Assembly (NCBI GenBank): GCA_031082315.1
Contig: JAVHLC010000011.1
Location: 35,117 to 99,116, forward strand
Source: Thermodesulfobacteriota bacterium
GTDB taxonomy: Bacteria; Desulfobacterota; QYQD01
Reading direction: 5' to 3'
DNA length: 64,000 nucleotides
Positions 1 through 64,000 of this stretch are shown one piece after another. The notes under the pieces are model-generated. The model was not told where the DNA came from and searched no databases. It saw only the letters and a program-made list of their open reading frames with translations. How positions within the stretch are numbered: position 1 is the first letter of the stretch; each line of letters starts with the position of its first letter. The translations under genes and the position numbers were made by a program.

Positions 1-635
1 GGGAGGATATATACCGTGAAGCGCGGCGGAAAGGGGTGCTGTTCGTCCGCTACGGCCTTGAGAATAAGCCGCTGGTTGAGGAAGTCGATGGCGAACTCAG
101 GGTTACGGTGACTGACCATGTACTGGGGAGGCCGCTGGTCATCAGGCCTGATTTCATCACCCTGATGACCGCCATCATTCCGTCCGGCCACAAAGAACTG
201 GCGAAAGCCTTCAAGGTCCCTACGAACGCGGAGGGATTCTTCTTCGAAGCGCACATGAAGCTGCGCCCGGTGGACTTTGTCACTGAAGGCCTGTTCGTCT
301 GCGGACTGGCACACTACCCTAAACCCATAGATGAAACCATTGCTCAGGCCCAGGCTGTAGCCGCTAGGGCCATGACTATTTTGTCCAAAGATGAGACCAT
401 TGCGGGCGGGATGGTGGCCGAGGTGGACCAGGAGAACTGCGCGGCCTGCCTGACCTGTGTCCGTACCTGTCCTTACCACGTTCCGTTTATTAACCGCCAC
501 GGAGTGTCCGAGATCGATGCTGCGAAATGCCAGGGATGTGGATGTTGCGCATCTGAATGCCCTGCGGGCGCGATAACGCTGCACCACTTTACGGATGAGG
601 AGATTGCGGCGAAGGTGGGGGCCCTGTTTAAATAA
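1..635 (+). CDS. hdrA: Heterodisulfide reductase subunit A (HdrA)-like flavoprotein, C-terminal part (5' end outside window)
   Basis: The frame is open from the window start through the listed ORF 36..635. The C-terminal 4Fe-4S ferredoxin motifs CAACLTCVRTCP and CQGCGCCASECP are typical of the HdrA C-terminus. It lies immediately upstream of mvhD. Confidence 0.7.
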   Translation, partial: EDIYREARRKGVLFVRYGLENKPLVEEVDGELRVTVTDHVLGRPLVIRPDFITLMTAIIPSGHKELAKAFKVPTNAEGFFFEAHMKLRPVDFVTEGLFVCGLAHYPKPIDETIAQAQAVAARAMTILSKDETIAGGMVAEVDQENCAACLTCVRTCPYHVPFINRHGVSEIDAAKCQGCGCCASECPAGAITLHHFTDEEIAAKVGALFK

Positions 636-677
636 TAAGGGTGGGGAAAAAGGACTAAATAATGAGAGCGCACAGCC

Positions 678-1118
678 ATGTCTGAGAACTTTGAACCACG
701 CATTGTAGCCTTTTGTTGCCAGTATTGTTCGTATTCGGCGGCAGATCTGGCAGGCTCTATGAGGCTTTCCTATCCACCCAATGTAAAGGTGGTGCTCGTC
801 CCGTGTACAGGCCGTGTCGATCCGCTCCATATCCTGAGAACGATTGAGAATGGTGCGGATGGCGTCTGCGTGGCTGGTTGCCTGGAAGGAGACTGTCATT
901 TTCTGGAGGGGAATTTCAAGGCCAAGAAGCGGGTGGCCTACGTGCAGAGAATTCTGAGCGAGGCCGGCGTAGAGGGCGCGCGGGTGAGGATGTTCAATAT
1001 CGCGGCCTCGGATGGGCCGGGTTTTGCTGAGGCCGCCAGGATAATGACCGAGACGATCAGGGCGTTGGGTCCAAACCCCCTGTCGATAAAGACCGAGAAG
1101 ATGTCTGAGGAGTTATAG
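678..1118 (+). CDS. mvhD: Methyl-viologen-reducing hydrogenase delta subunit (MvhD/FlpD family)
   Basis: 146 aa with a CCQYC...PCTGRVD...GCLEGDCHF pattern characteristic of MvhD. Has an RBS, and sits in the hdrA-mvhD arrangement. Confidence 0.75.
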   Translation: MSENFEPRIVAFCCQYCSYSAADLAGSMRLSYPPNVKVVLVPCTGRVDPLHILRTIENGADGVCVAGCLEGDCHFLEGNFKAKKRVAYVQRILSEAGVEGARVRMFNIAASDGPGFAEAARIMTETIRALGPNPLSIKTEKMSEEL

Positions 1119-1126
1119 GTGTCATA

Positions 1127-1801
1127 ATGATTATCGCAGAACGGAAGCCGATTAAAGAATTGCTTGAAATGCTTGCCGGGCACGACCGGGTTCTCCTCGT
1201 GGGATGTAAGGGGTGCGTGACCGTGTGTAATGCGGGCGGGGTAAGAGAGGTCGGTGTACTGGCCTCAGCCCTCCGTATCGCCCGGAGGCGGCAGGGGAGA
1301 CCGATCGAGATTGATGAAATGACGCTGGACCGGCAGTGTGAGCCGGAGTTTATCTCCTGGCTGGAGGAACCCTTGCGGGAAAATGGCTATACAGCGGTTA
1401 TGTCTGCGGCCTGCAGTGTAGGACCGCAATACATAGCGGAACGGTTTGACAATGTGGCCGTTATGCCGGCATTGAACACCAAGTTCATCGGGGGAACGCT
1501 TGAGCACGGGGTCTGGGCCGAGTTTTGCCGGGCGTGTGGTAATTGCGGGATACACAATTTTGGAGGCCTATGCCCTATTACCCGGTGTTCCAAGGGACTC
1601 TTACATGGTCCGTGCGCGGGATCGTCGGGGGGTAAATGTGAGGTGCGCCCGGAAGTAGATTGCATATGGCATCTCATTTATACGCGCATGAAGAATCTCG
1701 GCCAGGTCGATAAACTCAAGGCCCTGAAACCGGCCAAGAACTGGTCCGGCTACTGGAGCGGTGGCGTGCGCAGGGTTGTGCGGGAGGACTTAACTCTATG
1801 A
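1127..1801 (+). CDS. metV: MetV, a Cys-rich Fe-S/zinc-ribbon protein associated with methylene-THF reductase
   Basis: 224 aa with multiple Cys clusters (CKGCVTVCN, CRACGNCG, CPITRCSKGLLHGPCAGS). Its stop overlaps the metF start (ATGA at 1798). Confidence 0.65.
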   Translation: MIIAERKPIKELLEMLAGHDRVLLVGCKGCVTVCNAGGVREVGVLASALRIARRRQGRPIEIDEMTLDRQCEPEFISWLEEPLRENGYTAVMSAACSVGPQYIAERFDNVAVMPALNTKFIGGTLEHGVWAEFCRACGNCGIHNFGGLCPITRCSKGLLHGPCAGSSGGKCEVRPEVDCIWHLIYTRMKNLGQVDKLKALKPAKNWSGYWSGGVRRVVREDLTL

Positions 1802-2724
1802 AGGCAGGAAGCAACCTCGAAAGGCTCTTGAAAAGCGGTCAATTTACGATCACTGCCGAATTTGTCCCGCCCGCGACGGGAGACCGGGGGTTAATTGAAC
1901 GGCAGGCCCGTTACTTTAAAGGTCATGTGGATGCCGTAAGCGTGGCGGACAATATGGGCGCCGTGGTAGGTACGGCGAGCTGTGCGGTATCCAAGGCGCT
2001 CCTGGACCTGGGTCTGGAACCGATCATGTCTTTGGTCACACGTGACCGGAACCGCATCGCCCTGCAAAGTGACCTCTTGGGGGCCTCGCTCCTGGGCATT
2101 CGAAATGTCTTCTGTACCACCGGCGACCATCAGAAATTTGGAGATCACCCTGAGGCCCTGAACGTCTATGATATCGACTCCGTGCAACTCGTGAATGCGG
2201 TGAGAGGACTGTCCGACAGCGGGAAACTGCTGGGAGGGGCGGTGTGTGATAAGGCGGGGTCATTCTTCGTAGGCGCGGCAGCCAACCCGTTCGGTGATCC
2301 GGCCGATCTTATGATCCTCCGCCTGGGTCAAAAAGTGAGGGCTGGAGCGGATTTTATTCAGTCCCAACCTGTTTTTGATCTGGAGAAGTTCGGGCATTGG
2401 GTGCAACTGGCGAGAGAAGAAGGCCTTATTGAAAAGTGCTTCATCCTGGCTACGGTAATGCCGCTTCGGTCGGCGCGTGAAGCGCGGGCAATCAATGAGA
2501 GAAGACGGGGTATCGAGGTCTCTAAAGAAATTATTGCCCGGCTGGAAGGCGTGCCGGAGCCGGAGCAGGCGCGGGAAGGGCTTAGAATCTGTGCCGAGCA
2601 GATTCAGGCCCTCAAAGAGATGAAAGGTGTTCAGGGTGTTCATATCATGAGTGCGGGGCGGGAAGAGGTGATCCCTGAACTAATTAAGGAAAGCGGCCTG
2701 GAGACGGCACGAGCAAGGGACTAG
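1798..2724 (+). CDS. metF: 5,10-methylenetetrahydrofolate reductase
   Basis: 308 aa. The N-terminal FTITAEFVPP and the overall profile match MetF. Translationally coupled to metV. Confidence 0.8.
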   Translation: MKAGSNLERLLKSGQFTITAEFVPPATGDRGLIERQARYFKGHVDAVSVADNMGAVVGTASCAVSKALLDLGLEPIMSLVTRDRNRIALQSDLLGASLLGIRNVFCTTGDHQKFGDHPEALNVYDIDSVQLVNAVRGLSDSGKLLGGAVCDKAGSFFVGAAANPFGDPADLMILRLGQKVRAGADFIQSQPVFDLEKFGHWVQLAREEGLIEKCFILATVMPLRSAREARAINERRRGIEVSKEIIARLEGVPEPEQAREGLRICAEQIQALKEMKGVQGVHIMSAGREEVIPELIKESGLETARARD

Positions 2725-2765
2725 CCGTACCGGGAACATTTAGCCGGCGGGAGGATTTTTACCGG

Positions 2766-4016
2766 ATGTCTCAACCAATTGTCATAGGAAAACGTAAATC
2801 CAGATTCAAGGAACTGGCGCAGGCCGCGATCCCTGGAGGGGGCAACCTGGATCTCTGCCTCACTTGCAGTTCTTGTGTCAATGGGTGCCCGGCCTCAGGC
2901 ATCAGCGATATGGACCCCAGGAAGTTCCTGAGGATGGTGCTCCTCGGACTGGACGAAGAGGTTCTCCAGACTCCCTGGATCTGGTGGTGTTCTATGTGCC
3001 AGAGGTGCAGGCGTGCCTGTCCCATGGGCGTGGATATTGGAGCGTTGGTGTTCATGGCCCGTCAGCAATGGTCGCGGGAAAATACACCAAAAGGGATTCA
3101 GAAGTCATGTGACTTGCACCTCGAGTTTGGTAACAGCACGGGAATTCGCAGGGAAGATTGGGTTTCACTTTGTGCGGAGCTGGCTGAGGAGACCAGACAG
3201 CAGGAAGAGGACTGGAAGGATTTGCCGGCTCCCATGGATAAAAAAGGGGCTGGGTATTATCTCAACCAGAACGCCAAAGAACCCACTGTCGAACCTGAGG
3301 AGATGATACCCTTGTGGAAGATACTCCATGAGGTGGGCATTGATTGGACGTATTCATCCGAACAATGGGATGCCGTGAATTACTGTATGTTTTCCGGGGA
3401 TGACCGGGACTGGGAGGCGGTAGTCAGAAGACAGTCCGAAATAGTGAACGACCTGGGCTGTAAGACGCTTATAAATACCGAGTGAGGCCACGCATTTTAC
3501 GCGGTCCAGGCTGGACTGCAGAGATTCAATATCCCTCATAACTGGAAGTTTGAGAGTATAATCACCCTGTACGCCGCATGGATCCGTGATGGCAGTCTCG
3601 TGGTAGATCCGTCATGGAATAAAGAAGGCATTAAAGTGACCTGCCAGGACCCCTGTAACCTGGTACGAAAGGGTCTGGGTGACAGCGTGGCGGATGACCT
3701 GCGTTTTGTCATCAAACATGTGGCAGGCGAAGAGAATTTTGTGGATATGTGGCCGAACAAATCCAATAATTACTGCTGCGGCGGCGGCGGCGGTTATCTC
3801 CAGTCAGGATTTGTCGAGAAACGCCGGGCCTTTGGAAGAATTAAATTTGACCAGATACAGGCCACCGGCGCTGATATCGTGGTGACGCCCTGTCATAATT
3901 GCCGCTCGCAGATAACGGATATAGGCCAGGTGTACGGCGGCAAGTATCAGACTGTACATCTGTGGAGCCTGATCGTTAAGGCGATGGTCCGCAAGTCCAC
4001 GGCAACACCCGGCTAA
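2766..4016 (+). CDS. HdrD/HdrCB-like Fe-S oxidoreductase with two ferredoxin motifs and a CCG domain; putative selenoprotein with an in-frame UGA at 3483-3485. The alternative is two separate genes, hdrC-like 2766..3485 and hdrB-like 3600..4016
   Basis: ORFs 2766..3485 and 3600..4016 are in the same frame. The only stop between them is the TGA at 3483, and I translated 3486-3599 with no further stop. The N-terminal part carries CLTCSSCVNGCP and CSMCQRCRRACP (HdrC-like). The C-terminal part carries CCGGGGG and CHNCRSQ (HdrB CCG-domain-like). Confidence 0.5.
3501..3519 (+). promoter_or_regulatory. Candidate SECIS-like hairpin 16 nt downstream of the in-frame UGA
   Basis: gcgGTCC[AGGCT]GGACtgc folds as a 7-bp stem (including one G-U pair) with a 5-nt G/U-containing apical loop. 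Its spacing from the UGA is compatible with a bacterial SECIS element. Confidence 0.3.
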
Positions 4017-4296
4017 ACCTTACTTAGCTCCCATCCAAAAACCATGCCCATCCCATTGTAGGAGCACCTTCCAGGTGCGAACAAATGCCCGTCGCAGCAG
4101 GATGCTGCTCCTACGGCGGCAGGCAGGCCTAATACGGCAAGGGGGATTTTGGGATTTCCGGATGAAAACCGCTTAATTTTCACTTTCCAAAATCTCTTTG
4201 TTCATGTCATAATCAACGGCGATGTCTTAAAGTTAATCTGAATAAGGGTCGAAAAGACTTAGGAGATCGTCTTTTGATGCACAAGGAGGCGCCTTT

Positions 4297-5892
4297 ATGG
4301 CCAAGAAAAGCAGTGAAATCAAAAACGTGTGGATGGTTACACGTGAATACGATGGACTGGCGGGCGCCGGGGGGGTAAAGGACGTATGCAAGCAACTCTC
4401 CCATGCCCTGGCCCGTGCCGGGATTAAGATTACGGTGGTCATGCCGCTTTACGGGATGATGAATAAGGAGAGATTAAATCTGAAGCCGACCTCTTATTCC
4501 TTCAACGTAAGAATGGATTATACCGGTGAAGAGCGGCAGGAAGAGGTGTGTATCTGGAACCTGACGCAGGGCAAGGTCCGGATTTTATTTGTGGATAGCG
4601 CCCGTTTCAGCGAAAAGAAAAGCGTTTATACTTATACTGCCGAGGAAGAGGCGCAGGATCCCAGCCACAAACAGGGCGCAGGCCATTATGACTATTTTGC
4701 CATGAATGTCTTGCTGCAAAAAGCAGCCCTCGAACTGATGATCTATATGGATGAAAGGCCTGAAATCATCCACTGTCAGGACGGGCATACGGCTATTATG
4801 CCGGCCATAATCCGCGAAGTCGATGGATACCGGGCCTATTTTGCAGGGACGGGCGCCCTGGTTACGGTGCATAATGCGGGGGTCGGTTATCACCAAGAGG
4901 TGGGCGACCTGTCTTTTGCCAGGGCTATTACCGGGTTGCCGGGATATGTCATTGAACATTCCTTGCTTCATAATGCCTTTGATCCTTTTATTGCGGCAGC
5001 GCGCTATGCAGTTATAAATACGGTGAGCGAAAACTATGCGCGGGAGCTTCAGGAAACGGAGGCAGATCGTCTTACCGGCTGGCTGGGCCATAGCTTGAAG
5101 TCCAGAGGAATAGTCCTTGAGGGTGTAACGAATGGCATTGACCCGGAGGATTTTGATCCGGAAAAACCGGAGAAGCTGGGTATTCCGGCGGCCTTCAGCC
5201 CATTAAAGGACGATTTTCAGGGCAAAGAAATCTGCAAGAAGACCCTTATCGAGGATATAAACAGGCGTAAGTTTGAGAAAGTAAACGCCATCGGCCGGAT
5301 TGATTATGCGGCAGGCAAACCCCTTTTGACTATGGTGGGCCGGCTGACAGAACAAAAAGGCGTGGACATCCTGGTTCGGGCCTTACAGATGCTGATGCCA
5401 AAAGACAAAGAGTTTCAGGCGCTGATCCTGGGTAGCGGCTCCAGGCATATAGAGAACTCTCTGGCCACCTTGGCCGGCCTGTCGGAGAATAGGGGGCGTA
5501 TGGCGGTTCTCTTTGGTTATGATCCGGTATTGGCCAACCAGATTTATGCGGCAGGGGACTTTTTTGTCATCCCTTCACAATATGAACCCTGTGGACTTAC
5601 CGATTTTATGGCCCAGTTAATGGGTAACGTCCCCATTGTCCATCTGACCGGCGGTCTGGTTAAGGTTATCGACGGGCAGACCGGCTTTGGTTATTCAGAT
5701 CATAACCCGGAAGCCCTGGTTCAAACTATCAGAAAGGCCCTGGCTATTTATCGGGACACCCCGGCAGTTTTACGGCAAATACAGCGTAAGGCCGTGGAAA
5801 CTATAGATAGCCATTATACCTGGGACAGAGTACTGGGTCGCTATAAAAGTCTTTATAAAAAAGCACAGAATATGAGTAAATTAATTGGATAA
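4297..5892 (+). CDS. glgA: Glycogen/starch synthase (ADP-glucose type, GT5)
   Basis: 531 aa. The N-terminal EYDGLAGAGGVKDV glycine-rich motif and overall GT5/GT1 architecture are present. A GGAGG RBS precedes it. Confidence 0.75.
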   Translation: MAKKSSEIKNVWMVTREYDGLAGAGGVKDVCKQLSHALARAGIKITVVMPLYGMMNKERLNLKPTSYSFNVRMDYTGEERQEEVCIWNLTQGKVRILFVDSARFSEKKSVYTYTAEEEAQDPSHKQGAGHYDYFAMNVLLQKAALELMIYMDERPEIIHCQDGHTAIMPAIIREVDGYRAYFAGTGALVTVHNAGVGYHQEVGDLSFARAITGLPGYVIEHSLLHNAFDPFIAAARYAVINTVSENYARELQETEADRLTGWLGHSLKSRGIVLEGVTNGIDPEDFDPEKPEKLGIPAAFSPLKDDFQGKEICKKTLIEDINRRKFEKVNAIGRIDYAAGKPLLTMVGRLTEQKGVDILVRALQMLMPKDKEFQALILGSGSRHIENSLATLAGLSENRGRMAVLFGYDPVLANQIYAAGDFFVIPSQYEPCGLTDFMAQLMGNVPIVHLTGGLVKVIDGQTGFGYSDHNPEALVQTIRKALAIYRDTPAVLRQIQRKAVETIDSHYTWDRVLGRYKSLYKKAQNMSKLIG

Positions 5893-6000
5893 CTTTAAGT
5901 AAAATATTAATAGATATTGGGCGTTCAAGGTTCGATTTGTTCGAGTCGTTCGAACATGTCGGACCTTTCAAACGTTTTTTGACCCCCGACCCTCGACTTC

Positions 6001-6789
6001 TTAAGGACTGCTTTTTATAATATCTTTTATAGCCTGCATGCCCTGTTGGACTTCCTTACTGTCCGGGTTAATATCCAGGGCCTTTTGATATGTATCCAGG
6101 GACTTTTCCATCCAGTTTCCTTCCCGATAACTTTCGGCAGCCAGGCAGTAACCTCTTTCCTTCTGACCGGAAAACATCTCCTCAAAAAGCCGGGGTATGG
6201 AATTTATCCCCCAGATCCGGTCAAATTCGGGCTCATTTTCTATTAATAGACGAAGCACAAGGTGGTTATCCGGGTATTTCAGCAAGACTTTATGCAATTG
6301 TCCGGCTGCCCTTAAAAAGAGGCGATTCAGATGGCCCATCGCCAAATTGACCTCTGCGGTTGTTTTTTCAAAAAGTTCCAAATAATCATCCATGCCTTGA
6401 TTTTCTGTAAATTTCTTATGTTGATAGATCATTTTTTCATAAGCCGGTTTATAATGTTGCAATAAGTAAATATTTTCTTTGAGCTTCATGCCCTCGTGGA
6501 AGATAGAGCCAACGAGCCAATCCAGAAGGGCGCACTCGACGTCCATTTGCTCCTCATCGCCCCACACCGCATGACAGAGGTCTTTGAACTGCCACAGGGG
6601 CCCCTTCCGCACCTCGGTGCCGATCCAGTAGTCCATATTTTTAAAGGACATCTCTGCGCTCTCATTATATGTCTTGTATAGTTGTTCAAAAAAATTTAAG
6701 GTTTTTAGAAAGTCACGTATGGCATTTCGGACAAAGATGTCTTTATGTTCTTCAAACCAGTTATTGCGGGCCGACTTCTTATTGGTCAC
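6001..6789 (-). CDS. Hypothetical protein (TPR-like C-terminus), translationally coupled to the upstream radical SAM gene
   Basis: 262 aa ORF. Its start overlaps the rSAM stop by 4 nt. No recognisable catalytic motif. Confidence 0.45.
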   Translation of the reverse strand: MTNKKSARNNWFEEHKDIFVRNAIRDFLKTLNFFEQLYKTYNESAEMSFKNMDYWIGTEVRKGPLWQFKDLCHAVWGDEEQMDVECALLDWLVGSIFHEGMKLKENIYLLQHYKPAYEKMIYQHKKFTENQGMDDYLELFEKTTAEVNLAMGHLNRLFLRAAGQLHKVLLKYPDNHLVLRLLIENEPEFDRIWGINSIPRLFEEMFSGQKERGYCLAAESYREGNWMEKSLDTYQKALDINPDSKEVQQGMQAIKDIIKSSP

Positions 6790-8594
6790 TCCCTGAGTCC
6801 TCCTTCTCTGACCGCCAGGCTAAGATATTGATCATTTTCTTTCAACATAATACGTTTTTGTACTAATTCATTAAAAAACTTTTGTAAAGACTCCAGCGAG
6901 CAGCCAGGAAATCCCTCTTTTATATCCTTGAGTGATTTTATGGTCGTACAGTAGAGATATACATTGCGGGAGGGACCGTGGAGTCTATGGATTTGAACAC
7001 TACCATCTGATCTTATCTGTCGTATGCTGAGAAACCTGCCCCCATCCCGGTAAGAGAGAAGGGGTTGCGACGGATATTGGTTTCGCAGAAGAAAATAGTC
7101 TTTCCGCCACATTTCCACCTTTTTTGCTACCGGTCTCCATAAGGTATATTGTCGGGATCTATCGCCCCGATGAGCCTGCTGTATTAGTATTAGTCGTGCA
7201 AAGAGTTCCTTTGACAAAAACGATTTATACAGGTGGTGATTGCCTGTCCGTTTAACCCCGAATTCTTTGGCAGTACAAAAGACCGGACTGCCGTAGCCCA
7301 ACCAGAAAGACGCCATTTTTAATGGATAAAAAGGCCATACGAAATCGAGGGCGTCCAGTGTTTCTTTCACTTCAGCCGGTGAGCTGCCAGGAAACATGGT
7401 GATCAGGTTGCCGGATTGAATAATGCCCAGCTCTTCGCAGTGCCTCATGGTCTCTATATTCTGGAGGGCTGTGGTTCCTTTGCCCATTCGTTTTAGCAGA
7501 GAAGAACTTAAGGCCTCGATGCCGATCTGGACCGTTTTCAGCCCGCCTTCGCGCATTAAGGCCAGGGCTTGGGCGGATTGTCCGGCGCGCAGCTCGGCGA
7601 AGATGCCAAGGTCTTTTTCCAATGTGGTGAGGGCGGTAAAAAGCTCCGGCCCCTGATGAGGCGGCAGCGCATTGTCGGTGAAGGCCAGATCAATGGACGG
7701 ATAGCGATCGGTCAGGTCCTTGATCTCCCCTACCATCTGAGGTACAGATTTCTTTCTATAGCTGTGCCATTGGAGGTTAAGGTTACAAAAGCGGCATTTC
7801 CGCCACCAGCAGCCGCGTGAAAACTCTACCGGCAGGACCGGCAGGAATGGAATCCGGGGGGATATATCCTGTAGGAGGTTAAAATAATCCCCATAATCCG
7901 GCGGCGGAAGTGAGCTTAAGGCGTTGATCTCATCATAACTCCCCCCTGATACCATGCCCTGGCTGTTACGGTAAAAGACCCCGGGTCCTGGTTTATCGAC
8001 CTCCCCCTTAAGAAGACGTACAATGGATAAGAGGGGTTTTTCGCCTTCACCGGAGACGACAAAATCTATCTCCGGCAAGCTGGAGAGAATGGCCCGTCCC
8101 ATCTCGCCCGAACAGCTTGAACCGCCGGCTACAATGGTTATCTCTGGAAATCTCGCCTTCAGGGTACGTATGGCGTAGAGTGAAGATGTAAGCTGATTAA
8201 GGCAGATAGAGAAGCCTATTAGGTTGAACTGCCTCCAATCCCTCGACCGTATAAAAGCTTCATGGTGATCGCTGAGTTTAGACTTAAGAGCGGAGAGATC
8301 AAAATGAAGTTTATATTTTTTAGACCTTTTTTGTTTGTTTATTAAGGAATGAATCGATGTATTTTTTTCCGGAAAGAGGAGTGAGGCATAGATAGCCTCG
8401 GTAATCCAGCTATGTTTTGAAATCTCGTGGTAGAGTTCAAAACCGATCTGGGCGGCGACTTCCAGATAAATCGGGTAAGTGGAGATATCGAGGGCATCAT
8501 CCTGCGATGCAAGGTAGGATTTAAGCGCACCGAGTTGTATGGAGGGCCGGTTAAATAGCGGCCAGGGCATGGAAATTAGGGCTATCCGGAACAT
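6786..8594 (-). CDS. B12-binding-domain radical SAM protein (class B-like) with an atypical CWWRKCRFC cluster
   Basis: 602 aa. The N-terminal MFRIALISMPWP resembles a Rossmann-like B12-binding domain. The central SRGCWWRKCRFC gives Cx4Cx2C rather than the canonical CxxxCxxC. Confidence 0.55.
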   Translation of the reverse strand: MFRIALISMPWPLFNRPSIQLGALKSYLASQDDALDISTYPIYLEVAAQIGFELYHEISKHSWITEAIYASLLFPEKNTSIHSLINKQKRSKKYKLHFDLSALKSKLSDHHEAFIRSRDWRQFNLIGFSICLNQLTSSLYAIRTLKARFPEITIVAGGSSCSGEMGRAILSSLPEIDFVVSGEGEKPLLSIVRLLKGEVDKPGPGVFYRNSQGMVSGGSYDEINALSSLPPPDYGDYFNLLQDISPRIPFLPVLPVEFSRGCWWRKCRFCNLNLQWHSYRKKSVPQMVGEIKDLTDRYPSIDLAFTDNALPPHQGPELFTALTTLEKDLGIFAELRAGQSAQALALMREGGLKTVQIGIEALSSSLLKRMGKGTTALQNIETMRHCEELGIIQSGNLITMFPGSSPAEVKETLDALDFVWPFYPLKMASFWLGYGSPVFCTAKEFGVKRTGNHHLYKSFLSKELFARLILIQQAHRGDRSRQYTLWRPVAKKVEMWRKDYFLLRNQYPSQPLLSYRDGGRFLSIRQIRSDGSVQIHRLHGPSRNVYLYCTTIKSLKDIKEGFPGCSLESLQKFFNELVQKRIMLKENDQYLSLAVREGGLRE

Positions 8595-9130
8595 TTCCTG
8601 TCAGCATGAACATGCATAGCGAGCGCATTCCCCGTTGCTTGCCATCCAGGTCCGACACTGGCGGGCAGCGGGGTTAGCGAGCGAATACGATGCATTTTAC
8701 CTTGCATACGGAGATTCCCCGCAGCTTGCTGCGGGGGGGCTTCAACATGGCTTAACGATAATGAGACCTTCCGGGCGGGGGCCTTTTTGTCCGGCTGTTT
8801 ATAATGCATCCTGTAATCTTCAATGGCCAGCATGAGGCCAAAGGCGATGGCTAAGACCAGAAATATCTTGATGATCCGTGGCCAGGATGGCCTTGTCTTT
8901 TCGATCCAGACAAGGAGTCTAACCAGAAGCCGGGTAAAAATCGCAGCCAGGCCTGAAGACCAGAAAATCTTTATTCCGGTTTCGCACATAGAGCGGCCAA
9001 CGTCTCCGGGGTAATAACGCAGGGCGATGAAAAACCAGCCTAAGGCGCAAACGGCCACAATGATCTTATCCCGTGTAGTCCAGATAGGGTTAAGAGACTC
9101 AGATTTTGTTGCCACTATCCCGTCCTTCAA
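8582..9130 (-). CDS. Hypothetical small membrane protein; the 3' third of the ORF is encoded by an A-family repeat
   Basis: Two or three predicted TM helices in the first ~120 aa. Codons after about aa 128 fall inside the repeat at 8606..8745, so the C-terminus is probably an insertion artefact. Confidence 0.35.
   Translation of the reverse strand: MKDGIVATKSESLNPIWTTRDKIIVAVCALGWFFIALRYYPGDVGRSMCETGIKIFWSSGLAAIFTRLLVRLLVWIEKTRPSWPRIIKIFLVLAIAFGLMLAIEDYRMHYKQPDKKAPARKVSLSLSHVEAPPQQAAGNLRMQGKMHRIRSLTPLPASVGPGWQATGNALAMHVHADRKCSG
8606..8745. repeat. A-family hairpin repeat, copy A1 (long form with the nested ~70-bp insert)
   Basis: Shares the core gaacatgcatagcgagcg...aatacgatgcattttaccttgcatacggagattcccc-[palindrome]-ggg(g)agcttcaa with the copies at 24464, 41228 and 45116. 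The apical palindrome is ccccgcagc-ttg-ctgcgggg. Confidence 0.8.
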
Positions 9131-9419
9131 AACCTAACCACAGAGAACACAGAGTTTTTGAAATTTAAAATTTTTTCTCCGTGTTTTCCGTGGTAAAATT
9201 TTTCCTTTTTTCTCTTATTGATCCCTGTAATATTATTGTCATTCCGGGCTTGACCCGGAATCCAGTCTTTTTTCTCTGGATTCCCGCTTTCGAGGGAATG
9301 ACGATAAACGGACATTTATTATGCAGCATTCAATAATTGCTATCTTTTTTTTGATTTCTTGATAAATATTTAGTTTTCTCCGTGCACTCTGTGGTTATTT
9401 TTATAAAACTTTTGTATTT

Positions 9420-9830
9420 TTATAAAGAGAACAACAGGAGGGCTGCCAGAGAGAAGAGTACGCCCAGGGCCTGTTTCAGGGTTAAGGTCTCTTTTAGAAA
9501 TATGGCGCTCAGTAAGAGGGTAATCAGGGGATAAAGGGCGGTCATAGTGACCACCACCGATGCCTTGCCTTTAGCCAGCGCCAGCAGAAAAAAGACCGTA
9601 CCCAGGGCAGCGGCCAGTCCGGCCAGTATGCTAAAGATGATCCCCCGGGTATTTATCTCAGGGCGGAAGTCTATAGATATGAGAACGGAGAAGATTACTA
9701 TAAGGGTCCCAATGGCCTGGTAAATAAACACGCTCCTGGGAGGCAGGTAATTTGTGGCCAGTTTTGGGAAAAAGCCCCATATACCCCATAGGATTAAGCA
9801 AGCGATAGATGGCGAGAACCAGTTATGCAT
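9420..9830 (-). CDS. EamA/DMT-family small membrane transporter (start moved to the internal Met)
   Basis: Hydrophobic 4-TM profile typical of an EamA half-domain. The listed ORF extends upstream into the palindromic repeat, so the MHNWF start at 9830 is more plausible. Confidence 0.45.
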   Translation of the reverse strand: MHNWFSPSIACLILWGIWGFFPKLATNYLPPRSVFIYQAIGTLIVIFSVLISIDFRPEINTRGIIFSILAGLAAALGTVFFLLALAKGKASVVVTMTALYPLITLLLSAIFLKETLTLKQALGVLFSLAALLLFSL

Positions 9831-9860
9831 ATATAGTCGATAGTGAATAGTCGATGGTTG

Positions 9861-10052
9861 ATAGCTGAAGGCTGAAAGCTCAAGGCTGAAAGCCTTAAAA
9901 CCAGAGAAACCAAAGAAAACAGAGAAACTACGGACAACGGACCACGGACAATACATACTTACCGGTAAAAAGACTTTGTTACGAAATCGTCAAGGTTGAG
10001 CCTTTAGCCTTGAGCCTTGAGCTTTCAGCCTTCAGCTTTTAGCTTTTAGCCT
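9861..10052. repeat. E repeat: a long imperfect inverted repeat built from tandem GCTGAARGC / AGCCTTSAG units around a ~100-nt spacer
   Basis: The left arm gatagctgaaggctgaaagctcaaggctgaaagcc and the right arm ttgagcctttagccttgagccttgagctttcagccttcagc are approximately reverse-complementary. The spacer carries agagaaac and acggaca repeats. It lies between the metG 3' end and the eamA-like start. Confidence 0.7.
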
Positions 10053-10062
10053 CTGGCTCCCC

Positions 10063-11964
10063 TCACGACACCCTCGTGCCTGCCTCTATCTCACCGTCAA
10101 CGGTCAGTACCCGGAGTCCGGAGGCATCCTTGGCAGCCAGTACCATGCCTTCCGACTGGACACCCATCAGCATGGCCGGCTTTAGATTAGCCACGATAAT
10201 AACCTTCTTGCCAATGACCTCTTCCGGTTTATAGAATTCGGCGATACCGGCTACGACTGTACGCTCCCGGTCCGCTAACACCTTTAGTTTTAAAAGTTTT
10301 TTGGACTTCGGAACCGGCTCGGCGGAGATTACTTCCGCCACCCGAAGGTCAGCTTTTTGGAAATCCGGAAAATCTATCATGGCCGTCTCGTTATTCACTT
10401 TAAGATCCCCTTTGGCTGTGTCTTCCGCTATCTTCTTTGTGGTCTCGAGGCGCGGGAAAAGAGGGTCTCCCTTTTTCAGGGTCCGGCCGGGAGAAAATAA
10501 ACCCCAGGTCATGCTGTCTGCATAGGCCGGATGCTCCGTTTCCTGATAGCCCAGGGCCGTCCTCATCTTACCCGCCGTCTCCGGGAGAAACGGTGAAAGC
10601 TGGATAGCAATCACACGGAGCGTTTCCGTAAGGTTATAAAGCACGGTGTGCAGCCGCCCTCTATCTTTTTCATCTTTAGCCAATTCCCAGGGGGCGGTCC
10701 GGACAATATATTTGTTGGCGTGATTAATTACTTCCCATATCTCCGCCAGGGCCTTATGAAAGGCGAACTCTTTTATGTGCCGGCCATAGTGTCCGGAGGC
10801 CTCGAGAGTCCGTTGTTTCAGTATTTCGTCTATCTCTTCGTTGAGTCCCGGTTGCGGAATAACGCCGTTACAGTATTTCTCAAGCATGGTCAGTGCCCGG
10901 CTGAAGAGGTTGCCCAGGTCATTGGCCAGGTCGGAGTTTCGGCGGGCGATGAGGGCCTCTTCACTGAAGGTGGCGTCGAGTCCGAAGACCATTTCCCGCA
11001 GGAGAAAGTAGCGCACCGTATCCACGCCGTAGGTCTCTGATAAATCAAGGGGCCGTATCACGTTCCCCAGGCTCTTGGACATCTTACTTTCATTTATGTT
11101 CCAGTACCCGTGGACATGAAGGCGCTGATAAGGCTGAATCCCGGCGGATTTAAGCATGGTCGGCCAGTAGATGGCATGGGGTTTGAGTATGTCTTTGGCT
11201 ATGATGTGTTCTGCCGCGGGCCAGAACTTCTGAAAATTAGCGCTGTCCGGGTAGCCGAGGCCGGAGATATAGTTTATGAGGGCATCAAACCAGACATAAG
11301 TGACAAACTGGTCATCAAAGGGCAGGGGGATTCCCCATTCCAGGCGTGAGCGCGGCCTGGAGATACAGAGGTCTTCCAGAGGCTCACTTAAAAATGACAG
11401 CGCTTCATTCCGATAGCGCTCCGGCGTGATAAACTCAGGGTGGTTTTTTATATGATCGATCAGCCAGTCCTGATACCGGCTCATACGGAAGAAGTAGTTC
11501 TTTTCCTTGACAAATACCGGCGTCACCTGGTGATCCGGACATTTACCGTCTATCAGCTCCCGTTCCAGATAGAAGCGCTCACACCCCGTACAATAAAGGC
11601 CGCCGTACTCGCCAAAATAGATATCACCTTTCTCATATACCTTATTCAGGATATGCTGAACCGCCCGTATATGGGCCGGGTCTGTGGTACGAATGAACCG
11701 GTCGGTGGCGACATTTAATCTGGGCCAGGTAGAACGGAAGATGCCGCTTATGTGGTCGGCATATTCCTTTGGAGACATCTTACGCCCGGCAGCGGCCTCG
11801 GCCACCTTATCTCCATGTTCATCCGTGCCCGTAAGGAAAAAGGTCTCGTCTCCGGCCAGACGGTGAAAACGTGTGGCCGCGTCAGCAACCAGAGTGGTAT
11901 AGGTATGTCCTATGTGCGGCTCGGCATTCACGTAATAGATGGGCGTGGTTATATAAAAGGTCAT
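10063..11964 (-). CDS. metG: Methionyl-tRNA synthetase with a C-terminal tRNA-binding domain
   Basis: 633 aa. Carries the HIGH-type PHIGHTYT and KMSKS motifs. The C-terminal EMAP/tRNA-binding domain is present. Confidence 0.85.
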   Translation of the reverse strand: MTFYITTPIYYVNAEPHIGHTYTTLVADAATRFHRLAGDETFFLTGTDEHGDKVAEAAAGRKMSPKEYADHISGIFRSTWPRLNVATDRFIRTTDPAHIRAVQHILNKVYEKGDIYFGEYGGLYCTGCERFYLERELIDGKCPDHQVTPVFVKEKNYFFRMSRYQDWLIDHIKNHPEFITPERYRNEALSFLSEPLEDLCISRPRSRLEWGIPLPFDDQFVTYVWFDALINYISGLGYPDSANFQKFWPAAEHIIAKDILKPHAIYWPTMLKSAGIQPYQRLHVHGYWNINESKMSKSLGNVIRPLDLSETYGVDTVRYFLLREMVFGLDATFSEEALIARRNSDLANDLGNLFSRALTMLEKYCNGVIPQPGLNEEIDEILKQRTLEASGHYGRHIKEFAFHKALAEIWEVINHANKYIVRTAPWELAKDEKDRGRLHTVLYNLTETLRVIAIQLSPFLPETAGKMRTALGYQETEHPAYADSMTWGLFSPGRTLKKGDPLFPRLETTKKIAEDTAKGDLKVNNETAMIDFPDFQKADLRVAEVISAEPVPKSKKLLKLKVLADRERTVVAGIAEFYKPEEVIGKKVIIVANLKPAMLMGVQSEGMVLAAKDASGLRVLTVDGEIEAGTRVS

Positions 11965-12812
11965 GATGCAGGCACCTCATCCTGGGCCTTGCGTCCTTTT
12001 TCCGCCCCGGTTTCTATATCCGCAGGCGAGACTTCCATCTCGCTGCCGTCGGCCAGGGAGACAACTATAGTACTGCGGAGGGTGTTGTGCCTTATGACCC
12101 TTCCCTCACCTTGTTGCGTCTGAACTTTTCTGCCTATTTTAGGCAGGCCTTTCTTAAGTTCAGCATAGGTCTTACATTCATAAGCCAGGCAGCAGAGGAG
12201 GCGGCCACAGGCCCCGGATATCTTGGCGGGATTCAGGGGCAGGTCCTGTTCCTTGGCCATACGGATGGAGATGGGCTCAAATTCGGACAGAAAAGATGCG
12301 CAGCATAACGGAAGACCACAGTGGCCCATACCGCCCAGGAATTTGGCCTCATTTCGCACGCCGATCTGCCTCATTTCTATGCGTGTATGATATTTTTGTA
12401 CCATGGTTTTCACTAATTCCCGGAAGTCAACCCGTCCTTCGGAGGTAAAATAAAAAATTATCTTGCTGCCGTCAAAGAATCTCTCCGTGACTATCAGCTT
12501 CATAGGGAGATTCGTCTTCCGGATTTGTTCCAGACAGAAGTCCCGGGTCTCTTTTTCTTTCAAAAGATTGTCTTTATGCCGGATGATCTCTTCCTCTGTG
12601 GCCAGCCGTTCTACTTTGGGGATTCCCTCCGGCGGGGTCTCCCTTTCTATGCTTAACGGCTGGTCTATAACCATTCCTGGTTCATGACCATGTTCGGTCA
12701 TAACCATAACCGTATCGCCTTTTTTCAGATCAAAAGTGCCGGCGTCAGCATGTATTCCCCGAGTATTATCTCGGAAACGAACCGGGATCAGCTTCACTGT
12801 TTTCTCCATCAA
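11961..12812 (-). CDS. ricT: PSP1 C-terminal domain protein (RicT/YaaT homolog)
   Basis: 283 aa with the conserved PSP1 core (...CGRLLCCLAYE...). Sits in the conserved holB-yaaT-...-metG arrangement. Confidence 0.7.
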   Translation of the reverse strand: MMEKTVKLIPVRFRDNTRGIHADAGTFDLKKGDTVMVMTEHGHEPGMVIDQPLSIERETPPEGIPKVERLATEEEIIRHKDNLLKEKETRDFCLEQIRKTNLPMKLIVTERFFDGSKIIFYFTSEGRVDFRELVKTMVQKYHTRIEMRQIGVRNEAKFLGGMGHCGLPLCCASFLSEFEPISIRMAKEQDLPLNPAKISGACGRLLCCLAYECKTYAELKKGLPKIGRKVQTQQGEGRVIRHNTLRSTIVVSLADGSEMEVSPADIETGAEKGRKAQDEVPAS

Positions 12813-13813
12813 TGGGCTAGCTGCAAAAATAGATTTTCTAATATCAATTGCCGGTTATAATTCCTGGTAACGGCCTGCTCGGCGCTGTGCAGGAGTTCCA
12901 GACCATGTATAATCTCTTTCTCTGTCCATCGCCGGGCGCCTTCAAAAAGGACCTCTCTCAGGTCTTTATTTATGAGGTGTCTCTCATCCAGCCCCTGCCG
13001 TAAGAACAACGAGTCCCGGAGGCAGGTACTGAGCATGGCGATAATCTCCGGGAGCTCCTCTTTCCGTCCGGCCAGGTCTTCGGCCAGGAGCAGCAGGCCT
13101 TGCATGTCCTGCCTGGAAAGAGAGATTAATTGTATGCAGACATCCCGCCGCATCTCCATAAGCGGAGAATCGGCCAGCCTGACGGCCCTGCCCAGGCTGC
13201 CCCCGGAGAGGGAGGCCAGAAGGGCAGCCTGGGCAGGGGGAAACCTGTTATCTCCATAGGAGCAGAGATATTCGCTAATCACCTCCGGCGAGAGAGGGCG
13301 GAAGGGGACGGCCTGGCAACGGGAGACGATGGTGGGCAGAAGTTCATTTATATCCGTAGCCATCAGGATAATAATGGAGGCATCCGGCGGTTCTTCCAGG
13401 GTCTTGAGAAGGCAGTTGGCCGATTCTTTGTTTAACAGATCGGCATTGGTTATTATAACGATGCGGTAACGCCCTTCCAGGGGTTTGTATCTTAACTGCC
13501 TTTGTAAAGACCTTATCTGTTCGATCCTTATAAAGGCCCCGCTTGGTTTGATGACGACAAGGTCCGGATGGGCGCCGCTTTCCATCTTTAGACATGAGCG
13601 GCATTTACCAGCACAGGCCTCGACGCCCTGCGGTGATAGACAATTGAGGGCCCGGGCCAGGGCGCGGGCGGTCTTTTCCTTGCCGATGCCTTCGATCCCG
13701 TAAAAGAGATAGGCGTGGGCCACCTTGCCTCTCTCAAGGGAGTTTTTCAGCAATTTAATGGCCGGCTCCTGTCCCAATATCTCCGCAAACGACATACTAT
13801 TTTTTCCCGGCAT
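12809..13813 (-). CDS. holB: DNA polymerase III delta-prime subunit
   Basis: 334 aa. The N-terminal ...HAYLFYGIEGIGKEKTA... Walker A-like clamp-loader motif and a Cys cluster are present. Synteny places it upstream of ricT. Confidence 0.75.
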   Translation of the reverse strand: MPGKNSMSFAEILGQEPAIKLLKNSLERGKVAHAYLFYGIEGIGKEKTARALARALNCLSPQGVEACAGKCRSCLKMESGAHPDLVVIKPSGAFIRIEQIRSLQRQLRYKPLEGRYRIVIITNADLLNKESANCLLKTLEEPPDASIIILMATDINELLPTIVSRCQAVPFRPLSPEVISEYLCSYGDNRFPPAQAALLASLSGGSLGRAVRLADSPLMEMRRDVCIQLISLSRQDMQGLLLLAEDLAGRKEELPEIIAMLSTCLRDSLFLRQGLDERHLINKDLREVLFEGARRWTEKEIIHGLELLHSAEQAVTRNYNRQLILENLFLQLAH

Positions 13814-14867
13814 TCAATCTGTCTATCAGGCTGTAGGTCTCCCCGGCCGCCGGTTCCCGGACGCCGGTCTTTTCTTTTTCAGACTCCGGCGTTTCTTCAA
13901 GGTCTTCCTCCCCAAAGTAGATATAACGATCCAGGGGGCGGAAAAAACTACTCCAGCGGGCCGAGGGTTCCAAATGCGCCTTCTTAAGGCTTTTTATGGC
14001 GTTGACCTTGGCGTCCAGGTCGTCTAAAAGGTGCAAAACAAAGGCCTCGGCCGTCTTGGGACGCTTCGGCGATCCGGATTCGTATTCCCCGTGATGGCTG
14101 AGGATGAGGTGTTTCAAAAGCATGGCCTTATCCTCGGGAAAGTGGGGTATGGCCTCGATCTTTTCCTGTATCATCTGGGCCCCGATCACCAGATGGCCGA
14201 CCAGGCGACCCTCATCCGTATAATCAAAAAAACTGGACTCCGGCGGATAAGTGAATTCTTTTATCTTACCGATGTCGTGGAGAATGCTTCCGGTGACGAG
14301 GAGGTCTTTGTCAAGTTCCGGATAATTTTTTACTGCGCCGGTTACTAAAGTAGTCACGGATAAGGTGTGTTCCAAGAGGCCGCCCAGATAGGCATGATGC
14401 ATACGTTTGGCCGCGGGAGCCACTCTGAAACGCTGACGAAATTTTTTGTCATTAAAAAAGCCGTTTAATATCAGCATCAAATGAGGATCCCGGACGTTTC
14501 CGGCTAATTCCTTTAATTCCCGCCACATCTCTTCGCTATCTCTGGATGAAGAGGGCAGAAAGGCCGCAGCCTCCACGGCCTCCGGACTGCACGGGGTAAG
14601 GTGTATTATGTTCAACTGGGTCTGGTCACGGTAGGATTCGGCCTGGGCCTCTATAGAGATATAATCCCCTTTTTTAAAAAGGCCGTCCCTTTCCTCGCCC
14701 CTTTCCCAGACGCGGGCCTCTATCTCTCCGGTCTTGTCCGCCAGGGTAATGGCCAGATAAAATGCGCCATTTTTGGTCAAAGCGGAGGTCTTTCCCTTGA
14801 CCAGAAATATCCCGCGCACCGGGTTATTAGGCCGGATATCCTTTATGTAACTACCTTTTTTCTGCAT
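13797..14867 (-). CDS. yhaM: YhaM-like 3'-5' exoribonuclease (OB-fold plus HD domain)
   Basis: 356 aa. Has an N-terminal OB-fold and a C-terminal HD motif (LILSHHGEYESGSP...LDDLDAK). Confidence 0.65.
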   Translation of the reverse strand: MQKKGSYIKDIRPNNPVRGIFLVKGKTSALTKNGAFYLAITLADKTGEIEARVWERGEERDGLFKKGDYISIEAQAESYRDQTQLNIIHLTPCSPEAVEAAAFLPSSSRDSEEMWRELKELAGNVRDPHLMLILNGFFNDKKFRQRFRVAPAAKRMHHAYLGGLLEHTLSVTTLVTGAVKNYPELDKDLLVTGSILHDIGKIKEFTYPPESSFFDYTDEGRLVGHLVIGAQMIQEKIEAIPHFPEDKAMLLKHLILSHHGEYESGSPKRPKTAEAFVLHLLDDLDAKVNAIKSLKKAHLEPSARWSSFFRPLDRYIYFGEEDLEETPESEKEKTGVREPAAGETYSLIDRLNAGKK

Positions 14868-14872
14868 ATATT

Positions 14873-17851
14873 CTACCAGCGCAGGGGTCTTTGCCAGGCC
14901 TCTTTGAGCCGGGCTATGGACGCCGATACCACTATATCACCTCTCAGGCCGTTACAAATCAGGATCGGCTCTTCAGTTACCCGGCCTATGCGGGCCAGGG
15001 TTGTACCCTGCATAACAGCGCTAAACGCCTCTTCTCTGTCCGGGTGAACAGTCACCACAAAACGGCTCTGGGATTCGGAAAAGAGGAGGAAGTCATCGCG
15101 TTCTATGTCCTCTTTGGGTACAGAGGCCAGGTCGATATTCATACCCAGCCCGCCGGCGAAGGCCGTTTCCGCCAGGGCCACCCCTAATCCCCCGTCCGAA
15201 CAGTCATGGCAGGAGGCCACCAGTCCTTCACAGATGGCCCCGGTCAGCCTCTCATAGCCAGCCCTTGCGGCTGCGGCATCCACTACAGGGACATTGTTTC
15301 CTATGTAACCGTGCCGGGCGAAGTATTCCGAGCCGCCCAGCTCCGGTTTAGTGAGACCTATGACATATACCAGGTCGCCCGGCTCCTTGGCGTCCATGGT
15401 TTGCACCCGCCGGACATCGTCGATCTTTCCCAAGACAGAAAAGAGCACCGTGGGCGGGATGGATATCTTTGTATTCTCCACGATGTAGTCGTTTTTCATG
15501 CTGTCCTTGCCGGAGATGCACGGCACGCCATAGGCCGTGGTGTAATCGTACAGGGCCTGATTGGCGCGGACCAGTTGGGCCAGTTTGTAGCGGCCGTCCG
15601 GCGTCTTTTCGGATTGAATGGGATCACACCAGCAGAAGTTATCCAGTCCGGCCAGATGCCTGATATCTCCGCCGGAGGCTATGGCGTTGCGTATGGCCTC
15701 ATCAATGGCACAGGCCATCATGTGATAGGTGTCTATATCACTGTAGCGGGGACAGATGCCGTTGGCTACCACAATCCCTTCAAAAGACGAGAGCACCGGC
15801 CTGATGACCGCGGCATCGCTGGGGCCGTCTCCATTTACACCGGAAAGGGGCTTGATAACGCCTCCGCCCTGTACCTCATGATCGTACTGCCGGACCACGT
15901 ATTCTTTACTGCATATATTCAGGCGGCCGAGCATGGTCTCCAGGGTGGAAGTGAGGTCTTCTACCTCCGGAATGTCCGGTTCAGGGTATTTAGGAGGCGT
16001 CCAGACGGCCACCATTTCCATCTGGGGCAGCCCGTTGTGGACAAATTCCATATTCAGGCAGGCTACTGTCTTTCCCTCATAGGTGACCAGGAACTCCCCG
16101 TTGTCATTAAAGCGGCCCAGAACCGTGGCCTCCACGCCCATTTTTTTGGCCAGGGCCAGGAAGGCGTCTTTATTATCCGGGGGCACGGCCAGGGTCATGC
16201 GCTCCTGGGCCTCGGAGAGAAATATCTCCCAGGGGTTAAGGCCGGCATACTTGAGCGGGGCTTTTTCCAGTTGAAGCTCAAAGCCTCCACAGTCCTGGGC
16301 CATTTCGCCTACGGAGGAGGAAAGGCCGCCGGCCCCGTTATCGGTTATGCTCCGGTAAAGACACAGGTCGCGGGCTACCAGGAGAAAATCCGTCATCTTT
16401 TTCTGGGTGATGGGGTCTCCGATCTGCACCGCCGTGGCCGGTGATCCTTCATGCAATTCTTCGGAAGAAAACGTGGCCCCATGTATGCCGTCTTTACCGA
16501 TGCGGCCGCCGGTCATGACGATAAAATCTCCCGGCTCGGCTTTTTTGATATGCGAAGGCCCGCCGCATACCACGGCCGGCATGATGCCGCCTGTCCCGCA
16601 GAATACCAGCGGTTTACCCAGATAGCGTTCATCAAATACGAGGCAGCCGTTTACGGTAGGGATGCCGCTTTTGTTCCCGCCGTGTTCCACGCCTTCCCGC
16701 ACGCCCTCAAAGATGCGTTTGGGGTGGAGGAGCCGGGGGGGCAGGGGCTTATCGTAATCCGGGGGCGCGAAGCAGAAGACATCGGTATTGAAGATGAGTT
16801 TGGCCCCTTTGCCGGTGCCGAAAGGGTCGCGGTTAACCCCGACTATGCCGGTAAGGGCCCCGCCGTAAGGATCAAGGGCCGAGGGACTGTTGTGGGTCTC
16901 AACTTTAAGGGCCAGGCTCCATTCCTCGTTAAATTTGATTACGCCGGCGTTATCACGGAAGACGGAAAGGCAGAAGTCGCTTTCCCCTTTGGCCTCACGG
17001 ATCAGTTGAGTAGATGCCTTTATGTAGGTGTCATAGAGACTGTTTATGGTGACAGTCCGGCCGGTTTCGTCCGTATAGTGGATGCGGCCGTTAAATATCT
17101 TATGCTTGCAGTGCTCGGACCAGCTCTGGGCCAGGCATTCCAGCTCCACATCCGTGACCTTTTCGCCCAGACCGAGACTCCGGCGATGGGCCAGCGCCTC
17201 AGGAGAGGTGATGTAATCCCGAATGACCTTCATTTCAGCAAGGTTAAGGGCCAGTACCCGCTCGCGGCTTATGGCCAGAAGTCTTTCATCACTCACCGCA
17301 AGATCAATCTCCTCAACGGTGGGACGTGTATCGGCGACTACCCTGGGAACAAGAGGCGGCATCCCCGTGGTCTTATCCCATTCAGATCGATCCTTGATGC
17401 GGAAACTCTGGATAAGGGTGTTGGCCAGGAGGCCGGTGGCTATGCGTTCTACGTCTTTCAGGGACAGATCACCGGCGAGGGCATACTGTGTAGAGGTATA
17501 AACCCCTTCGCCCCTGTTCAATTTCCGTCCGATGGCCAGTTCAAGGGATTCCCGGGCTGTTTTCCCCTCATTATCCGTCACACCCGGCCTGAACCCCACC
17601 TCGATAAGCCAATCAAATGCATCGGCCAAGGGGCGGTCAATGGAATACTCCTGGCTGATAGAGTCACAAAAGAGCTGGCCGGCCAATTCTTCTACCAGAG
17701 TGGAGTCAACCCCGGCATCAATCGTAAATACCTTGATAGTCCGCACGGAACGGACGGGGAGGTGGATATCCTCGTTGATCCTCTTTCGGATCTTCTCCCC
17801 AAAGGCATCACGCAGTGATTTTTTGAGCATTACTTCGATGCGGTGAATCAT
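14873..17851 (-). CDS. purL: Phosphoribosylformylglycinamidine synthase subunit PurL (long form with a PurS-like N-terminus)
   Basis: 992 aa. Contains AIR-synthase-related domains, glycine-rich loops and an N-terminal PurS-like segment. The long antisense ORFs inside it are shadow ORFs. Confidence 0.8.
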   Translation of the reverse strand: MIHRIEVMLKKSLRDAFGEKIRKRINEDIHLPVRSVRTIKVFTIDAGVDSTLVEELAGQLFCDSISQEYSIDRPLADAFDWLIEVGFRPGVTDNEGKTARESLELAIGRKLNRGEGVYTSTQYALAGDLSLKDVERIATGLLANTLIQSFRIKDRSEWDKTTGMPPLVPRVVADTRPTVEEIDLAVSDERLLAISRERVLALNLAEMKVIRDYITSPEALAHRRSLGLGEKVTDVELECLAQSWSEHCKHKIFNGRIHYTDETGRTVTINSLYDTYIKASTQLIREAKGESDFCLSVFRDNAGVIKFNEEWSLALKVETHNSPSALDPYGGALTGIVGVNRDPFGTGKGAKLIFNTDVFCFAPPDYDKPLPPRLLHPKRIFEGVREGVEHGGNKSGIPTVNGCLVFDERYLGKPLVFCGTGGIMPAVVCGGPSHIKKAEPGDFIVMTGGRIGKDGIHGATFSSEELHEGSPATAVQIGDPITQKKMTDFLLVARDLCLYRSITDNGAGGLSSSVGEMAQDCGGFELQLEKAPLKYAGLNPWEIFLSEAQERMTLAVPPDNKDAFLALAKKMGVEATVLGRFNDNGEFLVTYEGKTVACLNMEFVHNGLPQMEMVAVWTPPKYPEPDIPEVEDLTSTLETMLGRLNICSKEYVVRQYDHEVQGGGVIKPLSGVNGDGPSDAAVIRPVLSSFEGIVVANGICPRYSDIDTYHMMACAIDEAIRNAIASGGDIRHLAGLDNFCWCDPIQSEKTPDGRYKLAQLVRANQALYDYTTAYGVPCISGKDSMKNDYIVENTKISIPPTVLFSVLGKIDDVRRVQTMDAKEPGDLVYVIGLTKPELGGSEYFARHGYIGNNVPVVDAAAARAGYERLTGAICEGLVASCHDCSDGGLGVALAETAFAGGLGMNIDLASVPKEDIERDDFLLFSESQSRFVVTVHPDREEAFSAVMQGTTLARIGRVTEEPILICNGLRGDIVVSASIARLKEAWQRPLRW

Positions 17852-18078
17852 AGGCGGTAACTATAACAGACTCTATTTTTCTTTTCAAACACTTTCCCTC
17901 GCGCCCGTCTCCCGTCACTTGCGCGGGGCATGGAGGACTGAAACCCCACAACCCCCCCTTTTTGCTTGACGCCACCATCTTTTTTCTCTATGACTATGAA
18001 AAAAGACAGTCGACAGCTAAAATATAATGTTGGGCTAATCATGCCACTGTTGATACAGACACTGCGAGAGGTCCCTAA

Positions 18079-18885
18079 ATGAAAAATTATAAAGCCATAT
18101 TTGACGCTGTTGAGAAAACCCTAGTTGCGATTGGTTCACGAAATGTTCCAAGTGCAACAATTCGAGAACGGCTGGACGTTTTCAAGACTTTTGAGCAAAA
18201 GATCTTTTCGGATGGTGACTATTATGATCTCTTAGTTGCTATTCCTTTCTATGCAGGTATGCGGGCGGATGTTGTCTCCTCGAAACTCCCCACTATTCGC
18301 AGCCACTTTCCAGATTATGAAACAGTATCAGGATACACGGAGAGTAAGGTCAACGAAATTCTTAACGATCCCAGAATGATTAGACATGCAGGTAAAATAT
18401 CAGCGTGCATCAATAACGCACGAGCAGTCAAGGCCATGGTACAGAAGTATGGCTCCTTTCAAAAATATATTGATTCCTTCTCTCCGAGGCAGTCCCTCGA
18501 TAATCTCTTGCGGCTTCGAGCTGTGTTGATGCGTTCACCGTTCTCGCATTTGGGACGAGTTACTTCATACCATTTCCTCACAGACATAGGTATGCCTGTT
18601 CTAAAACCTGACCGCGTTATACAGCGCATCTTTTATAGATTAGGACTGATCCAGAGTGAGAAAGTCACAGACAAGCAACTGACGGAGACGATATTCGAAG
18701 GGCAAGCATTTGCGAAGGCAACCGGACACCCGATACGCTATATTGACGCCGTCTTTGTAGTATATGGGCAAGTCAGCCCTGAGAGTTTTGGCATACGTGA
18801 AGGCATTTGCCTGGCAAAGCGCCCCCGGTGCGAGGTATGTGGAATTCGCTCCTATTGTAATTACGAACCAAAAACGTCACGCTGA
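18079..18885 (+). CDS. tag: DNA-3-methyladenine glycosylase I (Tag)-family protein
   Basis: 268 aa. IRHAGKISACINNARA matches the Tag signature IRHRGKIQAIIGNARA. The C-terminus carries a CxxC zinc site (CEVCG). Confidence 0.6.
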   Translation: MKNYKAIFDAVEKTLVAIGSRNVPSATIRERLDVFKTFEQKIFSDGDYYDLLVAIPFYAGMRADVVSSKLPTIRSHFPDYETVSGYTESKVNEILNDPRMIRHAGKISACINNARAVKAMVQKYGSFQKYIDSFSPRQSLDNLLRLRAVLMRSPFSHLGRVTSYHFLTDIGMPVLKPDRVIQRIFYRLGLIQSEKVTDKQLTETIFEGQAFAKATGHPIRYIDAVFVVYGQVSPESFGIREGICLAKRPRCEVCGIRSYCNYEPKTSR

Positions 18886-18989
18886 GAGGACTTGCTGTAT
18901 CGCATCGATAGGATAGGGGCTAACTATCCGCCTGCAGCCGACGCCAGGTAACGTGGTTGGCTTTTCCCGGAGCGCAGTTTAGGACTTTA

Positions 18990-20085
18990 GGGGACGTCCA
19001 TAAATAAATAAATTGACACCAGATTAATATAATGCTATTTAACCGTTCATGCCAAGATTAGCCCGCCTGGATGCGCCCGGCGTATTACATCATGTTATTA
19101 TCCGAGGAATAGAGCGTCGAAACATATTTAAAGATAATAAAGATCGCGATAATTTTCTGGGGCGACTGGCTATCCTCCTGCCTGAAACCCAAACGGCCTG
19201 TTACGCATGGGCACTGTTGCCTAACCATGCCCATTTCCTGTTTCAAACCGGTAAGGTAGGTCTCTCCACTCTAATGCGAAGACTGCTTACCGGATATGCA
19301 GTCAGCTTTAACCGCAGGTACAATCGGCACGGGCAGCTTTTCCAAAACCGCTACAAATCGATTATCTGCCAGGAAGACGTTTACTTACAGGAATTGGTTC
19401 GCTATATACATTTAAATCCATTAAGGGCAGGGTTGGTTTCTGAACTGGGTGATCTTAACAAATATAAATACTGTGGACATAGCGTGTTGATGGGCAAGGT
19501 TAGGCGCCCATGGCAGGATACAAAATATGTACTGTCCTATTTTGGCAAGAATATTGGTGAGGCGAGAAGGAGTTACCTTTCCTATATAGAAGAAGCTCGG
19601 GATCAAGGCCGTCGGCCGGAACTGATGAGCGGGGGATTAATTCGAAGTCTTGGTGGGTGGGCAGAGGTAAAAAAGAGGCGGTTAAGAGGCCGGGATCGTG
19701 TTAAGGGAGATCAGCGCATATTGGGGGAGACCGATTTTGTAATGGAGATACTGGCGGAAGCTGATGAAAAGTATAATCGTTATTATGAACTGAAAAGCCT
19801 GGGATACGATTTAAAGACCGTGGAACGAAAAGTTAGTGAGATATACCGGATAGGACCGGAGGATATCTATAACAAAGGCCGGCAAAAGACGCGGGTAGAA
19901 GCCAGGAGTTTGTTTTGTTATTGGGCGGTGCGGGAACTAGGCTATGGGTTGACGGATTTGGCCAGACGTCTTGGTATGACCCAGCCAGCCGTGGGATATG
20001 CTGTAAGCCGGGGAGAGCGTATAGCCAAACAAAATAACCATCATCTGATTAAATGACTATTATTTACTTATTTATGGACGTCCCC
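18990..20085 (+). mobile_element. IS200-like / REP-associated tyrosine transposase (RAYT) element with 24-bp terminal inverted repeats
   Basis: The left end GGGGACGTCCATAAATAAATAAAT (18990-19013) and the reverse complement of the right end GGGGACGTCCATAAATAAGTAAAT (20062-20085) match at 23 of 24 positions. They enclose a single transposase gene. Confidence 0.7.
19049..20056 (+). CDS. Y1 (HuH) tyrosine transposase, IS200/RAYT family, with a C-terminal DnaA-C-like HTH extension
   Basis: 335 aa. Carries an HuH motif (PNHAHFLF) and the conserved Y-region. The C-terminal ~90 aa is HTH-like. Confidence 0.7.
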   Translation: MPRLARLDAPGVLHHVIIRGIERRNIFKDNKDRDNFLGRLAILLPETQTACYAWALLPNHAHFLFQTGKVGLSTLMRRLLTGYAVSFNRRYNRHGQLFQNRYKSIICQEDVYLQELVRYIHLNPLRAGLVSELGDLNKYKYCGHSVLMGKVRRPWQDTKYVLSYFGKNIGEARRSYLSYIEEARDQGRRPELMSGGLIRSLGGWAEVKKRRLRGRDRVKGDQRILGETDFVMEILAEADEKYNRYYELKSLGYDLKTVERKVSEIYRIGPEDIYNKGRQKTRVEARSLFCYWAVRELGYGLTDLARRLGMTQPAVGYAVSRGERIAKQNNHHLIK

Positions 20086-20231
20086 AAAAGGCTTTCACGG
20101 GTCAGAAAATTGCAATAGTCAGCATTGATAATTATGCTTACCTCGTTCCTTATATACAGGAAAGCGAAGAGATATTTTTAAAAACCATTATTCCCAGCCG
20201 AAAAGCTACAAAGAAATATGTGAGGTCATAA
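20086..20231 (+). pseudogene. brnT: 3' remnant of a BrnT/DUF497-family toxin gene, truncated at the IS right end
   Basis: The frame is open from the IR boundary and encodes ...GQKIAIVSIDNYAYLVPYIQESEEIFLKTIIPSRKATKKYVRS*. SARKATKKE is the DUF497 C-terminal hallmark. The stop lies 2 nt before the brnA ATG. No N-terminal part is found upstream of the IS. Confidence 0.5.
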
Positions 20232-20233
20232 AA

Positions 20234-20542
20234 ATGAAAAAGACGATCTTAGACGCTGAAGAGAAAGATATTTTAGAATCATATGAACGTGGAGAATGGC
20301 GGACTGTAAAAAATCAAAAGCAGGAAATAATAAAACTCCGTGAATATGCAAAGAATACACTTCAAAAAGATAAGAGAATAAATATCCGGATGTCATCCAA
20401 GGATCTGGATCAGGTACAGGTCATTGCTGCTCAAGAGGGCATTCCTTACCAAACACTCATATCCAGCATTATACATAAATACGTATCCGGCTATTTAACA
20501 GAGAAAAAGAGGACAAGGAAATTGGGGACAGTCATAAAATAA
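20234..20542 (+). CDS. brnA: BrnA-like antitoxin (ribbon-helix-helix/CopG-like)
   Basis: 102 aa. ...RINIRMSSKDLDQVQVIAAQEGIPYQTLISSIIHKYV matches the BrnA pattern (GxPYQT). Confidence 0.6.
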   Translation: MKKTILDAEEKDILESYERGEWRTVKNQKQEIIKLREYAKNTLQKDKRINIRMSSKDLDQVQVIAAQEGIPYQTLISSIIHKYVSGYLTEKKRTRKLGTVIK

Positions 20543-20682
20543 TGCAATTCTCTACGTGCTTGATTGAGAAGATCATATCACTTTAGTCTTTTGCGGACCC
20601 TGGGATTTTTAAATCTCTATCCCGATCGGGCCTCTATAATCACGCTTGACGTTATTCACGAGATGCGTTATTATGTGACGAC

Positions 20683-20961
20683 ATGATCAGATCATTCAAG
20701 TGTGAATACACCGAAGCGCTCTCAAAAGGCCGGCGTGTCAGGCAGTTTGTGAATATCGCTAAGGTGGCGCGGCGTAAGCTTAGACAGATCGAGATCGCCG
20801 GTCAACTTGATGATCTGAGGGTGCCACCCGGCAATCACCTTGAAGCACTCAAGGGTGATCGTTCCGGTCAATACAGCATTCGTATCAACGATCAGTGGCG
20901 TGTCTGCTTTCGTTGGACGGATGCAGGTGCAGAAAATGTGGAAATCGTCGATTACCACTAA
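20683..20961 (+). CDS. higB: HigB-type toxin (RelE/ParE superfamily)
   Basis: 92 aa. DDLRVPPGNHLEALKGDRSGQYSIRINDQWRVCFRW...VEIVDYH is a near-consensus HigB. A TTGACG-N17-TATTAT promoter lies upstream. Confidence 0.8.
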   Translation: MIRSFKCEYTEALSKGRRVRQFVNIAKVARRKLRQIEIAGQLDDLRVPPGNHLEALKGDRSGQYSIRINDQWRVCFRWTDAGAENVEIVDYH

Positions 20962-20973
20962 GGAGAATCCATT

Positions 20974-21306
20974 ATGAGCAAGCTCGAACCTATTACTCCC
21001 GGCGAGATCCTCTTGGAAGAATTTCTAAAACCTATGGGTCTTAGCCAGTACCGTTTAGCCAAGGAAATTGGCGTTCCCGCTCAGCGTATCAGTGAGATTG
21101 TCAAAGGTAAGCGTGCGATCACAGCTGATACTGATTTACGGTTGTGTCGGTTCTTTGGTCTATCCAACGGCTATTGGTTGCGCGCTCAGGCTGCCCACGA
21201 CACGGAGGTTGCAGAACGCACTCTTGGCCCATCGCTAAAGAAGATCAAGCCTTGGTCTGCGTATGCGACCCAGCCAAAGCTGTTGAAGCATGTCACACGT
21301 CCTTAA
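20974..21306 (+). CDS. higA: HigA antitoxin (XRE-family HTH)
   Basis: 110 aa. The HTH segment reads LSQYRLAKEIGVPAQRISEIVKGKRAI. It lies immediately downstream of higB. Confidence 0.8.
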   Translation: MSKLEPITPGEILLEEFLKPMGLSQYRLAKEIGVPAQRISEIVKGKRAITADTDLRLCRFFGLSNGYWLRAQAAHDTEVAERTLGPSLKKIKPWSAYATQPKLLKHVTRP

Positions 21307-21443
21307 GAATAAATGGAAAAGTAGCAATCCAAAAAGAAGACCCCACCGATAACATCTTCCTGACCCGGCCTTCTAACTGATTCATATACTTAGGCGACAT
21401 CCCTATATTGGCAAAGGTCAAGAAAGTCTTATTATCGAGACCG

Positions 21444-23135
21444 CTACTTCTGCGCCTTTTCTACCTTGGCCCAGGAATCACGTAAGGGCACGGTGCGGTT
21501 GAATACGAGTTTTTCATGAGAAGAGTCGGGGTCCACACAGAAATAGCCCTGCCGCTCGAACTGGTATCGACTGCCCGGTGCGGCATTGGCCAGGCTCGGC
21601 TCCACCCGGCATGACGTTAACGTCTCCAATGAATCAGGATTGAGATAGGTTTTAAAATCAGCCCCATCCTTATCCTCGCCTGGGGTTGCCTTTACAAAGA
21701 GATGGTCATATAAGCGCACCTCGGCCTCCAGCGCGTGGGCAGCCGAGACCCAGTGCAGCGTGGCCTTGACCTTGCGCCCGTCCGGAGAGTCCCCGCCCCG
21801 CGTCTCTGGGTCGTAGGTGCAGTGCAGTTCCACGACTTCTCCGGTCTGTTCATCTTTAACCACCCCCACACAGGTGATAAAGTACGCGTAACGCAACCGC
21901 ACCTCCCGGCCCGGGGCCAGACGGTAGAATTTTTTGGGTGGGTCTTCACGAAAGTCCTCTTGTTCAATATACAGCACGCGTGAAAAAGGGACCCTGCGTG
22001 ATCCCATGCCGGGATCCTCCGGGTTGTTCACGGCCTCCAGTTCTTCCACCCGGCCTTCCGGGTAGTTGTCAATGACCACCCGGAGTGGCCGCAATACCCC
22101 CATGACCCGCGGGGCGCGTTTGTTTAAATCTTCGCGGAGGCAGTGTTCGAGCAGGGCCATATCAACTATGCTATCCCTCTTGGCTACCCCGATGCGTTCA
22201 CAAAAGTCTTGGATGGACTCGGGCGTATAGCCGCGTCTCCGCAAGCCCGCCAGTGTAGGCATCCGAGGATCGTCCCAGCCGGTGACATAGCCCCCTTCCA
22301 CCAATTGCACGAGCTTTCGCTTACTGAGCACGGTGTAGCTGAGATTAAGGCGGGCAAACTCGATCTGCTGCGGGTGATGGACGCCTGATTGATCGAGGAA
22401 CCAGTCATAGAGCGGCCGATGGTCTTCAAATTCCAGAGTACAGATGGAATGGGTGATCCCCTCGATGGAATCCGAAAAACAGTGGGCAAAGTCGTACATC
22501 GGATAAATGCGCCACTTATCGCCGGTCCGGTGGTGTGCGGCCCGTAGAATACGGTACATGACCGGGTCCCGCATGTTTAAGTTGCCGGAGGCCATGTCGA
22601 TTTTGGCCCGAAGAACCCGGGAGCCGTCCTCGAATTCACCGGCCCGCATGCGCTCAAATAAATCCAGGTTTTCTTCGACCGGACGTGTTCGATACGGGCT
22701 GTCCTTGCCGGGCGCAGTCAAAGTACCCCGGTACTCCCGGATATCCTCTGGGCTCAGGTCGCAGACATACGCCTTGCCGGCCGTAATTAACTGCACGGCG
22801 TATCGGTAGAGTTGTTCAAAATAGTCTGAGGCGTAGAACAGCCGGTCACCCCAATCAAACCCCAGCCACCGGACGTCTGCCTTGATCGATTCTACGTATT
22901 CAACTTCCTCCTTGGTGGGATTGGTGTCATCGAAGCGCAGATTGCAAAGACCTTTGTATTCGGCGGCCAGACCGAAATTGAGGCAGATAGACTTAGCGTG
23001 TCCGATGTGCAGATAGCCGTTCGGCTCCGGCGGGAACCGGGTGTGGACCCGGCCCTGGTTCTTGTTGGCCTTCAGGTCTTCTTCGATGATATTACGGATA
23101 AAGTTGGATGTAGGCTTGGCATCAATAGTGGTCAT
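21444..23135 (-). CDS. glnS: Glutaminyl-tRNA synthetase
   Basis: 563 aa. Has HIGH (YLHIGHAKS) and MSK-type motifs, and a GlnRS-like anticodon-binding C-terminus. Confidence 0.8.
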
Positions 23136-23435
23136 GTTTACAGGTCCCTTCTATAAAAAACACAGCATTTCGAGATTGATTCCGGTTCTCGAGATGCGTT
23201 GTGCGCGGTCGGTATGATCTCTATATCCTAATTTTTTGGTTATTTCAATTGATTCAATAACCGGTAAAGAGAAAGGGAAGGGTATAGGTTTCAAAAGCTT
23301 GACACAGGTACTGGCCAGGATTAATTTAATAACAAATGAGTGATGGGTTAGAATGAAATAGCTCATCGCATATTATAAAGAAATACTTAGGGCCAATCTC
23401 TCGAAATTTTTTATCATAAAAAGGGGGTATACGAT

Positions 23436-24368
23436 ATGGGTATTCGCGAAAAACTTGGGTTAAGCAGTGACGAGCCATTGAGCATTAATTGGGACATCAC
23501 CCCGGCGGATACCTTCGGCATTTTCGAAAGCTGGGGCGGCAAGATACACGTCCGCAGCAACAAGGAACGGTACTACTATTTTTACATCGACGGCTGGAAA
23601 ACGCCTCCACAGCTTCTTCTGATGGAGCGCGGGGTGAAGCATGCCCGGATCCTGGCCCGGATCGACGCCCCCCAGGACATGGTCGACGCCTGCGTGGCCA
23701 GTCAGGGCAGAGGCGAAACCGACCGGAGTTATGCCATTGACGACGCCTTGCGAAGCTGGCTGCAGGCCAATGTCATTGAGGCCCACGATGCGTCAAAGGT
23801 GATCCCTCTGGAGAGCGAATTGGTGGAGGAGACACTGGAAACAGGCCTTCCGGGAAAAGACGAACCGCAGCCTGCAATCGAGCCGGTAACGCTGCGGTCT
23901 GAACCGGCCGTTATCAGCGAAGATGAGGTGCCGGACATCATACGCCGGAACGGGTTCTACGACAGCCACCACAATACGTCCGGGGGGTTTGCCAATCACC
24001 TCGTCGACAACGGCGACGGCCTCACGGTGACGGATTTGAAGACCGGCATCCAGTGGCAACGGGGCGGATGCGATATCGCCGCCATGCCCAGCATCCGGAG
24101 ATATGTGGCGGAATTGAATGGGCGGAATTTCGCCCGGTTCAATGACTGGCGGCTGCCGACCATGGAAGAGGCTTTATCGCTTATGGAGCCCGCGCCGAGC
24201 GGAAACGGTCTCCATCTGCATCCCTGTTTCTCCAAGTTGCAGCCTTTCATCATTCTGGCCGATCAGCGCAAACTGGGCGGCTACTGGTTCGTCGACTATA
24301 AGCAGGCCACCGTCTTCTGGGGGTCGGGCATACGGGGCGCCTTTGGCCGGGTCTGCCGGAGCCTGTAG
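23436..24368 (+). CDS. Hypothetical protein with a C-terminal DUF1566 (Lcl-C-like) domain
   Basis: 310 aa. The C-terminal ...NDWRLPTMEEALSL... matches the DUF1566 W-[RK]-LPT-x-EL signature. Confidence 0.5.
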   Translation: MGIREKLGLSSDEPLSINWDITPADTFGIFESWGGKIHVRSNKERYYYFYIDGWKTPPQLLLMERGVKHARILARIDAPQDMVDACVASQGRGETDRSYAIDDALRSWLQANVIEAHDASKVIPLESELVEETLETGLPGKDEPQPAIEPVTLRSEPAVISEDEVPDIIRRNGFYDSHHNTSGGFANHLVDNGDGLTVTDLKTGIQWQRGGCDIAAMPSIRRYVAELNGRNFARFNDWRLPTMEEALSLMEPAPSGNGLHLHPCFSKLQPFIILADQRKLGGYWFVDYKQATVFWGSGIRGAFGRVCRSL

Positions 24369-24382
24369 CCTGTTTAGGGCTA

Positions 24383-24460
24383 CCCCCGGTCATTTTTGTT
24401 TTTACCTGTATATTCAGCGCATACTTTCTGGTACAAATCTGGTCCAATACGAAAAAGCCA
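24383..24460 (+). pseudogene. 3'-terminal fragment of a BASS-family transporter gene, a paralog of the gene at 33941..34894
   Basis: About 78 nt at 24383-24460 align to 34785-34862 at roughly 80% identity. They encode VIFVFTCIFSAYFLVQIWSNTKKP against VVFVFICIFTASFLVQIWSNTKKP in the intact gene. The A2 repeat follows directly. Confidence 0.6.
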
Positions 24461-24463
24461 GGC

Positions 24464-24551
24464 TGAACATGCATAGCGAGCGAATACGATGCATTTTACC
24501 TTGCATACGGAGATTCCCCGTCCGCCCCAGGTGGACTGTGGGGAGCTTCAA
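24464..24551. repeat. A-family hairpin repeat, copy A2 (short form)
   Basis: Has the ctgaacatgcatagcgagcgaatacgatgcattttaccttgcatacggagattcccc-gtccgccccaggtggactgtgggg-agcttcaa core. Confidence 0.8.
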
Positions 24552-24586
24552 TTAGTACCGTCCCGCCTCTGACCACGAAAAATAGA

Positions 24587-24728
24587 CTTCTGGATTTTAT
24601 GCTATCGGCTTATCTAGTTGATATTTAAGGATAGTACCTTTTATTGTACTGTTTGCCAAATTGTAGTATCATCGCTTTTATATGCGAGTTTTGATGAAAA
24701 AAGTCGAGTCGATATAATATATAATGTT
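24587..24728 (+). repeat. C module copy 1: a ~140-bp duplicated AT-rich promoter-like segment
   Basis: About 88% identical to 45261..45400. Contains TTGATG-N16-TATAAT directly upstream of an RBS and the start of the protease gene. Confidence 0.75.
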
Positions 24729-24751
24729 CGGCCGGAAAGGAGATTCAGACG

Positions 24752-25471
24752 ATGGAATGGTCCCAGGCATTGGATGAGGTTCGCAAGTTCACATTCAAGA
24801 TCATTACCCCGCAAGGCTCCGGGACTGGATTCCTCATCACCCTTCGCGAACAAGGGGTCTGCGGTGTCGCCACGGCATACCACGTGATTGAACACGCCTT
24901 CTCGTGGGAGGAACCAATCAAACTGCTTCACACCTTCACAAACAGGACGATCCTCCTCCGAGTACCTGATCGGTATATCCTCCCAAATCCCACAAACGAC
25001 GCTGCGATCGTCATGTTCATGAAGGGCGATCTTGACGTCGACGGCAACCTGCTGACCCTCGCACCGGAAGACAAGTACCTTCGGCCAGGCAATGAAATAG
25101 CTTGGGCGGGCTACCCCGCAATCGCCCCTGACGAGTTTTCATTCTTCAACGGTCACGTCAGTTGTTACCTGAACTCGGCCAATGCCTATCTTGTTGATGG
25201 CGTAGCCATCAATGGTGTAAGCGGCGGGCCGACATTCACAATGATCGACAGCCAAGTTTATGTGATCGGAATTGTATCTGCCTACATTCCCAACAGGATC
25301 ACCGGCGAGAGCCTGCCGGGGGTGTGCTTCGTGACGGCCGTTAAGCCCTTCCACGAGTTCATGAAGGACATCGCCTCTCTTGAGCAGGCAAAAACGAAAG
25401 CAGAGATTGCCGAACCAAGCACTGCAAGCGACATGGTACCCGCGACTGCGCCGCGTGTCCCACGCGCCTGA
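24752..25471 (+). CDS. Trypsin-like (chymotrypsin-fold, S1) serine protease
   Basis: 239 aa. Has an N-terminal glycine loop (GSGTGFLI), a His in AYHVIEHA, an Asp region, and GVSGGP as a GDSGGP-type active-site Ser. Confidence 0.6.
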   Translation: MEWSQALDEVRKFTFKIITPQGSGTGFLITLREQGVCGVATAYHVIEHAFSWEEPIKLLHTFTNRTILLRVPDRYILPNPTNDAAIVMFMKGDLDVDGNLLTLAPEDKYLRPGNEIAWAGYPAIAPDEFSFFNGHVSCYLNSANAYLVDGVAINGVSGGPTFTMIDSQVYVIGIVSAYIPNRITGESLPGVCFVTAVKPFHEFMKDIASLEQAKTKAEIAEPSTASDMVPATAPRVPRA

Positions 25472-25503
25472 GTGCCGTCGTTGGGCTGCTGAGAGAGTCG
25501 AAC

Positions 25504-26385
25504 ATGAACACCATTGCCAAGCCACCCGTTTCTGGAGTCGTCCTCGGAATCGATGTAGGCTTTTCTGCGAAATCGGCGACGACGGGTCTTTGTCTGCTGA
25601 GTTGGGACACCAATTCTATGAAGATCTCGTTCGTACGCACACGGACAGGAAGTGTTGACCGGCGCAGGGATATACGTGCACTCGTCGGTAGCGCTCAATT
25701 GCTCGCTGTGGCGATTGACGGTCCCCTCGTTCGTGGCCTTCAGCGCATCTCGCACTATCGCGCAGCAGAGGCTCTTCTTTCTCGGAGTGTTCTCCAGAAG
25801 CGAGGCAAACCTGGTCAAACCAACTCGCCAGTTGGTCAGCAGTTACACGCTCACGCTACCGAACTGGCTGAAATCGTGCTCACTGAATGTGCAGTCGATG
25901 CAGCGGCGCACTACCAGGCGATTCACGAACGTTGTATCGTAGAAGCGTTCCCGAACATGTTCCTCGCCGCTGGCGTCCCTGAGGCAGAGCTTCCGAGTCT
26001 TCGCCGCAATGCATCCGATGCGTATTGGAGAGGTCTTGTGGTTCAGAGCGGGCGGTTACTTCAACTTATGGGCAGTCTCCTTCCTGGACGGAAACCTTCG
26101 TGCGAGCTTTGCACATTCATCAACCATGAAGACCGTGCCGCATTTGTTTGTGCGCTTTCCGCATTGTCAGTCTTATCACAACGGCACGTGGCTGTCGGCG
26201 ACCCATACGATGGCGATATTATCCTGCCACCACGGATTTGGTGGGGCAAAGCGTCAATTGGTACCAACCCGTGGATGGAAGTTGTCCTTCGCGACAACTT
26301 GGCTTCAGTCCGTCGTAGCAGGAATGGCAGTAAGCATCATGGCGACGCGCGCGTGGTTCTGCATGCCGGCGAATGGCAGCTGTAG
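25504..26385 (+). CDS. Hypothetical protein, possibly DUF429-like (RNase H-like fold)
   Basis: 293 aa. The N-terminal VLGIDVGFSAKSATTGLCLL resembles the DUF429 / RNase-H-like GIDxxW N-terminus. Co-oriented with the protease, 32 nt downstream. Confidence 0.35.
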   Translation: MNTIAKPPVSGVVLGIDVGFSAKSATTGLCLLSWDTNSMKISFVRTRTGSVDRRRDIRALVGSAQLLAVAIDGPLVRGLQRISHYRAAEALLSRSVLQKRGKPGQTNSPVGQQLHAHATELAEIVLTECAVDAAAHYQAIHERCIVEAFPNMFLAAGVPEAELPSLRRNASDAYWRGLVVQSGRLLQLMGSLLPGRKPSCELCTFINHEDRAAFVCALSALSVLSQRHVAVGDPYDGDIILPPRIWWGKASIGTNPWMEVVLRDNLASVRRSRNGSKHHGDARVVLHAGEWQL

Positions 26386-26416
26386 GAGTTACGTGGACTG
26401 GTTGGCCTAAGATATA

Positions 26417-26918
26417 ACGTTCATGCAGAACGTGCTTGACGAATTGTGAATAAGCAGGACATCCGCTTGGGGCGGACGGCAGTTACTCTATCTCCCGAAC
26501 CCCGGGGCTTCGTCATGTTATGCTGACTTGCCCGGATAGTTGGCTTTGTACGCCATTTACTCGCCACGTCCTGTGGCTCGCCCTTCGGGCCAGCAAATCT
26601 GTTCAAAATTGTTTATCCTGACGATTTTGTCTGTTCCCCGGATCAAGTCCGGGGCAGGCTTGACTCATAGCTTTGCAGTCCGGGTTACCGCTCCCTGCGG
26701 TCGCTCTCGCCGTTGGCTCGTGGTCTCCGCTACGCTCTGGACCCTTCAGACGGTCTCTCACGATTCCGCCCTTGCCTTCGGCTAGTACTTCTGCTAACGT
26801 ATCACTAAGTAGGCAGGGTTCACCCTGTTAAATTCCCCCCAGGGAACCCTATTTAACAGGGTAAACGTACAGGGGGGACTTACACCCCATAAGCTCACGC
26901 CCATGCCGGGCGTACACA
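26417..26918 (+). repeat. Large structured ORF-free element, copy 1 (~500 nt); candidate ncRNA or IS200/IS605-derived non-autonomous element
   Basis: About 90% identical to 28216..28694. Starts with the hairpin ACGTTC-atgca-GAACGT and ends with ACGCCC-atgcc-GGGCGT. Contains a perfect 16-bp stem GTTCACCCTGTTAAAT/ATTTAACAGGGTGAAC and many smaller palindromes. Carries an extra 29-nt hairpin insert (ccccggatcaagtccgggg...). Confidence 0.8.
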
Positions 26919-26987
26919 ATTCGTTCAAGAGGGACGCGGCATAAGGCCGCCGCGCCCCTTAGCTTTGGAGTTCGGGCCTAAAAGAAA

Positions 26988-27644
26988 ATGGACTTTTTCG
27001 ATCCTAAGTTAACATTTGATCCGCAGAAACCGTTCTATGGGCTGGTTGTGGCTTACGTTGCTCAGGTACATGGCCTCCTAGATTTGGTAAGCCGAGGGCT
27101 TCGAGAGGAATGGGAAAAGCTTAGAGGTAGACACCAAAACAGTCGGCTGTCCTCACTTGAAATGGAGAAAATGCTCAGTGACGGAATCAGGGAGGGATAC
27201 AGGGATCACATACAAGCGGTACTGCGCTCACAATCGGCACCGATTATCGGTGTCCAAAGGTTGGTCTCACGTTTGCGAGAAGGAGTAAAAGTAGATACAG
27301 TGCGTTTAGCAAATGAAATATTTTCGAAGCATCAATATCCGGTTGAAACCTATAACAAAATGACTGCGGGAGCCTTGCTAATTGTGTCTTGGGAAGTTAC
27401 AAAGTCCGACCATAGCCAAGATCCACTCTGGGAGTTCCACCGTCATTGCAGAAACGCTGCTGCTCATAATGGGAATTTCAACTTCCAGCACGGAGAGCCA
27501 AAACGACCTGCAAAGTGGGGAGCGCTTGAAATCGTACTTACCCTACAAGACACGCCAATTTTCCCAAATTCCTCTGGCAGAGGCTTTATTGGTCCTGGTG
27601 ATGTTTTGTATCTGCTGGCTGACATTGAAGCAAAATTCTATTAA
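26988..27644 (+). CDS. Hypothetical protein with a HEPN-like Rx4H motif (RNAAAH)
   Basis: 218 aa. The C-terminal ...FHRHCRNAAAHNGNF... fits the HEPN R-N-x3-H signature. No other family signature was seen. Confidence 0.4.
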   Translation: MDFFDPKLTFDPQKPFYGLVVAYVAQVHGLLDLVSRGLREEWEKLRGRHQNSRLSSLEMEKMLSDGIREGYRDHIQAVLRSQSAPIIGVQRLVSRLREGVKVDTVRLANEIFSKHQYPVETYNKMTAGALLIVSWEVTKSDHSQDPLWEFHRHCRNAAAHNGNFNFQHGEPKRPAKWGALEIVLTLQDTPIFPNSSGRGFIGPGDVLYLLADIEAKFY

Positions 27645-27877
27645 AGCCCGAACAAATCAATCCAGCCGGGCTGTGCTCTCGCGGAATAAAATCGTTCCCT
27701 CGCGCGCTGATTCGCGCGTCGGGAACAATCCGCTCGAGCAGACAGCCCAAGGGCCGCAGCTCAGATGGGCCGTTGGCTGAGAGGGAAAAAGATGGAACAG
27801 TATATCGGTTTGCTGATTTTCCTTGGACTTCTGGTCAGTTGCACATCCCCCGTGAACAAAAGGCGATCGGAGAAAGC

Positions 27878-28204
27878 AAGATGAACGTACTTCAGATTCG
27901 TTGGCAACGTCTCGTGGACGAACGGGGCCAAACATGTGATCGCTGTGGCGCAACCGAAACAGCGATAGAGGATGGGTTCCAAAAGCTAAGGCGTTCCCTG
28001 AAGGAACTGGACATAGACGTCGTTCTCGAGAAAACAGCTCTCAATCCTTCTACGTTTTCCAAGGATCCGCTCCAGTCAAATCGTATCTGGATTGCCGGAA
28101 AGCCGATCGAGCAGTGGCTCTCGGCCACCACTGGCCAGAGCCGATGTTGCTCCACATGCGGAGATTCGGAATGCAGAACTGTCACGGTTGATGGCAATAC
28201 CTAA
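27878..28204 (+). CDS. DUF2703-like small Cys-rich protein (start moved to the internal Met)
   Basis: MNVLQIRWQRLVDERGQTCDRCGATE...CCSTCGDSECRTVTVDGNT shows the paired CxxC pattern recalled for DUF2703. A GGAGA RBS precedes the Met at 27878. The listed ORF begins at 27773. Confidence 0.45.
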   Translation, partial: KMNVLQIRWQRLVDERGQTCDRCGATETAIEDGFQKLRRSLKELDIDVVLEKTALNPSTFSKDPLQSNRIWIAGKPIEQWLSATTGQSRCCSTCGDSECRTVTVDGNT

Positions 28205-28215
28205 GGACTGGCGGG

Positions 28216-28694
28216 ACGTTCATGCAGAACGTGCTTGACGAATTGTGAATAAGCAGGACATCCTCTTGAGGCGGACGGCAGTTACTCTATCTCCCGAACC
28301 CCGGAGCTTCGTCACGTTGTGCTGACTTGCCCGGAGACTGGGCCTGGTATGCCGTTTACTCGCCACGTCCTGTGGCTCGCCCTTCGGGCCAGCAAAGCTG
28401 TTCAAGATCGTTCATCCTGACGATTTTGTCTGTTCGTCGGCTCATAGCTTTGCGCTCCGGGTTACCGCTCCCTACGGTCGCTCTCGCCGTTGGCTCGTGG
28501 TCTCCGCTGCGCTTCGAACCCTTCGACGGTCTCTCACGATTCCGCCCTTGCCTTCGGCTGGTACTTCTGCTAACGTATCACTAACTAGGCAGGGTTCACC
28601 CTGTTAAATTCCCCCCAGGGAACCCTATTTAACAGGGTGAACGTACAGGGGGGACTTACACCCCTTAAGCTCACGCCCATGCCGGGCGTACACA
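28216..28694 (+). repeat. Large structured ORF-free element, copy 2 (~480 nt)
   Basis: See copy 1. Has the same terminal hairpins and the 16-bp stem but lacks the 29-nt insert. Confidence 0.8.
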
Positions 28695-28785
28695 ACTGCG
28701 TTCACGCGACCTCGTGACCTCGGCGCGTGACCCACATGTTATTATGCTTCTTGATAGTAAGAATTAAGAGGAGGGGAAATAGTAT

Positions 28786-29217
28786 ATGAATTGTTTTATA
28801 ATTATGCCCATTACAACTCCTGAAGAGCTGTTACCCCTCTACAATAATCCCAATCATTTTAAAAATGTGCTTGACTACCTACTCACACCTACGGTCAATG
28901 AAGCAGGAATGGAACCTATTCCACCTAGTTCTGAGGCTTCAGAAATTATTCATGCAGACATTATCTCAAAATTAATATCTGCTGCAATTGTCCTATGTGA
29001 TATATCAACACTTAATGCAAATGTCTTTTTCGAACTAGGAGTTCGTACCTCACTTAATAAGCCTGTTTGTTTGATTAAAGATGATCGCACAAATTCAATA
29101 CCTTTTGATACTGCTCCCATCCATTGCAAGACATATAGAAGCGGTCTGACAATTATGGACCATGCAGAAGATAAAAAAAAGAAATTAAACGCAAAAGGTA
29201 TTTGGAGTAAGCTATGA
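28786..29217 (+). CDS. Nucleoside 2-deoxyribosyltransferase-like (flavodoxin-like fold) protein, AT-rich gene
   Basis: 143 aa. CFIIMPI...AAIVLCDISTLNANVFFELGVRTSLNKPVCLI matches the Nuc_deoxyrib_tr layout, with the catalytic Glu in FELG. Local GC is clearly lower than its surroundings. Confidence 0.45.
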   Translation: MNCFIIMPITTPEELLPLYNNPNHFKNVLDYLLTPTVNEAGMEPIPPSSEASEIIHADIISKLISAAIVLCDISTLNANVFFELGVRTSLNKPVCLIKDDRTNSIPFDTAPIHCKTYRSGLTIMDHAEDKKKKLNAKGIWSKL

Positions 29218-29450
29218 AAAAATCAAAACAGGCTTTACCGGGATTTGTGGTTTGTATCAATAACATAGATTATCCGGCATCATTAGAACTCCATAAAATT
29301 TATCGTGTGCTTCCAGATGAAGATGCTGCTGCCGAAGGGGATATTCGAATTATTGATGAAAGTGGAGAGGATTATTTATACCCCTCTTCCTATTTCGTTC
29401 ACATCCAAGTTCCTCAAACGGTTGAAGAGTCATTACTTAGGGCGTCATAA
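29214..29450 (+). CDS. Small hypothetical protein, translationally coupled to the preceding gene (ATGA overlap)
   Basis: 78 aa in an AT-rich region. No recognisable motif. Confidence 0.35.
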   Translation: MKKSKQALPGFVVCINNIDYPASLELHKIYRVLPDEDAAAEGDIRIIDESGEDYLYPSSYFVHIQVPQTVEESLLRAS

Positions 29451-29566
29451 TTTAAGAACCCGTGCCGAACATCAGCTTGGAGAAGGATGCTCGTTCCGCT
29501 GCGCTTTGGCCCATAGAAAGGGCCGTTGACCGAAGTCTAACCAATTGTTTATAAAGGAGGCTAACA

Positions 29567-31075
29567 ATGAAGGAGGACAAAAAGAGGTTAACCACAGCTT
29601 TCGGTATCCCAGTGGCTGACGACCAGAACAGTCTCACCGCAGGTGAACGTGGGCCTATACTCATGCAGGATATTCATTTGCTGGAGAAACTGGCACACTT
29701 CGACCGTGAGCGTATTCCCGAACGAGTAGTGCACGCAAAAGGAGCGGGGGCGCACGGCTATTTTGAGGTTACTACTGATGTGACCAGGTACACCAAAGCG
29801 AGATTTCTTTCGAAAGTGGGCAAGAGTACCGAGGTCTTCGTACGGTTTTCCACTGTTGGTGGTGAGCGGGGTTCGGCCGATGCTGCACGAGATCCACGCG
29901 GCTTTGCAGTCAAATTCTACACGGAGGAAGGCAATTATGACTTAGTGGGGAACAATACACCCGTATTCTTTATCCGCGATCCGCTCAAGTTTCCTGATTT
30001 CATCCACACCCAAAAGCGGATCCCTGCGAACAATCTACCAGATCCGGACATGTTTTGGGACTTTTTATCCCTGACACCCGAATCCATTCATCAAGTTACA
30101 ATCCTTTTCTCCGACAGGGGAACACCAGGCGCCTATCGGCACATGAACGGCTATAGCAGCCACACGTTCAAGTGGTACAATGACAAGGGGGAATACTTCT
30201 GGGTACAGTACCATTTCAAAACGGATCAGGGCATCAAGAATCTGACCCGGGAGGAAGCGAAGAGAATGTGCGGCGAGGATCCGAATCACGCCACCCGTGA
30301 CCTGTATGAAGCTATCGAACGGGGAGACTATCCTTCCTGGACTCTTGAGATGCAGATTCTGACACCGGAGAAGGCCAAGGATTTTCCTTGGGATATCTTT
30401 GACATCACCAAAGTCTGGCCGCATGGAGAAGTCCCTCCTATCAAGATTGGAAAGCTGGTTCTGAACCGCAACCCGGTTAATTATTTTGCAGAAGTGGAAC
30501 AGGCGGCTTTCTGCCCGGGAAACGTGGTTCCCGGTATCGCCATCTCACCGGATAAGATGCTGCAAGCAAGGGTTTTTTCCTACCATGATACCCACCTTCA
30601 CAGACTTGGCCCCAACTATCACCTGATTCCAGTCAATGCGCCCAAATGTGCCCAGGAAAATAGTTACCAACGTGACGGATTCATGCGTGTTGACACCAAC
30701 GGAGGTGGTGGACCCAACTACTGGCCCAATAGCTTCGGTGGACCAGAGCCGGACCTGACGGCAGGCGAGCCTCCTTTTGAGGTTTCCGGCCAGGCTGGTC
30801 GTTACCCATTCACCTATCCAAATGACGACTTTGTGCAGGCTGGTACCCTTTACCGTAAAGTCATGTCAGACAAAGATCGGGAGCACCTTACCGGGAACAT
30901 TGTGGATCACCTGGCTAAGGCGCAGAAACGCATCCAAATGCGCCAAACCGCCTTGTTCTATAAGGCAGACGAGGAGTACGGCCGACGCGTAGCCGAAGGA
31001 TTAGGTCTCGATGTGAATGAAATCAAGCGATTGGCGGATATGTCTCATGAAGAAAGAGCGAAGGCTACAGAATAG
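29567..31075 (+). CDS. Monofunctional heme catalase
   Basis: 502 aa. Carries the catalase proximal signature [25 protein letters not shown], a distal His, and a heme-binding Tyr region. Confidence 0.85.
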
Positions 31076-31134
31076 GGAACCTACTCCAATAGTTGAGAAG
31101 TGATTAACGAATAAGCACTGCCCAATAATCGCGT

Positions 31135-31160
31135 AAGGGCGGGCTTTTCTCCCGCCCTCC
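31135..31160. terminator. Bidirectional rho-independent terminator hairpin between convergent genes
   Basis: aaGGGCGGGcttttctCCCGCCCtcc has a GC stem flanked by T-runs on both strands. Confidence 0.5.
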
Positions 31161-31249
31161 CCACGGCACCCCGCAGGCGGGTCCGCACGGGGCGCTTCAC
31201 AGAGCCTATCGGGCCGCAGGCCGGAAATGGCCGCCCGCGGTCAGGACAA

Positions 31250-32497
31250 CTAAAGGGTTCTCGCAAAACTGAGGGCGCTCCTCTGGATGCTGTACTGAAG
31301 CTGTGGCTGGATGAACTCAGTGGAATTTGCCGCAAAGGGGAAGTAGACCAACAGAAATTCCTCCGCCTGAATGTGAATTTCCCCGAGCCTGGGGAAAAGA
31401 CTTTTCTTGTCCATGGCGGTTTGCGCCAACACGACTTTCAGGCCGTCCGCGGCATCGCTCATGGGCAGTGTAATAGGGTATAGCTGGGACTTGGGGAGGT
31501 GTCTTTCGAGATTCTTCGTGGGCTGAGAAAGAGTCATTTGCCGGGCCAGCCTCAGGAAATGTGCGGGTTGAATCTTGAAAGCCGGAGACCAGAAGTAGAA
31601 GTCAAGATTATCCCATTCCTTCCTTATGGCCTTTGGCAGATTAGCAAGCCGCACCAGATCGGCATAGGATTGTAAGCTAAGCCCTTCCACCCTGGATTTT
31701 ATCCTCCAGAACGGCAAGTATATGGCGCTTTCAACATTTCCTTCATCGGAGACGACCCCGAAGTCTATCTTCCTCAGGTCTTGCCCGAAGATCCCCCACA
31801 CAGAATCACAATTGCTGCAATGGAGCGCCCAGCTTTCCCTCTCGCCCGCAAGAGTCCACCCGCAATTGGGACATAAGGTAGGAAGAAACTTTATCCTCCA
31901 AACCGGCCTCTCTTCAAAGGAGAAACGCTCATCGTCGGCCACATTCCCGGCATCCGTCGCAATGGGTCTATCGAGGATCGCGTCATAAATGACATTATTA
32001 TGAATAAAAATCGGGGAGTAAACCAGGCTTCCTACCTCACCGATGAACGCCCGGTGAAACTCGGTGCATGTCTGCGCCAGGTCATCAGCCAACATCTCCG
32101 GCCCGCTCACCCCTGAGAAGAACTGTGCGAATGAGAGATGCGGTCTTAGGAATCTTGCATCCTCCATAGCCTCGGCAAAGCTTAGTTTCAGGGCCTGCGG
32201 CCGGAGCCCGAGGGAGACGGGCAACGATGCGTCATTCAAGGCCAAAAGAGTGGTATCGACTACTCTCTGGCACACCCGGTATGGCTCACAGGAAAAAAGC
32301 ATGCCCCGGAAACGCCAGTACGGCACAAAAATGACATCCTTTCCGGACGATGGGGCAGGGGACAAACAGTATCTGAAATGACCCTGGGGGAGCAGGTATA
32401 ATTTCACCCGACAAAAAGAACAGGAGAAAATCCGGTCAGTCTCCTCCAGGGTAGCAGGGGCACCGCACTGCGGGCATTGGTGTGCGATTTTCAGCAA
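31250..32497 (-). CDS. Hypothetical protein with duplicated zinc-ribbon-containing domains
   Basis: 415 aa with an N-terminal CPQCG...CSFC and a second CPNCG...CSNC. Contains internally repeated (Y/F)xPFWR(F/I)K segments. Lies downstream of the SPFH gene in the same operon. Confidence 0.45.
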   Translation of the reverse strand: MLKIAHQCPQCGAPATLEETDRIFSCSFCRVKLYLLPQGHFRYCLSPAPSSGKDVIFVPYWRFRGMLFSCEPYRVCQRVVDTTLLALNDASLPVSLGLRPQALKLSFAEAMEDARFLRPHLSFAQFFSGVSGPEMLADDLAQTCTEFHRAFIGEVGSLVYSPIFIHNNVIYDAILDRPIATDAGNVADDERFSFEERPVWRIKFLPTLCPNCGWTLAGERESWALHCSNCDSVWGIFGQDLRKIDFGVVSDEGNVESAIYLPFWRIKSRVEGLSLQSYADLVRLANLPKAIRKEWDNLDFYFWSPAFKIQPAHFLRLARQMTLSQPTKNLERHLPKSQLYPITLPMSDAADGLKVVLAQTAMDKKSLFPRLGEIHIQAEEFLLVYFPFAANSTEFIQPQLQYSIQRSALSFARTL

Positions 32498-32510
32498 TTC
32501 TTAGGGCTTT

Positions 32511-33674
32511 CTAAAGTTTTTCACCGCACTGATTGCAGTAGATGGAATCGGGCAAATTTTCTGTCTCACAATGACGGCATTTCTGGGGGACAGGCTTTTC
32601 TTCCACCGACCTTCCACAGCGCGGGCAGAACCCGGCGTGGGGAGGCAGGTTTTTGCCGCACCCCGCACACTGCTGGAAAACGAGTAACTGGTGACCGCAG
32701 GAAGGACAGAATTTTGCGTCGCCGGCCACGGAGTTCCGGCAATCAGGACATCTAAAGGCATCCTGCTCCTTTGGGGCCTGTCCGTTTCTCAGAATATCCG
32801 CGAACATGCCTGGCATAATGAAACCGAGACCCATCCCCAGACCCGCTCCTGCCTCGCCTTGTGACGTCGCTGCGCTTTCCATCGCCATGGCCGCTTTCAT
32901 CTTTAACAGTTGGTTCAAGTCGTCGAACACGCCCAGCCGGCTTTTATCGTCTATGGCCTGTTGGACCTCCGGCGGCGGGGTAATAGAATTGATATAAAGG
33001 TCTGAAAGCCCAAGGCCGTAGTGGCTCAAATCCTGCTGCAAACGTCTTTTGAGCCCTTCCGATATGGAATCGTATTGTCCGGGCAGCTTAAGCATAGAAT
33101 CAAGATTCTCTCCCAGGTAATCATTAAAGCGTGAAACGATTACCCGGCTCAGATATTCTTCGATTTCTTCGGTGGTATAAATGTGCTGGGTTCCTACCAG
33201 GGTATTGATAAAAAGGACGGGCTGGATGACCCTGATATTAAAGACCCCGAAGGCCCGGAGGCGAATCAATCCCAACTCGGAATCCTTGAAGGCTACCGGA
33301 TCCCTTGTTCCCCACTTCAGGTTTGGAAAGACCTTCATGTTTACGAAATAGACCTCGGCCCTGAGCGGGCTGGTCAAACCCCAGGGCAGGCTTAGCACCT
33401 TGGTGATGATAGGAATATTACCGGTAGCAAGTGTATGCCGACCGGGCCGAAATGCATCGTAGGCCTTCCCGTTATAGAAGAAAACGGCGGATTGGCTCTC
33501 TCTTACAATGAGTTGGGCTCCATACTTTATTTCTCCGGAGCCCTTCTCGGGAATCCTGTGGACCATTGCCTTGCCGGTTTCGTCAAACCACTCAATAACC
33601 TCTAAAAATATAATGTTGTCTGTCCCCACAGTCGTAATCCTTTCCGTTGCCAGTCTTTTTCTTTCTTTCGTCAT
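32511..33674 (-). CDS. SPFH/band-7-like protein with C-terminal zinc-ribbon repeats (COG4260-like)
   Basis: 387 aa. The N-terminal SPFH-like core is followed by CPDCRN...CPSCG...CAGCG...CPRCG...CRHCE...CNQCG. Confidence 0.5.
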   Translation of the reverse strand: MTKERKRLATERITTVGTDNIIFLEVIEWFDETGKAMVHRIPEKGSGEIKYGAQLIVRESQSAVFFYNGKAYDAFRPGRHTLATGNIPIITKVLSLPWGLTSPLRAEVYFVNMKVFPNLKWGTRDPVAFKDSELGLIRLRAFGVFNIRVIQPVLFINTLVGTQHIYTTEEIEEYLSRVIVSRFNDYLGENLDSMLKLPGQYDSISEGLKRRLQQDLSHYGLGLSDLYINSITPPPEVQQAIDDKSRLGVFDDLNQLLKMKAAMAMESAATSQGEAGAGLGMGLGFIMPGMFADILRNGQAPKEQDAFRCPDCRNSVAGDAKFCPSCGHQLLVFQQCAGCGKNLPPHAGFCPRCGRSVEEKPVPQKCRHCETENLPDSIYCNQCGEKL

Positions 33675-33940
33675 TATGTCGATGAAGCTTTAACCCGAAG
33701 TTGCGCGGATTAACCCCTTGACCGTCGCCGGGAATCCGTCGATACACCTGGGACACAAAAAGGGGCGGGATGTCCTTAAATCTTTCGCTTTACAGGAATA
33801 CAAGTCTATGATAGGAAGCCCTATGCCTCGTCAGAACAGATTAGACGCCCTTAGAATTTTTCCTATCCGATCAGGAAACGTTTGGCAGCTCACCGGACCT
33901 ATCCCGACTTAATTCCTATCCAGTAAAAAGGAATCAACCC

Positions 33941-34894
33941 TTGAATCGAATACTTAACATCTTCAATCGCCTGTTTGTCCTCTGGATTGTCCTGGCCGGC
34001 GTAGCCGCCTTCTATTTTCCGGCCGTCTTCATCCCATTGAAGAAACACATGGAGCTATTCTTTGCCATAACCATGTTCGGCATCGGAATGGTCTTAAAAC
34101 CCATAGACTTCGTGAATATCTTTAAAAACATCAAGGTAGTGGTTATTGGCACGGCTGCTCAATTTACGATCATGCCGCTATCGGCTTTTTTCGTTGCCAG
34201 GCTTTTTTCATTATCAAAAGAGTTTTCCCTGGGCCTGATTTTGACCGGATCGGCGCCGGGGGCCATGGCCAGTAACGTACTGAGCTATCTCGCCGGTGCC
34301 GATGTCGCCTATTCGGTATCGTTGACCACTGTATCCACCCTCCTAGCGCCGGTCCTTACCCCACTTTTAACCCTGCTCTTAGCCCATACCATACTGGAAA
34401 TCCCCTTTTGGGAGATGTTGGTCAGCGTTTTCAACATGGTGGTTATTCCACTTTTTTTGGGCATAACCGTAAAAGGCATTTTCTCTGGCAAAGTGGAGTA
34501 CCTGTCCAAAGTCTTCCCCGCAATTTCCACCACATTCATAGCCTTTATCTGCGCGCTGGTCGTAGCCCTTAACAAAGAATACCTTATGAAAGTAAACACC
34601 TGGATTTTTATGGCGGCGATTTTGTTGAATCTCTTGGGGCTGTTCTTGGGCTACATGACAGGAAAGACATTCGGTTTTGATATCCTGAAAAAACGGGCCT
34701 TATCCATTGAAGTCGGCATGCAAAATGCCGGTCTGGGCAGCGTGCTGGCCTTAAAACATTTTAATGAGAAAGTGGCCCTGCCCGCGGTCGTTTTTGTTTT
34801 TATCTGCATATTCACCGCCTCCTTTCTGGTGCAAATCTGGTCCAATACGAAAAAGCCAACTATTTCAGTCCCTTTATCTTTTGGACGTTTTTGA
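33941..34894 (+). CDS. Bile acid:sodium symporter (BASS) family transporter
   Basis: 317 aa with about 9-10 TM segments. Shows the BASS layout, including ...GLILTGSAPGAMASNVLSYLAGADVA... Confidence 0.7.
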   Translation: MNRILNIFNRLFVLWIVLAGVAAFYFPAVFIPLKKHMELFFAITMFGIGMVLKPIDFVNIFKNIKVVVIGTAAQFTIMPLSAFFVARLFSLSKEFSLGLILTGSAPGAMASNVLSYLAGADVAYSVSLTTVSTLLAPVLTPLLTLLLAHTILEIPFWEMLVSVFNMVVIPLFLGITVKGIFSGKVEYLSKVFPAISTTFIAFICALVVALNKEYLMKVNTWIFMAAILLNLLGLFLGYMTGKTFGFDILKKRALSIEVGMQNAGLGSVLALKHFNEKVALPAVVFVFICIFTASFLVQIWSNTKKPTISVPLSFGRF

Positions 34895-35840
34895 GGAGCC
34901 AGTTCTGGGTAAAGAGGTGTTCTCTATTAAGGCCCAGGTGAAGCCTGAGCTGATCTTTGATCTCGCCATCAGGGACCAGGGAGATAAGCCTTTCGTACCT
35001 GGCAATCAGGGTTTCTTCGGCCGGGATGAGAGCTTCCAGGACAGAAAGCCGGTCTTCCCCTGGATAGACAGAAGGCATGGGGTTTTTACTGATTTCTACT
35101 CCGTTTGCATCCTTTTTGGCATTTTCGATCTGAATTACATCTCCCCATTTGATTAAGGTGCCGGAGTTTTTATCCCAGTGCCTCATGTGATCGATGGAGT
35201 TTTTAAAGAGGCGCTGACTGAGATCCTGGTGCTCACTGAAAAGAAACACGTACTTTAAGTAGCGGTGCGTGAGTTCATTTTCCAGGCGCATGATTTCATG
35301 GAGAAGCTGTACTTCTTCCCGGTTGATATTTTCCGGGTTTGATGGGTAGCAGGGGGCATCTTCAGCTCCCTGCGCCTTCAGGGCGTCCATCATGGCCGCA
35401 AACTGGTTCGAGTGGCGCACCTCATCATAAGAGATATTCAGGACCATGTTCTGAATCTTGGGAAAAGCGCCCTCGGAAAACTCTGCCGACTGGTAGAGGT
35501 TCGTAACCAGGTCTTCCGTCATTTTGTCTCTTTTAAGGTTATCCATAATTCGAGGGTAGCGCATGACCTCATCGGTTTTAAAAGAGGGAACCCCTCCCAT
35601 CTGGGCAATAATGACGGCAAGCTGAAGGGAATGGTACATCTCATCGATGCCGATTTGAATCATCTGGGCGCGGACATCAGTTCTATTCTTCATGATGGGG
35701 TCTTCATAGAAAAACTTGCCCTTCGGCATGGAGTAGGCATGGATCGTATATTCAAAGCTTACGGCCCATTCGTGCTCCAGGGCGATGTTCAAAAGCCTTA
35801 AGGCGTCTTCCTTGGTCTCCACTTTTTGAATTTTGTCCAT
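34860..35840 (-). CDS. Ferritin-like (rubrerythrin/DUF-type four-helix-bundle) domain protein
   Basis: 326 aa. Carries duplicated ExxH-type segments (EMYHS...EVRHS...IDHMRHW). The 3' ends overlap convergently with the BASS gene. Confidence 0.4.
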   Translation of the reverse strand: MDKIQKVETKEDALRLLNIALEHEWAVSFEYTIHAYSMPKGKFFYEDPIMKNRTDVRAQMIQIGIDEMYHSLQLAVIIAQMGGVPSFKTDEVMRYPRIMDNLKRDKMTEDLVTNLYQSAEFSEGAFPKIQNMVLNISYDEVRHSNQFAAMMDALKAQGAEDAPCYPSNPENINREEVQLLHEIMRLENELTHRYLKYVFLFSEHQDLSQRLFKNSIDHMRHWDKNSGTLIKWGDVIQIENAKKDANGVEISKNPMPSVYPGEDRLSVLEALIPAEETLIARYERLISLVPDGEIKDQLRLHLGLNREHLFTQNWLLKNVQKIKGLK

Positions 35841-36072
35841 AGGCCCTCCAGCATATCTTTTTTATTGTAACATTTAAGCACATTACCTGCCTTTTGACAA
35901 CTGCGATCCGGACTATCTAATAAGTATATCTATCCCTACCTATGCGATAAGAACCGGGGAAATTGACTTTATTCAACCTGTTGTGCTAATCTCCCGAAGA
36001 CTTTTACATTGGTCATTAGTCACCGGCCAATAACGAATAACTGGTTTCCATCCGAAAACCCCGGTTTTCTGG

Positions 36073-37488
36073 ATGGAGCGGGAAGGCTTTATAAAAATGC
36101 CGGCTTACGAGAGAACTAACTTTAAAAGCCTGCTGAAGGCCATAGCAAAGGGCGAGGTAGCGCCTGTTTATCTCCTGTGGGGTGAACGGTATCTCTACCA
36201 GTCGGCCTATGAAGAGCTTATTGCCGCCCTCCTTCCTGAAAAAAACCGCGGCACCAACCTCCGGGTGATAGACGGGGCTAATGAAGACGTCTATCGTCTG
36301 GTAGAGGAATTGCAGACCCTGCCCCTTTTCCCCGGGAGGCAGGTTTTTGTGGTAAAGGACACCCGTCTCTTTCATTCCAAAAGTACGGCCGACCCGCTTC
36401 TGGCTAAAAGCCGTGAGTACTTTATAAAAGGCGACCTTCAGGCGGCGGCTCGGAGCCTCGTGCAGGCCATTTCCTCATCCGGTCTGGCCATTGAGGATGT
36501 CAGGGACGGGGGATGGGAGAAGATACCGGATAGTACCTGGGAAAAGATATTCAGCGCCCCAAAGAGTGGGGAGGATATTAACTGGCTGAATGAAGTGACT
36601 AACTTCGCCATACAGGCCGGGCAGGAAGAATCGGCCCCCGCCGGAGGTGGAGGGGATATTCTGGAAGAGACCCTGGCCAAAGGCATACCGGCTTCCAACC
36701 ATCTGATCTTGCTTACAGATACTGTGGACAGACGCAAATCTCTCTACCGGCTGATAGAAAAGATGGGTGTGGTTGTGAGCTTCGCGGTCGATAAAGGAAT
36801 TACCGCCGCGGCAAAACGCAGTCAGGATACGGTGCTCAAGGACCTGATGAAGGATATACTCACACGCCATGGAAAGGCCATGGAGCCGCGCGCAGCATCC
36901 GATCTTATCGAAAGGATAGGTTTTAATCCGGCTTCCCTGGCCGCCGCATTAGAAAAACTGGTCAGTTACAGCGGTGAAAGAAAGACCATCACCCTGAAAG
37001 ATATTGACGCGGTAGTGAAACGGGAAAGGGAAGAGCCGATTTATGAACTGACCGGGGCATTCGGTGACCGGGATGCCGAGAAGGCCCTTTCTTCCCTGGG
37101 TCTGCTCCTTGACCAGGGTTATGTGCCGCTCCAGATACTGGCTGCCCTCATCAGACAGATTCGCCGCCTTCTCCTGGCCAGGTGGGCGTTGGATACGAGT
37201 CTGGATTTTTTGGGAAAAGGGGATGTCACGTATCAAGGCATTCAGCAGGGACTGCCGGGGCTTAAGAAAGAAGGAAAGATACCTAAGGAGCTGGAAAAAC
37301 TTTCACCGTACCCGCTTTTCTTGCTTTTAAAACAGGCCAGGGGGTTTCAAATTGAGCACCTTGTTCAGTGTATGTCCGAACTCCTTAGGGTCGATATGGC
37401 CCTCAAATCCGGCGGGGTAGCGCCTAAACTTTTGCTGGAAGACTTGATCCTGAAATGCCTGGTTTTTCATCCTGAGACTGCCGGTTGA
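36073..37488 (+). CDS. holA: DNA polymerase III delta subunit
   Basis: 471 aa with a HolA N-domain (VYLLWGERYLYQ...LFPGRQVFVV). The start could instead be the Met at 36097. Confidence 0.6.
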   Translation: MEREGFIKMPAYERTNFKSLLKAIAKGEVAPVYLLWGERYLYQSAYEELIAALLPEKNRGTNLRVIDGANEDVYRLVEELQTLPLFPGRQVFVVKDTRLFHSKSTADPLLAKSREYFIKGDLQAAARSLVQAISSSGLAIEDVRDGGWEKIPDSTWEKIFSAPKSGEDINWLNEVTNFAIQAGQEESAPAGGGGDILEETLAKGIPASNHLILLTDTVDRRKSLYRLIEKMGVVVSFAVDKGITAAAKRSQDTVLKDLMKDILTRHGKAMEPRAASDLIERIGFNPASLAAALEKLVSYSGERKTITLKDIDAVVKREREEPIYELTGAFGDRDAEKALSSLGLLLDQGYVPLQILAALIRQIRRLLLARWALDTSLDFLGKGDVTYQGIQQGLPGLKKEGKIPKELEKLSPYPLFLLLKQARGFQIEHLVQCMSELLRVDMALKSGGVAPKLLLEDLILKCLVFHPETAG

Positions 37489-37503
37489 TCTGCCAAATAA
37501 AAA

Positions 37504-37533
37504 GCCCCGGAGGGGTTCCGCCCTCCGGGGGTT
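37504..37533 (+). terminator. GC-rich hairpin downstream of holA
   Basis: CCCCGGAGGGgttccgCCCTCCGGGG follows directly after the stop. There is no strong T-tract. Confidence 0.35.
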
Positions 37534-37920
37534 CGGGGTTAGGTAGTTAGGTTGACCGACCACCTTATCTTTTTGTCTATCCCGGAATGCCGTTTAGAGC
37601 TGTCGAGCTCGAAGTGCTCTCTTTTTAAGTTTTGCCATCCATTACCGGGCATCTGCCGCAGATGAGGATCGCTTTTACTTTTTTAGTTATTAGACTCGGC
37701 CGACGCTCAAATCACGCACAACCCAGGAAGCTGTATATTATGGTTTTCTTATCGGCGGCATAGTCCGGTGACTTTAATTAAAATTTAATCCACATATAAA
37801 TATACGTAACTTCAATTAAATAATTACAATACTAAATGTAATGCATTATGTATTTCTGTTTGGGTCATCACTTTCAGCGGTCATTTCACCTGAGCCGGGC
37901 TGATGATTATCAAACAGTGG

Positions 37921-38409
37921 CTACCGGGCACATTCCGAAGGATCGCCTTTGATCTTGGCCAGGGCATGGGGGAGAGCAGGCAGGAGGGTGGTTAGATTTT
38001 CACGGGCGCCTTTCGGGCTGCCCGGCAGATTAATAATCAGGGTCTCTTTCCTTATCCCGGCTAAGGCCCGTGAGAGCATGGCATGCGGCGTTTTTTGCAG
38101 GCTGGCGGCGCGCATGGCCTCGGCTATGCCCGGGACTTCCCGTTCAATAACCATGGCCGTGGCCTCCGGAGTCACATCTCGCGGGGAAAGTCCTGTACCG
38201 CCTGTGGTCACGATCATATCTGCTTTTCCCACATCTACCAAGCGCACTAAGGTATTGACAATAACGGTTAGATCATCAGGGATGATGGTATAGGCGGCGA
38301 TACGGTAACCGGCCTTACTTAATATCTTTTTCAGTTCCGTGCCGCTCAGATCCTCCCGTTTTCCCTCGGACCCCTTATCGCTTATAGTGACTATGGCTGC
38401 TGTGTACAT
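37921..38409 (-). CDS. mogA: Molybdopterin adenylyltransferase MogA/MoaB family
   Basis: 162 aa. Carries the GGTG motif (TTGGTGLSPRD) and a MogA-like core. Confidence 0.75.
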   Translation of the reverse strand: MYTAAIVTISDKGSEGKREDLSGTELKKILSKAGYRIAAYTIIPDDLTVIVNTLVRLVDVGKADMIVTTGGTGLSPRDVTPEATAMVIEREVPGIAEAMRAASLQKTPHAMLSRALAGIRKETLIINLPGSPKGARENLTTLLPALPHALAKIKGDPSECAR

Positions 38410-38464
38410 AGGTTTTTTAAGTTATGCGCCGCCCCAGGTCGACCGAAGGCTGGAGGCAGACTGG

Positions 38465-39091
38465 TTAATGTTTTTTTTGACCGAGCAGGCGCAGGGCCTG
38501 TGAAGAAATAGTCTTCAGGACATCCTTGCTCTTGGCTATATCTCGCAAATCTGCCTCGCGCAGGAGCGGCAGCAACCTTATGGCCAGCATAAGCGGCGTC
38601 TTCGGGTTCTTAACCAGCTCTACCTTAACCGGATAGACCTTCAGCCACTTGCGTTCAGTGGCCAGATGCCGGATAACGCCTTCGTCCATAGTGCGCATCT
38701 TGGCTATCTGGACTGCCTCGGCATCGGTAAGACGCGCATTCTGTACCACGGCTCCCTGGACCATCTTGTTCCCGTCGCGGATGAGGATGCCCCGGGACTC
38801 TTTGTCGCCGGTCATGGCCAGCTTGATCTTTTCGGCGACGTTCATCCGGGCTATCTTCTGGGATAGGGACTGGCTTTCTTTATCCGGTTCTTCGTTGGTC
38901 AATACCAAAATTCCCCGTAATCGTTCACCGTTGACCGTAAGAACCTGAAAAGCGTCTTTTTGGCAAAGAGTCACGGTGATCGCGTATTCCGTTTCGGCCT
39001 CCAGTCCCTGGTCCAAAAGACCAGGAACCAGAGTACAAGAGCCAAATATCCCCTGAAAAGCGCAAGGAACGTCTTTTCGGTGAACGGTCAA
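38465..39091 (-). CDS. Hypothetical protein downstream of the EF-G paralog; the N-terminus is uncertain
   Basis: 208 aa ORF that starts on a TTG inside the tandem GTGAACGGT repeat. The Met at 38848 (MNVAEK...) is a more plausible start. Confidence 0.35.
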   Translation of the reverse strand: MTVHRKDVPCAFQGIFGSCTLVPGLLDQGLEAETEYAITVTLCQKDAFQVLTVNGERLRGILVLTNEEPDKESQSLSQKIARMNVAEKIKLAMTGDKESRGILIRDGNKMVQGAVVQNARLTDAEAVQIAKMRTMDEGVIRHLATERKWLKVYPVKVELVKNPKTPLMLAIRLLPLLREADLRDIAKSKDVLKTISSQALRLLGQKKH

Positions 39092-39112
39092 CAGTGAACG
39101 GTGGACGGTTAC
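39079..39112. repeat. D repeat copy 1: tandem GTGAACGGT units
   Basis: ggtgaacggtcaacagtgaacggtggacggttac is related to the 51192..51287 palindromic AACGGT/ACCGTT arrays. Confidence 0.6.
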
Positions 39113-39127
39113 AATTTCCCCTGATCT

Positions 39128-41212
39128 CTAAGCCTCGCCTTCCTTTTTACCCGCAGCGACAATCTTTTCAGTCAGGTGAGCCGGAACTTCTTCGTAGTGC
39201 AAGAATTCCATGCTGAATGTGCCGCGTCCGGCAGTCATCGAGGTGAGCTCGGAGGCGTAACGCAGCACCTCGACCATGGGCACATGGGCCAGGATGGCCT
39301 GCACCCCGGATCGTGTCTCTACCCCTATTACCTTTCCCCGGCGGCTGTTTATGTCCCCGATAACATCACCCATGCAGTCGTCCGGGACCAGAACAGTCAT
39401 AGACATGATCGGTTCCAGCAAGATAGGCATAGCCTCCAGCATGCCTTTCTTGAAGCACTGGATGGCTGCAATCTTGAAGGCTGTCTCCGATGAATCAACC
39501 TCATGCGACTTACCGTCATAAAATCTGACTTTAACGCCCACGACCGGATAGCCGGCCAAAGGGCCTGCCTGCATAGCTTCCTGAATGCCCTTTTCCACTG
39601 CAGGAACAAAATTGCGGGGTACATTCATTCCGGTCAGGGCATTTTCAAACTCAAAGCTGCCCCCCTGGGGCAGGGGACTGATATCAAAGTGAACCTCGGC
39701 AAACTGCCCGGCCCCGCCGGTCTGTTTCTTATGCCGATAGACAACACCCTGTTTGGTTTTTTTGATGGCCTCTTTATAAGGGACCTTGGGCAGGGTAAGG
39801 TTGACGTCAACATTGTATTTTCTTTTTAACTTTTCTGCGACAACCTCGATATGGATTTGTCCCATGCCGGAAAGAATGGTTTCCCTGGTCGCCTCATTAC
39901 GGGTAACCAGGATGGCATTGTCTTCTTCTTTGAGTTTCCCCAGGGCCGCGGATATCTTCTCTTCATCGGCCTTGGTTTTTGGTTTTAAGGCGTAGGAAAT
40001 AACCGGCTGCGGCGGTTGCAGGGCCTCAATGATGACCGGCGATCCTTCAGTACAGAGGGTGTCACCGGTCACGGTGTCCCTTAATTTAGCGACTGCGACC
40101 AATTCTCCCGGTCCCACACCTTCAACGGATTTTTGTGCCTTACCTTCCAGGGACAGAAGCTGGCCGATACGCTCTGTGGTCTGCTTGTTTGAGTTGTAGA
40201 GGGTGGTGTCCGGTTTCAGTGTGCCGGAGTAAATGCGCAAGATAGAGAGCCGTCCGGCATACGGATCAGACAGGGTCTTGAAGACCAGAGCCGCCAACGA
40301 CGCATCGGGAACGGGAGCTATTTCGACCGGTTCCTTGGTCTTGGCATTTAAGGCCATTTTTGCTCCCTTATCCAGAGGTGAAGGAAGATATTGATTGACG
40401 GCCTCCATAAGGGTGGTGACACCGATATTGCGTGTAGCTGAGCCACAGCATATCAGGACAAATCGTCCCGCAGTCATACCGCCGGCCAGGCCTTTTTCTA
40501 TTTCGGCCACCGTCAGGGTTCCTTCCTCCAGAAATTTTTCCACCAGGGCGTCGTCTGCCTCCGCAGCGTATTCCTGGAGATTTTCCCGGTGTTTTTTAAC
40601 AGAATCTTTCATGTCTTCGGGGATAGGACATTCCTTGTACTGGCCGCTTTGATCGCCGGCAAATACAAAGGCCTTTTCATTTATGAGGTCCACCACCCCG
40701 GTGAACTTATCTTCTGCGCCAATAGGGAGTTGAACGGGCACGCAGCGGGCGTTGAGGGTGGTGGAAATGCTATCTAATGTCCTGTAAAAATCCGCCCTTT
40801 CCCGGTCCATTTTATTAATGAAAATAATACGGGGCAGATGGAACTCCCCAGCCAGATTCCATATCTTCAGGGTTAAGGGTTTGGCCCCGTCAATGGCATC
40901 GATTACGAATACGGCGCTGTCTGCCACCTGCAGGGACATCCTGGTATCATTGAGGAAATTATCATCACCCGGGGTATCGATAAAATGGATCGTATGTTTT
41001 TGCCACGTATAATGATTAAAGGCCGAGTTTATAGTAATCTTTCTTTTGATTTCTTCCGGTTCGTAGTCCAGAATTGAGGTGCCGTCATCTACCCGGCCCA
41101 GACGGTTTGTCCGTCCCGATGCAAAAAGTATTGCCTCGGCCAGGGATGTTTTGCCTGCGCCGCTATGAGCGAGCAAGGCTATATTGCGAACCTTGTCTAA
41201 CTGAATACCCAT
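39128..41212 (-). CDS. Elongation factor G family GTPase, a likely EF-G2 paralog (not in str-operon context)
   Basis: 694 aa. Has G1 AHSGAGKTS, a DTPGD G3 motif, and full EF-G domains II-V. Confidence 0.75.
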   Translation of the reverse strand: MGIQLDKVRNIALLAHSGAGKTSLAEAILFASGRTNRLGRVDDGTSILDYEPEEIKRKITINSAFNHYTWQKHTIHFIDTPGDDNFLNDTRMSLQVADSAVFVIDAIDGAKPLTLKIWNLAGEFHLPRIIFINKMDRERADFYRTLDSISTTLNARCVPVQLPIGAEDKFTGVVDLINEKAFVFAGDQSGQYKECPIPEDMKDSVKKHRENLQEYAAEADDALVEKFLEEGTLTVAEIEKGLAGGMTAGRFVLICCGSATRNIGVTTLMEAVNQYLPSPLDKGAKMALNAKTKEPVEIAPVPDASLAALVFKTLSDPYAGRLSILRIYSGTLKPDTTLYNSNKQTTERIGQLLSLEGKAQKSVEGVGPGELVAVAKLRDTVTGDTLCTEGSPVIIEALQPPQPVISYALKPKTKADEEKISAALGKLKEEDNAILVTRNEATRETILSGMGQIHIEVVAEKLKRKYNVDVNLTLPKVPYKEAIKKTKQGVVYRHKKQTGGAGQFAEVHFDISPLPQGGSFEFENALTGMNVPRNFVPAVEKGIQEAMQAGPLAGYPVVGVKVRFYDGKSHEVDSSETAFKIAAIQCFKKGMLEAMPILLEPIMSMTVLVPDDCMGDVIGDINSRRGKVIGVETRSGVQAILAHVPMVEVLRYASELTSMTAGRGTFSMEFLHYEEVPAHLTEKIVAAGKKEGEA

Positions 41213-41227
41213 GTCTTCCCCTTTCTA

Positions 41228-41375
41228 AACTGAACATGCATAGCGAGCGCATTCCCCGCTGCTTGCCATCCAGGTCCGACCCTGGCGGGCGGCGGGGTTA
41301 GCGAGCGAATACTATGCTTTTTACCTTACATACGGAGATTCCCTGTCCGCCGCAGGCGAACTGCGGGGAGCTTCA
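41228..41375. repeat. A-family hairpin repeat, copy A3 (long form) in the EF-G paralog 5' region
   Basis: Same core as A1, including the nested ~70-bp insert flanked by agcgagcg direct repeats. The apical palindrome is ccgcag-gcgaa-ctgcgg. Confidence 0.8.
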
Positions 41376-41555
41376 ATCTTTATTCACAAGTTTTTGCAAA
41401 ATATCGACTTAAAATTTTAAAGTCAAGCCTTAATTGTAATAGTTCACCGCAGAGTGCGCAGAGAACGCCTCTGCCTGCCCGCCTTGCCTTGGATGCTTGA
41501 GTCCGGTGATTAAGGTTTTTCTTTTTTGTGTCGATATAGTTGGCGTAGCTTGTTG

Positions 41556-41720
41556 CCATCCGGCCACGGGCCGAAAGCCCCGGTTTTCCGGATGGAACGG
41601 TCAGCAGTCGGCTATCAGCGTTCAGCTTAAGATGATGTTGTTTGTCTTATTTTTTTGCTGACGGCTGAAAGCTGATCGCTGAGGGCTTTCATCCGGAAAC
41701 GGTAGTTTCCGGATGAAAAC
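41556..41720. repeat. B-family MITE-like element, copy B1, upstream of pilT
   Basis: The internal layout matches B2 and B3 (ggatggaRcggtcagcaStcRgctatcagcRttcagcttaa ... tttgctgaSRgctgaNRgctgaaagc ... ccggaaacggtagtttccggatgaaaac). It ends in a TTCCGGAA-type palindrome. Confidence 0.7.
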
Positions 41721-41746
41721 TAACTCAAGCGGAGGATTGGCTAAAG

Positions 41747-42829
41747 ATGGCCCAGATTGACGCCTTTTTTAAATTGATGCATGAGCAGGGCGCCTCGGAC
41801 CTGCATCTTATATCCGGATCTCAACCTATCTTGCGTATTCGGGGTGAGATGGAACGGGTCAAATATAAGATCATGGAAAACGACGAACTCAAGGCCATGC
41901 TCTATGAGATCACCCCGGAGGACAAGATCAAGATATTTGAGGAGACCGGCGATCTTGATTTCGGTCATGAGATCCCGGGATTAGCCAGATATCGCGCCAA
42001 TTTTTTCATGCAGAAATACGGCATAGGGGCGGTTTTCAGAGAGATACCGAACGATATCCTGTCGGCCGAACAATTGGGCCTGCCGGCGGTGGTTAAGAAC
42101 CTGGCTACGCTCCCTAAGGGTATGATATTGGTGACCGGCCCTACCGGCAGCGGTAAATCAACGACACTGGCCGCGATTGTTGATCACGCCAATGCGACCC
42201 GCAAGGATCATATTATCACGGTTGAAGACCCTATCGAGTTTGTGCACAAGAGCAAAGGCTGTATTGTAAACCATCGTGAGGTAGGAACGCATACAAAGTC
42301 TTTTGCCGCGGCCCTCAGGGCCAGCTTGCGTGAAGACCCGGACATTATCCTGGTCGGTGAGCTGCGTGATCTGGAGACTATCGCTCTGGCCATGGAGGCG
42401 GCTATGACCGGCCATCTGGTCTTTGCCACGTTACATACATTGAATGCCTCCAAGACCGTGGACCGCATGATTGAAATCTTCCCGGCCAACCAGCAGCCCC
42501 AGGTGCGCTCTACTCTGGCTGATGCCTTGCGGGCCGTGGTCTCACAGACCATGTTCAAGCGCGTGGACATTAAAGGCAGGTGCGTGGCCCTGGAAATATT
42601 GATTGCCACACCTGCAGTGCGCAACCTCATCCGTGAGGGGAAAACCTATCAGATCCCATCTGCCATGCAGACCGGTAAAAAATACGGCATGCAGACCCTG
42701 GACGATGCCATTATGGAACTCCTGCAGAAAGGGTGGATCGATGCCACTGAGGCGTATAACAAGAGTATCAACAAAGAAAAATTTACCCAATTTTTAAAGA
42801 AGCCGCCGGAAGATTTCACGGAGGTATAA
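41747..42829 (+). CDS. pilT: Type IV pilus retraction ATPase PilT
   Basis: 360 aa. Carries Walker A GPTGSGKST, Asp box, Walker B and His box motifs. The N-terminal MAQIDAFFKLM...ASDLHL is PilT-like. Confidence 0.8.
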   Translation: MAQIDAFFKLMHEQGASDLHLISGSQPILRIRGEMERVKYKIMENDELKAMLYEITPEDKIKIFEETGDLDFGHEIPGLARYRANFFMQKYGIGAVFREIPNDILSAEQLGLPAVVKNLATLPKGMILVTGPTGSGKSTTLAAIVDHANATRKDHIITVEDPIEFVHKSKGCIVNHREVGTHTKSFAAALRASLREDPDIILVGELRDLETIALAMEAAMTGHLVFATLHTLNASKTVDRMIEIFPANQQPQVRSTLADALRAVVSQTMFKRVDIKGRCVALEILIATPAVRNLIREGKTYQIPSAMQTGKKYGMQTLDDAIMELLQKGWIDATEAYNKSINKEKFTQFLKKPPEDFTEV

Positions 42830-42832
42830 AAA

Positions 42833-44011
42833 TTGTCTATAAATAAGGCTGACATCGATCATATCATAACCCGGATGCTGGAATCTCAGGAGAGCATCTC
42901 CGATCTCAACGTAACTGTGGGGCGGCCATTTCAGGTAGTTTCATCGGGCCGTCTGGTTCCGGTATCCCTGGATTCGCCCATTGAGCAGATTACGCCTTAT
43001 CAGGCAGAGACATTTGCCCTTCACCTGATGGCTTCGGATGCAAGGTTGCTCAAGGCCCTGGTTCGGGAAGGTTCCTGTGATTTTTCCTATCAGCTTCCCG
43101 GCCGGGCGCGTTTCAGGGTAAACGTCTTTCAGCAAAAGGGTTATTACTCTACCGTGATGCGGAAACTGAGCACCCATATCCCGACCGTTAAGGAACTTGA
43201 GCTTCCCGAATCTTTTTATAAAATGGCCAGGGAAAAAAATGGGATAATTCTCTTCACCGGCGCCACGGGCACCGGTAAATCGACCTCTCTTGCGGCCATC
43301 CTCAATGAGATAAATGAGGCGGAGCCGCTGCACGTTATCACCCTGGAAGACCCGATAGAGTTTGTTCATGCCCATAGGAAGGCCACATTTAACCAGAGGG
43401 AGCTGGGCGCGGATTTCGACAGCTTTGCCCACGGGCTTCGTGCCGCCCTCAGGCAGGCCCCGAATGTAATCCTGGTGGGCGAGATGCGCGACCGCGAAAC
43501 CATAGAGATCGGTCTGAGCGCCGCGGAGACAGGTCATCTGGTGTTTTCCACCCTGCATACGGTAGATGCCGGTCAGACCGTCAACCGTATTATAGGCATG
43601 TTTAGTAAGGATGAAGAACAGCAGATCCGCATACGCCTCGCTGATACCACACGCTGGGTGGTCTGCCAGAAACTCCTGCCCAAAGTGGGCGGGGGGAGAG
43701 TGGCTGTCTTCGAGGTCATGAACAACAACGTGCGGATCAAAGACTCTATTTTGAACGGCGAGTCGGAAGGAAAGACATTTTACGAGATCATAGACAGCGG
43801 TGAGGCATTCAACATGCAGACCTTCGATAAAGATATCCTTCGTTCTTACGAGCGAGGCCTGATTACGGAAGAAACTGCCCTGGCTTATGCCTCACACCGT
43901 GCGGTGGTCAGCCGGGGCATAGACCAGCTCAAGGCCCAGAAAGGTGAAAAGACCTCCGATATCGAGGGGTTGAAGCTGGACGGGAATTATGGCAAGGAAC
44001 ACAGGAGGTAA
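42833..44011 (+). CDS. PilT/PilU-family type IV pilus ATPase, second paralog
   Basis: 392 aa with Walker A GATGTGKST and a conserved PilT core. Lies 4 nt downstream of pilT. Confidence 0.7.
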   Translation: MSINKADIDHIITRMLESQESISDLNVTVGRPFQVVSSGRLVPVSLDSPIEQITPYQAETFALHLMASDARLLKALVREGSCDFSYQLPGRARFRVNVFQQKGYYSTVMRKLSTHIPTVKELELPESFYKMAREKNGIILFTGATGTGKSTSLAAILNEINEAEPLHVITLEDPIEFVHAHRKATFNQRELGADFDSFAHGLRAALRQAPNVILVGEMRDRETIEIGLSAAETGHLVFSTLHTVDAGQTVNRIIGMFSKDEEQQIRIRLADTTRWVVCQKLLPKVGGGRVAVFEVMNNNVRIKDSILNGESEGKTFYEIIDSGEAFNMQTFDKDILRSYERGLITEETALAYASHRAVVSRGIDQLKAQKGEKTSDIEGLKLDGNYGKEHRR

Positions 44012-44020
44012 ATCTTAAAT

Positions 44021-44644
44021 ATGGAAATCTCATGCCCTGGATGTCAGAAGCGCTTTCTTGTTCCGGATGAAAAGTTACCGGCGAACACCAAAGTCGTCCT
44101 TACCTGCCCGGATTGCAAAGGTAAGATTCCTATAGATACGAGGGGAAAAAGTGAAGAGCCCGGCCCTTTGCCGGATACCGATCAGGATGTCGCCATTGAA
44201 TTCTTCGAAGAAGGGACGAAGACAGGGCTGGTTTGTGTGCCGGATGAGTCTATGAAGGAGGGCGTTGTTCGTGTCCTGGAGGAGTTTGACTACAAAACGA
44301 GTGCGGCCGATGACCTGCGGACCTTTTATGCCAAGGTACGTTATAATCATTATGGCGTGATAGTCGTAAGTGAAAAATCCGCGGAAGGAGGGACGGGAAA
44401 CAATCCCATTTTAAGGTATCTGGAGCGCCTGCCTATATCTGTACGGCGCAATATCTTTTTATTTCTCATTTCCGCTCAGCACAGGACACTGGATACGTTA
44501 ATGGCCTTCTCCCTCTCTGTAGATGCCATTATCAATGAAAAGGACCTGGGCGAAATGCGGGAGATTTTGCAAAAGTCGCTGTCCCAGCATGAGCATTTCT
44601 ACAAGGTATTTAAGGATTGCCTGAGGGCTGAAGGCCGGATTTAA
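44021..44644 (+). CDS. MJ0042-type zinc-ribbon domain protein, hypothetical
   Basis: 207 aa. The N-terminus has CPGCQKRF...CPDCKG. Confidence 0.4.
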   Translation: MEISCPGCQKRFLVPDEKLPANTKVVLTCPDCKGKIPIDTRGKSEEPGPLPDTDQDVAIEFFEEGTKTGLVCVPDESMKEGVVRVLEEFDYKTSAADDLRTFYAKVRYNHYGVIVVSEKSAEGGTGNNPILRYLERLPISVRRNIFLFLISAQHRTLDTLMAFSLSVDAIINEKDLGEMREILQKSLSQHEHFYKVFKDCLRAEGRI

Positions 44645-44737
44645 AGGTAACACCGCGTAGCCGGGACATTTACTAAACCCCCGCCATCTGATCGAAATCT
44701 CTTGATTTTCCCCCTTAGCTATGTTTATTTTTTGCCT

Positions 44738-45112
44738 ATGATTCAGTACGAATTGGCCGAGGACATTGGTGCATCAATAAAAGGCATTATTCATAAACTA
44801 CAAATGACCCATGTGGATGAATCCAGGCTGGTTTGTATAAGGAGCAAATACTCTAACAGCAAGAGGGTAATTGCCCGCTGCCACGGTCTTTCCAGAATCA
44901 TGCAATTAGCCCTCAACCAGAGGCCTCATTATGTTATCGAGGTTATTTCTGAAAGGTTTGATAAGCTCAGCAAAGAAGAGCAGATTAAGGTTCTTATCCA
45001 CGAACTCATGCATATTCCTCATTCCTTTGGAGGCGGGTTCAGAGTCCACAAGCCGTATGTGACTCAGAAGAAGGTTGAGAGGATGTACAGAAAGTTTGTA
45101 CGGGTCGGATAA
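44738..45112 (+). CDS. Putative small zinc metallopeptidase (HExxH)
   Basis: Contains IHELMHIPHSFGGGF, a HEXXH motif. The listed ORF starts at 44702; a later Met start at 44738 was chosen. Confidence 0.35.
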   Translation: MIQYELAEDIGASIKGIIHKLQMTHVDESRLVCIRSKYSNSKRVIARCHGLSRIMQLALNQRPHYVIEVISERFDKLSKEEQIKVLIHELMHIPHSFGGGFRVHKPYVTQKKVERMYRKFVRVG

Positions 45113-45115
45113 GCT

Positions 45116-45174
45116 TGCCATGCATACGGAGATTCCCCGTCCGTCCTCCGCCTGCGGCGGACGGGAAGCTTCAA
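45116..45174. repeat. A-family hairpin repeat, copy A4 (3' core only)
   Basis: gcatacggagattcccc-gtccgtcctccgcctgcggcggacggg-aagcttcaa follows directly after the metallopeptidase stop. Confidence 0.7.
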
Positions 45175-45260
45175 ATTTTCCACTGTGCCGCCGCCAAATA
45201 ATAAATTGCCATAATTACGTCGAGTCGACATAACATCGATAATTACAATAAAAAGCAGAC

Positions 45261-45400
45261 CTCCGGATTTTATGCTATCGTCTTATGTAATTGATATTTA
45301 ATTGCATTTCATTTTATTGTACTGTTTGCCAAATTGTAGTATCATCGCTTTTATCTGCGAGTTTTGATGAAAAAATCGAGTCGATATAATATATAATGTT
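45261..45400 (+). repeat. C module copy 2 (duplicated promoter-like segment)
   Basis: About 88% identical to 24587..24728. Lies upstream of the 115-aa gene. Confidence 0.75.
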
Positions 45401-45426
45401 AAGTTTCTCAAGATAAGAGACCCATT

Positions 45427-45774
45427 ATGGAAGTCATATTGAGTATTATTGGTTCAGCATTATTCTCGTGGCTAATTACCAGTATCTATTTTAGGAAAAG
45501 CCTTAAGCAACAGTCGAAGGAAGCTGAAAAAGAGATTTCGCAGCTTTTAAAGTCTTTTGAGAACATACAAAAAGAAAAAAATGAAAGAGTCTTGTATCAA
45601 CATCGTTTAGAGGAATCTATTCAAGAGTACCGTAAAACTGGCACACCTGTGCGAGTTATAGACACTTATGATAATATGTCCGAAGAAGAGAAAGCCAATC
45701 TGTATGATGCTGTCATGTTAAGAGAGAAGGGCAGACTGGGTAAATCTAATAAATATAGAAATAAAAAAACTTAA
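45427..45774 (+). CDS. Hypothetical N-terminally membrane-anchored protein (AT-rich gene)
   Basis: 115 aa with one N-terminal TM helix and a charged coiled-coil-like tail. Confidence 0.35.
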   Translation: MEVILSIIGSALFSWLITSIYFRKSLKQQSKEAEKEISQLLKSFENIQKEKNERVLYQHRLEESIQEYRKTGTPVRVIDTYDNMSEEEKANLYDAVMLREKGRLGKSNKYRNKKT

Positions 45775-45848
45775 CATCCTGCTGCAAGGGATGGCGCAAA
45801 AAACCGCGCCACCCTTGAGCAGAGCGTTAGGCGCGTGAGGAAAAATTT

Positions 45849-46232
45849 ATGAACACAAAAAGTACTAAACGCACAGCCCGTGCTTACGTTATCGAGGCCA
45901 CTGTCGCGATACTGCTTTGTTACTTCTTACTCGGAGGTTCTGATTGGAGTCCTGCGCTCTGGGCGGTGTTCACTGTCCTTGCCATTTGGATCGTGGTAAT
46001 GAATGTGCGCCGCGATGCTGGCGTAGAGAGTGCCGTAGCATACGATCGCTGGAAGTTGCAGGTAGCATTACTAATGGTTCTCGGCGTTCTCGGTGCGTCT
46101 ATATGGAGGAGCTCATCATGGCTTTTTATATTGAGCTTGGTCTTGGGAGCAATTTGGGTCAGCGATTTGCGTGCCCACCAGGACACATATAAACGAAAGG
46201 CTGTTCAAGAGGGAAATGATGTTGCCCCTTGA
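45849..46232 (+). CDS. Hypothetical membrane protein
   Basis: 127 aa with about 3-4 TM helices. Confidence 0.35.
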   Translation: MNTKSTKRTARAYVIEATVAILLCYFLLGGSDWSPALWAVFTVLAIWIVVMNVRRDAGVESAVAYDRWKLQVALLMVLGVLGASIWRSSSWLFILSLVLGAIWVSDLRAHQDTYKRKAVQEGNDVAP

Positions 46233-46339
46233 CATTAGACAAAATGAAAAATTGGCCTAACCATTCATTCCAACCGCCCGCTTAACAGCGGCGGCGGAAT
46301 TCAACCGTTATGCGGAAGCGATGAACGGGATGTTTCGCT

Positions 46340-46924
46340 ATGACTATTAAAACCAAAGCGGAAATTGTTTTCGAGGAATTCTGCAACTCAAACAGCATTG
46401 GATGGGAGAAGATAAAAGAGGGCGAAAGCCGCGCTCCAGATTACGAAATCTATCTCGGTGGCGAGCTGGTATTCGTAGAAATCAAGCAAATTGATAAAGA
46501 CGAAAACTTTGGCATCGAGTCTTGCTCTAGAACGGTGGGGTCACATATAAGACGAAGAATACAGAGTGCCAGGAAGCAGGTACAGGCAGGTTCTAACGAA
46601 GGTGCTCCGTCCGTGTTGTTGGTGTACAACAATCTCGATCCGTGGCAAATGTTTGGTACAGAACAACATGATTTTATCGACGCGATGTACGGAGAGAGAA
46701 CCGTGGTGTTAGATACAGACACAAATGCGATCACAGACTCCTTTCAAGGAGGGAATCGATCCTTAGAGGAAAACAAGAATACGTCTTTTAGCGCGGTGGG
46801 ACTGCTATATAAAAAGGAAGATTGTGCCGGAGTTCATATTTACGAAAATGTTTTCGCTAAGAATCCGCTGGAGTTTTCAAAGGTCCCGAATTGCATTGAA
46901 GTCACTCGAATCGAGATAGAGTGA
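46340..46924 (+). CDS. Hypothetical protein with a PD-(D/E)xK-like motif
   Basis: 194 aa. ...RAPDYEIYLGGELVFVEIKQ... reads as PD...(E)xK. Confidence 0.35.
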   Translation: MTIKTKAEIVFEEFCNSNSIGWEKIKEGESRAPDYEIYLGGELVFVEIKQIDKDENFGIESCSRTVGSHIRRRIQSARKQVQAGSNEGAPSVLLVYNNLDPWQMFGTEQHDFIDAMYGERTVVLDTDTNAITDSFQGGNRSLEENKNTSFSAVGLLYKKEDCAGVHIYENVFAKNPLEFSKVPNCIEVTRIEIE

Positions 46925-47234
46925 AAATTCCGCATAACAAGTTGTCCGAGCCGACGCCGCAAAAACCAGCCCCGTAGGGTGGGCTTTGCCCACCGAAACC
47001 CCTGGACACCGGGGTTCACCGGTGTGACGACTTTTGCAAGAGTCTCGGAGGAATAAACCTCGGGTCTTTGTCCGCAGTCCGCCACGACATCATCCAAGAA
47101 ATGGCCCGGGTCATCGAGATTCTAGTGTCGCTTCCAGGCCTATCCCAGGCATGCTCCCCTTAGACAAAAAATAGCATGTTAACATTATGCAGGTATTATT
47201 TGACAAATAGTTTAACTTAATGTGAATTAACGGC

Positions 47235-47480
47235 ATGACTAAGCCAAGAGAGATCTATGAAAAAATCATGCCGTATTTCGATTCTCTGGAGGCGATTATT
47301 ATTACCGGCATGCGGAGAACCGGAAAGACCACGCTTCTCCATCTGGTCTTTGACCAGATAAAGGCCTTACCGGATATGGCAGGAGAGCCACTGCCTCTGG
47401 CCGGCTTCGTGCCAGAGGGGTTTATCCGTCGTACAGATGTCCTTTCGGTACGGACAGCGGGGGTGAAAGGGACAGCCTGA
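47235..47480 (+). pseudogene. N-terminal fragment of a COG1373-type AAA ATPase (DUF4143 family), truncated
   Basis: IITGMRRTGKTTLLHLVFDQIK is a P-loop N-terminus. After about 45 aa the frame runs antisense into the oppF 3' end, so no ATPase body is present. Confidence 0.5.
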
Positions 47481-48356
47481 TGGAATATTTAAGGGGCTGG
47501 GAGGGTCTCCCTCTAAAACTATACGCTTTTGACGGCGGGTAGGGTCAGGAGAAGGGGCGGCCGCCAAGAGGGCCTCGGTATAGGGGTGGTGGGGTACCTG
47601 TCCGAGGAGATTTTTGTCTATTATTTCCACGATCTTTCCGAGATACATGACGGCGATGCGGGTGCTCAGATAATGTACGACCTGAAGGTCATGGGCGATA
47701 AAGAGATAGGTAAGGTTGAATTTGTTCTTGAGGTCGAGAAGGAGATTGATTACCTGGGCCTGTATCGAGACGTCCAGGGAAGAGACCGCTTCGTCCGCCA
47801 CGATGAATTCCGGATTCAGGGCTAAGGCGCGGGCGATACCGATCCTCTGCCTTTGTCCGCCGCTGAATTCATGCGGATAACGATATATCTGATCTTCACC
47901 AATACCTACTTCCCTAAGTATATGGGTAACTTTTTCGACCAGTTCTGTCCTGCCGGGGCAGAGCTTATGGATTATGAACGGTTCGGCCACAATATCGAAT
48001 ATGTTTCGGCGTGGATTAAGCGACGAGTAGGGATCCTGGAATATGATCTGCATATCCCTGCGCAAATTCCGCATCTGTCTATGGGATAGCGATGTGATAT
48101 CCCGGCCTTTATAAAAGACCTGGCCTGAGGCAGGTTCCTCCAGTTTCAGTATGAGGCGGCCTAATGTGGATTTGCCGCAGCCGCTTTCACCCACCAACCC
48201 TAATATCTCGCCCGGCATGATGGTAAGGTTAACGCCGGCCACGGCCTGTAAGACGTGGTCTTTCCCGCCCCAGAAGCTGCTCCGCACCTGATAATGTTTA
48301 AATAGGTCTTTGACTTCAACCACTGGGTTCATGGCCGGTCTGCCTTTAAAAAGCAC
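47367..48356 (-). CDS. Oligopeptide/dipeptide ABC transporter ATP-binding protein (OppF/DppF type)
   Basis: 329 aa. Has Walker [10 protein letters not shown], the signature LSGGQRQR, Walker B, and the C-terminal oligopeptide-ABC extension. Confidence 0.8.
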
Positions 48357-49318
48357 CGCACGAAGTGTCCTTTTTCTACCTCAAGAAGTTGTGGTTCGGT
48401 GCTGAGACATTCTTTATGCGCTTCTTTACAGCGGTTCTGAAAGGTGCAGCCTCCGGGCAGGGCGGAAAGCGAGGGGACCGTGCCGGGTATGGGCGTAAGG
48501 CGGCGTAAGGGTTCTTTATTCAATGAAATGTGCGGCAGGGAGGCCAGGAGCCCCCTGGTATAGGGATGGAGCGGCCGGGAAAAGAGGTTATCGACACCGG
48601 CCTCTTCAACTATGCGTCCGGCGTACATGACGATAACCCTTTGGCCTACCTCGGCCACCACGCCGAGATTGTGGGTAATCAAAAGGAGGGCCATGCCGGT
48701 TTTCTTTTTGATCTCGGCGAGCAGATCCAGTATCTGGGCCTGGATGGTGACGTCCAGGGCCGTGGTCGGTTCATCGGCAATTATGAGGTCCGGCCGGCAG
48801 GCCAGGGCCATGGCGATCATAACCCTTTGTCTTAGTCCGCCGCTCAGTTGGTGGGGGTAATGCCTTATCCGTTCGGCAGGGGAGGGGACGCCGACCAGGC
48901 CGAGGAGTTCAACGGCTTTTTGTTCGGCCTGATGACGCGTCATCTTTTCATGTACGAGTATGGTCTCTGTGATCTGGTCGCCTATGGTGAAGACCGGATT
49001 GAGCGCGGTCATCGGCTCCTGAAAGACCATGGAAATCCGCCGGCCCCGGAGGCGGCGCAGGTCTTTCTCTTCCAGTTTCATAATATCCCGGCCGTCGAAC
49101 AGGATTGAACCGGAGACTATCCTGCCGGGAGGGTCCGGGATGAGCCTCAATATGGACAGGGCCGTGACGCTCTTACCACAGCCGGACTCACCTACGACGC
49201 AGACAGTTTCGCCCTTTTCCACAGTGAAGCTTACGCCATCAACCGCCTTTAAGGTGCCTTCTTCGGTGTAAAAATATGTCTTTAAGTCCTGGACGGAAAG
49301 TAGTGGCTGGGGTGTCAT
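48329..49318 (-). CDS. Oligopeptide/dipeptide ABC transporter ATP-binding protein (OppD/DppD type)
   Basis: 329 aa. Has Walker [10 protein letters not shown] and the signature LSGGLRQR. Confidence 0.8.
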
Positions 49319-49524
49319 GCGTGGTACTCATTCGAAAAAAAACAACCGTTTCCGGCTGGGAGTTCTCCGCAATCAGCAAGTAGCTGTTGGAGATAGAATC
49401 CAGAATTCAGGAGTCAGAATACAAAAGAGCTGAAAGCTGAGCGCTGATGGCTGACTGCCGACTAGATTATAATAAAACAAAGATTGTTTCAAGGGAATGT
49501 TTGCCGTATAATACGTCTCTGGAT

Positions 49525-51201
49525 ATGAAAACGCCGGCAAAGATATGGGAAATCAGCGGCCGCATGCTCCTGGTCTGGGGGGTTCTTGCCCTCATATCTT
49601 GTCCGGCCTGTTCCCGGCCGGAAGACAGCGGTAAATCCCTGGAACGTCCGGCAGCAGCCGGACCGCCCTGCTATGGCGACACCCTGATCACCGGGTCTAT
49701 CGGCGAGCCTTCAAACTTAATTCCGATCCTTGCTTCCGATAGTTCTTCTCATGAGGTGGCCGGCCTCATATACAACGGCCTCGTGAAATATGACAAAGAC
49801 CTGAAGCTGGTGGGTGATCTGGCCGAATCGTTTAAGGTCTCAAAATCCGGGTTGGTCATTACCTTTCATCTGCGAAAGGGGGTAAGGTGGCATGACGGTC
49901 AACCTTTTACCGCCGCAGACGTCTTATTTACCTATAAGACTATGGTCGATCCACATACTCCAACCGCCTATGCCGAAGACTTCCTGCAGGTGGAAAGGGC
50001 GGAGGCGACGGACCCTTATACCTTCCGGGTTACCTATAAAAAGCCCTTTGCCCCGGCCCTGGCCAGTTGGGGTATTTCTATTCTGCCCGGACATCTTCTG
50101 GAGGGAAGGGATATCATGAAGAGCCCTCTGGCGCGCCATCCCGTCGGCACAGGCCCCTTTATCTTCAAGGAATGGAAGGCCGGGGAAAAGGTGGTCCTCA
50201 CCTATAACCCTGATTACTTTGAGGGCCGTCCCTATATCGATCGGTATATCTACCGGATTATCCCCGATTCCGCCACCATGTTTATGGAGCTTAAGGCCGG
50301 AGGTATAGATAACATGGGCCTTAGCCCACTTCAATATGCCCGGCAGACCGAGTATCGAAAGTTTAAAGAGAACTTTAACAAGTACCGCTATCCGGCCTTT
50401 GCCTATACCTATCTGGGTTTTAATCTCGAAGATGAAAAGTTCAGGGACAGGCGGGTGAGGCAGGCCATTTCCTATGCCATCAATCGCGGAGAGCTTATCG
50501 AAGGGGTCCTCCTCGGTCTGGGGCAGGAGGCCACAGGTCCGTATAAACCCGGCACCTGGGCCTGTAATCCCAATGTAAAGCAATATCCCTATAACCCCGT
50601 CAAGGCGCGGGAACTTCTACAAGAAGCGGGGTGGCGGGATACGAATGGTGACGGCATATTGGACAAGGGTGGGATACCATTTCGTTTCACCATCATTACC
50701 AATCAGGGGAATGATACCCGTGCCCGGACGGCAGAGATCATCCAGCGCCGGCTGAAAGAGGTCGGCATTGATGTTAAGATCCGGATTATTGAATGGGCGG
50801 CCTTTATCAAGGAATTTATTGAGAAAAAGGCATTTGAGGCCACCATTCTGGGATGGACAATAAGCCAGGACCCCGATATATACGACGTCTGGCACTCTTC
50901 CAAGACAAGACCCGGCGAGTTAAACTTCATCTCTTATAGAAATACAGAGGTAGATGCCTTGCTGGAAAAGGGCAGGCGCACTTTTGACCAAGAGGAACGC
51001 AGAAAGATTTACTGGCGTATTCAGGAGATACTGGCCGAGGAAGCGCCTTATGTGTTTCTCTATGTCCCGGACGCCCTTCCCGTGGTTCAGGCCCGGGTTA
51101 AGGGCATTGAACCCGCTGCCGCGGGTATAACCTATAACCTGATTAAGTGGTATGTGCCAAAGACGGAGCAGAGATATAAAATGAATGATAGTAACCGTTG
51201 A
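49525..51201 (+). CDS. ABC transporter substrate-binding lipoprotein, family 5 (Opp/Dpp/Nik type)
   Basis: MKTPAKIWEISGRMLLVWGVLALISC forms a lipobox, followed by an SBP_bac_5 body. The listed ORF starts earlier, at 49447. Confidence 0.75.
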   Translation: MKTPAKIWEISGRMLLVWGVLALISCPACSRPEDSGKSLERPAAAGPPCYGDTLITGSIGEPSNLIPILASDSSSHEVAGLIYNGLVKYDKDLKLVGDLAESFKVSKSGLVITFHLRKGVRWHDGQPFTAADVLFTYKTMVDPHTPTAYAEDFLQVERAEATDPYTFRVTYKKPFAPALASWGISILPGHLLEGRDIMKSPLARHPVGTGPFIFKEWKAGEKVVLTYNPDYFEGRPYIDRYIYRIIPDSATMFMELKAGGIDNMGLSPLQYARQTEYRKFKENFNKYRYPAFAYTYLGFNLEDEKFRDRRVRQAISYAINRGELIEGVLLGLGQEATGPYKPGTWACNPNVKQYPYNPVKARELLQEAGWRDTNGDGILDKGGIPFRFTIITNQGNDTRARTAEIIQRRLKEVGIDVKIRIIEWAAFIKEFIEKKAFEATILGWTISQDPDIYDVWHSSKTRPGELNFISYRNTEVDALLEKGRRTFDQEERRKIYWRIQEILAEEAPYVFLYVPDALPVVQARVKGIEPAAAGITYNLIKWYVPKTEQRYKMNDSNR

Positions 51202-51287
51202 CCGTTGACCGTTCACCGAAGAAGACGTTTTTCTCCCTTTTCACGGGCAACGGTGAACTGATAACGGTGAACGGTTACAAATGATGG
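51192..51287. repeat. D repeat copy 2: a palindromic array of ACCGTTG/CAACGGT heptamers
   Basis: taaccgttgaccgttgaccgttcaccg ...(spacer)... gcaacggtgaactgataacggtgaacggttac forms an inverted repeat downstream of the SBP gene. Confidence 0.65.
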
Positions 51288-51318
51288 CGCATGGCTCATA
51301 GCCGATAGCTCATAAATA

Positions 51319-52293
51319 ATGGCTACTTATATCCTGAAAAGATTATTTCTAATGATCCCAATCTTTCTGGGGATAACCGTGATCTCCTTTGCCGTCCTGC
51401 ATCTTGCCCCTGGTGCGCCCACGGAGATGCAGACCATGATGCAGCCCAAGGTCTCTCTGGAGGCCCGGGCCCGCCTCAACGCCATCTACGGCCTGGATAA
51501 GCCCCTCCCTATACAGTATTTTGACTGGCTGAAGAGGCTGGTGCGATTTGACTTTGGCCGGTCTTTTTCGTCTGACAACCGGCCGGTACAGGAGAAGATC
51601 ATGGAGAGGTTGCCGGTTACCCTCTTTATTAACATCCTCTCTCTGGTTCTTATCTTAGTTGTGGCCATACCCATCGGGATACTCTCGGCGGTTCACCGGT
51701 ATTCTCTTTTTGACAAGGCCACCACGCTTTTTGTCTTTATAGGGTTTGCCGCTCCGACCTTCTGGCTGGCGCTGCTTTTGATGCTCGTTTTTGGCGTACA
51801 TCTGGACTGGCTGCCTATATCCGGTATCAAGTCCCTGAACTATGAATACCTTGGTTTCTGGGGTAAAACGGTTGACTTGGGCAGGCATCTCATTCTCCCG
51901 GTCCTGCTTTCGGCGTTCGGCGGGTTAGCCGGCCTTTCGCGCTATATGCGGTCCAACATGCTGGAGGTAATACGGCAGGATTATATCCTTACGGCCAGGG
52001 CTAAAGGCCTGCCTGAACGGGTGGTTATCTATAAACACGCCCTGCGCAATGCCTTGCTTCCGGTGGTGACTGTTCTGGGCTTGTCTATCCCCGGCCTCAT
52101 CGGCGGCAGCGTCATCTTTGAATCGATATTTGCCATTCCAGGCATGGGACAGCTATTTTACGGGGCGGTCATGGCCAGAGACTATCCGGTAGTCATGGGT
52201 GAGCTGGTCATCGGAGCGGTTCTGACTCTTATTGGCAACCTGGTAGCGGATATCTCTTATGCCCTGGTTGATCCACGGATACGGGTGCGATAA
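51319..52293 (+). CDS. ABC transporter permease (OppB/DppB type)
   Basis: 324 aa with 6 TM segments and the BPD_transp_1 EAA-like region. Confidence 0.75.
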
Positions 52294-52296
52294 GTA

Positions 52297-53151
52297 ATGA
52301 CAAGGGCCTTAGTTAAAGAATTCTGGCAGCGCTTCAGACGTCATCGCCTGGGGTTAATAGGGGCGGGGGTTGTATGGCTTCTTTTTATCGTTTCTCTGGC
52401 GGCCCCTGTACTTTCTCCCTACGATCCAAGCTATATTGATATCAAATCTATCATGGAACCACCCGGTTATGAACATCTCCTTGGCACTGATCAGTTGGGC
52501 CGCGATGTCCTCAGCCGGATTATATGGGGAGGGCGCATCTCCCTTATGGTAGGGTTTGTAGCCGTGGGTATCGCTATGGTTATCGGTGTCTTTTTAGGGG
52601 CTATGGCCGGTTACTACGGCGGTTATGTGGATACGGTTATTATGCGTTTTGTGGATATCATGCTCTGTTTCCCGACGTTTTTTTTGATCCTGGCGGTCGT
52701 GGCCTTGCTTGAGCCCAGTATCTGGAATATCATGGTGGTCATCGGGGCAACGGGGTGGATGGGAATGGCCCGTTTGATTAGGGCGGAGATACTGTCCATA
52801 AAGGAGAGGGACTATGTCCTGGCGGCCCGGGCCTTAGGAGCCAGCCATACCCGTATAATATGGAGGCATATTATACCGAATGCCATGGCTCCGGTACTGG
52901 TCGCTGCCACTCTGGGCGTAGCTGCGGCCATACTGACCGAATCTGCCCTGAGTTTTTTGGGTATTGGTGTCCAGCCGCCCACGCCGAGTTGGGGTAATAT
53001 CCTTACCGCGGGCAAGGACAGTATTGAAGTAGCCTGGTGGCTTTCTTTTTATCCGGGTATGGCTATACTTATTACTGTGCTTGGCTATAACCTCCTTGGT
53101 GAAGGTATAAGAGATGCTATCGATCCACGACTGAGGGAAGGAAGAGGATGA
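52297..53151 (+). CDS. ABC transporter permease (OppC/DppC type)
   Basis: 284 aa with 6 TM segments. Coupled to the preceding permease gene. Confidence 0.75.
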   Translation: MTRALVKEFWQRFRRHRLGLIGAGVVWLLFIVSLAAPVLSPYDPSYIDIKSIMEPPGYEHLLGTDQLGRDVLSRIIWGGRISLMVGFVAVGIAMVIGVFLGAMAGYYGGYVDTVIMRFVDIMLCFPTFFLILAVVALLEPSIWNIMVVIGATGWMGMARLIRAEILSIKERDYVLAARALGASHTRIIWRHIIPNAMAPVLVAATLGVAAAILTESALSFLGIGVQPPTPSWGNILTAGKDSIEVAWWLSFYPGMAILITVLGYNLLGEGIRDAIDPRLREGRG

Positions 53152-56114
53152 TAAGAAAGGGTTGTGTCCTCCTAATCTGGTTTTTCCTGATGGGGGTTGC
53201 GGATGTAACGGCAGCCGACAAGGTGTCGGGTAATAAGACCGCTTCTCCGCCTGCGGTCCCCGGCACAAGAATAATTATGAAACAGGAAGATGCGCCGCGA
53301 TGGAAAAGCAAATGGGATCTGGCGCGTAAATTTACCCGTCAGAAGAAATATGACGTAGCCCTGGTTCTGTACAGGGAAGTATTGGAGATCAAGCCTAACC
53401 TGGATGACGCCCGTTTTGAGATGGCCCAGATATTGAGATATATGGGGAAAGATACAGAGGCCATAGAGGCCCTGGAGATTTTTTTAGAGTCAAAGCCTGA
53501 CCGCACCGATGCCATGCTTCCTCTGGCCGAACTTTTGGCTGCCCACGAGAATGAAAAAAGGGCCGTCAAACTTTACGAACAGATACTTTTAAAGGAATCC
53601 GCGAATTTTTCCGCCTTGAAGGGTCTGGGAGAGGCTTATCTTAAGCTAAAAAGCTATTCAGAGGCATCTAATTATCTACTTAAGGCATTGAGTTTAAACC
53701 CCCGAGACGTGGATCTGATTTATAAGATGGCTATCTGTCTGGATAACCTGGGAAAATACGGCGAAGCCGTAGCCTATTACCAAAGGCTGATCGGCCTTAA
53801 AGGCAACGACCCGGTTTTTATTCACCGTTATGTGGACTCTCTTATAAGCGCTGGTCGTGAGACAGAGGCCATAGATGTGCTTGCCGGATTTCTGAAAACT
53901 TATCCGGATAATCTGGCGGGCCATGATAAGATTGCCCAGCTTTATCTTAAGAAAGAGAAGAAGAAAGAGGCGCTGCCTCATCTGAAAGAGGCGCTGGCCA
54001 AAAATCGAAATGACAGTAAGCTCCTTTTTAAGATAGGGCAGATTGAAAGTGAACTCGGGCTTTACAAGGATGCCGCAGTCAGCCTCCAGGCCCTGTTAAA
54101 GATTGAACCGAAACACAGAGAGGGGATGGTTGTACTTGCTCAAGCCCTTTCTGCCGGCGGACAATACCCGGCAGCTATAGAACAGTATAAGACCTACCTG
54201 TCCCTTGCCCCAAAGGACGAAGAGGCCCTTAAAGAACTGGCCGGGATTTACCTGAAGACCAAAGAATATACAGAGGCCTCTGCCATATATGAGAAACTAA
54301 GCCAGGAGTACCCCCAAAAAACAGGCCTTAAAATTGATCTGGCTGATATATGGCTGAAAATGGGTGAACAGGAAAAGGCCCTTAAGCCCCTTGAGGATGT
54401 TTTATCCCTGGAGCCTAAGAATAAAGAGGCCCTGGTGAAGAGGGCCACAATACTACAGACATTGGGTAGGATAGGTGAGGCCACCCGGGCCTGGCAGACG
54501 GCGATTGAGGTTTATCCTGAACTGACATCGGCAAAGCTGGCCTTGTCCCATCTCCTTATTGAACAGGCCCGGACGGTTGCCGCCCAAAAATTATTTCGCT
54601 CTGTTCTGGCAGATGATGGTAAGAACCTAGAGGCACTGAAAGGACTGGCAAAAACAAATGAGAGGAGGGGTGAGCTGGATTTAGCCCTGGATGCATATAA
54701 AAAGATACTGTCTGCCTATCCCGATGATAAGGATGCAAAGTTCGGTCTGGCCCGCACTTACGAGGGCCTGAAGGATTATGAAGAGGCCGGTAAGTGTTAT
54801 GCCCGTCTGTTGGCCGAAAATCCCGACTCCCAGGAGGTCCTGCTTGGCCTCGCTCGTCTGGCAAGGCTCTCCGGTAACTACTATAAGAGTCGGACGATGT
54901 ATTCAGACATTTTAAAACGCTGTCCTGACCTTGAAGCCGCCTGCGGCGGACTGGCAGAGCTTTACATTGATGAAGGACGTGCGGATTATGTCCGGGCGGA
55001 ATATCGGAAGATGATCTTAAAAGATCCGGGTTCGGCGGCGGGGGTTCGAGGCCTGGCCCTTCTCCATCTGAGAGATAATGAGTACAAAGCGGCTGAGGAA
55101 CTTCTAAGGAGTTATCTTGCCTCTCACAGCGGCAGCGACGGGGATCATCTTCTACTGGCTCGAATACTCATGGGGCGCAAAAAATGGGACGAGGCCGCGG
55201 GTATTTATCAATCAATGTTTAGCAGGGGCGATACGGCCGGAGAGGCGCGGACCGGGCTGGCCGAAAATTACTATAGAAGCGAACGATTTCCGCAGGCCGT
55301 GGCCGTTTATAATGCGGCGTTACAGGAAAGGCCATACTCAGCGCTGGCATTAACCGGACTCAGAAAATCTCTGGTCGAAACCGGGGACGGCATATATTTT
55401 GAGACTATTGGCCTGGAGATCGAAGGGCTATGCCGGCGCCGTCCTGATATCTTTTGGAATGATGATTTCTTTAAAAGTGAACTCCTTGACTGGCCGGAGA
55501 AGGTGGCCCTGTACCAAGGGATCAAAGAGAACAATCCCGAACACTTCCTGGCCGGATGGTTCTTGGCCCAGGCCCTGGAGCATGTGGATGTGGATAGAGC
55601 ACTGAAGGAATATGAAGACTGGGTGGAGAAATATTCGGATAATGAGGGGGGGGTGCTCAAGCTGGCCCGGCTTTACGCCCGGAAGTTTGCCTTTTCTAAG
55701 GCCCTGGCCCGGTATGATAAGCTCCTGGCCATCGATCCCAATAATGCCCTTTACCAGGGCGAAAAGATACAACTGTTTTTTGATTGGGGGCGTGGCGATG
55801 AGGCCTTGGTCCTTTTGAAAACGCTCCTTATCCCTCATGTCGATGACGTAATTGAAGAGAAGCTTAAACAACTAGCGGAGAACGAAGAGGACCAGGAGAT
55901 AAAGGATAAGCTGGTTCGCTTTCTTTCCAAAAGACCTAAGGGCTCTGTCTATTGGTTGTATGAAAAAATTTCCCGCGAGATTGAAAAGAAAAGGTTCCCG
56001 CAAAAACTCCTCCTCGGCATGGAGCGAGTCCGCCTGGACCTGTATGGAGATTACCTGATTCAAAAAAAAGCGCACGATAAAGGGAGGATCTTCAGCATTA
56101 TTCCCCGGAGGTAG
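53148..56114 (+). CDS. Large secreted TPR-repeat protein, possibly a PEP-CTERM-system PrsT-like protein
   Basis: 988 aa. Has a signal peptide and more than 15 TPR-like repeats. A length of about 900-1000 aa and the neighbouring PEP-CTERM genes suggest PrsT; this is an inference. Confidence 0.5.
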   Translation: MIRKGCVLLIWFFLMGVADVTAADKVSGNKTASPPAVPGTRIIMKQEDAPRWKSKWDLARKFTRQKKYDVALVLYREVLEIKPNLDDARFEMAQILRYMGKDTEAIEALEIFLESKPDRTDAMLPLAELLAAHENEKRAVKLYEQILLKESANFSALKGLGEAYLKLKSYSEASNYLLKALSLNPRDVDLIYKMAICLDNLGKYGEAVAYYQRLIGLKGNDPVFIHRYVDSLISAGRETEAIDVLAGFLKTYPDNLAGHDKIAQLYLKKEKKKEALPHLKEALAKNRNDSKLLFKIGQIESELGLYKDAAVSLQALLKIEPKHREGMVVLAQALSAGGQYPAAIEQYKTYLSLAPKDEEALKELAGIYLKTKEYTEASAIYEKLSQEYPQKTGLKIDLADIWLKMGEQEKALKPLEDVLSLEPKNKEALVKRATILQTLGRIGEATRAWQTAIEVYPELTSAKLALSHLLIEQARTVAAQKLFRSVLADDGKNLEALKGLAKTNERRGELDLALDAYKKILSAYPDDKDAKFGLARTYEGLKDYEEAGKCYARLLAENPDSQEVLLGLARLARLSGNYYKSRTMYSDILKRCPDLEAACGGLAELYIDEGRADYVRAEYRKMILKDPGSAAGVRGLALLHLRDNEYKAAEELLRSYLASHSGSDGDHLLLARILMGRKKWDEAAGIYQSMFSRGDTAGEARTGLAENYYRSERFPQAVAVYNAALQERPYSALALTGLRKSLVETGDGIYFETIGLEIEGLCRRRPDIFWNDDFFKSELLDWPEKVALYQGIKENNPEHFLAGWFLAQALEHVDVDRALKEYEDWVEKYSDNEGGVLKLARLYARKFAFSKALARYDKLLAIDPNNALYQGEKIQLFFDWGRGDEALVLLKTLLIPHVDDVIEEKLKQLAENEEDQEIKDKLVRFLSKRPKGSVYWLYEKISREIEKKRFPQKLLLGMERVRLDLYGDYLIQKKAHDKGRIFSIIPRR

Positions 56115-56545
56115 AGATTGCCGGGGTCACATCTCCATATGTTATTACTGTTCCTACGTGTGTAGGGATGACCGCAAAACGATAAGTACATAAACTTGAT
56201 CAATTCGTAAAAAAGCCCTCTCACCGCTGAGCACGCAGAGCCCGCAGAGAAAACATGTAACCTATTCAATATGTTATCTCGGCGTTCTCGGCGGCCTCTG
56301 CGGTAATTTTGACTTTTTATAAAATCATCAAACTTGACAGGAACTGTTTTGGGGTACATTATTAGGGTGGTAATGAAATGGAGACGACATGGAAGATGTG
56401 CTGATTATAATACTGGTCATAGCCTTTTTTGTGGCGCTGTTTAAGTGGGTAGTGCCTCGCCTAAAGCCGCCAACCTCCTTCGGTTGTCCTACCTGAGCAA
56501 CCAAAAAACCTCACTCTGCGGGCCGCAGAAATAAGAAATGAATTG

Positions 56546-56694
56546 GTTTTCATCCGGAAAACCAAGTTTTCCGGATGGAGCAGTCAGCACTCAGCTATCA
56601 GCATTCAGCTTAACATAATGTTTGTCCTACTCTTTTGCTGACAGCTGATGGCTGAAAGCGTGAAGCCGGAAACAGTAGTTTCCGGATGAAAACT
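56546..56694. repeat. B-family MITE-like element, copy B2 (complete, with ~16-bp terminal inverted repeats)
   Basis: The left end GTTTTCATCCGGAAAAC and the reverse complement of the right end GTTTTCATCCGGAAAC match. The right TIR supplies the ATG at 56686 for the listed AOR ORF. Confidence 0.75.
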
Positions 56695-56730
56695 GGATTG
56701 ATTTTTAGCAGGGCAGGACGGGACGAAATG

Positions 56731-58509
56731 GCTGGTTATTGGAAGAAGCTTCTTAGGATAAATCTTACCAGTGGGAAAACCGAGACAGAAGAGATACCTG
56801 AGGAGATTATCACCAAATACCTTGGCGCCAAGGGTATCGGAGCCTACTACTTTATAAAAGGCCTTAAAAAGGGCATCGACCCCCTTTCTCCTGAAAACAG
56901 GATTGTCCTGGCTACAGGGCCTTTTCAGGGTACGGAAATTCTATCCAGTGGCCGTTTCGCGGTTATTACCAAGTCTCCCCTTACCGGCATATTTCTGGAT
57001 AGCTATAGCGGGGGGCTGTTTGGCCCCGGTCTCAAATACTGCGGTTTTGATCTGGCGATTATCGAAGGCAAAACAAAAAAGCCTGTATATATCTGCATAA
57101 CCAATGGGCGGGCCCAGATAAAGGATGCTGCGCATCTATGGGGAAGGACCACGGCTGAAACAGAAAAGATCATAAGGTCAGCGGAAGGCGAGGATACGAA
57201 GGTAGTTTCCATAGGCGTGGCCGGAGAAAACGGGGCGCTTTTCTCCTGTCTGATCAGTGACAGGCGCCGCGCCGCGGGCCGGGGGGGAGCAGGGGCGGTC
57301 TTTGGGGCGAAGAACCTTAAGGCCGTAGCGGTAAACGGTACGCTGGCTATCCCGGTTCATGATGCTAAAAAGATAAAGGAATTAAATCGAAGGGCTGTGC
57401 AGGCCGTGGCACAGAGGCGTAAAGATAACGCCGGCCTTTATCTTTACGGTACCTCATCAGTATTGGAATATTCCCACAGGAAAGACCGCTTACCGGTCCT
57501 CAATTTTCAAAAAGGTGAGTGGGAATACTATGAGGGACTGGATGGGGAGACCATCCATCGGGAGAATAAGGTTAAATTCAACCCCTGTTGTCCCTGTCCG
57601 ATTGCCTGTGGCGGTATTCTTACCTCTCAAGGTAAAGACCGGCCGGAGTATGAGACCCTGGCCATGCTGGGGGCAAACTGCGGCCTGAAAAGATATGAGA
57701 CCGTGATTAAGGCCAATGAGCTATGTGATCTTTACGGCCTGGATACGATTTCGACCGGCAATGTCATCGCCTTTGCCATGGAATGTTCGGAAAAAGGGAT
57801 AATAAAAGAAAAGATCAAGTTCGGCGATGAAACGAGGCTTTTGTCGTTGATTGAGGAGATTGCTTATCGCAGGGGCATAGGCGGGCAGTTGGGCTTGGGC
57901 GCCAAAAGATTAGCCGGGATGTGGGGACACGGTTCTCGTGATTTTGCCATGCATGTGAAAGGTCTTGAGATGCCGGCCTGGAATACACGGGGACAGTTAG
58001 GCCAGGGGCTGGCCTATATGACCGCTGATATCGGGGCCAGCCACTTACGCGATGGCCTTGCGGAGCATAGTCCACCTAATAAACCGGCCATGGAGGTTGT
58101 CAAGGAGCTGGTGGAGGCCCAAAACGAGACTACCGCCAGAGATAACTACATAATATGTGCTTTTGCCCTGTACACTGTCTCACACGAGATGTGCCTTGAT
58201 TATTTTAAGGCGGCAACGGGTTTGGGATTAAATAAAGAGAAGATTCAGGAGATAGGCAATCGGATATTCACCCTTATTCGAAGCGTTAATTGCGGGGAGG
58301 GGATAACGCGCAAGGACGATAGCCTCCCGGCCAGGGCCATGAATGAACCCCTGCCTTCTGGAGTGGCCAAAGGCTGTAAGGCGTTTGTTAGTGAGGAAGA
58401 TAAAGAGCAGTGTCTGAATAGATACTATGAACTGCGCGACTGGGACAATAATGGTATTCCCAAAAAGGAGACACTTGAGAAATTAGGGATAGAGAGACTG
58501 ACCCGGTGA
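56731..58509 (+). CDS. Tungsten-containing aldehyde:ferredoxin oxidoreductase family protein
   Basis: MAGYWKKLLRINL matches the AOR N-terminus (MYGNWGRFIRVNL in the P. furiosus AOR). Also has an AFV-like pterin-binding region and the Cys motifs. The listed ORF starts at 56686, inside the MITE. Confidence 0.75.
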   Translation, partial: AGYWKKLLRINLTSGKTETEEIPEEIITKYLGAKGIGAYYFIKGLKKGIDPLSPENRIVLATGPFQGTEILSSGRFAVITKSPLTGIFLDSYSGGLFGPGLKYCGFDLAIIEGKTKKPVYICITNGRAQIKDAAHLWGRTTAETEKIIRSAEGEDTKVVSIGVAGENGALFSCLISDRRRAAGRGGAGAVFGAKNLKAVAVNGTLAIPVHDAKKIKELNRRAVQAVAQRRKDNAGLYLYGTSSVLEYSHRKDRLPVLNFQKGEWEYYEGLDGETIHRENKVKFNPCCPCPIACGGILTSQGKDRPEYETLAMLGANCGLKRYETVIKANELCDLYGLDTISTGNVIAFAMECSEKGIIKEKIKFGDETRLLSLIEEIAYRRGIGGQLGLGAKRLAGMWGHGSRDFAMHVKGLEMPAWNTRGQLGQGLAYMTADIGASHLRDGLAEHSPPNKPAMEVVKELVEAQNETTARDNYIICAFALYTVSHEMCLDYFKAATGLGLNKEKIQEIGNRIFTLIRSVNCGEGITRKDDSLPARAMNEPLPSGVAKGCKAFVSEEDKEQCLNRYYELRDWDNNGIPKKETLEKLGIERLTR

Positions 58510-58511
58510 GA

Positions 58512-59252
58512 TCACGATATTTTTTTAAAGAACTTTTTTCGCCTGATTCCTGCCAGACCAACCAAACCGGAGCCGACGAGAAGCATCGTAGCGGGTTCAG
58601 GAACCGGAGGATTTCCACCACCTGTATCTCCATCTCCGATCCAGCCACTTCCATCAGTGTCTATGCCTGGGGAATTTGGATCATCAATGCCCTGGACATG
58701 GGCTGCTGATCTATAGCTACCGTTGCCGCCTCCTGGAGCACTATAAAAATTGAAGGATGAAGCGGTAAGTCCTGGGATACCTGAAATTACGTAAACCGAA
58801 TAATCATCCTCACCGAATCGAGTAGATACGCTTGCTGTATCAAAAGAGAATTTGATATCAAAATACCCGTCTCCATCTGCCTTAAAGGCGTTACTTCCGG
58901 TCAAAAACGAGGTTGCCTGGACGCTAGAGTAATATGTATCGTAAGTAAAGGTTAAGGAAGTGACAGCAAGATTGGGATCTAGATTGAGATACCAATCACT
59001 TACAAATTCTGATCCAGTCAGATTCGTAGCCTCCATCTTCAATACAACCGTACCATCAGTGTTATCTATAAAAGTCGCAGTGAGCCATGGAGTGAATGGG
59101 GAAGAAGGAGCCTGTGCGCCGGAGAACTCGGTATCAAGTCCAATCGTCAATGGCAGCGCCAGGACAGGTATCGGAGATAAAGCTAAACTCACCAGCGCAA
59201 CGGGAACCATCCATACGAATATAAAAAAACTTTTTAAAGTTTTCATCCTCAT
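58512..59252 (-). CDS. PEP-CTERM sorting-domain secreted protein
   Basis: 246 aa. Has a signal peptide and a C-terminal VPEPATMLLVGSGLVGLAGIRRKK (PEP motif, TM helix and basic tail). Confidence 0.7.
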   Translation of the reverse strand: MRMKTLKSFFIFVWMVPVALVSLALSPIPVLALPLTIGLDTEFSGAQAPSSPFTPWLTATFIDNTDGTVVLKMEATNLTGSEFVSDWYLNLDPNLAVTSLTFTYDTYYSSVQATSFLTGSNAFKADGDGYFDIKFSFDTASVSTRFGEDDYSVYVISGIPGLTASSFNFYSAPGGGNGSYRSAAHVQGIDDPNSPGIDTDGSGWIGDGDTGGGNPPVPEPATMLLVGSGLVGLAGIRRKKFFKKIS

Positions 59253-59461
59253 TTCTCTCCGTCAATATAAGCCCTTTATGATAGCTTATTCCAAGAAAAG
59301 CAAATCTTATGCCATAGTTTTAACTTATTGTTTTTATAACATATGCTTAAATGAGTCTTTATAAAAAGTGGAAAAAGTTTACCACTTAAGGAGAAAAGTT
59401 TTTCTTCTTTTAGTAATTTATTTTCACCTTGTTTATGTACTGTGAGGTTTAACTTAGTAAA

Positions 59462-60280
59462 TTAGGAGCGATGAGTTGTCCATTTTCTTATTACGAGGCC
59501 AATCAAGCCGCTGGCTAAGAGAAGTATGGCTGAAGGCTCGGGGATCGTTACATCTGGAGGATCGAGAGGTTGGATAAACGTGGCGTATCCCACTCCCCAC
59601 GGGTTACCAAGTTCAAGAAATGGTTTCCATACAAGGGTTTCATCTTCGTTCCAGGTAGTATACAGTCCATAGCAAAAATTATCCGGGTCGTATCCCAATA
59701 CCGGTACGAAGTGGTCCGTACCCCCGTTGCCGTCAGTATCGACCAGGAACATCAGAGGCCGTCCGGCATCGATTTCAGCAATCAAACTGTCCCATGTGGA
59801 ATTGCTATTATATGGCTCGTACCAGGCATCAAAAGTATATCCACGATAGTCGGCGAATCCGGTAAAAGCGTCGTCAGCGAAAGACTGGTAACTCCAACCG
59901 TAGCCAAGAGGATCTTCCGAGGTATGAAAGAAGTCAGCGACACTGGTGTCGGGCGGTTCAGGTAAATCGGAATTATCCGGCGTCGGATCATACTTTTCAT
60001 TGTGTGCCGGACTGGAAATATGGTCTTGGACATTCGCGGTTAGACAGACGCTATCCCATCCGCTGGCATCAAATAAATTGTCATAGCCGTGGAGGTCCCA
60101 GTAGCCGATAACAGAGGCGGCGGCAGTAGGCCCACAGCCGTGGTACCAATTGTAGGCCGGGACATTTGAGAGAGTCACCGGTAAGGCAGCAGCAGGAGGT
60201 ATATTCATCAGCCATAATGCCGCTGTTTCTACCAGAAAGAAGCTTATCGTTATAAGTAAAAACTTACGAATGAATAACAT
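59462..60280 (-). CDS. PEP-CTERM protein with an N-terminal putative papain-like/C39-like cysteine peptidase-type domain
   Basis: 272 aa. Has a signal peptide, a WYHGCGPTAAASVIGYW Cys motif, a later DHF His, and a C-terminal IPEPSAILLLASGLIGLVIRK. Confidence 0.45.
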   Translation of the reverse strand: MLFIRKFLLITISFFLVETAALWLMNIPPAAALPVTLSNVPAYNWYHGCGPTAAASVIGYWDLHGYDNLFDASGWDSVCLTANVQDHISSPAHNEKYDPTPDNSDLPEPPDTSVADFFHTSEDPLGYGWSYQSFADDAFTGFADYRGYTFDAWYEPYNSNSTWDSLIAEIDAGRPLMFLVDTDGNGGTDHFVPVLGYDPDNFCYGLYTTWNEDETLVWKPFLELGNPWGVGYATFIQPLDPPDVTIPEPSAILLLASGLIGLVIRKWTTHRS

Positions 60281-60530
60281 CCTTCCCTCCCTGGATTGGA
60301 TACCTCTATTATATCGGTTTAGACGAGAAGTTTGTTAATAAAGGAGGTATCCCTTCCTGTGACGATTGGGATATCTTATAGCACAGTGGGTTTGTGGATG
60401 CAAGAATTGATCGACGGCATCATAAGGGTTTGAAAGATGCGATGGAAGATATGTGACTAGGCCCGCGGCTGAGATGAAAAAACCTTACTTAGAACCACAG
60501 GATAGCAGCGTCAAATATTATATTGGCCCC

Positions 60531-61292
60531 CTATTTCTTTTTAGAAAATTTTTTTCTGCCGAAAGCGGCCAAGCCTATCAGCCCGGAGCCCAAAAGGGCC
60601 ATGGTAGCCGGTTCAGGAACCGGAGTGCCACCTCCCGTAAACCTTTCATAGACTACATCGTTGGAACAATTCACGGTCCAGCTGATAATGAAGTCATCTG
60701 AACCAAGGTATATTGGGTAATCTGAGAAGTCAAAAAAAGAGGTGACTTCAGTGCCTGTTGCCCCGGGGATTTGCCAACCTGAAAAATGGGTGGTTTGTGC
60801 AGTAGTGGAGGTGCCTACATTAATCGCAATTGGGTGACTGTCCCTGATATAGTAACCAGACCAAGTACCTGTATTGTCATTACCCGAAAGTATATAGGAT
60901 GAGTCATTATTACCCTTTATCGAGGAAAGATTAATAGAGAAAAGACCGTAATCGCCTGCTGTTTTTTGCCCATTTGTCTTCACCAGATAGTTCCAGGTAT
61001 TATCCGCTCCAATATCAATAAAAAGGTCACTCGGTTTCAACACATTCCAAATACTCAGATAATTATCTGCCTTATAATTAAAGCAAATGTTTTCAAGATA
61101 ACCATTACTTGATATAGATACCTTACCTCCGGTAAAACTTGGTATTCCAATGGTGTCCTTATAGTCATCAGCCGTTCCATTGTTCCATGTAGGCCAATAG
61201 TAAGAAGTATCGCTAAAGGGAATCTCTATCGCAACAGCCTGTGACGAGACAAAAATAATCAATAAAACAAGCAAAGCCAACCGCTTTTTCAT
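60531..61292 (-). CDS. PEP-CTERM sorting-domain secreted protein
   Basis: The MKKRLALLVLLIIF signal-peptide start at 61292 is preferred over the listed 61331. The C-terminus reads VPEPATMALLGSGLIGLAAFGRKK. Confidence 0.65.
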   Translation of the reverse strand: MKKRLALLVLLIIFVSSQAVAIEIPFSDTSYYWPTWNNGTADDYKDTIGIPSFTGGKVSISSNGYLENICFNYKADNYLSIWNVLKPSDLFIDIGADNTWNYLVKTNGQKTAGDYGLFSINLSSIKGNNDSSYILSGNDNTGTWSGYYIRDSHPIAINVGTSTTAQTTHFSGWQIPGATGTEVTSFFDFSDYPIYLGSDDFIISWTVNCSNDVVYERFTGGGTPVPEPATMALLGSGLIGLAAFGRKKFSKKK

Positions 61293-61588
61293 ACTGTTCT
61301 CCTGAGATGTAATGCAATGCCCACATGCCATATGGCAAGGGTAATTGTTACTAGCACTTTTTGCTCAAACAAAAAATAGCAACTTTTATGCCAACGTATT
61401 TAAAATGACCCCGGAATATAATAAATATAATGTTGTCAATTAGTTATAATAAATGGGAAAATCTGGTACAGGCCGTCAATCAATTAAGAAGTGGAAATGA
61501 AATACCAATTGTGAGAACTTCATTTCCACTGTGTGTAAAACTTTTCACATTTTTACAGGTATTGACCCAAAATTAGGAAAAAGGGGGT

Positions 61589-62173
61589 TCAATTTTCTAC
61601 AATTACATAGGGTGCTATTTCTTTTAGTTTCTTTTCCCCGATCCCCTCGACATTCATAAGATCAGCAATGTCTTTGTACGGTCCATTTTGTTCGCGGAAG
61701 ATAATGATGCGCCGGGCAAGTTGCGGCCCGATGCCGGGGATTAGTTCCAGATTCTGTTCCGTGGCCGTGTTTAAAGGCATTGATATGTCCAGGAGAAGGC
61801 GTTCGGGATTGGTCATGGGGATAATTTTAATCTCATTTGTCCCCTCCGGTTTAGGGGTAACCAGAAGCTTTGTACCGGTAGGCACTTTCTGTGACAGGAG
61901 GACAGGGGAGTGCGAGGGATTTCGTTTCAACCCGCCGGCCCTTTCAATTACTTCTTTGACTGATGGTTGTAAGTAGAAAGTGTAGAGGCCGGGGGATCGT
62001 ACTCCACCCATGACTCGGACGTATTTTAGACCCTGGGTGGGAAATGACTCTGTAGGTGAGGCTGACCCGGGAGTTCTGCCATAAGAGAGGTAAAGACAGA
62101 CACCGAGCAGGACGACGGCTAGTAAGAGGACGGCCTGTTGCTCGTATCTGGTCATGATTATTGGGGGTTTCAT
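61589..62173 (-). CDS. comEA: ComEA-family competence protein (tandem helix-hairpin-helix DNA-binding domains)
   Basis: 194 aa with an N-terminal TM segment. The C-terminal LNTATEQNLELIPGIGPQLARRII...IADLMNVEGIGEKKL is an HhH repeat pair. Confidence 0.65.
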   Translation of the reverse strand: MKPPIIMTRYEQQAVLLLAVVLLGVCLYLSYGRTPGSASPTESFPTQGLKYVRVMGGVRSPGLYTFYLQPSVKEVIERAGGLKRNPSHSPVLLSQKVPTGTKLLVTPKPEGTNEIKIIPMTNPERLLLDISMPLNTATEQNLELIPGIGPQLARRIIIFREQNGPYKDIADLMNVEGIGEKKLKEIAPYVIVEN

Positions 62174-62300
62174 TATATGGCGGTCAGCTATCAGCGCTCA
62201 GCGTTCAGCTTAAGATGCTGGTTGTCTTGATTTTTTGCTGAGAGCTGACGGCTGATGGCTGAAAGCGTGAATCCGGAAACGGTAGTTTCCGGATGAACAC
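62165..62300. repeat. B-family MITE-like element, copy B3 (left TIR degraded), between cimA and comEA
   Basis: ggcggtcagctatcagcgctcagcgttcagcttaa...gctgatggctgaaagcgtgaatccggaaacggtagtttccggatgaacac. The comEA ATG falls in the remnant GTTTCAT of the left TIR. Confidence 0.65.
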
Positions 62301-62303
62301 TAA

Positions 62304-63893
62304 TTAATTTAACCCCTTTTTCTTTTTGCTGTCTTTAAGGAGCTTATAATTAATGCCATCCACGAGGGCCTGCCAACTGGCCTCGATGATGTCTGTGGAA
62401 ACGCCCACCGTGCCCCAGGTATCTTCCCTGTCGCTGCTTTCGATAAGCACTCTCACCCGGGCGCCGGTGCCGGTCTTATCAGGGATGACGCGTACCTTAT
62501 AGTCATCGAGGTGAATTTCCTTGAGTTCCGGATAAAACTTTTCCAGGGCCTTACGGATGGCATTGTCCAGGGCGTTTACCGGCCCATTGCCGATGGCGGC
62601 CGTATGCTCGACCTTCCCGCCGACTCCAAGCATGATGGTTGCTTCCGCCTGCGCCTCATCGTCTTCTTTTGATTTCTGGTCAATGACTCGGAACCCAAGA
62701 AGATCGAAATATTTTTTCTGCGTACCGAGGGCCCTTTGCATCAAGAGTTCAAAGGAGGCCTCGGCTCCTTCAAACTGATATCCCTGATTTTCCAGTTCCT
62801 TGAGTTGCTTCAATATCTCCAGTACAACCGGATCACGACTTTCGAGGTCCAGGCCGTACCGCATAGCCTTATGGAGGATATTGCTCTTTCCGGAGAGGTC
62901 GGATATAAGTATCCGCTGTATATTTCCCACCTTTTCCGGACGGATGTGTTCATAGGTCTCCGGATTTCTCTGCACGGCGCTTACGTGGATGCCTCCCTTG
63001 TGAGCAAAGGCGCTGGCCCCTACATAGGGTTGATATTTGTTGTGGGGCAGGTTGGCAATTTCCGTTATAAACCGCGATATCTCACTGAGCCTGGTGAGCT
63101 GCTCATCTGTGATGCATGGTATCTTCATTTTCAGCATCAGGGTGGGAACGATCGTACACAGGTTGGCGTTCCCGCAGCGTTCACCATAGCCGTTCATCGT
63201 CCCCTGTACCTGAGAAGCCCCCAGCTCCGCGGCAACCAGGGAATTAGCCACCGCCAATCCGCTATCGTTGTGGGTATGAATGCCAAAGGAGACATTTTTA
63301 AATTCTTTTTTTACTTTATTAATGATCTTGGCCACTTCCTGGGGCAGCGTCCCGCCATTGGTATCACAGAGGACAAGGCAGTCCACACCGGCAGAGACGG
63401 CCTGCCTCAGCGTGGCCAGGGCATAATCCGGCTGGGCCTTAAATCCGTCAAAGAAATGTTCGGCATCGTAAAAAAGCTTCTTCACATGGGGACGGAGATA
63501 AGCCACGGAGTCACGGATTATCTCCAGGTTGCGCTCCAGGCTGATACGGAGGGCATCACGGACGTGGACATCCCAGGTCTTGCCAAAGATAGTAATAACC
63601 TCTGTCTGTGCCTCTACAAGGGCGCGCAGGTTAACATCTTGTTCCGGTGTGTTACGCGGATTATGGGTGCTGCCAAAGGCCGTAATCCTGGCCGAGGAAA
63701 GGGCGTAATTTCTTATTTCCTTAAAGAACTGTACGTCCTTGGGGTTTGACCCGGGCCACCCACCCTCGATATAGTGGATACCTAATTCATCGAGCTTTAG
63801 AGAAATCCGTACCTTGTCTTCGACCGAAACGTTAAAATCTTCGGCCTGGGTGCCGTCTCTTAATGTAGTATCATAGATTTCCATACGTCGCAT
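62304..63893 (-). CDS. cimA: (R)-citramalate synthase (LeuA-family, Geobacter/Methanococcus type)
   Basis: 529 aa. Shows block-by-block similarity to the Geobacter CimA I recall ([48 protein letters not shown]..., plus the C-terminal LeuA dimerisation/regulatory domain). Confidence 0.7.
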
Positions 63894-64000
63894 TCTTGAT
63901 ACCTCTTAAAAATTCGAATTTCGAAATTCGAATCAGTTTAGCTGGTTGAAAAAGTATTCTTAAATCCCTCCCAACCTCCCTTTTTCAAAGGGAGGAGAAA

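Follow-up and report, generated by a model that had tools for sequence, protein, structure and literature searches.

Selenocysteine (Sec)-containing Fe-S oxidoreductases of the GlpC-like type have been described as a selenoprotein family of Deltaproteobacteria (Zhang et al., 2006, PMC1794560), and the family is listed with the Sec motif 'UGH' under PTHR43551 (PMC13188914). D. autotrophicum, for example, carries a Sec-containing hdrD4 together with a complete selABCD set. The statement in a preliminary description of this DNA that Hdr-like Fe-S oxidoreductases are a recognised selenoprotein family is borne out by these catalogues. The gene described here lies in the window, by which we mean the whole 64-kb stretch of DNA that was analysed, and belongs to this family, which has been catalogued since 2006 with its Sec motif included; as such it is a sound but ordinary finding. 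It shares with the family the U-G-H motif (N-T-E-U-G-H in the window), two 4Fe-4S motifs of the ferredoxin type together with a CCG domain, the range within Desulfobacterota, and hdrA and mvhD/frhD neighbours. Unlike the family's glpC-hdrA-frhD-frhG-frhA operon, the locus contains metV and metF and no hydrogenase genes, and the gene stands last rather than first. That operon, which is typical of the family and does not define it, is absent here, and among other Sec-type orthologs both contexts occur.

The curated families that score best against the protein are HmcF, TmcB and DsrK, the single-CCG HdrD-like proteins of sulfate-reducer membrane complexes, with bit scores that lie far below the NCBIfam equivalog cut-offs (HmcF, 193 against 750; TmcB, 183 against 735; DsrK, 135 against 400). 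Like these proteins, ours combines one complete CCG motif with the lone, strictly conserved T/GECGH cysteine position of a lost first cluster (PMC10861901). It differs from them in having no adjacent membrane cytochrome b subunit, in its soluble HdrA, MvhD and MetFV partners, and in carrying Sec for Cys. Of the HdrD/GlpC-like architecture proposed in the preliminary description, the succession of two 4Fe-4S motifs and a CCG domain therefore stands, whereas GlpC proper is not the closest relative, HmcF, TmcB and DsrK being closer.

Structurally characterised relatives place the protein further. With HdrB and HdrC of methanogen HdrABC (PDB 5ODC, 8RVU, 7BKB) it shares an HdrC-like N-terminus, the HdrB fold and a five-Cys second CCG repeat, but the domains are fused in one polypeptide and the first CCG repeat is incomplete, so that only the second of the two complete five-Cys CCG motifs of canonical HdrB/HdrC is present; scores against NCBIfam TIGR03288 and TIGR03290 are below the cut-offs (23 bits against 345 and 54 against 160, respectively). 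The best overall structural match is the soluble domain of mycobacterial EtfD (PDB 9OJN, PMC13083937; TMq 0.72). The first repeat of EtfD is arranged as C581-x-H583-C584, and its His583 serves as a ligand to the noncubane cluster in repeat 2 (PMC13083937). U240-G-H242 of our protein falls into the C581-x-H583 register and its His is invariant; unlike EtfD, which is membrane-anchored and has a b heme and a linear [3Fe-4S] cluster in repeat 1, it has Ala243 at the fourth ligand position and no membrane domain. At the level of the gene cluster, the locus resembles the Moorella-type HdrABC-MvhD-MetFV arrangement (PMC5736913) in combining hdrA, mvhD, metV and metF with an HdrCB unit. HdrCB fusions are on record for marine Chloroflexi and for certain sulfate reducers (PMC5736913). 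The present locus departs from the Moorella-type cluster in that its HdrCB unit contains Sec and a single, DsrK-like CCG motif, and in its gene order.

One reading frame across an in-frame TGA

Positions 2766..4016 (+) of the window form one gene of 416 codons, a single gene for an HdrD-like Fe-S protein, predicted to be a thiol/disulfide reductase, that fuses HdrC-like and HdrB-like parts (Table 1). Its frame is set by ATG 2766, which is preceded by a Shine-Dalgarno sequence (GGAGG, 2750..2754 on the plus strand, 11 nt 5' of the ATG). The TGA at 3483-3485 lies in this frame and is the sole stop before TAA 4014-4016, codons 3486-3599 being open. Translation of the frame confirms that the open reading frames 2766..3485 and 3600..4016 are in the same frame and are separated by this single TGA, as had been noted before; the merged product has 416 residues, counting the UGA position (Sec240). 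Homologs are single polypeptides of 405-440 aa. The preliminary description had named, as an observation that would speak against a merged gene, homologs that end at the equivalent of 3485 and are followed by an independent HdrB start; we searched for such homologs and saw none. A single truncated entry occurs in the database, and it stems from the same TGA-containing gene of a close relative, which a gene caller has divided in two.

It had also been proposed to ask whether Cys or Sec aligns at the UGA. The column is Cys in 119 of 119 full-length homologs (motif NTE[C/U]GH), and the 176 codons 3' of the UGA align with homologs through the CCG domain. A TGA-specific search recovered at least 120 genomes at species level, almost all of them from Desulfobacterota, that carry TGA at the same codon. 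All 120 listed matches are true orthologs, and their frames run on for about 170-197 codons beyond the TGA except where a contig stops short. A close relative, about 96% identical and represented by two other assemblies, retains the TGA; 36 of the 50 codons that differ are synonymous and there are no indels, and the stretch from the TGA to GTG 3600 holds four synonymous and two non-synonymous changes. Taken together with the hairpin described below, these comparisons indicate, in support of the interpretation offered in the preliminary description, that the in-frame UGA almost certainly encodes selenocysteine and that a conserved RNA hairpin directs its reading.

Sec and Cys forms were told apart from DNA; among the homologous proteins in the database none has a stored U or X. 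The name of one of them (P0023), 'oxidoreductase, selenocysteine-containing', was rejected as evidence for this site, its DNA having TGC there. Within the window, 3483 is the sole TGA at which two long segments in the same frame meet on a strand that is truly coding. Other same-frame TGA junctions were considered as sites of a second selenoprotein and rejected, being antisense to real genes or ordinary gene ends.

Table 1. Features of the hdrD-type locus, in window coordinates.
Feature	Position	Strand	Basis
hdrA-like gene, 3' part, running off the left window edge	1..635	+	Open frame; NCBIfam HdrA/HdrA2; Pfam Fer4
mvhD (FlpD family)	678..1118	+	Pfam PF02662 FlpD, E = 5e-48; NCBIfam VhuD, 147.8 bits
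metV (MTHFR C-terminal-like, DUF5981)	1127..1801	+	Pfam PF12225, E = 6.9e-34
metF (methylenetetrahydrofolate reductase)	1798..2724	+	Pfam PF02219 MTHFR, E = 8.7e-36
HdrD-like selenoprotein gene, fused HdrC/HdrB-like	2766..4016	+	One frame; single-polypeptide homologs; one confident globular fold
Two CxxCxxCxxxC [4Fe-4S] motifs, C31/34/37/41 and C75/78/81/85, HdrC-like	2856..3020	+	Cys invariant
T-E-U-G-H motif, aa 238-242	3477..3491	+	T/GECGH of DsrK/HmcF/TmcB-type proteins, with Sec for Cys
Probable Sec-UGA codon, residue 240	3483..3485	+	Frame; Cys/Sec pair; recurrence
Bacterial SECIS hairpin, GCGGUCCA-GGC-UGGACUGC, 8-bp stem 3501-3508/3512-3519, apical loop GGC 3509-3511	3501..3519	+	Folding; covariation
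Complete CCG domain, C297/C337/C338/C376/C379, predicted noncubane [4Fe-4S] site	3636..3914	+	Pfam PF02754, E = 1.1e-11

The hairpin downstream of the TGA

The published model of bacterial SECIS elements specifies an apical loop of 3-9 nt on an upper stem of 4-16 bp, a G within the first two nucleotides of the loop (most often G[G/U]), a distance of 16-37 nt from the UGA to the apical loop, and a minimum free energy of -7.5 kcal/mol or lower (PMC13188914). A check against a bacterial SECIS model had been recommended in the preliminary description, and the hairpin at 3501-3519 agrees with the model in all four respects. It starts at the 16th nucleotide after the UGA and consists of a 3-nt loop on an 8-bp stem. 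The loop is GGC here and takes only the forms GGC, GGA, GGU, GUC, GUU and GUA among 116 orthologs. The loop follows the UGA by 23 nt, in a register identical in all orthologs, and the predicted energy is -11.0 kcal/mol for the 19-nt hairpin and -12.5 kcal/mol for a 27-nt segment. A hairpin had previously been placed at this site as a 7-bp stem with a 5-nt loop; its location is correct, and its dimensions change to 8 bp and 3 nt by addition of the closing A-U pair, which folding tools and covariation both call for.

An equally stable SECIS-type hairpin follows 1.0% of the other 2,069 TGA trinucleotides in the window, and the 78-nt region 3483-3560 taken as a whole folds no better than shuffled sequences (z = -0.43). 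A fixed-register comparative analysis was used in place of this whole-region z-score, and it is comparative evidence, on the hairpin and on the UGA codon alike, that is decisive for the observation being more than chance. The 116 distinct Sec-type sequences form on average 7.6 of the 8 pairs, at -11.2 kcal/mol and with a loop that is always G(G/U)N. In 100 Cys-type orthologs, by contrast, the hairpin is absent (3.9 of 8 pairs, -5.1 kcal/mol; Mann-Whitney p = 2e-29 against the Sec-type set), and even the nearest Cys ortholog, 82% identical, lacks it (-4.4 as compared with -12.5 kcal/mol). Across the Sec-type alignment, 94.9% of cells pair, as opposed to 16-44% in slid registers, and compensatory changes occur at five of the eight stem pairs (106 cells). 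The covariation score of 0.314 compares with 0.141 for shuffles and is reached by none of 500 of them. At the Rfam gathering threshold no SECIS-type family matched in the window, the sole match being a group II intron fragment elsewhere; this outcome weighs neither for nor against the element.

The hairpin leaves its mark on the encoded protein. In Sec-type genes Val247 is always encoded by GUC and Gly250 only by GGA or GGG, and residue 248, which is Trp in 75% of Cys-type genes, has a CNG codon in all Sec-type genes. This pattern is a clear case of an RNA element that constrains a protein: Trp248 of the Cys-type gives way to Arg, Leu or Gln, and which of these is used covaries with the third base of the codon that follows.

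Fold, residue 240 and alternative readings of the locus

Pfam assigns a 4Fe-4S dicluster region (Fer4_17/Fer4_8) to aa 28-90 and a CCG domain to aa 291-383. The N-terminal part matches solved HdrC chains (E = 1e-14 to 2e-18) and the CCG domain corresponds to repeat 2 in HdrB structures, its five cysteines being conserved in 98-100% of homologs. The fold was read from a model computed with AF2 for the Cys ortholog that is 82% identical (pLDDT 89.6), which predicts one fold that matches EtfD, HdrB and HdrC, full-length HdrB aligning over approximately 290 columns. The two-repeat HdrB fold spans roughly the C-terminal two-thirds of the protein. The earlier placement of the UGA at the border between HdrC and HdrB parts consequently has to be given up: the UGA falls within the HdrB-like module, in its first CCG repeat, which is degenerate. 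Of the five ligand positions of this repeat, C207 and U240 are all that is retained, and two noncubane clusters are therefore not expected. Among full-length homologs E239, C240, G241 and H242 never vary, and T238 is kept in 90% or more of the sequences. Sec240 probably corresponds to the first Cys of the first repeat's CxxC, equivalent to HdrB Cys78 and EtfD Cys581. The mapping to HdrB Cys78 combines weak alignments, fold-level correspondence and motif register rather than coordinates, the alignments themselves (first against second CCG repeat, hhalign E = 0.16, not significant; phmmer to HdrB repeat 1, 3 bits) serving as register hints in accord with the fold search.

Could the locus nevertheless consist of two genuine genes, an HdrC-like one ending at the TGA (2766..3485) and an HdrB-like one starting at GTG 3600? 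Canonical Hdr has separate C and B subunits, and the MAG of the close relative, GCA_049323255.1, is annotated in just this way, with a 239-aa '4Fe-4S dicluster domain-containing protein' and a 138-aa CCG open reading frame. A split, however, would break the two-repeat HdrB fold into halves and would leave the conserved, covarying hairpin without an explanation; the Cys-type homologs are all single polypeptides, and the 38-codon stretch from the TGA to GTG 3600 is conserved as protein in all homologs, with mostly synonymous change. No Shine-Dalgarno sequence comparable to that of ATG 2766 was found upstream of GTG 3600. We consider two genes very unlikely. A pseudogene, or a premature stop created by a sequencing or assembly error, is less probable still: a single in-frame stop in one sequence does resemble a point error or an inactivating mutation, but the same TGA stands in two other assemblies of the relative, which is about 4% diverged, and at the same codon in at least 120 species-level genomes, the downstream frame contains neither another stop nor a frameshift, and changes 3' of the TGA are mainly synonymous. 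Its presence in the relative and its recurrence effectively refute this reading.

A more subtle alternative accepts one gene and a recoded UGA but assigns it another amino acid, either by SECIS/SelB-type insertion of Cys through a specialised tRNA or by low-level near-cognate readthrough. Cys insertion of this kind reportedly occurs in some Deltaproteobacteria, according to Mukai and co-workers; the lineages concerned here are Desulfobacterota, all non-UGA homologs have Cys at the position, and the inserted amino acid cannot be read from the sequence. Against this, the family is catalogued as selenoproteins in organisms with complete selABCD, D. autotrophicum hdrD4 being an example, and a TGY codon would be a more parsimonious means of inserting Cys than the upkeep of a costly, protein-constraining SECIS element. 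Non-Sec recoding is accordingly improbable, if somewhat less so than a pair of genes. Global reassignment of UGA was rejected, since TGA is the normal stop of many window genes, with about half of the window ORFs ending in it. A tRNA search of the window found none and a Pfam scan of its 30 larger ORFs found no SelA, SelB or SelD; among 60 related loci no tRNA-Sec was found, nor were selA, selB or selD in the loci compared. We regard it as highly probable that a single hdrD-type gene, a UGA read as Sec by means of the SECIS hairpin, a redox-active Sec240 and coupling to the operon's other products jointly account for the locus.

Operon and proposed chemistry

The gene order is hdrA-mvhD-metV-metF-hdrD, with a glycosyltransferase downstream, and is common to the close relative L001, L002 and several other genomes. 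The hdrA-like part matches positions from about 435 to 650 of the HdrA/HdrA2 profile, and the full-length protein has 1020 aa in L001. Co-oriented, adjacent hdrA, mvhD, metV and metF together with an HdrCB-type gene, the gene set of an Hdr-linked methylene-THF reductase cluster, are thus all present. metF adjoins 41 of the 120 listed Sec-type loci as compared with 2 of 114 Cys-type loci, in raw counts.

What might selenocysteine do in such a complex? We envision that the UGA is read as Sec during translation, the mRNA hairpin acting, as in the general SECIS model, to recruit SelB with Sec-tRNASec to the ribosome. The gene encodes a soluble HdrD-like protein, in which an HdrC-like domain with two [4Fe-4S] motifs is fused to the HdrB-like module. 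The position of Sec in it is informative, since Sec almost without exception identifies a catalytic residue with a redox role. The equivalent T/GECGH cysteine of DsrK, HmcF and TmcB has been proposed, though not proven, to be catalytic in disulfide or trisulfide reduction (PMC10861901), where it would act beside the noncubane [4Fe-4S] cluster of the intact second CCG repeat, and for this reason Sec240 is probably the redox-active nucleophile of a thiol/disulfide-type half-reaction with a putative co-substrate. This half-reaction would be coupled via the flavin protein HdrA and MvhD to the interconversion of methylene- and methyl-tetrahydrofolate by MetFV in the Wood-Ljungdahl pathway.

Here Sec marks the T/GECGH Cys within a subunit linked to the Wood-Ljungdahl methylene-THF reductase. 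Because Sec replaces the lone T/GECGH Cys and the Sec-type copies are strongly enriched next to metF, it is conceivable, albeit at present doubtful, that in Desulfobacterota that use the Wood-Ljungdahl pathway the Hdr-linked methylene-THF reductase performs genuine thiol/disulfide (or trisulfide) chemistry on a putative co-substrate, residue 240 being the nucleophile. Were this true, the Sec-type proteins would constitute natural evidence for the proposed catalytic Cys of DsrK-type enzymes and would offer a handle on the second redox partner of MetFV-Hdr complexes.

A more immediate consequence concerns annotation. Pipelines that treat the TGA as a stop would mis-call the gene, and the same TGA occurs in the 120 or more species-level genomes noted above. 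A family-specific model that allows U at the Sec column, used together with the hairpin signature NNGUCC-N-G(G/U)N-N'-GGACNN at +19 counted from the U of the UGA, would correct such calls. As it stands, the HdrD-like protein scores below the cut-off of every NCBIfam model, and the public annotation of the close relative consists of two fragments.

One reading frame through an internal UGA

From an ATG at 2766, preceded by the Shine-Dalgarno sequence GGAGG, the HdrD-like gene reads to a TAA at 4014-4016 with one internal stop, the TGA at 3483-3485 (codon 240). The following 38 codons (3486-3599) are free of stops, confirming the single interrupted frame of the preliminary description. By Pfam, the merged product contains a 4Fe-4S dicluster region (aa 28-90) and a CCG domain (aa 291-383). 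Nowhere else in the window, which was scanned throughout, does a TGA on a genuinely coding strand separate two long open segments of one frame.

What do relatives carry at this codon? A protein search of 5.8 billion sequences returned 1,161 homologs at E < 1e-10, the best 120 of which, with few exceptions, are single polypeptides 405-440 residues long. When these 120 were aligned with MAFFT, Cys occupied the UGA column in 119/119 full-length sequences, within the motif NTE-C-GH, and E239, C240, G241 and H242 were invariant among the aligned homologs. The sole short entry among the 120, P0029 (239 aa, 98% identical; Thermodesulfobacteriota MAG), ends by gene-caller truncation at the same TGA. 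For this subfamily, no NCBIfam model reaches its cut-off. The Desulfotignum phosphitoxidans homolog (P0023; L003 6001-7284) is named 'oxidoreductase, selenocysteine-containing' at source, but its NTE-C-GH codon is TGC and the gene translates without any UGA.

Conceivably, the UGA might reflect a sequencing error, a pseudogene or a boundary between two genes. The ~96%-identical relative that encodes P0029 is represented by contigs of two independent assemblies, an NCBI MAG and a Logan assembly. Operon and TGA are present in both, the TGA being followed by 36 nt identical to the window. Between the window gene and this relative 50 codons differ, 36 of them synonymously, and there are no indels. 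The same TGA in two assemblies, the mostly synonymous changes and the lack of indels effectively rule out error and pseudogene. Two genes are what the ORF listing gives (2766..3485 and 3600..4016), and public annotation of the relative (L001 10001-11251; GCA_049323255.1) likewise has two entries, a '4Fe-4S dicluster domain-containing protein' of 239 aa and a CCG ORF of 138 aa. A Shine-Dalgarno sequence was looked for at GTG 3600 and none was found, and the stretch that would be intergenic under the two-gene model shows 4 synonymous and 2 non-synonymous changes relative to the relative.

The TGA also recurs widely. Searching one genome per species (GTDB) for N-T-E-TGA-G-H with two downstream constraints retrieved at least 120 loci, almost all from Desulfobacterota, with a few to ~10 chance matches expected in this collection by hand estimate. 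All 120 of the TGA loci listed are true orthologs, cultured strains among them being Desulfopila aestuarii DSM 18488 and Desulfoprunum benzoelyticum DSM 28570, and their frame is typically open for ~245-280 codons before and ~170-197 after the TGA, contig end permitting.

A putative SECIS and the standing of the proposed selenocysteine

Is the UGA followed by a signal for its recoding? The predicted hairpin downstream agrees with the published bacterial SECIS model on four of four criteria, as these are quoted in PMC13188914. Taken alone it is only moderately unusual: a hairpin at least as stable follows 1.0% of the other 2,069 window TGA trinucleotides, and the fold of the 78-nt region is not unusual (z-score -0.43). 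It is the comparative data that carry the argument for a putative SECIS. The same hairpin recurs in the same register in 116 distinct Sec-type sequences (orthologs with TGA at codon 240), with positions 19-26, counted from the U of UGA, pairing with 30-37 and a loop that is always a 3-nt G(G/U)N. A control set, obtained with a TGY pattern on metagenome contigs, comprised 114 genuine Cys-type orthologs; the 6 further matches were due to chance. In the fixed register, Sec-type sequences form 7.6/8 pairs (local MFE -11.2 kcal/mol), whereas Cys-type sequences form 3.9/8 (-5.1 kcal/mol; Mann-Whitney p = 2e-29). Pairing holds in 94.9% of cells of the Sec-type alignment versus 16-44% in slid registers, five of the eight pairs show changes on both sides (106 cells), and the covariation score of 0.314 (0.141 for shuffles) was reached by 0/500 shuffles. 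In the nearest Cys ortholog (82% identity) the hairpin is disrupted (-4.4 versus -12.5 kcal/mol in the window).

The predicted element constrains the protein sequence at codons 247-251, as judged by comparing window 3504-3518 with the corresponding columns of 216 orthologs. Its closing pair joins the second base of codon 248, which in Sec-type genes is CAG, CGG or CUG (Q, R, L), to the wobble base of codon 249, so that a non-synonymous site covaries with a synonymous one. Sec-type genes always encode Val247 by GUC and Gly250 by GGA or GGG only; at residue 248, 75% of Cys-type proteins have Trp and no Sec-type protein does.

The Cys/Sec pair, the recurrence of the TGA and the covarying hairpin thus support the initial interpretation of UGA 3483-3485 as Sec in a candidate selenoprotein. 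Neither the 64-kb window nor the retrieved related loci contain selA, selB, selD or tRNA-Sec, so that Sec decoding by this organism, and Sec as the residue inserted, are inferred rather than shown. That Hdr-like Fe-S oxidoreductases are a recognised selenoprotein family was also borne out: 'Fe-S oxidoreductase (GlpC)' appears among the 25 bacterial selenoprotein families in the table of Zhang et al. 2006, and a 2026 review gives its Sec motif as 'UGH' (PMC13188914). For D. autotrophicum, the genome paper (PMC2702500) reports an hdrD4 annotated as Sec-containing alongside the complete selABCD genes, and a marine deltaproteobacterial MAG study has Fe-S oxidoreductase among selenoproteins (PMC8318568). 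The window gene would therefore join a known family.

Fold and position of residue 240

The best NCBIfam matches, HmcF, TmcB and DsrK, each fall far below cut-off. Among solved structures, HdrC chains match the N-terminus by sequence and HdrB matches the C-terminal CCG repeat. The Cys ortholog at 82% identity gave a confident AlphaFold2 model (pLDDT 89.6, pTM 0.89). Searched with Foldseek, this model aligned with mycobacterial EtfD over the soluble part of that protein (TMq 0.72) and with HdrB over its entire two-repeat length, ~290 columns. This extent places the UGA inside the first repeat of the HdrB-like module, and not at the HdrC/HdrB border as originally described. The first repeat is degenerate, keeping C207 and U240 only of five canonical ligand positions, all of which are kept in the second. 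Weak alignments suggest that U240 corresponds to the leading Cys of the CxxC in repeat 1, HdrB Cys78, and the modelled strand-Cys-helix order in both repeats agrees with this placement.

How might a Sec act here? The corresponding motif of EtfD reads C581-x-H583-C584, in which His583 is a ligand to the repeat-2 noncubane cluster (PMC13083937); the invariant H242 stands in the same register. DsrK, HmcF and TmcB each possess a single CCG motif, and their T/GECGH motif keeps a strictly conserved Cys of the lost cluster, proposed as the catalytic residue (Barbosa et al., PMC10861901). T-E-U-G-H in the window would be this motif with Sec replacing Cys. We propose Sec240 as the redox-active residue beside the noncubane [4Fe-4S] cluster.

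Operon and neighbourhood

Features of the window around and beyond the HdrD-like gene
Feature	Position	Strand	Details
hdrA-like gene, 3' end	runs off window edge, upstream of 2766..4016	same as HdrD-like gene	
mvhD (FlpD), metV (DUF5981), metF (MTHFR)	after hdrA-like, upstream of 2766..4016	same as HdrD-like gene	
HdrD-like gene	2766..4016	+	UGA at codon 240
Putative SECIS hairpin	3501-3519	+	8-bp stem, GGC loop, 23-nt spacing, -11.0 kcal/mol
Imperfect inverted repeat	4058-4114		23-nt arms, -40.8 kcal/mol, z = -3.74
IS200-like Y1 transposase	19049-20056	+	with DnaA-type HTH
Probable group II intron fragment	28276-28357	-	Rfam group-II-D1D4-3, 35.1 bits (gathering score 32), model positions 59-145 only
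Haem catalase	29567-31075	+	unexpected beside Wood-Ljungdahl/Hdr genes of an anaerobe
Aldehyde:ferredoxin oxidoreductase	56686-58509	+	

The genes hdrA-mvhD-metV-metF and the HdrD-like gene make up the Hdr-linked methylene-tetrahydrofolate reductase cluster familiar from Moorella-type Wood-Ljungdahl systems. In such clusters from marine Chloroflexi and certain sulfate reducers, an HdrCB subunit in fused form was previously noted (PMC5736913). The metV-metF partnership departs from the textbook operon of the GlpC selenoprotein. MetF is found at 41/120 Sec-type versus 2/114 Cys-type loci (tblastn; Fisher p = 8e-12), and directly upstream at 19/90 versus 1/75, in sets from different collections with different subfamilies, such that this excess may possibly be a lineage effect. 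Gene order among metF-linked loci varies (hdrA-mvhD-metV-metF-hdrD; hdrA-mvhD-hdrD-metV-metF; hdrD-metF).

The stable inverted repeat just 3' of the stop codon might be either a terminator or a small element inserted there. It occurs once in the window, is followed by no T-run, and is absent from the ~96%-identical relative, where the proximal intergenic sequence is unrelated. Around the nearest Cys-type ortholog (P0001; L244 3280-6626, Latescibacterota MAG), the 6.7-kb contig has no metF; two FlpD/MvhD-family genes precede the ortholog, and the opposite strand carries an AIRS/AIRS_C gene resembling selD, cut near the contig end. In the relative, L001 1-7867, a region beyond the window, contains a gene for an HdrA of 1020 aa, preceded by a gene of 876 aa with a GXGXG domain and by two genes with Glu_synthase domains, an arrangement reminiscent of the HdrL/glutamate-synthase-like fusions of D. 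autotrophicum.

Follow-up and report, generated by a model that had tools for sequence, protein, structure and literature searches.

What are the hairpin-bearing repeats that recur between the genes of this Thermodesulfobacteriota DNA, and how did they come to be dispersed? The original prediction for the stretch of 64,000 nucleotides (the window) was a dispersed family of four intergenic repeats with hairpins, and a sequence check of the window found all four at the predicted places on the + strand. The core CATACGGAGATTCCC occurred four times against 0.72 expected with up to three mismatches, a count that 2 of 100 shuffles also reached, while the 5' scaffold occurred three times against 0.03 expected and the long insert twice against 0.00 expected. 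With a profile built from 40 foreign copies, nhmmer matched exactly four repeats in the window (E = 1.7e-35, 4e-31, 1.5e-17 and 1.6e-5; next E = 0.41), confirming the family together with these counts. The copy boundaries, refined from the flank alignment of the copies and from two empty sites, gave the following features.

8607-8610, + strand: target tetranucleotide TGAA at the left cleavage site of copy 1, outside the element (flank conservation; kept once in the empty sites)
8611-8745, + strand: copy 1, full-length, 135 nt, left hairpin in extended form (nhmmer)
8626-8629, + strand: left guide CATT of copy 1, element positions +16 to +19, abutting the foot of the left hairpin on its 5' side (positions coincide with those of the left guide in IS608; pairs with TGAA)
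8630-8673, + strand: left subterminal hairpin (hairpin B) of copy 1, long form; the canonical 20-nt form is CCCCGCTGCTTGCAGCGGGG (DNA fold)
8641-8664, + strand: extension of 24 nt nested within the hairpin B loop of copy 1 (missing from the orthologue in a 94%-identical relative)
8713-8716, + strand: right guide GATT of copy 1, abutting the foot of the right hairpin on its 5' side (pairs with the terminal TCAA under the IS608 rule)
8717-8736, + strand: right subterminal hairpin (hairpin D) of copy 1, type I, CCCCGCAGCTTGCTGCGGGG (DNA fold)
8742-8745, + strand: right cleavage site TCAA of copy 1, the final four bases of the element (boundary set by the empty sites)
24468-24551, + strand: copy 2, 84-nt form in which hairpin B is missing and the right hairpin, at 24516-24543, is type II (nhmmer, hairpin typing)
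41235-41376, + strand: copy 3, full-length, 142 nt (nhmmer, DNA fold)
41250-41253, + strand: left guide of copy 3, followed at 41254-41297 by hairpin B with the extension
41337-41340, + strand: right guide of copy 3, followed at 41341-41368 by a type II hairpin D
About 45116-45174, + strand: copy 4, a right end only, truncated on its 5' side, with hairpin D of type III (nhmmer)

Copy 4 starts 4 nt past the stop codon of the ORF at 44702-45112, and the copy at L071, probably its orthologue, has an intact short-form 5' scaffold and lacks hairpin B.

The family is not limited to four copies differing by random drift, the case in which the original prediction was to be given up. At least 120 further loci were present among the matches listed, and at least a dozen related Thermodesulfobacteriota MAGs contained 129 or more further copies, with at least 38 in one MAG as compared to the four in 64 kb here. 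A 75%-identical relative occurs on Ca. Manganitrophus plasmids, in which hairpin B is compensated and the guides and end sequences are retained at either end, as is the 19-nt spacing. Copies of one MAG and copies of different MAGs alike were about 94% identical, with hardly any exact duplicates, which argues against recent bursts. The top strand lay on the locally G-rich strand in 71 cases against 46 (p ~0.03), a weak bias drawn from 8-kb fragments with non-independent points; all four copies in the window are on the + strand, the GC skew of which is +0.039. With respect to neighboring genes, 38 copies were co-directional with both and 23 opposite to both, while 23 lay between divergent and 13 between convergent genes. 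No match to the element was found in a phage collection, and literature searches on the hairpin sequence, the TTGAA target, and MITEs in Desulfobulbaceae returned nothing; the family seems to be undescribed so far.

The canonical unit is 110 nt long, running from CATGC to GCTTCAA, and the elements range from 76 to 142 nt. Two filled/empty pairs of loci (L001/L059 and L108/L025) read TTGAA, then the element CATGC…GCTTCAA, and then T, so that the insertion lies 3' of (T)TGAA; at these two pairs the target is not duplicated, save perhaps for an ambiguous AA, and one of the two empty sites reads GGAA in place of TGAA. Among 104 independent copies, the 5' flank was T, G, A, and A in 101, 99, 103, and 103 (about 97–99%, 95%, 99%, and 99%), respectively, position -5 was T in 63%, and position +1 was T in 86%, a preference already known for the +1 base in the IS200/IS605 family (PMC5934647); farther out, the bases were random. 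In that family, the left end is always placed on the 3' side of a tetra- or pentanucleotide specific to the element (PMC5027513), as observed here for (T)TGAA, which is present once in the empty site. The flanks diverge beyond the terminal TCAA except for the +1 T preference, and the invariance of TCAA itself is not independent evidence, because the search pattern required it. Terminal inverted repeats are absent: no similarity exists between the left end, CATGCATAGC…, and the right end in reverse complement, TTGAAGCTCC…, and the apparent symmetry of TTGAA and TTCAA includes the flanking target, since the left TTGAA is already in the empty site and is therefore target, not element. An 81-nt repeat beside copy 2, considered as an empty site within the same genome, was uninformative because it ends before the insertion point.

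Inside these ends, hairpins B and D are both 20 nt long in canonical form, near-identical, and in direct orientation on the same strand; B is 19 nt from the left end (19 in IS608), and D is 8 nt from the right end (10 in IS608). The DNA-fold z-scores were -2.65 for copy 1, -2.70 for copy 3, and -3.95 for the canonical unit. In IS608, the left guide AAAG pairs with TTAC and the right guide GAAT with TCAA, guide bases 1 to 4 contacting cleavage-site bases 2, 1, 3, and 4, respectively, a scheme that was read off the IS608 structure. Under this rule, CATT with TGAA on the left and GATT with TCAA on the right each give four Watson-Crick pairs.

The same hairpins were found in elements that carry a transposase gene. 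The exact 20-mers of B and D occur among the hairpins flanking TnpA homologues (PF01797, 1425 at E <= 1e-20), and the 20-mer of hairpin D is the subterminal hairpin of the true IS200 elements at L137 and L144. An element on a Synechocystis sp. B12 plasmid (CP101711.1, 40.5–41.1 kb) encodes a TnpA of 148 aa and has the hairpin CCCCGCAGCTTGCTGCGATTGGG at both ends; as bounded from three copies, its target is TTGAT, its guides are CATA on the left and GATA on the right, and its end is TTCAT. Across ten homologous right ends, the guide was Watson-Crick-complementary to the inferred terminal tetranucleotide in 10/10 (GATT/TCAA, GATG/TCAC twice, GATA/TCAT twice, CATA/TGAT twice, and CATG/TGAC three times), where about half of the ends were fixed by copies with differing flanks and the rest were read where the rule predicts them. 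Left-end bounds could not be fixed for several of the IS200 elements compared. The metagenomic homologues nearest by sequence were P0046, P0061, P0065, P0090, and P0112, and the combination of CATT/GATT guides with TTGAA/TTCAA ends was present in none of the autonomous elements examined. Because the hairpins are shared with TnpA-carrying IS200 elements and the guides and ends covary, the repeats are very probably non-autonomous derivatives of the IS200 group (IS200/IS605, the "peel-and-paste" transposons) of the PATE (palindrome-associated transposable element) type, that is, a left and a right end from which the transposase gene has been deleted. The boundaries, target, lack of inverted repeats, hairpin positions, guide/cleavage complementarity, and homology to the hairpins and tails of real IS200 elements are established.

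Neither the window nor about 0.9 Mb of element-bearing loci yielded a cognate IS200 TnpA. tblastn against these loci with the Y1 protein of the window, an IS608 TnpA, and the Synechocystis TnpA detected only TIRYT paralogues. A metagenome scan for a left end followed at 445–475 nt (~460) by a right end yielded no parent, only one MITE and a solo right end, and left ends lacking a right end in the loci were only deletion variants. L103, considered as a candidate parent on account of a right end beside fragmented ORFs, appears to be a 5'-truncated element with unrelated uncharacterized ORFs upstream.

The window nevertheless holds one gene of the broader enzyme class. A Pfam analysis of 50 ORFs in the window identified a single Y1 gene (19049-20056) containing Y1_Tnp and Bac_DnaA_C. 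It had been read as a RAYT, and the repeats as REP/BIME-like; a Y1/HUH single-strand transposase as the natural partner was rightly named, while the gene is of the TIRYT type and has inverted repeats of its own on either side (29 nt, GGGGACGTCC…), which are unrelated to the element. In a TIRtron or TIRYT, Y1_Tnp is joined to a C-terminal domain resembling DnaA (subclass 2.1 of Quentin et al. 2018), and no REPs have been reported near this subclass. These inverted repeats occur nowhere else in the window or the loci, no parts of the element are in the flanks of the gene, and another intact TIRYT, at L035, has yet other inverted repeats.

Two proposals would give such proteins a part. According to the first, hundreds of IS200-type end-pairs are maintained without a cognate TnpA, being served in trans by the single-copy TIRYT Y1 proteins. 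We consider this unlikely; if true, it would extend a lasting association of the REPIN/RAYT kind to another Y1 subclass, and the fast in-place turnover of the hairpin tips would reflect repeated enzyme action, not passive decay. According to the second, which we regard as quite improbable, the repeats are REP/REPIN-like and are mobilized by a resident RAYT-type enzyme, either the 19049-20056 protein or one of its paralogues. The Y1_Tnp gene of the window, the TIRYT paralogues and remnants in related MAGs (about nine remnants, three of them no more than 100 nt from an element), and the lack of a detected IS200 TnpA in the sequence covered all speak for it, as does the equal identity within and between genomes, which is expected of old, vertically inherited repeat populations. 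Against it, in addition to the unshared inverted repeats of the two TIRYTs and the literature on their subclass, TIR-like motifs of the GGGGAC[GA] type were not enriched beside the elements (2 observed, 1.7 expected). Further, B and D are direct and each self-folding with no inverted doublet, CATT and GATT stand in place of a GTAG/CGTC tag, the ends are defined and match those of IS200 elements in detail, and the fixed (T)TGAA is not duplicated. These features argue against the REP/BIME-like reading and agree with that of non-autonomous IS200 derivatives.

The variation among the hairpins raised the question of selection on structure. The apical palindrome had been described as different in every copy; self-complementary tips do exist, and they fall into three recurring architectures (20, 27–28, and 32–36 nt) common to many copies and genomes, so that uniqueness per copy did not hold. 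The segment between two AGCGAGCG octamers, described as a foreign insert with a target-site duplication, is the left-end hairpin of the element itself. The canonical 110-nt form, which with 34 of 108 complete copies is the largest single class, contains it, and so does every divergent subfamily, the Manganitrophus relative included; the short form, which appears or disappears at orthologous loci, represents a deletion derivative. The idea of a smaller nested element therefore applies not to this segment but to the 24-nt extension in the loop of hairpin B, found in seven copies and inside hairpin B only. Copy 1 and its orthologue at L076 differ by one substitution and this extension. The left hairpin is missing from twelve dispersed copies, which would be expected not to move; their existence requires recurrent deletion, the support for which is two orthologous pairs only.

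The claim of selection on structure stood in part: one base pair of the stem covaries strongly, while the other pairs vary on one side or by mismatch, and some of the complementarity looks mutational, as would arise from quasi-palindrome correction. The tips change in place between orthologous loci. Since the tips and an entire end module turn over in place far faster than their surroundings, repeat complementarity can arise by templated mutation or conversion, not only by selection. A hypervariable stretch of 4–5 nt follows CCCCGTCCGCC. G·T mismatches outnumbered A·C mismatches when counted by copies (52 vs 20) and were equally common when counted by distinct variants (20 vs 19), and strand-specific wobble was rejected as a sign of a structured strand because its excess vanishes in the latter count.

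A structured-RNA family (a small RNA, a 5' or 3' UTR element, or a terminator) selected for RNA structure would account for the stable predicted hairpins, the one strongly covarying pair, the better folding of the + than the - strand in long copies, and the position of copies 1 and 3, 12–16 nt upstream of start codons. Such a family is very improbable given the precise ends and fixed target of loci polymorphic for presence, the mixed orientation relative to neighboring genes, the even count of G·T and A·C variants, and the results of Rfam 15, in which no match reached the gathering score in the window, copy 3 gave only chance-level matches at E <= 10, and no relevant family appeared even at that threshold. 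A check of the terminator function that had been put forward found no terminator-like site at any copy and no U-tract, and these absences together with the mixed orientation give no support to a promoter or terminator role. Finally, a conventional MITE of a DDE transposase, with the pentamers TTGAA and TTCAA as inverted ends and a duplication of AA (2 bp), suggested by the reverse complementarity of these pentamers and the 2-nt AA ambiguity at the empty sites, is extremely improbable, because the left TTGAA precedes insertion, the end similarity stops at 5 nt, and the guides, hairpins, spacing, and covariation with true IS200 elements would go unexplained.

For the preferred IS200-derived element, we infer the enzyme, the single-stranded intermediate, and any present-day activity by analogy with IS608. 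A Y1 HUH TnpA given in trans would bind both subterminal hairpins on single-stranded DNA of the top (+) strand, and the four bases 5' of the hairpin feet would act as guides, CATT finding the flanking TGAA and GATT the terminal TCAA. The top strand would leave as a single-stranded circle with a predicted junction of GCTTCAA to CATGCAT (…GGGGAGCTTCAA joined to CATGCATAGCG…), and would re-insert 3' of another (T)TGAA without duplication, mainly on the lagging-strand template. Once inserted, the elements degrade or are altered where they stand: the left hairpin module is lost or gained between the AGCGAGCG repeats, the tips are swapped among the three architectures, and the hairpin flanks are "corrected" to perfect palindromes; slippage, template switching, and conversion between copies are likely causes of such in-place change.

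The repeat is ordinary selfish DNA, and the understanding of how such elements work is unchanged by it. The analysis allows this repeat, which is strewn through the genomes of a clade of uncultured, sulfate-reducer-like bacteria, to be annotated precisely. Repeats of this sort fragment MAG assemblies and give rise to spurious ORFs. The family also makes a natural data set for the IS608 guide/cleavage code, with four Watson-Crick combinations at homologous right ends.

Among known systems, TIRtrons share with the element a Y1 HUH protein encoded in the same window, with relatives in related genomes, but the TIRYT flanks are unlike it in their 29-nt inverted repeats, GGGGWSAS-like motif, and single-copy occurrence here. 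REP/REPIN elements with their RAYTs are likewise intergenic hairpins present in many copies, with the 4-nt guide on the 5' side of the foot and a related class of Y1 HUH enzyme, in old and largely vertically inherited populations; the present element differs in lacking the inverted doublet and the GTAG/CGTC tag, in being a two-ended unit with a flanking target, and in not being found flanking any Y1 gene. The IS200 group, with IS608 as the paradigm, agrees in having no inverted repeats or duplication, insertion 3' of a 4–5-nt target, similar subterminal hairpins on one strand (some identical 20-mers), and 4-nt complementary guides, with the 19-nt left spacing in IS608 and the tail AGCTTCA(N) in P0061; conservation of these 20-nt hairpins extends over Cyanobacteriota, Thermodesulfobacteriota, and Nitrospirota. 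Unlike that group, the element has no tnpA, measures 76–142 nt, has three tip size classes, and combines CATT/GATT with TTGAA. The PATEs of Haloquadratum and Natronomonas (PMC3119063) are matched in the absence of inverted terminal repeats, similar near-terminal palindromes with a longer 5' distance, a 4–5 bp targeting sequence without duplication, a size too short to code, repeat-mediated core deletions, and the nesting of other small pieces. In contrast to the archaeal PATEs, the element is bacterial (Thermodesulfobacteriota and Nitrospirota), with no parent found in the same genomes, and its parent type is a tnpA-only IS200, whereas the parents of the Haloquadratum and Natronomonas PATEs are of the IS1341 and IS605 types.

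The four A-family copies lay where the original prediction had placed them, each on the + strand:

8611-8745, + strand: A-family copy 1, right hairpin (D) of type I
24468-24551, + strand: A-family copy 2, hairpin D of type II
41235-41376, + strand: A-family copy 3, hairpin D of type II
about 45116-45174, + strand: A-family copy 4, hairpin D of type III

A profile built from 40 foreign copies recovered precisely these four (E = 1.7e-35 to 1.6e-5), the best other match in the window having an E of 0.41. The conserved core occurred four times in the window against 0.72 expected by chance, a number likewise reached in 2 of 100 shuffles; the 5' scaffold occurred three times (0.03 expected) and the long insert twice (0.00 expected). 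No Rfam family matched the copies. The census that had been proposed, a scan of one-genome-per-species contigs for CATACGGAGATTCCC-N10-40-GCTTCAA, returned at least 120 loci holding at least 129 copies; the family extends far beyond the window. Among the matches listed, at least 38 copies came from the MAG DSAQ01 (SpSt-1152), at least 32 from JBFMFO01, at least 15 from CAYSYZ01, at least 14 from JASEGX01, at least 10 from JBFMAZ01, and at least 20 from at least seven further MAGs combined, nearly all labelled Thermodesulfobacteriota, Desulfobulbaceae or "Deltaproteobacteria". The window is 94% identical to DSAQ01000115 across 4.5 kb and thus comes from a close relative of the DSAQ01 MAG. Three Ca. 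Manganitrophus (Nitrospirota) plasmids bear a relative that is 75% identical. Canonical copies were about 94% identical both inside one MAG and across MAGs, and identical pairs were nearly nil; the family therefore looks old and mainly vertically inherited, with few recent insertions.

The boundaries were examined in clean presence/absence pairs with otherwise alignable flanks among the contig loci (L handles) of related MAGs and plasmids, namely L001 (filled) with L059 (empty) and L108 (filled) with L025 (empty). The empty site of L025 reads …ATGTTGAA/TAACTC and the filled site of L108 reads …ATGTTGAA[CATGC…GCTTCAA]TACCTC. These pairs define the element as CATGC…GCTTCAA, inserted directly after TTGAA; a duplication is absent or, at most, an ambiguous AA. 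In the 104 copies whose flanks are distinct, T, G, A and A occupied positions -4 to -1 in 101, 99, 103 and 103 copies, position -5 was T in 66 and position +1 was T in 89; the flanks beyond were random. At nine insertions, the ORF upstream uses the target's TGA as its stop codon. The expected strand bias was only faintly visible: the top strand coincided with the strand that is locally richer in G in 71 cases, versus 46; in the window, the G-rich strand is the + strand that carries all four copies.

The commonest form, 110 nt (34 of 108 complete copies), reads, 5' to 3', CATGCATAGCGAGCG-CATT-hairpin B CCCCGCTGCTTGCAGCGGGG-TTAGCGAGCGAATACGATGCATTTTACCTTGCATACGGA-GATT-hairpin D CCCCGCAGCTTGCTGCGGGG-AGCTTCAA. 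The left (B) and right (D) subterminal hairpins have the same orientation and are one 20-mer save for a flipped pair 7-14. In a 76-nt form (12 copies), 34 nt are missing, namely hairpin B and one AGCGAGCG. The extra segment of the long copies had been read as an insert between duplicated octamers, a reading abandoned here because hairpin B is kept in every divergent subfamily and in the Manganitrophus relative, and hence belongs to the element itself, the short form being derived. Hairpin D has three recurring architectures: type I of 20 nt, type II of 27-28 nt (CCCCGTCCGCC-N3-5-GGCGGACTGCGGGG) and type III of 32-36 nt with as many as 16 perfect pairs. The GTCCGCC…GGCGGAC replacement seen in hairpin D is also possible in hairpin B, and in its stead a 24-nt loop extension, absent outside hairpin B, occurs there in seven copies, including window copies 1 and 3. 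The GTCCGCC-N4-GGCGGAC tip hairpin was also found beyond the A-family (L039:1829, L044:6416, L069:345 and L079:5445), and at least one other repeat, GGACGTCCGCCTGAGGCGGACTGATAT…, contains it.

The IS200/IS605 family, gene-less derivatives included, is defined by three features. The Y1 transposase binds subterminal hairpins of 20-25 nt. Insertion always puts the left end 3' of a tetra- or pentanucleotide specific to the element (PMC5027513), and each hairpin has a 4-nt guide 5' of its foot, which locates the cleavage site by base pairing (PMC6006769, PMC3201880). IS608 is cut on its left side at TTAC, 19 nt ahead of the left hairpin, and on its right side at TCAA, 10 nt beyond the right one (PMC3201880); the guides are AAAG and GAAT, with A+16 pairing with T-3 and A+17 with T-4 (PMC5934647). 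The guide rule applied here thus crosses the first two positions (guide base 1 to site base 2, guide base 2 to site base 1), and the in-register pairing of bases 3 and 4 was deduced from the sequences. The A-family left arm is exactly 19 nt, equal to the IS608 distance, which places the left guide CATT at +16 to +19. Under the guide rule, CATT forms four Watson-Crick pairs with TGAA, and the right guide GATT four with the terminal TCAA; the right end lies 8 nt past hairpin D, compared with 10 nt in IS608.

When plasmids were searched with the two halves of the element separately, the hairpin turned up in many places, once directly 3' of an IS200/IS605 tnpA annotated in Synechocystis sp. B12. 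From three differently flanked copies, this element was fixed as TTGAT/CTAAAAATGGGTTGCGCATA-hairpin CCCCGCAGCTTGCTGCGATTGGG…tnpA (148 aa)…TAGATA-same hairpin-TCTTTCAT/. It shares the hairpin core and the right-tail length of 8 nt with the A-family, and the guide rule holds with other bases (left guide CATA, target TGAT; right guide GATA, end TCAT). Its TnpA has 1425 homologues at E <= 1e-20, all PF01797, and seven were retrieved together with their flanks; exact 20-mers of hairpins D and B were found in such flanks (L137, L140, L141 and L144). Ten right ends were compared, from seven TnpA-bearing elements, the A-family, its Manganitrophus relative and an Acaryochloris PATE-like repeat.

Right guides and ends (P handles, metagenomic TnpA homologues)
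Guide GATT, end TCAA: A-family; Manganitrophus relative
Guide GATG, end TCAC: P0061, P0046
Guide GATA, end TCAT: Synechocystis; P0085
Guide CATA, end TGAT: P0112; Acaryochloris PATE-like repeat
Guide CATG, end TGAC: P0082, P0090, P0065

The guide was Watson-Crick-complementary to the inferred end in all ten, of which about half were fixed by copies with differing flanks and the others read where the rule predicts, making the covariation less independent. The right end of P0061, GATG[…]AGCTTCAC, differs from the A-family tail solely in the covarying base. This covariation together with the shared hairpins is the strongest evidence that the window repeats are IS200-type ends. The Acaryochloris marina repeat, on plasmid pREB3 (L128:1915-2045; 11 hairpin matches on the plasmid), has the same design, TTGAA/…CATT[hairpin]…CATA[hairpin]TAGTTGAT, so cyanobacteria seem to carry related gene-less elements.

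Neither the window nor about 0.9 Mb of loci bearing the element yielded an IS200 TnpA, and no left end without a right end close by was found among those loci. A metagenome scan for a left end and a right end separated by 445-475 nt returned nothing except a MITE with a solo right end after it. The original prediction had proposed a RAYT encoded in the window as the partner. The relevant features are as follows:

18985-20090: TIRtron, the gene between 29-nt inverted repeats
18985-19013 and 20062-20090: inverted repeats, 93% complementary, including GGGGACGTCC
19049-20056: sole Y1 protein of the window, Y1_Tnp + Bac_DnaA_C, 335 aa

This gene fits the TIRYT/TIRtron class, subclass 2.1, which has no known REPs. 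The GGGGACGTCC inverted repeat had no other occurrence in the window or loci, the TIRtron being single-copy in all sequence examined, and a second intact TIRYT paralogue (L035) has different inverted repeats again. In three of about nine loci with TIRYT remnants (L021:3480-3830, L094:1620-1960 and L011:1520-1850), the remnant has an A-family element within 100 nt, and in L021 the element stands in place of most of the TIRYT gene between its inverted repeats. This adjacency may result from deletion or recombination between element copies. With inverted repeats unrelated to the A-family, and with TIR-like motifs unenriched beside A-family elements, the TIRYT is very probably not the partner.

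Selection on structure, proposed from the varying but complementary stems, held in part. Among 41 distinct 20-nt hairpins, 91% of cells were paired, and covariation centred on pair 7-14 (U-A 15, A-U 13, G-C 5), the remaining stem pairs varying by wobble or mismatch only. G·T (20) and A·C (19) were equally frequent among distinct variants, so single changes look like drift. Over larger distances, compensated stems were seen in the Manganitrophus hairpin B and in apical pairs of some type III hairpins. In several copies, one flank of hairpin B was remade as the perfect complement of the other by several changes at once (GAGCGCATT…AATGCGCTC in L074; CGCTCGCTAA…TTAGCGAGCG in two other copies). Such flanks bear the signature of intrastrand template switching (quasi-palindrome correction), and part of the maintained complementarity therefore looks mutational, not selective.

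Changes in place were evident at orthologous loci (both flanks at least 90% identical). Window copy 1 and L076 share a rare GGGGGGGCTTCAA tail and differ by one substitution and by the 24-nt loop extension, present in copy 1 alone; this extension is found in both major subfamilies, each of which has a linked variant of its own. The members of the pairs L004/L092 and L007/L010 differ in having or lacking the whole hairpin-B module, hairpin D is of type II versus I in L077/L090, and L028/L064 differ solely in the 4-5 nt after CCCCGTCCGCC. Hairpin tips and modules are thus swapped or rebuilt in situ, probably via slippage between AGCGAGCG repeats and conversion among copies. The same 4-5 nt are hypervariable in type II and III hairpins (CCAG, GCAG, GTAG, TGGG, GGAG, …; window 24527-24530 and 41352-41355; hairpin D of L028/L064 and L004/L092), unlike even in otherwise identical orthologous copies.

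A radical-SAM gene (6786-8594, - strand) has copy 1 at 12 nt upstream of its ATG; the copy also falls within the 3' part of an ORF that weakly matches DUF4131 (ComEC N-terminal; 8582-9130, - strand). It supplies most of the last ~54 codons of this ORF, which is probably a gene fragment or has a C-terminus changed by the insertion. An EF-G paralogue (39128-41212, - strand) has copy 3 about 16-22 nt upstream of it. Copies 2 and 4 are each preceded by a + strand gene and followed by a duplicated promoter-like module. None of the four copies has a terminator-like site, and no consistent orientation relative to genes was observed. Three examples of this module, about 125 nt long, are present across all data (window 24578-24702 and 45251-45375, and L071). 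Each follows a same-strand A-family element by 92-142 nt and stands ahead of a different gene; element and module appear to have been duplicated together. A promoter-like motif, TTGATG-16-TATAAT, lies at 24691-24718. An 81-nt repeat beside copy 2 (24380-24460 and 34778-34858, 89% identity) duplicates the 3' end of an SBF-family transporter gene (33941-34894). A second repeat family, GCTGAnn heptad runs followed by a CCGGAAAC-GGTAG-TTTCCGG hairpin, lies just upstream of genes (41571-41723, 56554-56696 and 62154-62303; also 9864-9889 and 49429-49454), and similar GCTGA-rich stretches adjoin A-family elements in L014, L022, L077 and L090. A duplication of about 500 nt (26417-26919 and 28216-28695, 1.8 kb apart, 92-96% identity) carries in one copy the only Rfam gathering-score match of the window, a group II intron D1-D4 fragment (28276-28357, - strand).

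As for the element class, the REP/BIME-like assignment was right about the enzyme superfamily (Y1 type) and wrong about the class, since the ends, target and guides are those of an IS200/IS605 PATE. The A-family shows all the features set out for PATEs in Haloquadratum (PMC3119063), including similar palindromes at both ends, a longer 5' distance, a targeting sequence of 4-5 bp and repeat-mediated core deletions. The A-family repeats are a PATE-type family of non-autonomous IS200/IS605 elements.

Follow-up and report, generated by a model that had tools for sequence, protein, structure and literature searches.

A TIRtron adjoining the 3′ remnant of a BrnT-like toxin gene and its orphan antitoxin in a Thermodesulfobacteriota bacterium

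Insertion sequences of the IS200/IS605 group have no terminal inverted repeats (TIRs) and are marked by subterminal hairpins on single-stranded DNA and by a specific flanking tetra- or pentanucleotide. A different arrangement is found in the TIRtron and its TIR-associated tyrosine transposase, TIRYT (Di Nocera et al., 2013, PMC3733652), which corresponds to TnpA_REP subclass 2.1 (2.1.2; Quentin et al., 2018, PMC6006769). Proteins of subclass 2.1 carry a C-terminal helix-turn-helix (HTH) of the Bac_DnaA_C, HTH_23 or HTH_28 type (PMC6006769), and the motif GGGGWSAS has been published for the majority of TIRYT TIRs, albeit not for all (PMC3733652; PMC6006769). The little literature on the class holds no demonstration of TIRYT/TIRtron mobility or mechanism.

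The stretch of DNA analysed here (64 kb, hereafter the window) contains a 1.1-kb element adjoining a toxin gene of which the back half survives; the gene for the partner antitoxin is intact. Assignment of this element to the already described TIRtron/TIRYT class is supported by several shared features, namely a RAYT-like HUH-Y1 protein that is longer than RAYTs and has a C-terminal Bac_DnaA_C-like HTH, long TIRs starting with GGGG at a fixed short distance, the absence of REP hairpins, and solo, dimeric and clustered TIR copies elsewhere. It differs from the class in its terminus, which reads GGGGACGT (clade consensus gGGGACGtcCaTaAa) and agrees with the published GGGGWSAS at six of eight positions, and in that the Desulfobacterota clade acts as a multicopy insertion sequence, whereas the published examples are mostly single genes. 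With IS200/IS605 elements such as IS608 it has in common a single-tyrosine HUH transposase matching Y1_Tnp, a small size and no visible target-site duplication, but it has TIRs of 24-30 bp, no hairpins and an extra HTH domain. The label 'IS200/RAYT-like' given in the first-pass annotation was accordingly apt as regards a RAYT-like HUH-Y1 enzyme and too loose as regards IS200, since that group is without TIRs. The resemblance to RAYT/REPIN systems (E. coli TnpA_REP/YafM, Pseudomonas RAYTs) lies in the best family match, REP_Tyr_transpos, in a gene bracketed by inverted copies of a repeat, and in the scattering of that repeat as singlets and inverted doublets of ~70 nt; by contrast, there are no GTAG-tagged palindromic REPs, the repeat has no fold, and the transposase gene is multicopy, mobile and horizontally spread, unlike typical domesticated RAYTs. 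The element is made up as follows.

~18983 to 20091, plus strand: whole TIRtron, insertion-sequence-like, ~1109 bp, with boundaries taken from independent copies
Left end of the element: GACTTTAGGGG
18990 to 19013, plus strand: left TIR core, GGGGACGTCCATAAATAAATAAAT, an exact pattern match
19013 to 19041, plus strand: putative transposase promoter, TTGACA, 17 nt and TATTTA, ending 8 nt before the ATG, read from the sequence
19049 to 20056, plus strand: TIRYT gene, encoding an HUH-Y1 transposase with a C-terminal DnaA_C-like HTH (335 aa), the sole ORF between the repeats
20062 to 20085, minus strand: right TIR core, GGGGACGTCCATAAATAAGTAAAT when read on the minus strand, found by pattern match and repeat finder

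The TIRs follow the pattern GGGGACGTCCATAAATAA(A/G)TAAAT, a 24-mer that occurs exactly twice in the window (18990-19013 on the plus strand and 20062-20085 on the minus strand) and in none of 100 shuffled sequences. The two cores match at 23 of 24 positions, so the 24-bp repeats originally proposed to bound the element are confirmed. A repeat finder gives longer arms, of 29 nt (18985-19013 and 20062-20090, 93%), and a profile built from 118 family termini recovers the left TIR with E=1.9e-6 and the right TIR with E=2.9e-5. The bounds first given to the element, 18990-20085, hold for the TIR cores; independent copies place its true ends at ~18983 and 20091. On the left, GACTTTA abutting GGGGACG is common to three independent contexts (the window, L003 and L135/L140), and on the right the boundary at ~20091, uncertain by 1-2 nt, is drawn from the window and L166, with CCCCAA(AA)GG. 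The GACTTTA outside the left GGGG may belong to the element or to the target, and the former is favoured because many relatives have mirror-image outer bases at both ends. Across the 43 family elements with both termini, left-right terminus identity has a median of 83%. The TIRs and the junction motif described below have no hairpin potential beyond that of shuffles (z-scores -0.1 to +0.9), no GTAG-tagged REP hairpin is present at the element termini, and no target-site duplication is seen here or in the multicopy relatives. Of the two marks suggested earlier as worth seeking, a target duplication was not seen, and the GACTTTA of independent copies would count as a conserved flank only if it is target. 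Just inside the TIR, 43 of 70 left ends in the family carry TTGAC, against none of 48 right ends; the site at 19013-19041, which is absent from the list of a consensus scanner, may well act as a promoter.

The transposase matches Pfam Y1_Tnp above the gathering score (E=1.6e-11, 44.8 bits, cut-off 23), and H60, H62 and Y119, which represent the HUH motif and the catalytic tyrosine, are conserved without change in at least 98% of 73 full-length relatives. Residues 257-319 match Bac_DnaA_C at E=8.6e-6 (26.1 bits, below the cut-off of 31.5), the DnaA C-terminus model TIGR00362 is matched at E=0.008, and the best NCBIfam match, REP_Tyr_transpos, reaches E=3e-19 and 69 bits, below its cut-off of 80. 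No PDB sequence matched at E<=0.01. The single HuH Y1 transposase with a C-terminal HTH extension recognised in the first pass is thus borne out, its catalytic domain above and its HTH below the respective cut-off.

To the right of the element lie the remains of one toxin-antitoxin pair and the whole of another.

20093 to 20097, no strand: TTTCA, 5 nt between the element end and toxin DNA, of unexplained origin, matching neither the L166 element copy nor the intact toxin gene in L196, L001 and L002
20098 to 20231, plus strand: 3′ remnant of a BrnT-like toxin gene, codons 47-90 and the stop, a pseudogene without promoter or start codon, with 97% identity to L001 and L002
20234 to 20542, plus strand: intact gene for a BrnA-like ribbon-helix-helix (RHH) antitoxin of 102 aa, its toxin partner lost; match to Pfam CopG_antitoxin, sub-threshold
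20516 to 20577, plus strand: cassette-junction repeat resembling the TIR terminus, GGAAATTGGGGACAGTCATAAAATAATGCAATTCTCTAC..., encoding the last brnA residues and stop
20683 to 20961, plus strand: higB toxin gene, 92 aa; Pfam HigB-like_toxin (PF05015), E=9.4e-19, 68.1 bits against a cut-off of 27
20974 to 21306, plus strand: higA antitoxin gene, 110 aa; TIGR02607 HigA, E=3.2e-29, 100.6 bits against a cut-off of 47.7

Homology to toxin DNA begins at 20098 and covers 44 codons and the stop (134 nt), the frame reading ...KAFTGQKIAIVSIDNYAYLVPYIQESEEIFLKTIIPSRKATKKYVRS up to the TAA at 20229-20231, and no canonical start codon in it would yield 30 aa or more. The fragment had been described as the C-terminal ~48 residues of a toxin; it is indeed the 3′ part of a 90-aa toxin, of the slightly shorter length given here. 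The toxin has 641 protein homologues. On its own the 47-aa remnant gives no match to a toxin profile, and the full-length toxins of L001 and L002 align with positions 1-76 of the 77 in Pfam BrnT_toxin (PF04365/DUF497; E=1.4e-5 and 4.9e-7) at scores of 25.7-30.4 bits, below the gathering score of 34.5. The antitoxin matches CopG_antitoxin (PF12441) at E=5.8e-6, with 27.4 bits against a cut-off of 28, and NCBIfam BrnA (NF047399) at E=1.3e-3, with 18.9 bits, below the cut-off of 60. The BrnT/BrnA identity first proposed for the pair is favoured by the end-to-end alignment of the full-length toxin, with both families below threshold. As in BrnT/BrnA of Brucella abortus, the toxin comes first, the antitoxin is of the RHH/CopG type and the two are separated by 2 nt, the antitoxin ATG at 20234 following the toxin stop at exactly the spacing noted in the first pass; the differences are that both partners here are sub-threshold, the toxin being a candidate RNase, and that in the window it is a promoterless 3′ stump. 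Matches to BrnT, BrnA, REP_Tyr_transpos and Bac_DnaA_C all lie under curated cut-offs.

The toxin is dead. The antitoxin gene retains its ribosome-binding site, and because no terminator is predicted between it and the transposase gene (there are no terminator-like sites in 18850-21500), its only transcripts would now come from read-through of the latter. Loss of the toxin first is the tolerated route of toxin-antitoxin decay and, taken alone, the locus presents what is probably a textbook event in which a mobile element disables a toxin and an orphan antitoxin remains.

An uninterrupted brnTA at this position, which the first-pass annotation had proposed to look for in relatives, is present in L196, where a 90-aa BrnT-like toxin precedes the same 102-aa antitoxin, higBA and glnS, and where the 596 nt upstream of the toxin contain no element. 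The window is colinear with L196 from 20098 onward at 97.7% identity, which sets the breakpoint at 20097/20098, and has lost the promoter and codons 1-46 of the toxin gene relative to it. The N-terminal toxin segment, reported earlier as missing from the left side of the element, is absent from the whole 64-kb window (best protein match E=1.0). Inversion was considered as the fate of this half, on account of a 14-nt exact inverted match at 21347-21360 beside a 9-nt breakpoint match, and was discarded as the order misfits and the match was taken as chance. Among relatives, none whose left junction is empty was retrieved, exact-protein look-ups of BrnA, the glycosylase encoded to the left and P0121 giving no contig; the glycosylase is matched once at 100% identity, and next best at 59%. 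In L135 and L166 the same element is flanked by other DNA on both sides and, because its flanks thus differ in such close relatives, the history is more complex than a single insertion plus a single deletion.

As a whole, the locus is probably explained by a TIRtron lying beside a 3′ toxin stump as the outcome of insertion followed by left-hand loss, with the antitoxin orphaned and higBA untouched. In the order of events that we infer, the TIRtron would have entered the toxin gene at codon 46/47, and the DNA to the left of the element, including the toxin-antitoxin promoter and toxin codons 1-46, would then have been lost, either through a deletion next to the element or through recombination with another copy. 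Either route would place the side bearing the 3-methyladenine-glycosylase gene against the left end of the element. By analogy with RAYT and IS200/IS605 enzymes, the HUH motif and tyrosine would nick single-stranded DNA at the GGGGACG termini, the two TIRs on one strand could pair as a panhandle, and movement of the element would make no target duplication; higBA, having its own promoter, would be unaffected. The earlier proposal that the insertion or an associated deletion removed the 5′ half of the toxin gene is upheld as the likeliest course, with causation read from adjacency.

The alternative that survives best, although it is unlikely, is that the truncation had nothing to do with the element, some other deletion or rearrangement having cut the gene, and that the TIRtron landed beside the stump later or came with the same rearrangement. 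Such a history would accommodate the 5-nt filler at the junction, the lack of both a target duplication and a left half, and the variation of the purL-glnS island between strains, and it has a parallel in L197, where the same toxin is independently 5′-truncated without a TIRtron, at a break ~10 nt away. Against it, no more than 5-6 nt separate the break in the window from the end of an element of demonstrated mobility, and in L166 the right end of the element adjoins a cassette gene reduced to its last ~17 codons, which is the pattern expected of element-adjacent rearrangements. Insertion with subsequent left-hand loss itself has points against it, in the unexplained 20093-20097 and in the want of a target duplication or left-hand toxin half to prove direct insertion. 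Recurrent TIRtron hits on this toxin were also considered and rejected, L197 being truncated without a TIRtron and L001 having only a C-terminal transposase remnant downstream of an intact cassette.

Other copies of the element with the same TIRs, a search for which had been suggested at the outset, were found in at least three other contexts at 96-99% identity. The copy in L003 is 98% identical and lies within a homologue of glnS whose host is only 85% identical, those in L135 and L140 are 96-99% identical and that in L166 98%, and one related MAG holds at least six copies at 96-98%, with homology stopping at the TIRs and no target duplication. The near-identical copies in other contexts and the multiple copies in one MAG show that the element is mobile. 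A domesticated, immobile RAYT-like housekeeping gene, flanked by REP-like regulatory sequences and adjacent to the stump by coincidence, is very improbable: single copies and vertical inheritance are usual for RAYTs (PMC5581495), the 64-kb window contains one copy only, and the terminus has many solo and doublet copies in metagenomes, but such a gene is contradicted by the near-identical copies in differing flanks, by their number in the MAG and by TIRs whose hairpin z-scores are near zero or positive. There is good support for Desulfobacterota TIRYT elements being active, multicopy transposons of the HUH type, from which miniature doublets and solo termini arise. The locus and its relatives, with an occupied and an uninterrupted site at 97.7% identity, a copy inside glnS of another host and at least six copies in one genome, thus provide clean natural evidence that TIRtrons move as units. 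Ends a few bases outside GGGG, the lack of a target duplication and a putative left-end promoter are now defined for a TIRtron, and the locus supplies defined substrates for the biochemistry of a Y1 HUH transposase that uses inverted repeats and not hairpins.

The terminus profile has its third-best match in the window at 20518-20555 (E=0.11), within the repeat at the end of brnA. This repeat is also present in L196, on both sides of higBA in L166 as direct repeats, and in L003, where it closes a BrnA-like ORF. It is native to an array of toxin-antitoxin cassettes that varies between strains, marks the cassette junctions there and does not represent the broken end of an element. A remnant of a composite or double insertion, in which the right TIR and a degenerate third TIR at 20524 would enclose the truncated toxin-antitoxin pair, could draw on that profile match, on the agreement of GGGGACAG with the published GGGGWSAS motif and on the end of L001/L002 cassette homology 11 nt before the third TIR-like site, but is scarcely credible given that L196 combines the same motif and 102-aa antitoxin with an uninterrupted toxin and no element in the 596 nt upstream, and that the motif flanks higBA in L166 and follows another antitoxin in L003.

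A joint reading, in which TIRYT elements are active and multicopy and the junction repeat GGGGACAGTCATAAAATAAT... is in addition a recombination site used by the neighbouring TIRYT, is doubtful, indeed rather improbable. Its second part would draw on a likeness to the terminus (profile E=0.11), on a cassette order that varies from strain to strain and on the enrichment of toxin-antitoxin genes near solo termini; the stronger proposition that such genes dominate there was rejected, as they are a minority of the ORFs. If this were true, an HUH enzyme would be shuffling the cassettes of the purL-glnS island, and the array would correspond in function to an integron. An integron attC consists of paired R'' (RYYYAAC) and R' (GTTRRRY) cores on a folded bottom strand. 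Around the L001/L002 toxin-antitoxin cassette, GTTAAGC upstream and GCTTAAC downstream were considered as an attC and rejected, there being neither a closing R' site nor a fold.

The higBA pair seen in the first pass 140 bp downstream is intact, with both genes above their cut-offs; the higB start at 20683 lies 140 nt past the brnA stop, and a promoter-like site precedes it at 20646-20674. It has the toxin-first operon, RelE-fold HigB and HTH HigA of the HigB/HigA type II system, from which nothing notable differs, and in relatives the cassette is bounded by the lineage-specific junction repeat.

The mobile element of the window is a TIRtron. TIRtron units and their TIRYT transposase genes were named by Di Nocera et al. 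(2013; PMC3733652), with the terminal inverted repeat (TIR) motif GGGGWSAS, and TIRYTs have been placed in TnpA_REP subclass 2.1, with a Bac_DnaA_C-like C-terminal helix-turn-helix (HTH) and no REPs (Quentin et al., 2018; PMC6006769). Within the literature searched, these two papers alone use either term. The layout has been described previously, and the element is a fresh member of a known, barely studied class. It lies among the following features of the window:

17900-21400, low-GC island (36-49% GC) with the glycosylase gene, the element and both toxin-antitoxin modules
18990-19013 (+) and 20062-20085 (-), TIR cores
19049-20056, transposase ORF, 335 aa, the sole ORF between the arms
20098-20231, 3' part of a BrnT-like toxin gene
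20234-20542, brnA-like antitoxin gene
20683-20961, higB, 140 nt downstream of brnA, above cut-off
20974-21306, higA, 3' of higB, above cut-off

The 24-mer GGGGACGTCCATAAATAARTAAAT occurs at exactly these two sites in the 64-kb window and has no match in 100 shuffles; by repeat finding, the inverted arms reach 29 nt at 93%. The transposase matches Pfam Y1_Tnp over the gathering score (E=1.6e-11), its residues 257-319 match Bac_DnaA_C under the cut-off (E=8.6e-6), and its top NCBIfam match is REP-associated tyrosine transposase (E=3e-19, 69 bits vs a cut-off of 80). Among 73 full-length relatives, at least 98% have the same HUH residues (H60, H62) and the same Y119 (in RYIHLNP). The first-pass annotation, which described an IS200/RAYT-like element with TIRs, a single HUH Y1 transposase and an HTH extension, was therefore correct in substance; the IS200 label falls because the IS200/IS605 family lacks TIRs. 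Its limits of 18990-20085 coincide with the TIR cores, whereas comparison of copies places the true ends further out. On the left, flanks differ until a common GACTTTA immediately 5' of GGGG (~18983), and on the right the window (CCCCAAAAGG) and the copy at L166 (CCCCAAGG) diverge beyond ~20091. Outer bases are mirrored at both ends in many relatives, in agreement with the wider limits.

With one genome scanned per species, 188 transposase relatives were found, mostly in Desulfobacterota MAGs. Most are likewise bracketed by inverted repeats of 20-39 bp starting (G)GGGACG, which begin ~60 nt 5' of the ATG and end 10-30 nt 3' of the stop codon; left and right termini have a median identity of 83% over 30 nt (n=43 elements with both termini). 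Of 70 left repeats, 43 are followed by TTGAC, which is never found after a right repeat; this would agree with a promoter -35 box lying within the left terminus. Neither terminus gave a hairpin fold better than shuffled sequence.

The locus is of interest chiefly as clean evidence from nature that TIRtrons move, and for the exact ends. Other copies with the same TIRs, for which the first-pass annotation had advised a search, lie in different flanks. The L003 copy (98% identical) interrupts a glnS homologue in a host whose own glnS shares just 85% identity with the window's; those at L135 and L140, from two metagenomes, are 96-99% identical and have a common left flank unlike the window's, and that at L166 (98%) has an unlike right flank. 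Furthermore, the long-read MAG MFD02416.bin.2.25 contains at least six copies (96-98% identical) of one subfamily and two of another. Homology ends at the termini of these copies, and the target duplication that had also been suggested as a check is absent from them. The occurrence of near-identical copies in unlike DNA thus shows that the element is mobile. In L003 (MAG273, JBFMFO010000012.1) the copy occupies 2381-2942, where the contig stops inside the element, and the nearby stretch 956-1529 holds a canonical BrnT gene (E=1e-28) and a partner gene.

Beyond the right end of the element, the frame closing at the TAA at 20229-20231 reads ...GQKIAIVSIDNYAYLVPYIQESEEIFLKTIIPSRKATKKYVRS and has no usable start codon. 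Its 47-aa product has 641 homologues (best 93% identity), many annotated by gene callers from internal methionines; the DNA of two related loci, L001 and L002, encodes a full 90-aa toxin (MKVFRWDNEKNEWL...KKYVRS). The full-length protein covers positions 1-76 of 77 of Pfam BrnT_toxin at E=4.9e-7 to 1.4e-5, with 26-30 bits vs a gathering score of 34.5, and would be a divergent BrnT-like toxin under the formal threshold. The antitoxin ATG at 20234 follows the toxin stop by 2 nt and opens a 102-aa ORF that reaches 27.4 bits against CopG_antitoxin (cut-off 28) and matches BrnA weakly. Both the frame's assignment to a BrnT-type C-terminus and the 2-nt spacing had been proposed at first pass. The fragment shows significant similarity to the toxin family, so that the first of the two refuting conditions set there does not hold.

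An uninterrupted locus, which it had been suggested should be sought, was found by look-up of the window's exact HigB protein. This contig, JAQTPX010000085.1 (L196), has the order 90-aa toxin, 102-aa antitoxin, identical HigB, HigA and glnS, and runs colinear with window 20098-23251 (97.7%); it has a full gene in place of the short ORF, so that the second refuting condition does not hold either. The breakpoint (slash) reads ...GATAAGTATC / CGGGTCAG in L196 and ...CCCCAAAAGGCTTTCA / CGGGTCAG in the window, which has thus lost the toxin-antitoxin promoter and toxin codons 1-46. Protein and DNA searches found the missing part nowhere in the 64 kb, extending the earlier observation that no N-terminal segment lies left of the element. 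Toxin codons 30-34 (GGAAGATGTTATCG) have an exact match of 14 nt within 21347-21368 (-), where it adjoins CCGGGTCAG, the breakpoint sequence; it is inverted, its order is wrong for simple inversion, and with a BLAST E of 0.044 it is treated as chance, unexplained.

The simplest history would be insertion of the element into the toxin gene at codon 46/47, after which the left-hand DNA would have been lost through a deletion adjoining the element or recombination with another copy. Insertion with left-side loss, close to the insertion or associated deletion proposed at first pass, probably produced the present structure. What was reported at first pass is thus confirmed and its interpretation supported; the causal step is deduced from the 5-6 nt that separate the toxin break from the end of the element. 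This history is not proven, because the 5 nt TTTCA (20093-20097) belong to neither element nor toxin gene and no left-hand junction survives. The same two facts would suit a truncation independent of the element, as would L197 (ERZ27248265 k141_2800567, 200-382). There the same toxin gene has lost its 5' part independently, with no TIRtron at the break; unrelated codons now form its N-terminus, and the antitoxin that follows (94 aa) is intact. Toxin-first loss recurs in this family. Nevertheless, so close a break to the end of a demonstrably mobile element makes independence unlikely.

Lacking promoter and start codon, the toxin stump is a pseudogene; such toxin-antitoxin decay is ordinary. 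The antitoxin is full-length (102 aa in L196 too) and keeps a GAGG ribosome-binding site. From the transposase gene to brnA, no terminator-like site was predicted. Transcription of brnA would therefore come by read-through from the element, no other source being evident. The higBA pair, intact as first reported, keeps a promoter-like site of its own (20646-20674).

The neighbourhood between purL and glnS is unstable among close relatives. Its GC content is below that of the flanks (toxin-antitoxin remnant ~36% vs 55-60% for purL and glnS). L135 matches the purL side (window 15621-18041) at 94% and carries the same element about as far from purL, with other genes in place of the glycosylase gene, and in L166 the right end of the element abuts the last ~17 codons of a different cassette gene directly 5' of higBA. 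Island content differs among the close relatives L135, L166 and L196. In L001, the same toxin-antitoxin cassette is intact and is followed after ~75 nt by a truncated remnant of another TIRYT (1207-1347), of which the last 47 aa remain (40% identity, E=2.7e-8).

Scored with a profile of 118 family termini, the true ends reach E=1.9e-6 and 2.9e-5; the next match is 20518-20555 at E=0.11, just past the end of homology to the L001/L002 cassette. A broken element end was rejected here, since the same motif is present in uninterrupted L196. The match falls in a junction repeat of ~40-60 nt, GGAAAT(T/C)(A/G)GG(G/C)ACA..CAT.A.ATAATGCAATTCT, located as follows:

window 20516-20577
L196 1154-1215
L166 863-900 and 1596-1653 (reverse complement)
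L003 1506-1545

Direct repeats of it stand on both sides of higBA in L166, and in L003 it overlaps an unrelated BrnA-like ORF at the stop codon. It supplies the last residues and TAA of upstream antitoxins (BrnA-like, HigA) unrelated among themselves; no fold was found for it. It is a junction repeat specific to this lineage, in an array of toxin-antitoxin cassettes that varies between strains. The likeness to a TIRtron terminus (GGGGACAG fits GGGGWSAS) is suggestive, and statistically insecure alone. The higA end and following DNA (21285-21330, TGTCACACGTCCTTAAGAATAAATGGAAAAG) resemble a diverged copy; HigA of L166 ends in a well-kept one instead (...RKLGTAMK).

The exact 24-mer is present in 113 metagenome contigs, where some copies bound transposase genes, others lie as inverted doublets (~70 nt) or pairs (~200 nt), and many are solo, sometimes three or four on one strand. 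Dispersion of this kind fits the TIR repeat families described by Di Nocera et al. Inverted doublets of ~70-85 nt (L150, L151, L183, L085, L089) and MITE-sized pairs of ~120-210 nt (L137, L147, L164, L194) enclose no transposase; these resemble REPINs or MITEs, and a TIRYT could mobilise such units in trans. ORFs within 400 nt of solo copies (150 sampled) include the toxin-antitoxin families PIN (5), HicA (3), DUF433 (2), DUF5615 (2) and MazE (2), none of them in the top 25 families among 150 ORFs at least 2.5 kb away. Toxin-antitoxin families are thus enriched close to solo termini. These patterns leave room for a speculative reading, cassette shuffling by TIRYT, which we consider improbable. 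Several same-strand solo termini are interspersed with VapBC, HicAB, MNT-HEPN, RelE-type and DUF5615/DUF433 modules in L146, L173, L143/L180, L187, L171 and L095.

Truncated termini occur just outside 10 of 100 element ends vs 10 of 331 control windows (p=0.011), which may reflect either insertion of the element into its own end sequence or a transposition by-product. At L045, L053, L083, L090, L094, L123, L148 and L158 a truncated terminus (e.g., ...GGGGACGTCCA) lies 0-12 nt outside an intact end.

L196 and the window also share two small repeat families, of ~140 nt and ~220 nt (window 8607-8745, 41230-41377 and 24474-24553; also 45180-45399 and 24575-24727) that look like MITEs, and one such repeat is inserted upstream of the toxin-antitoxin cassette in L196. 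Finally, CCCGTAGGGTGGGCTTTGCCCACCG, at window 46968-47007, forms a hairpin with a GTAG tag, as is typical of REP sequences, and occurs in L003, L135 and L140 too; the lineage seems to carry classical REPs besides TIRtron termini.
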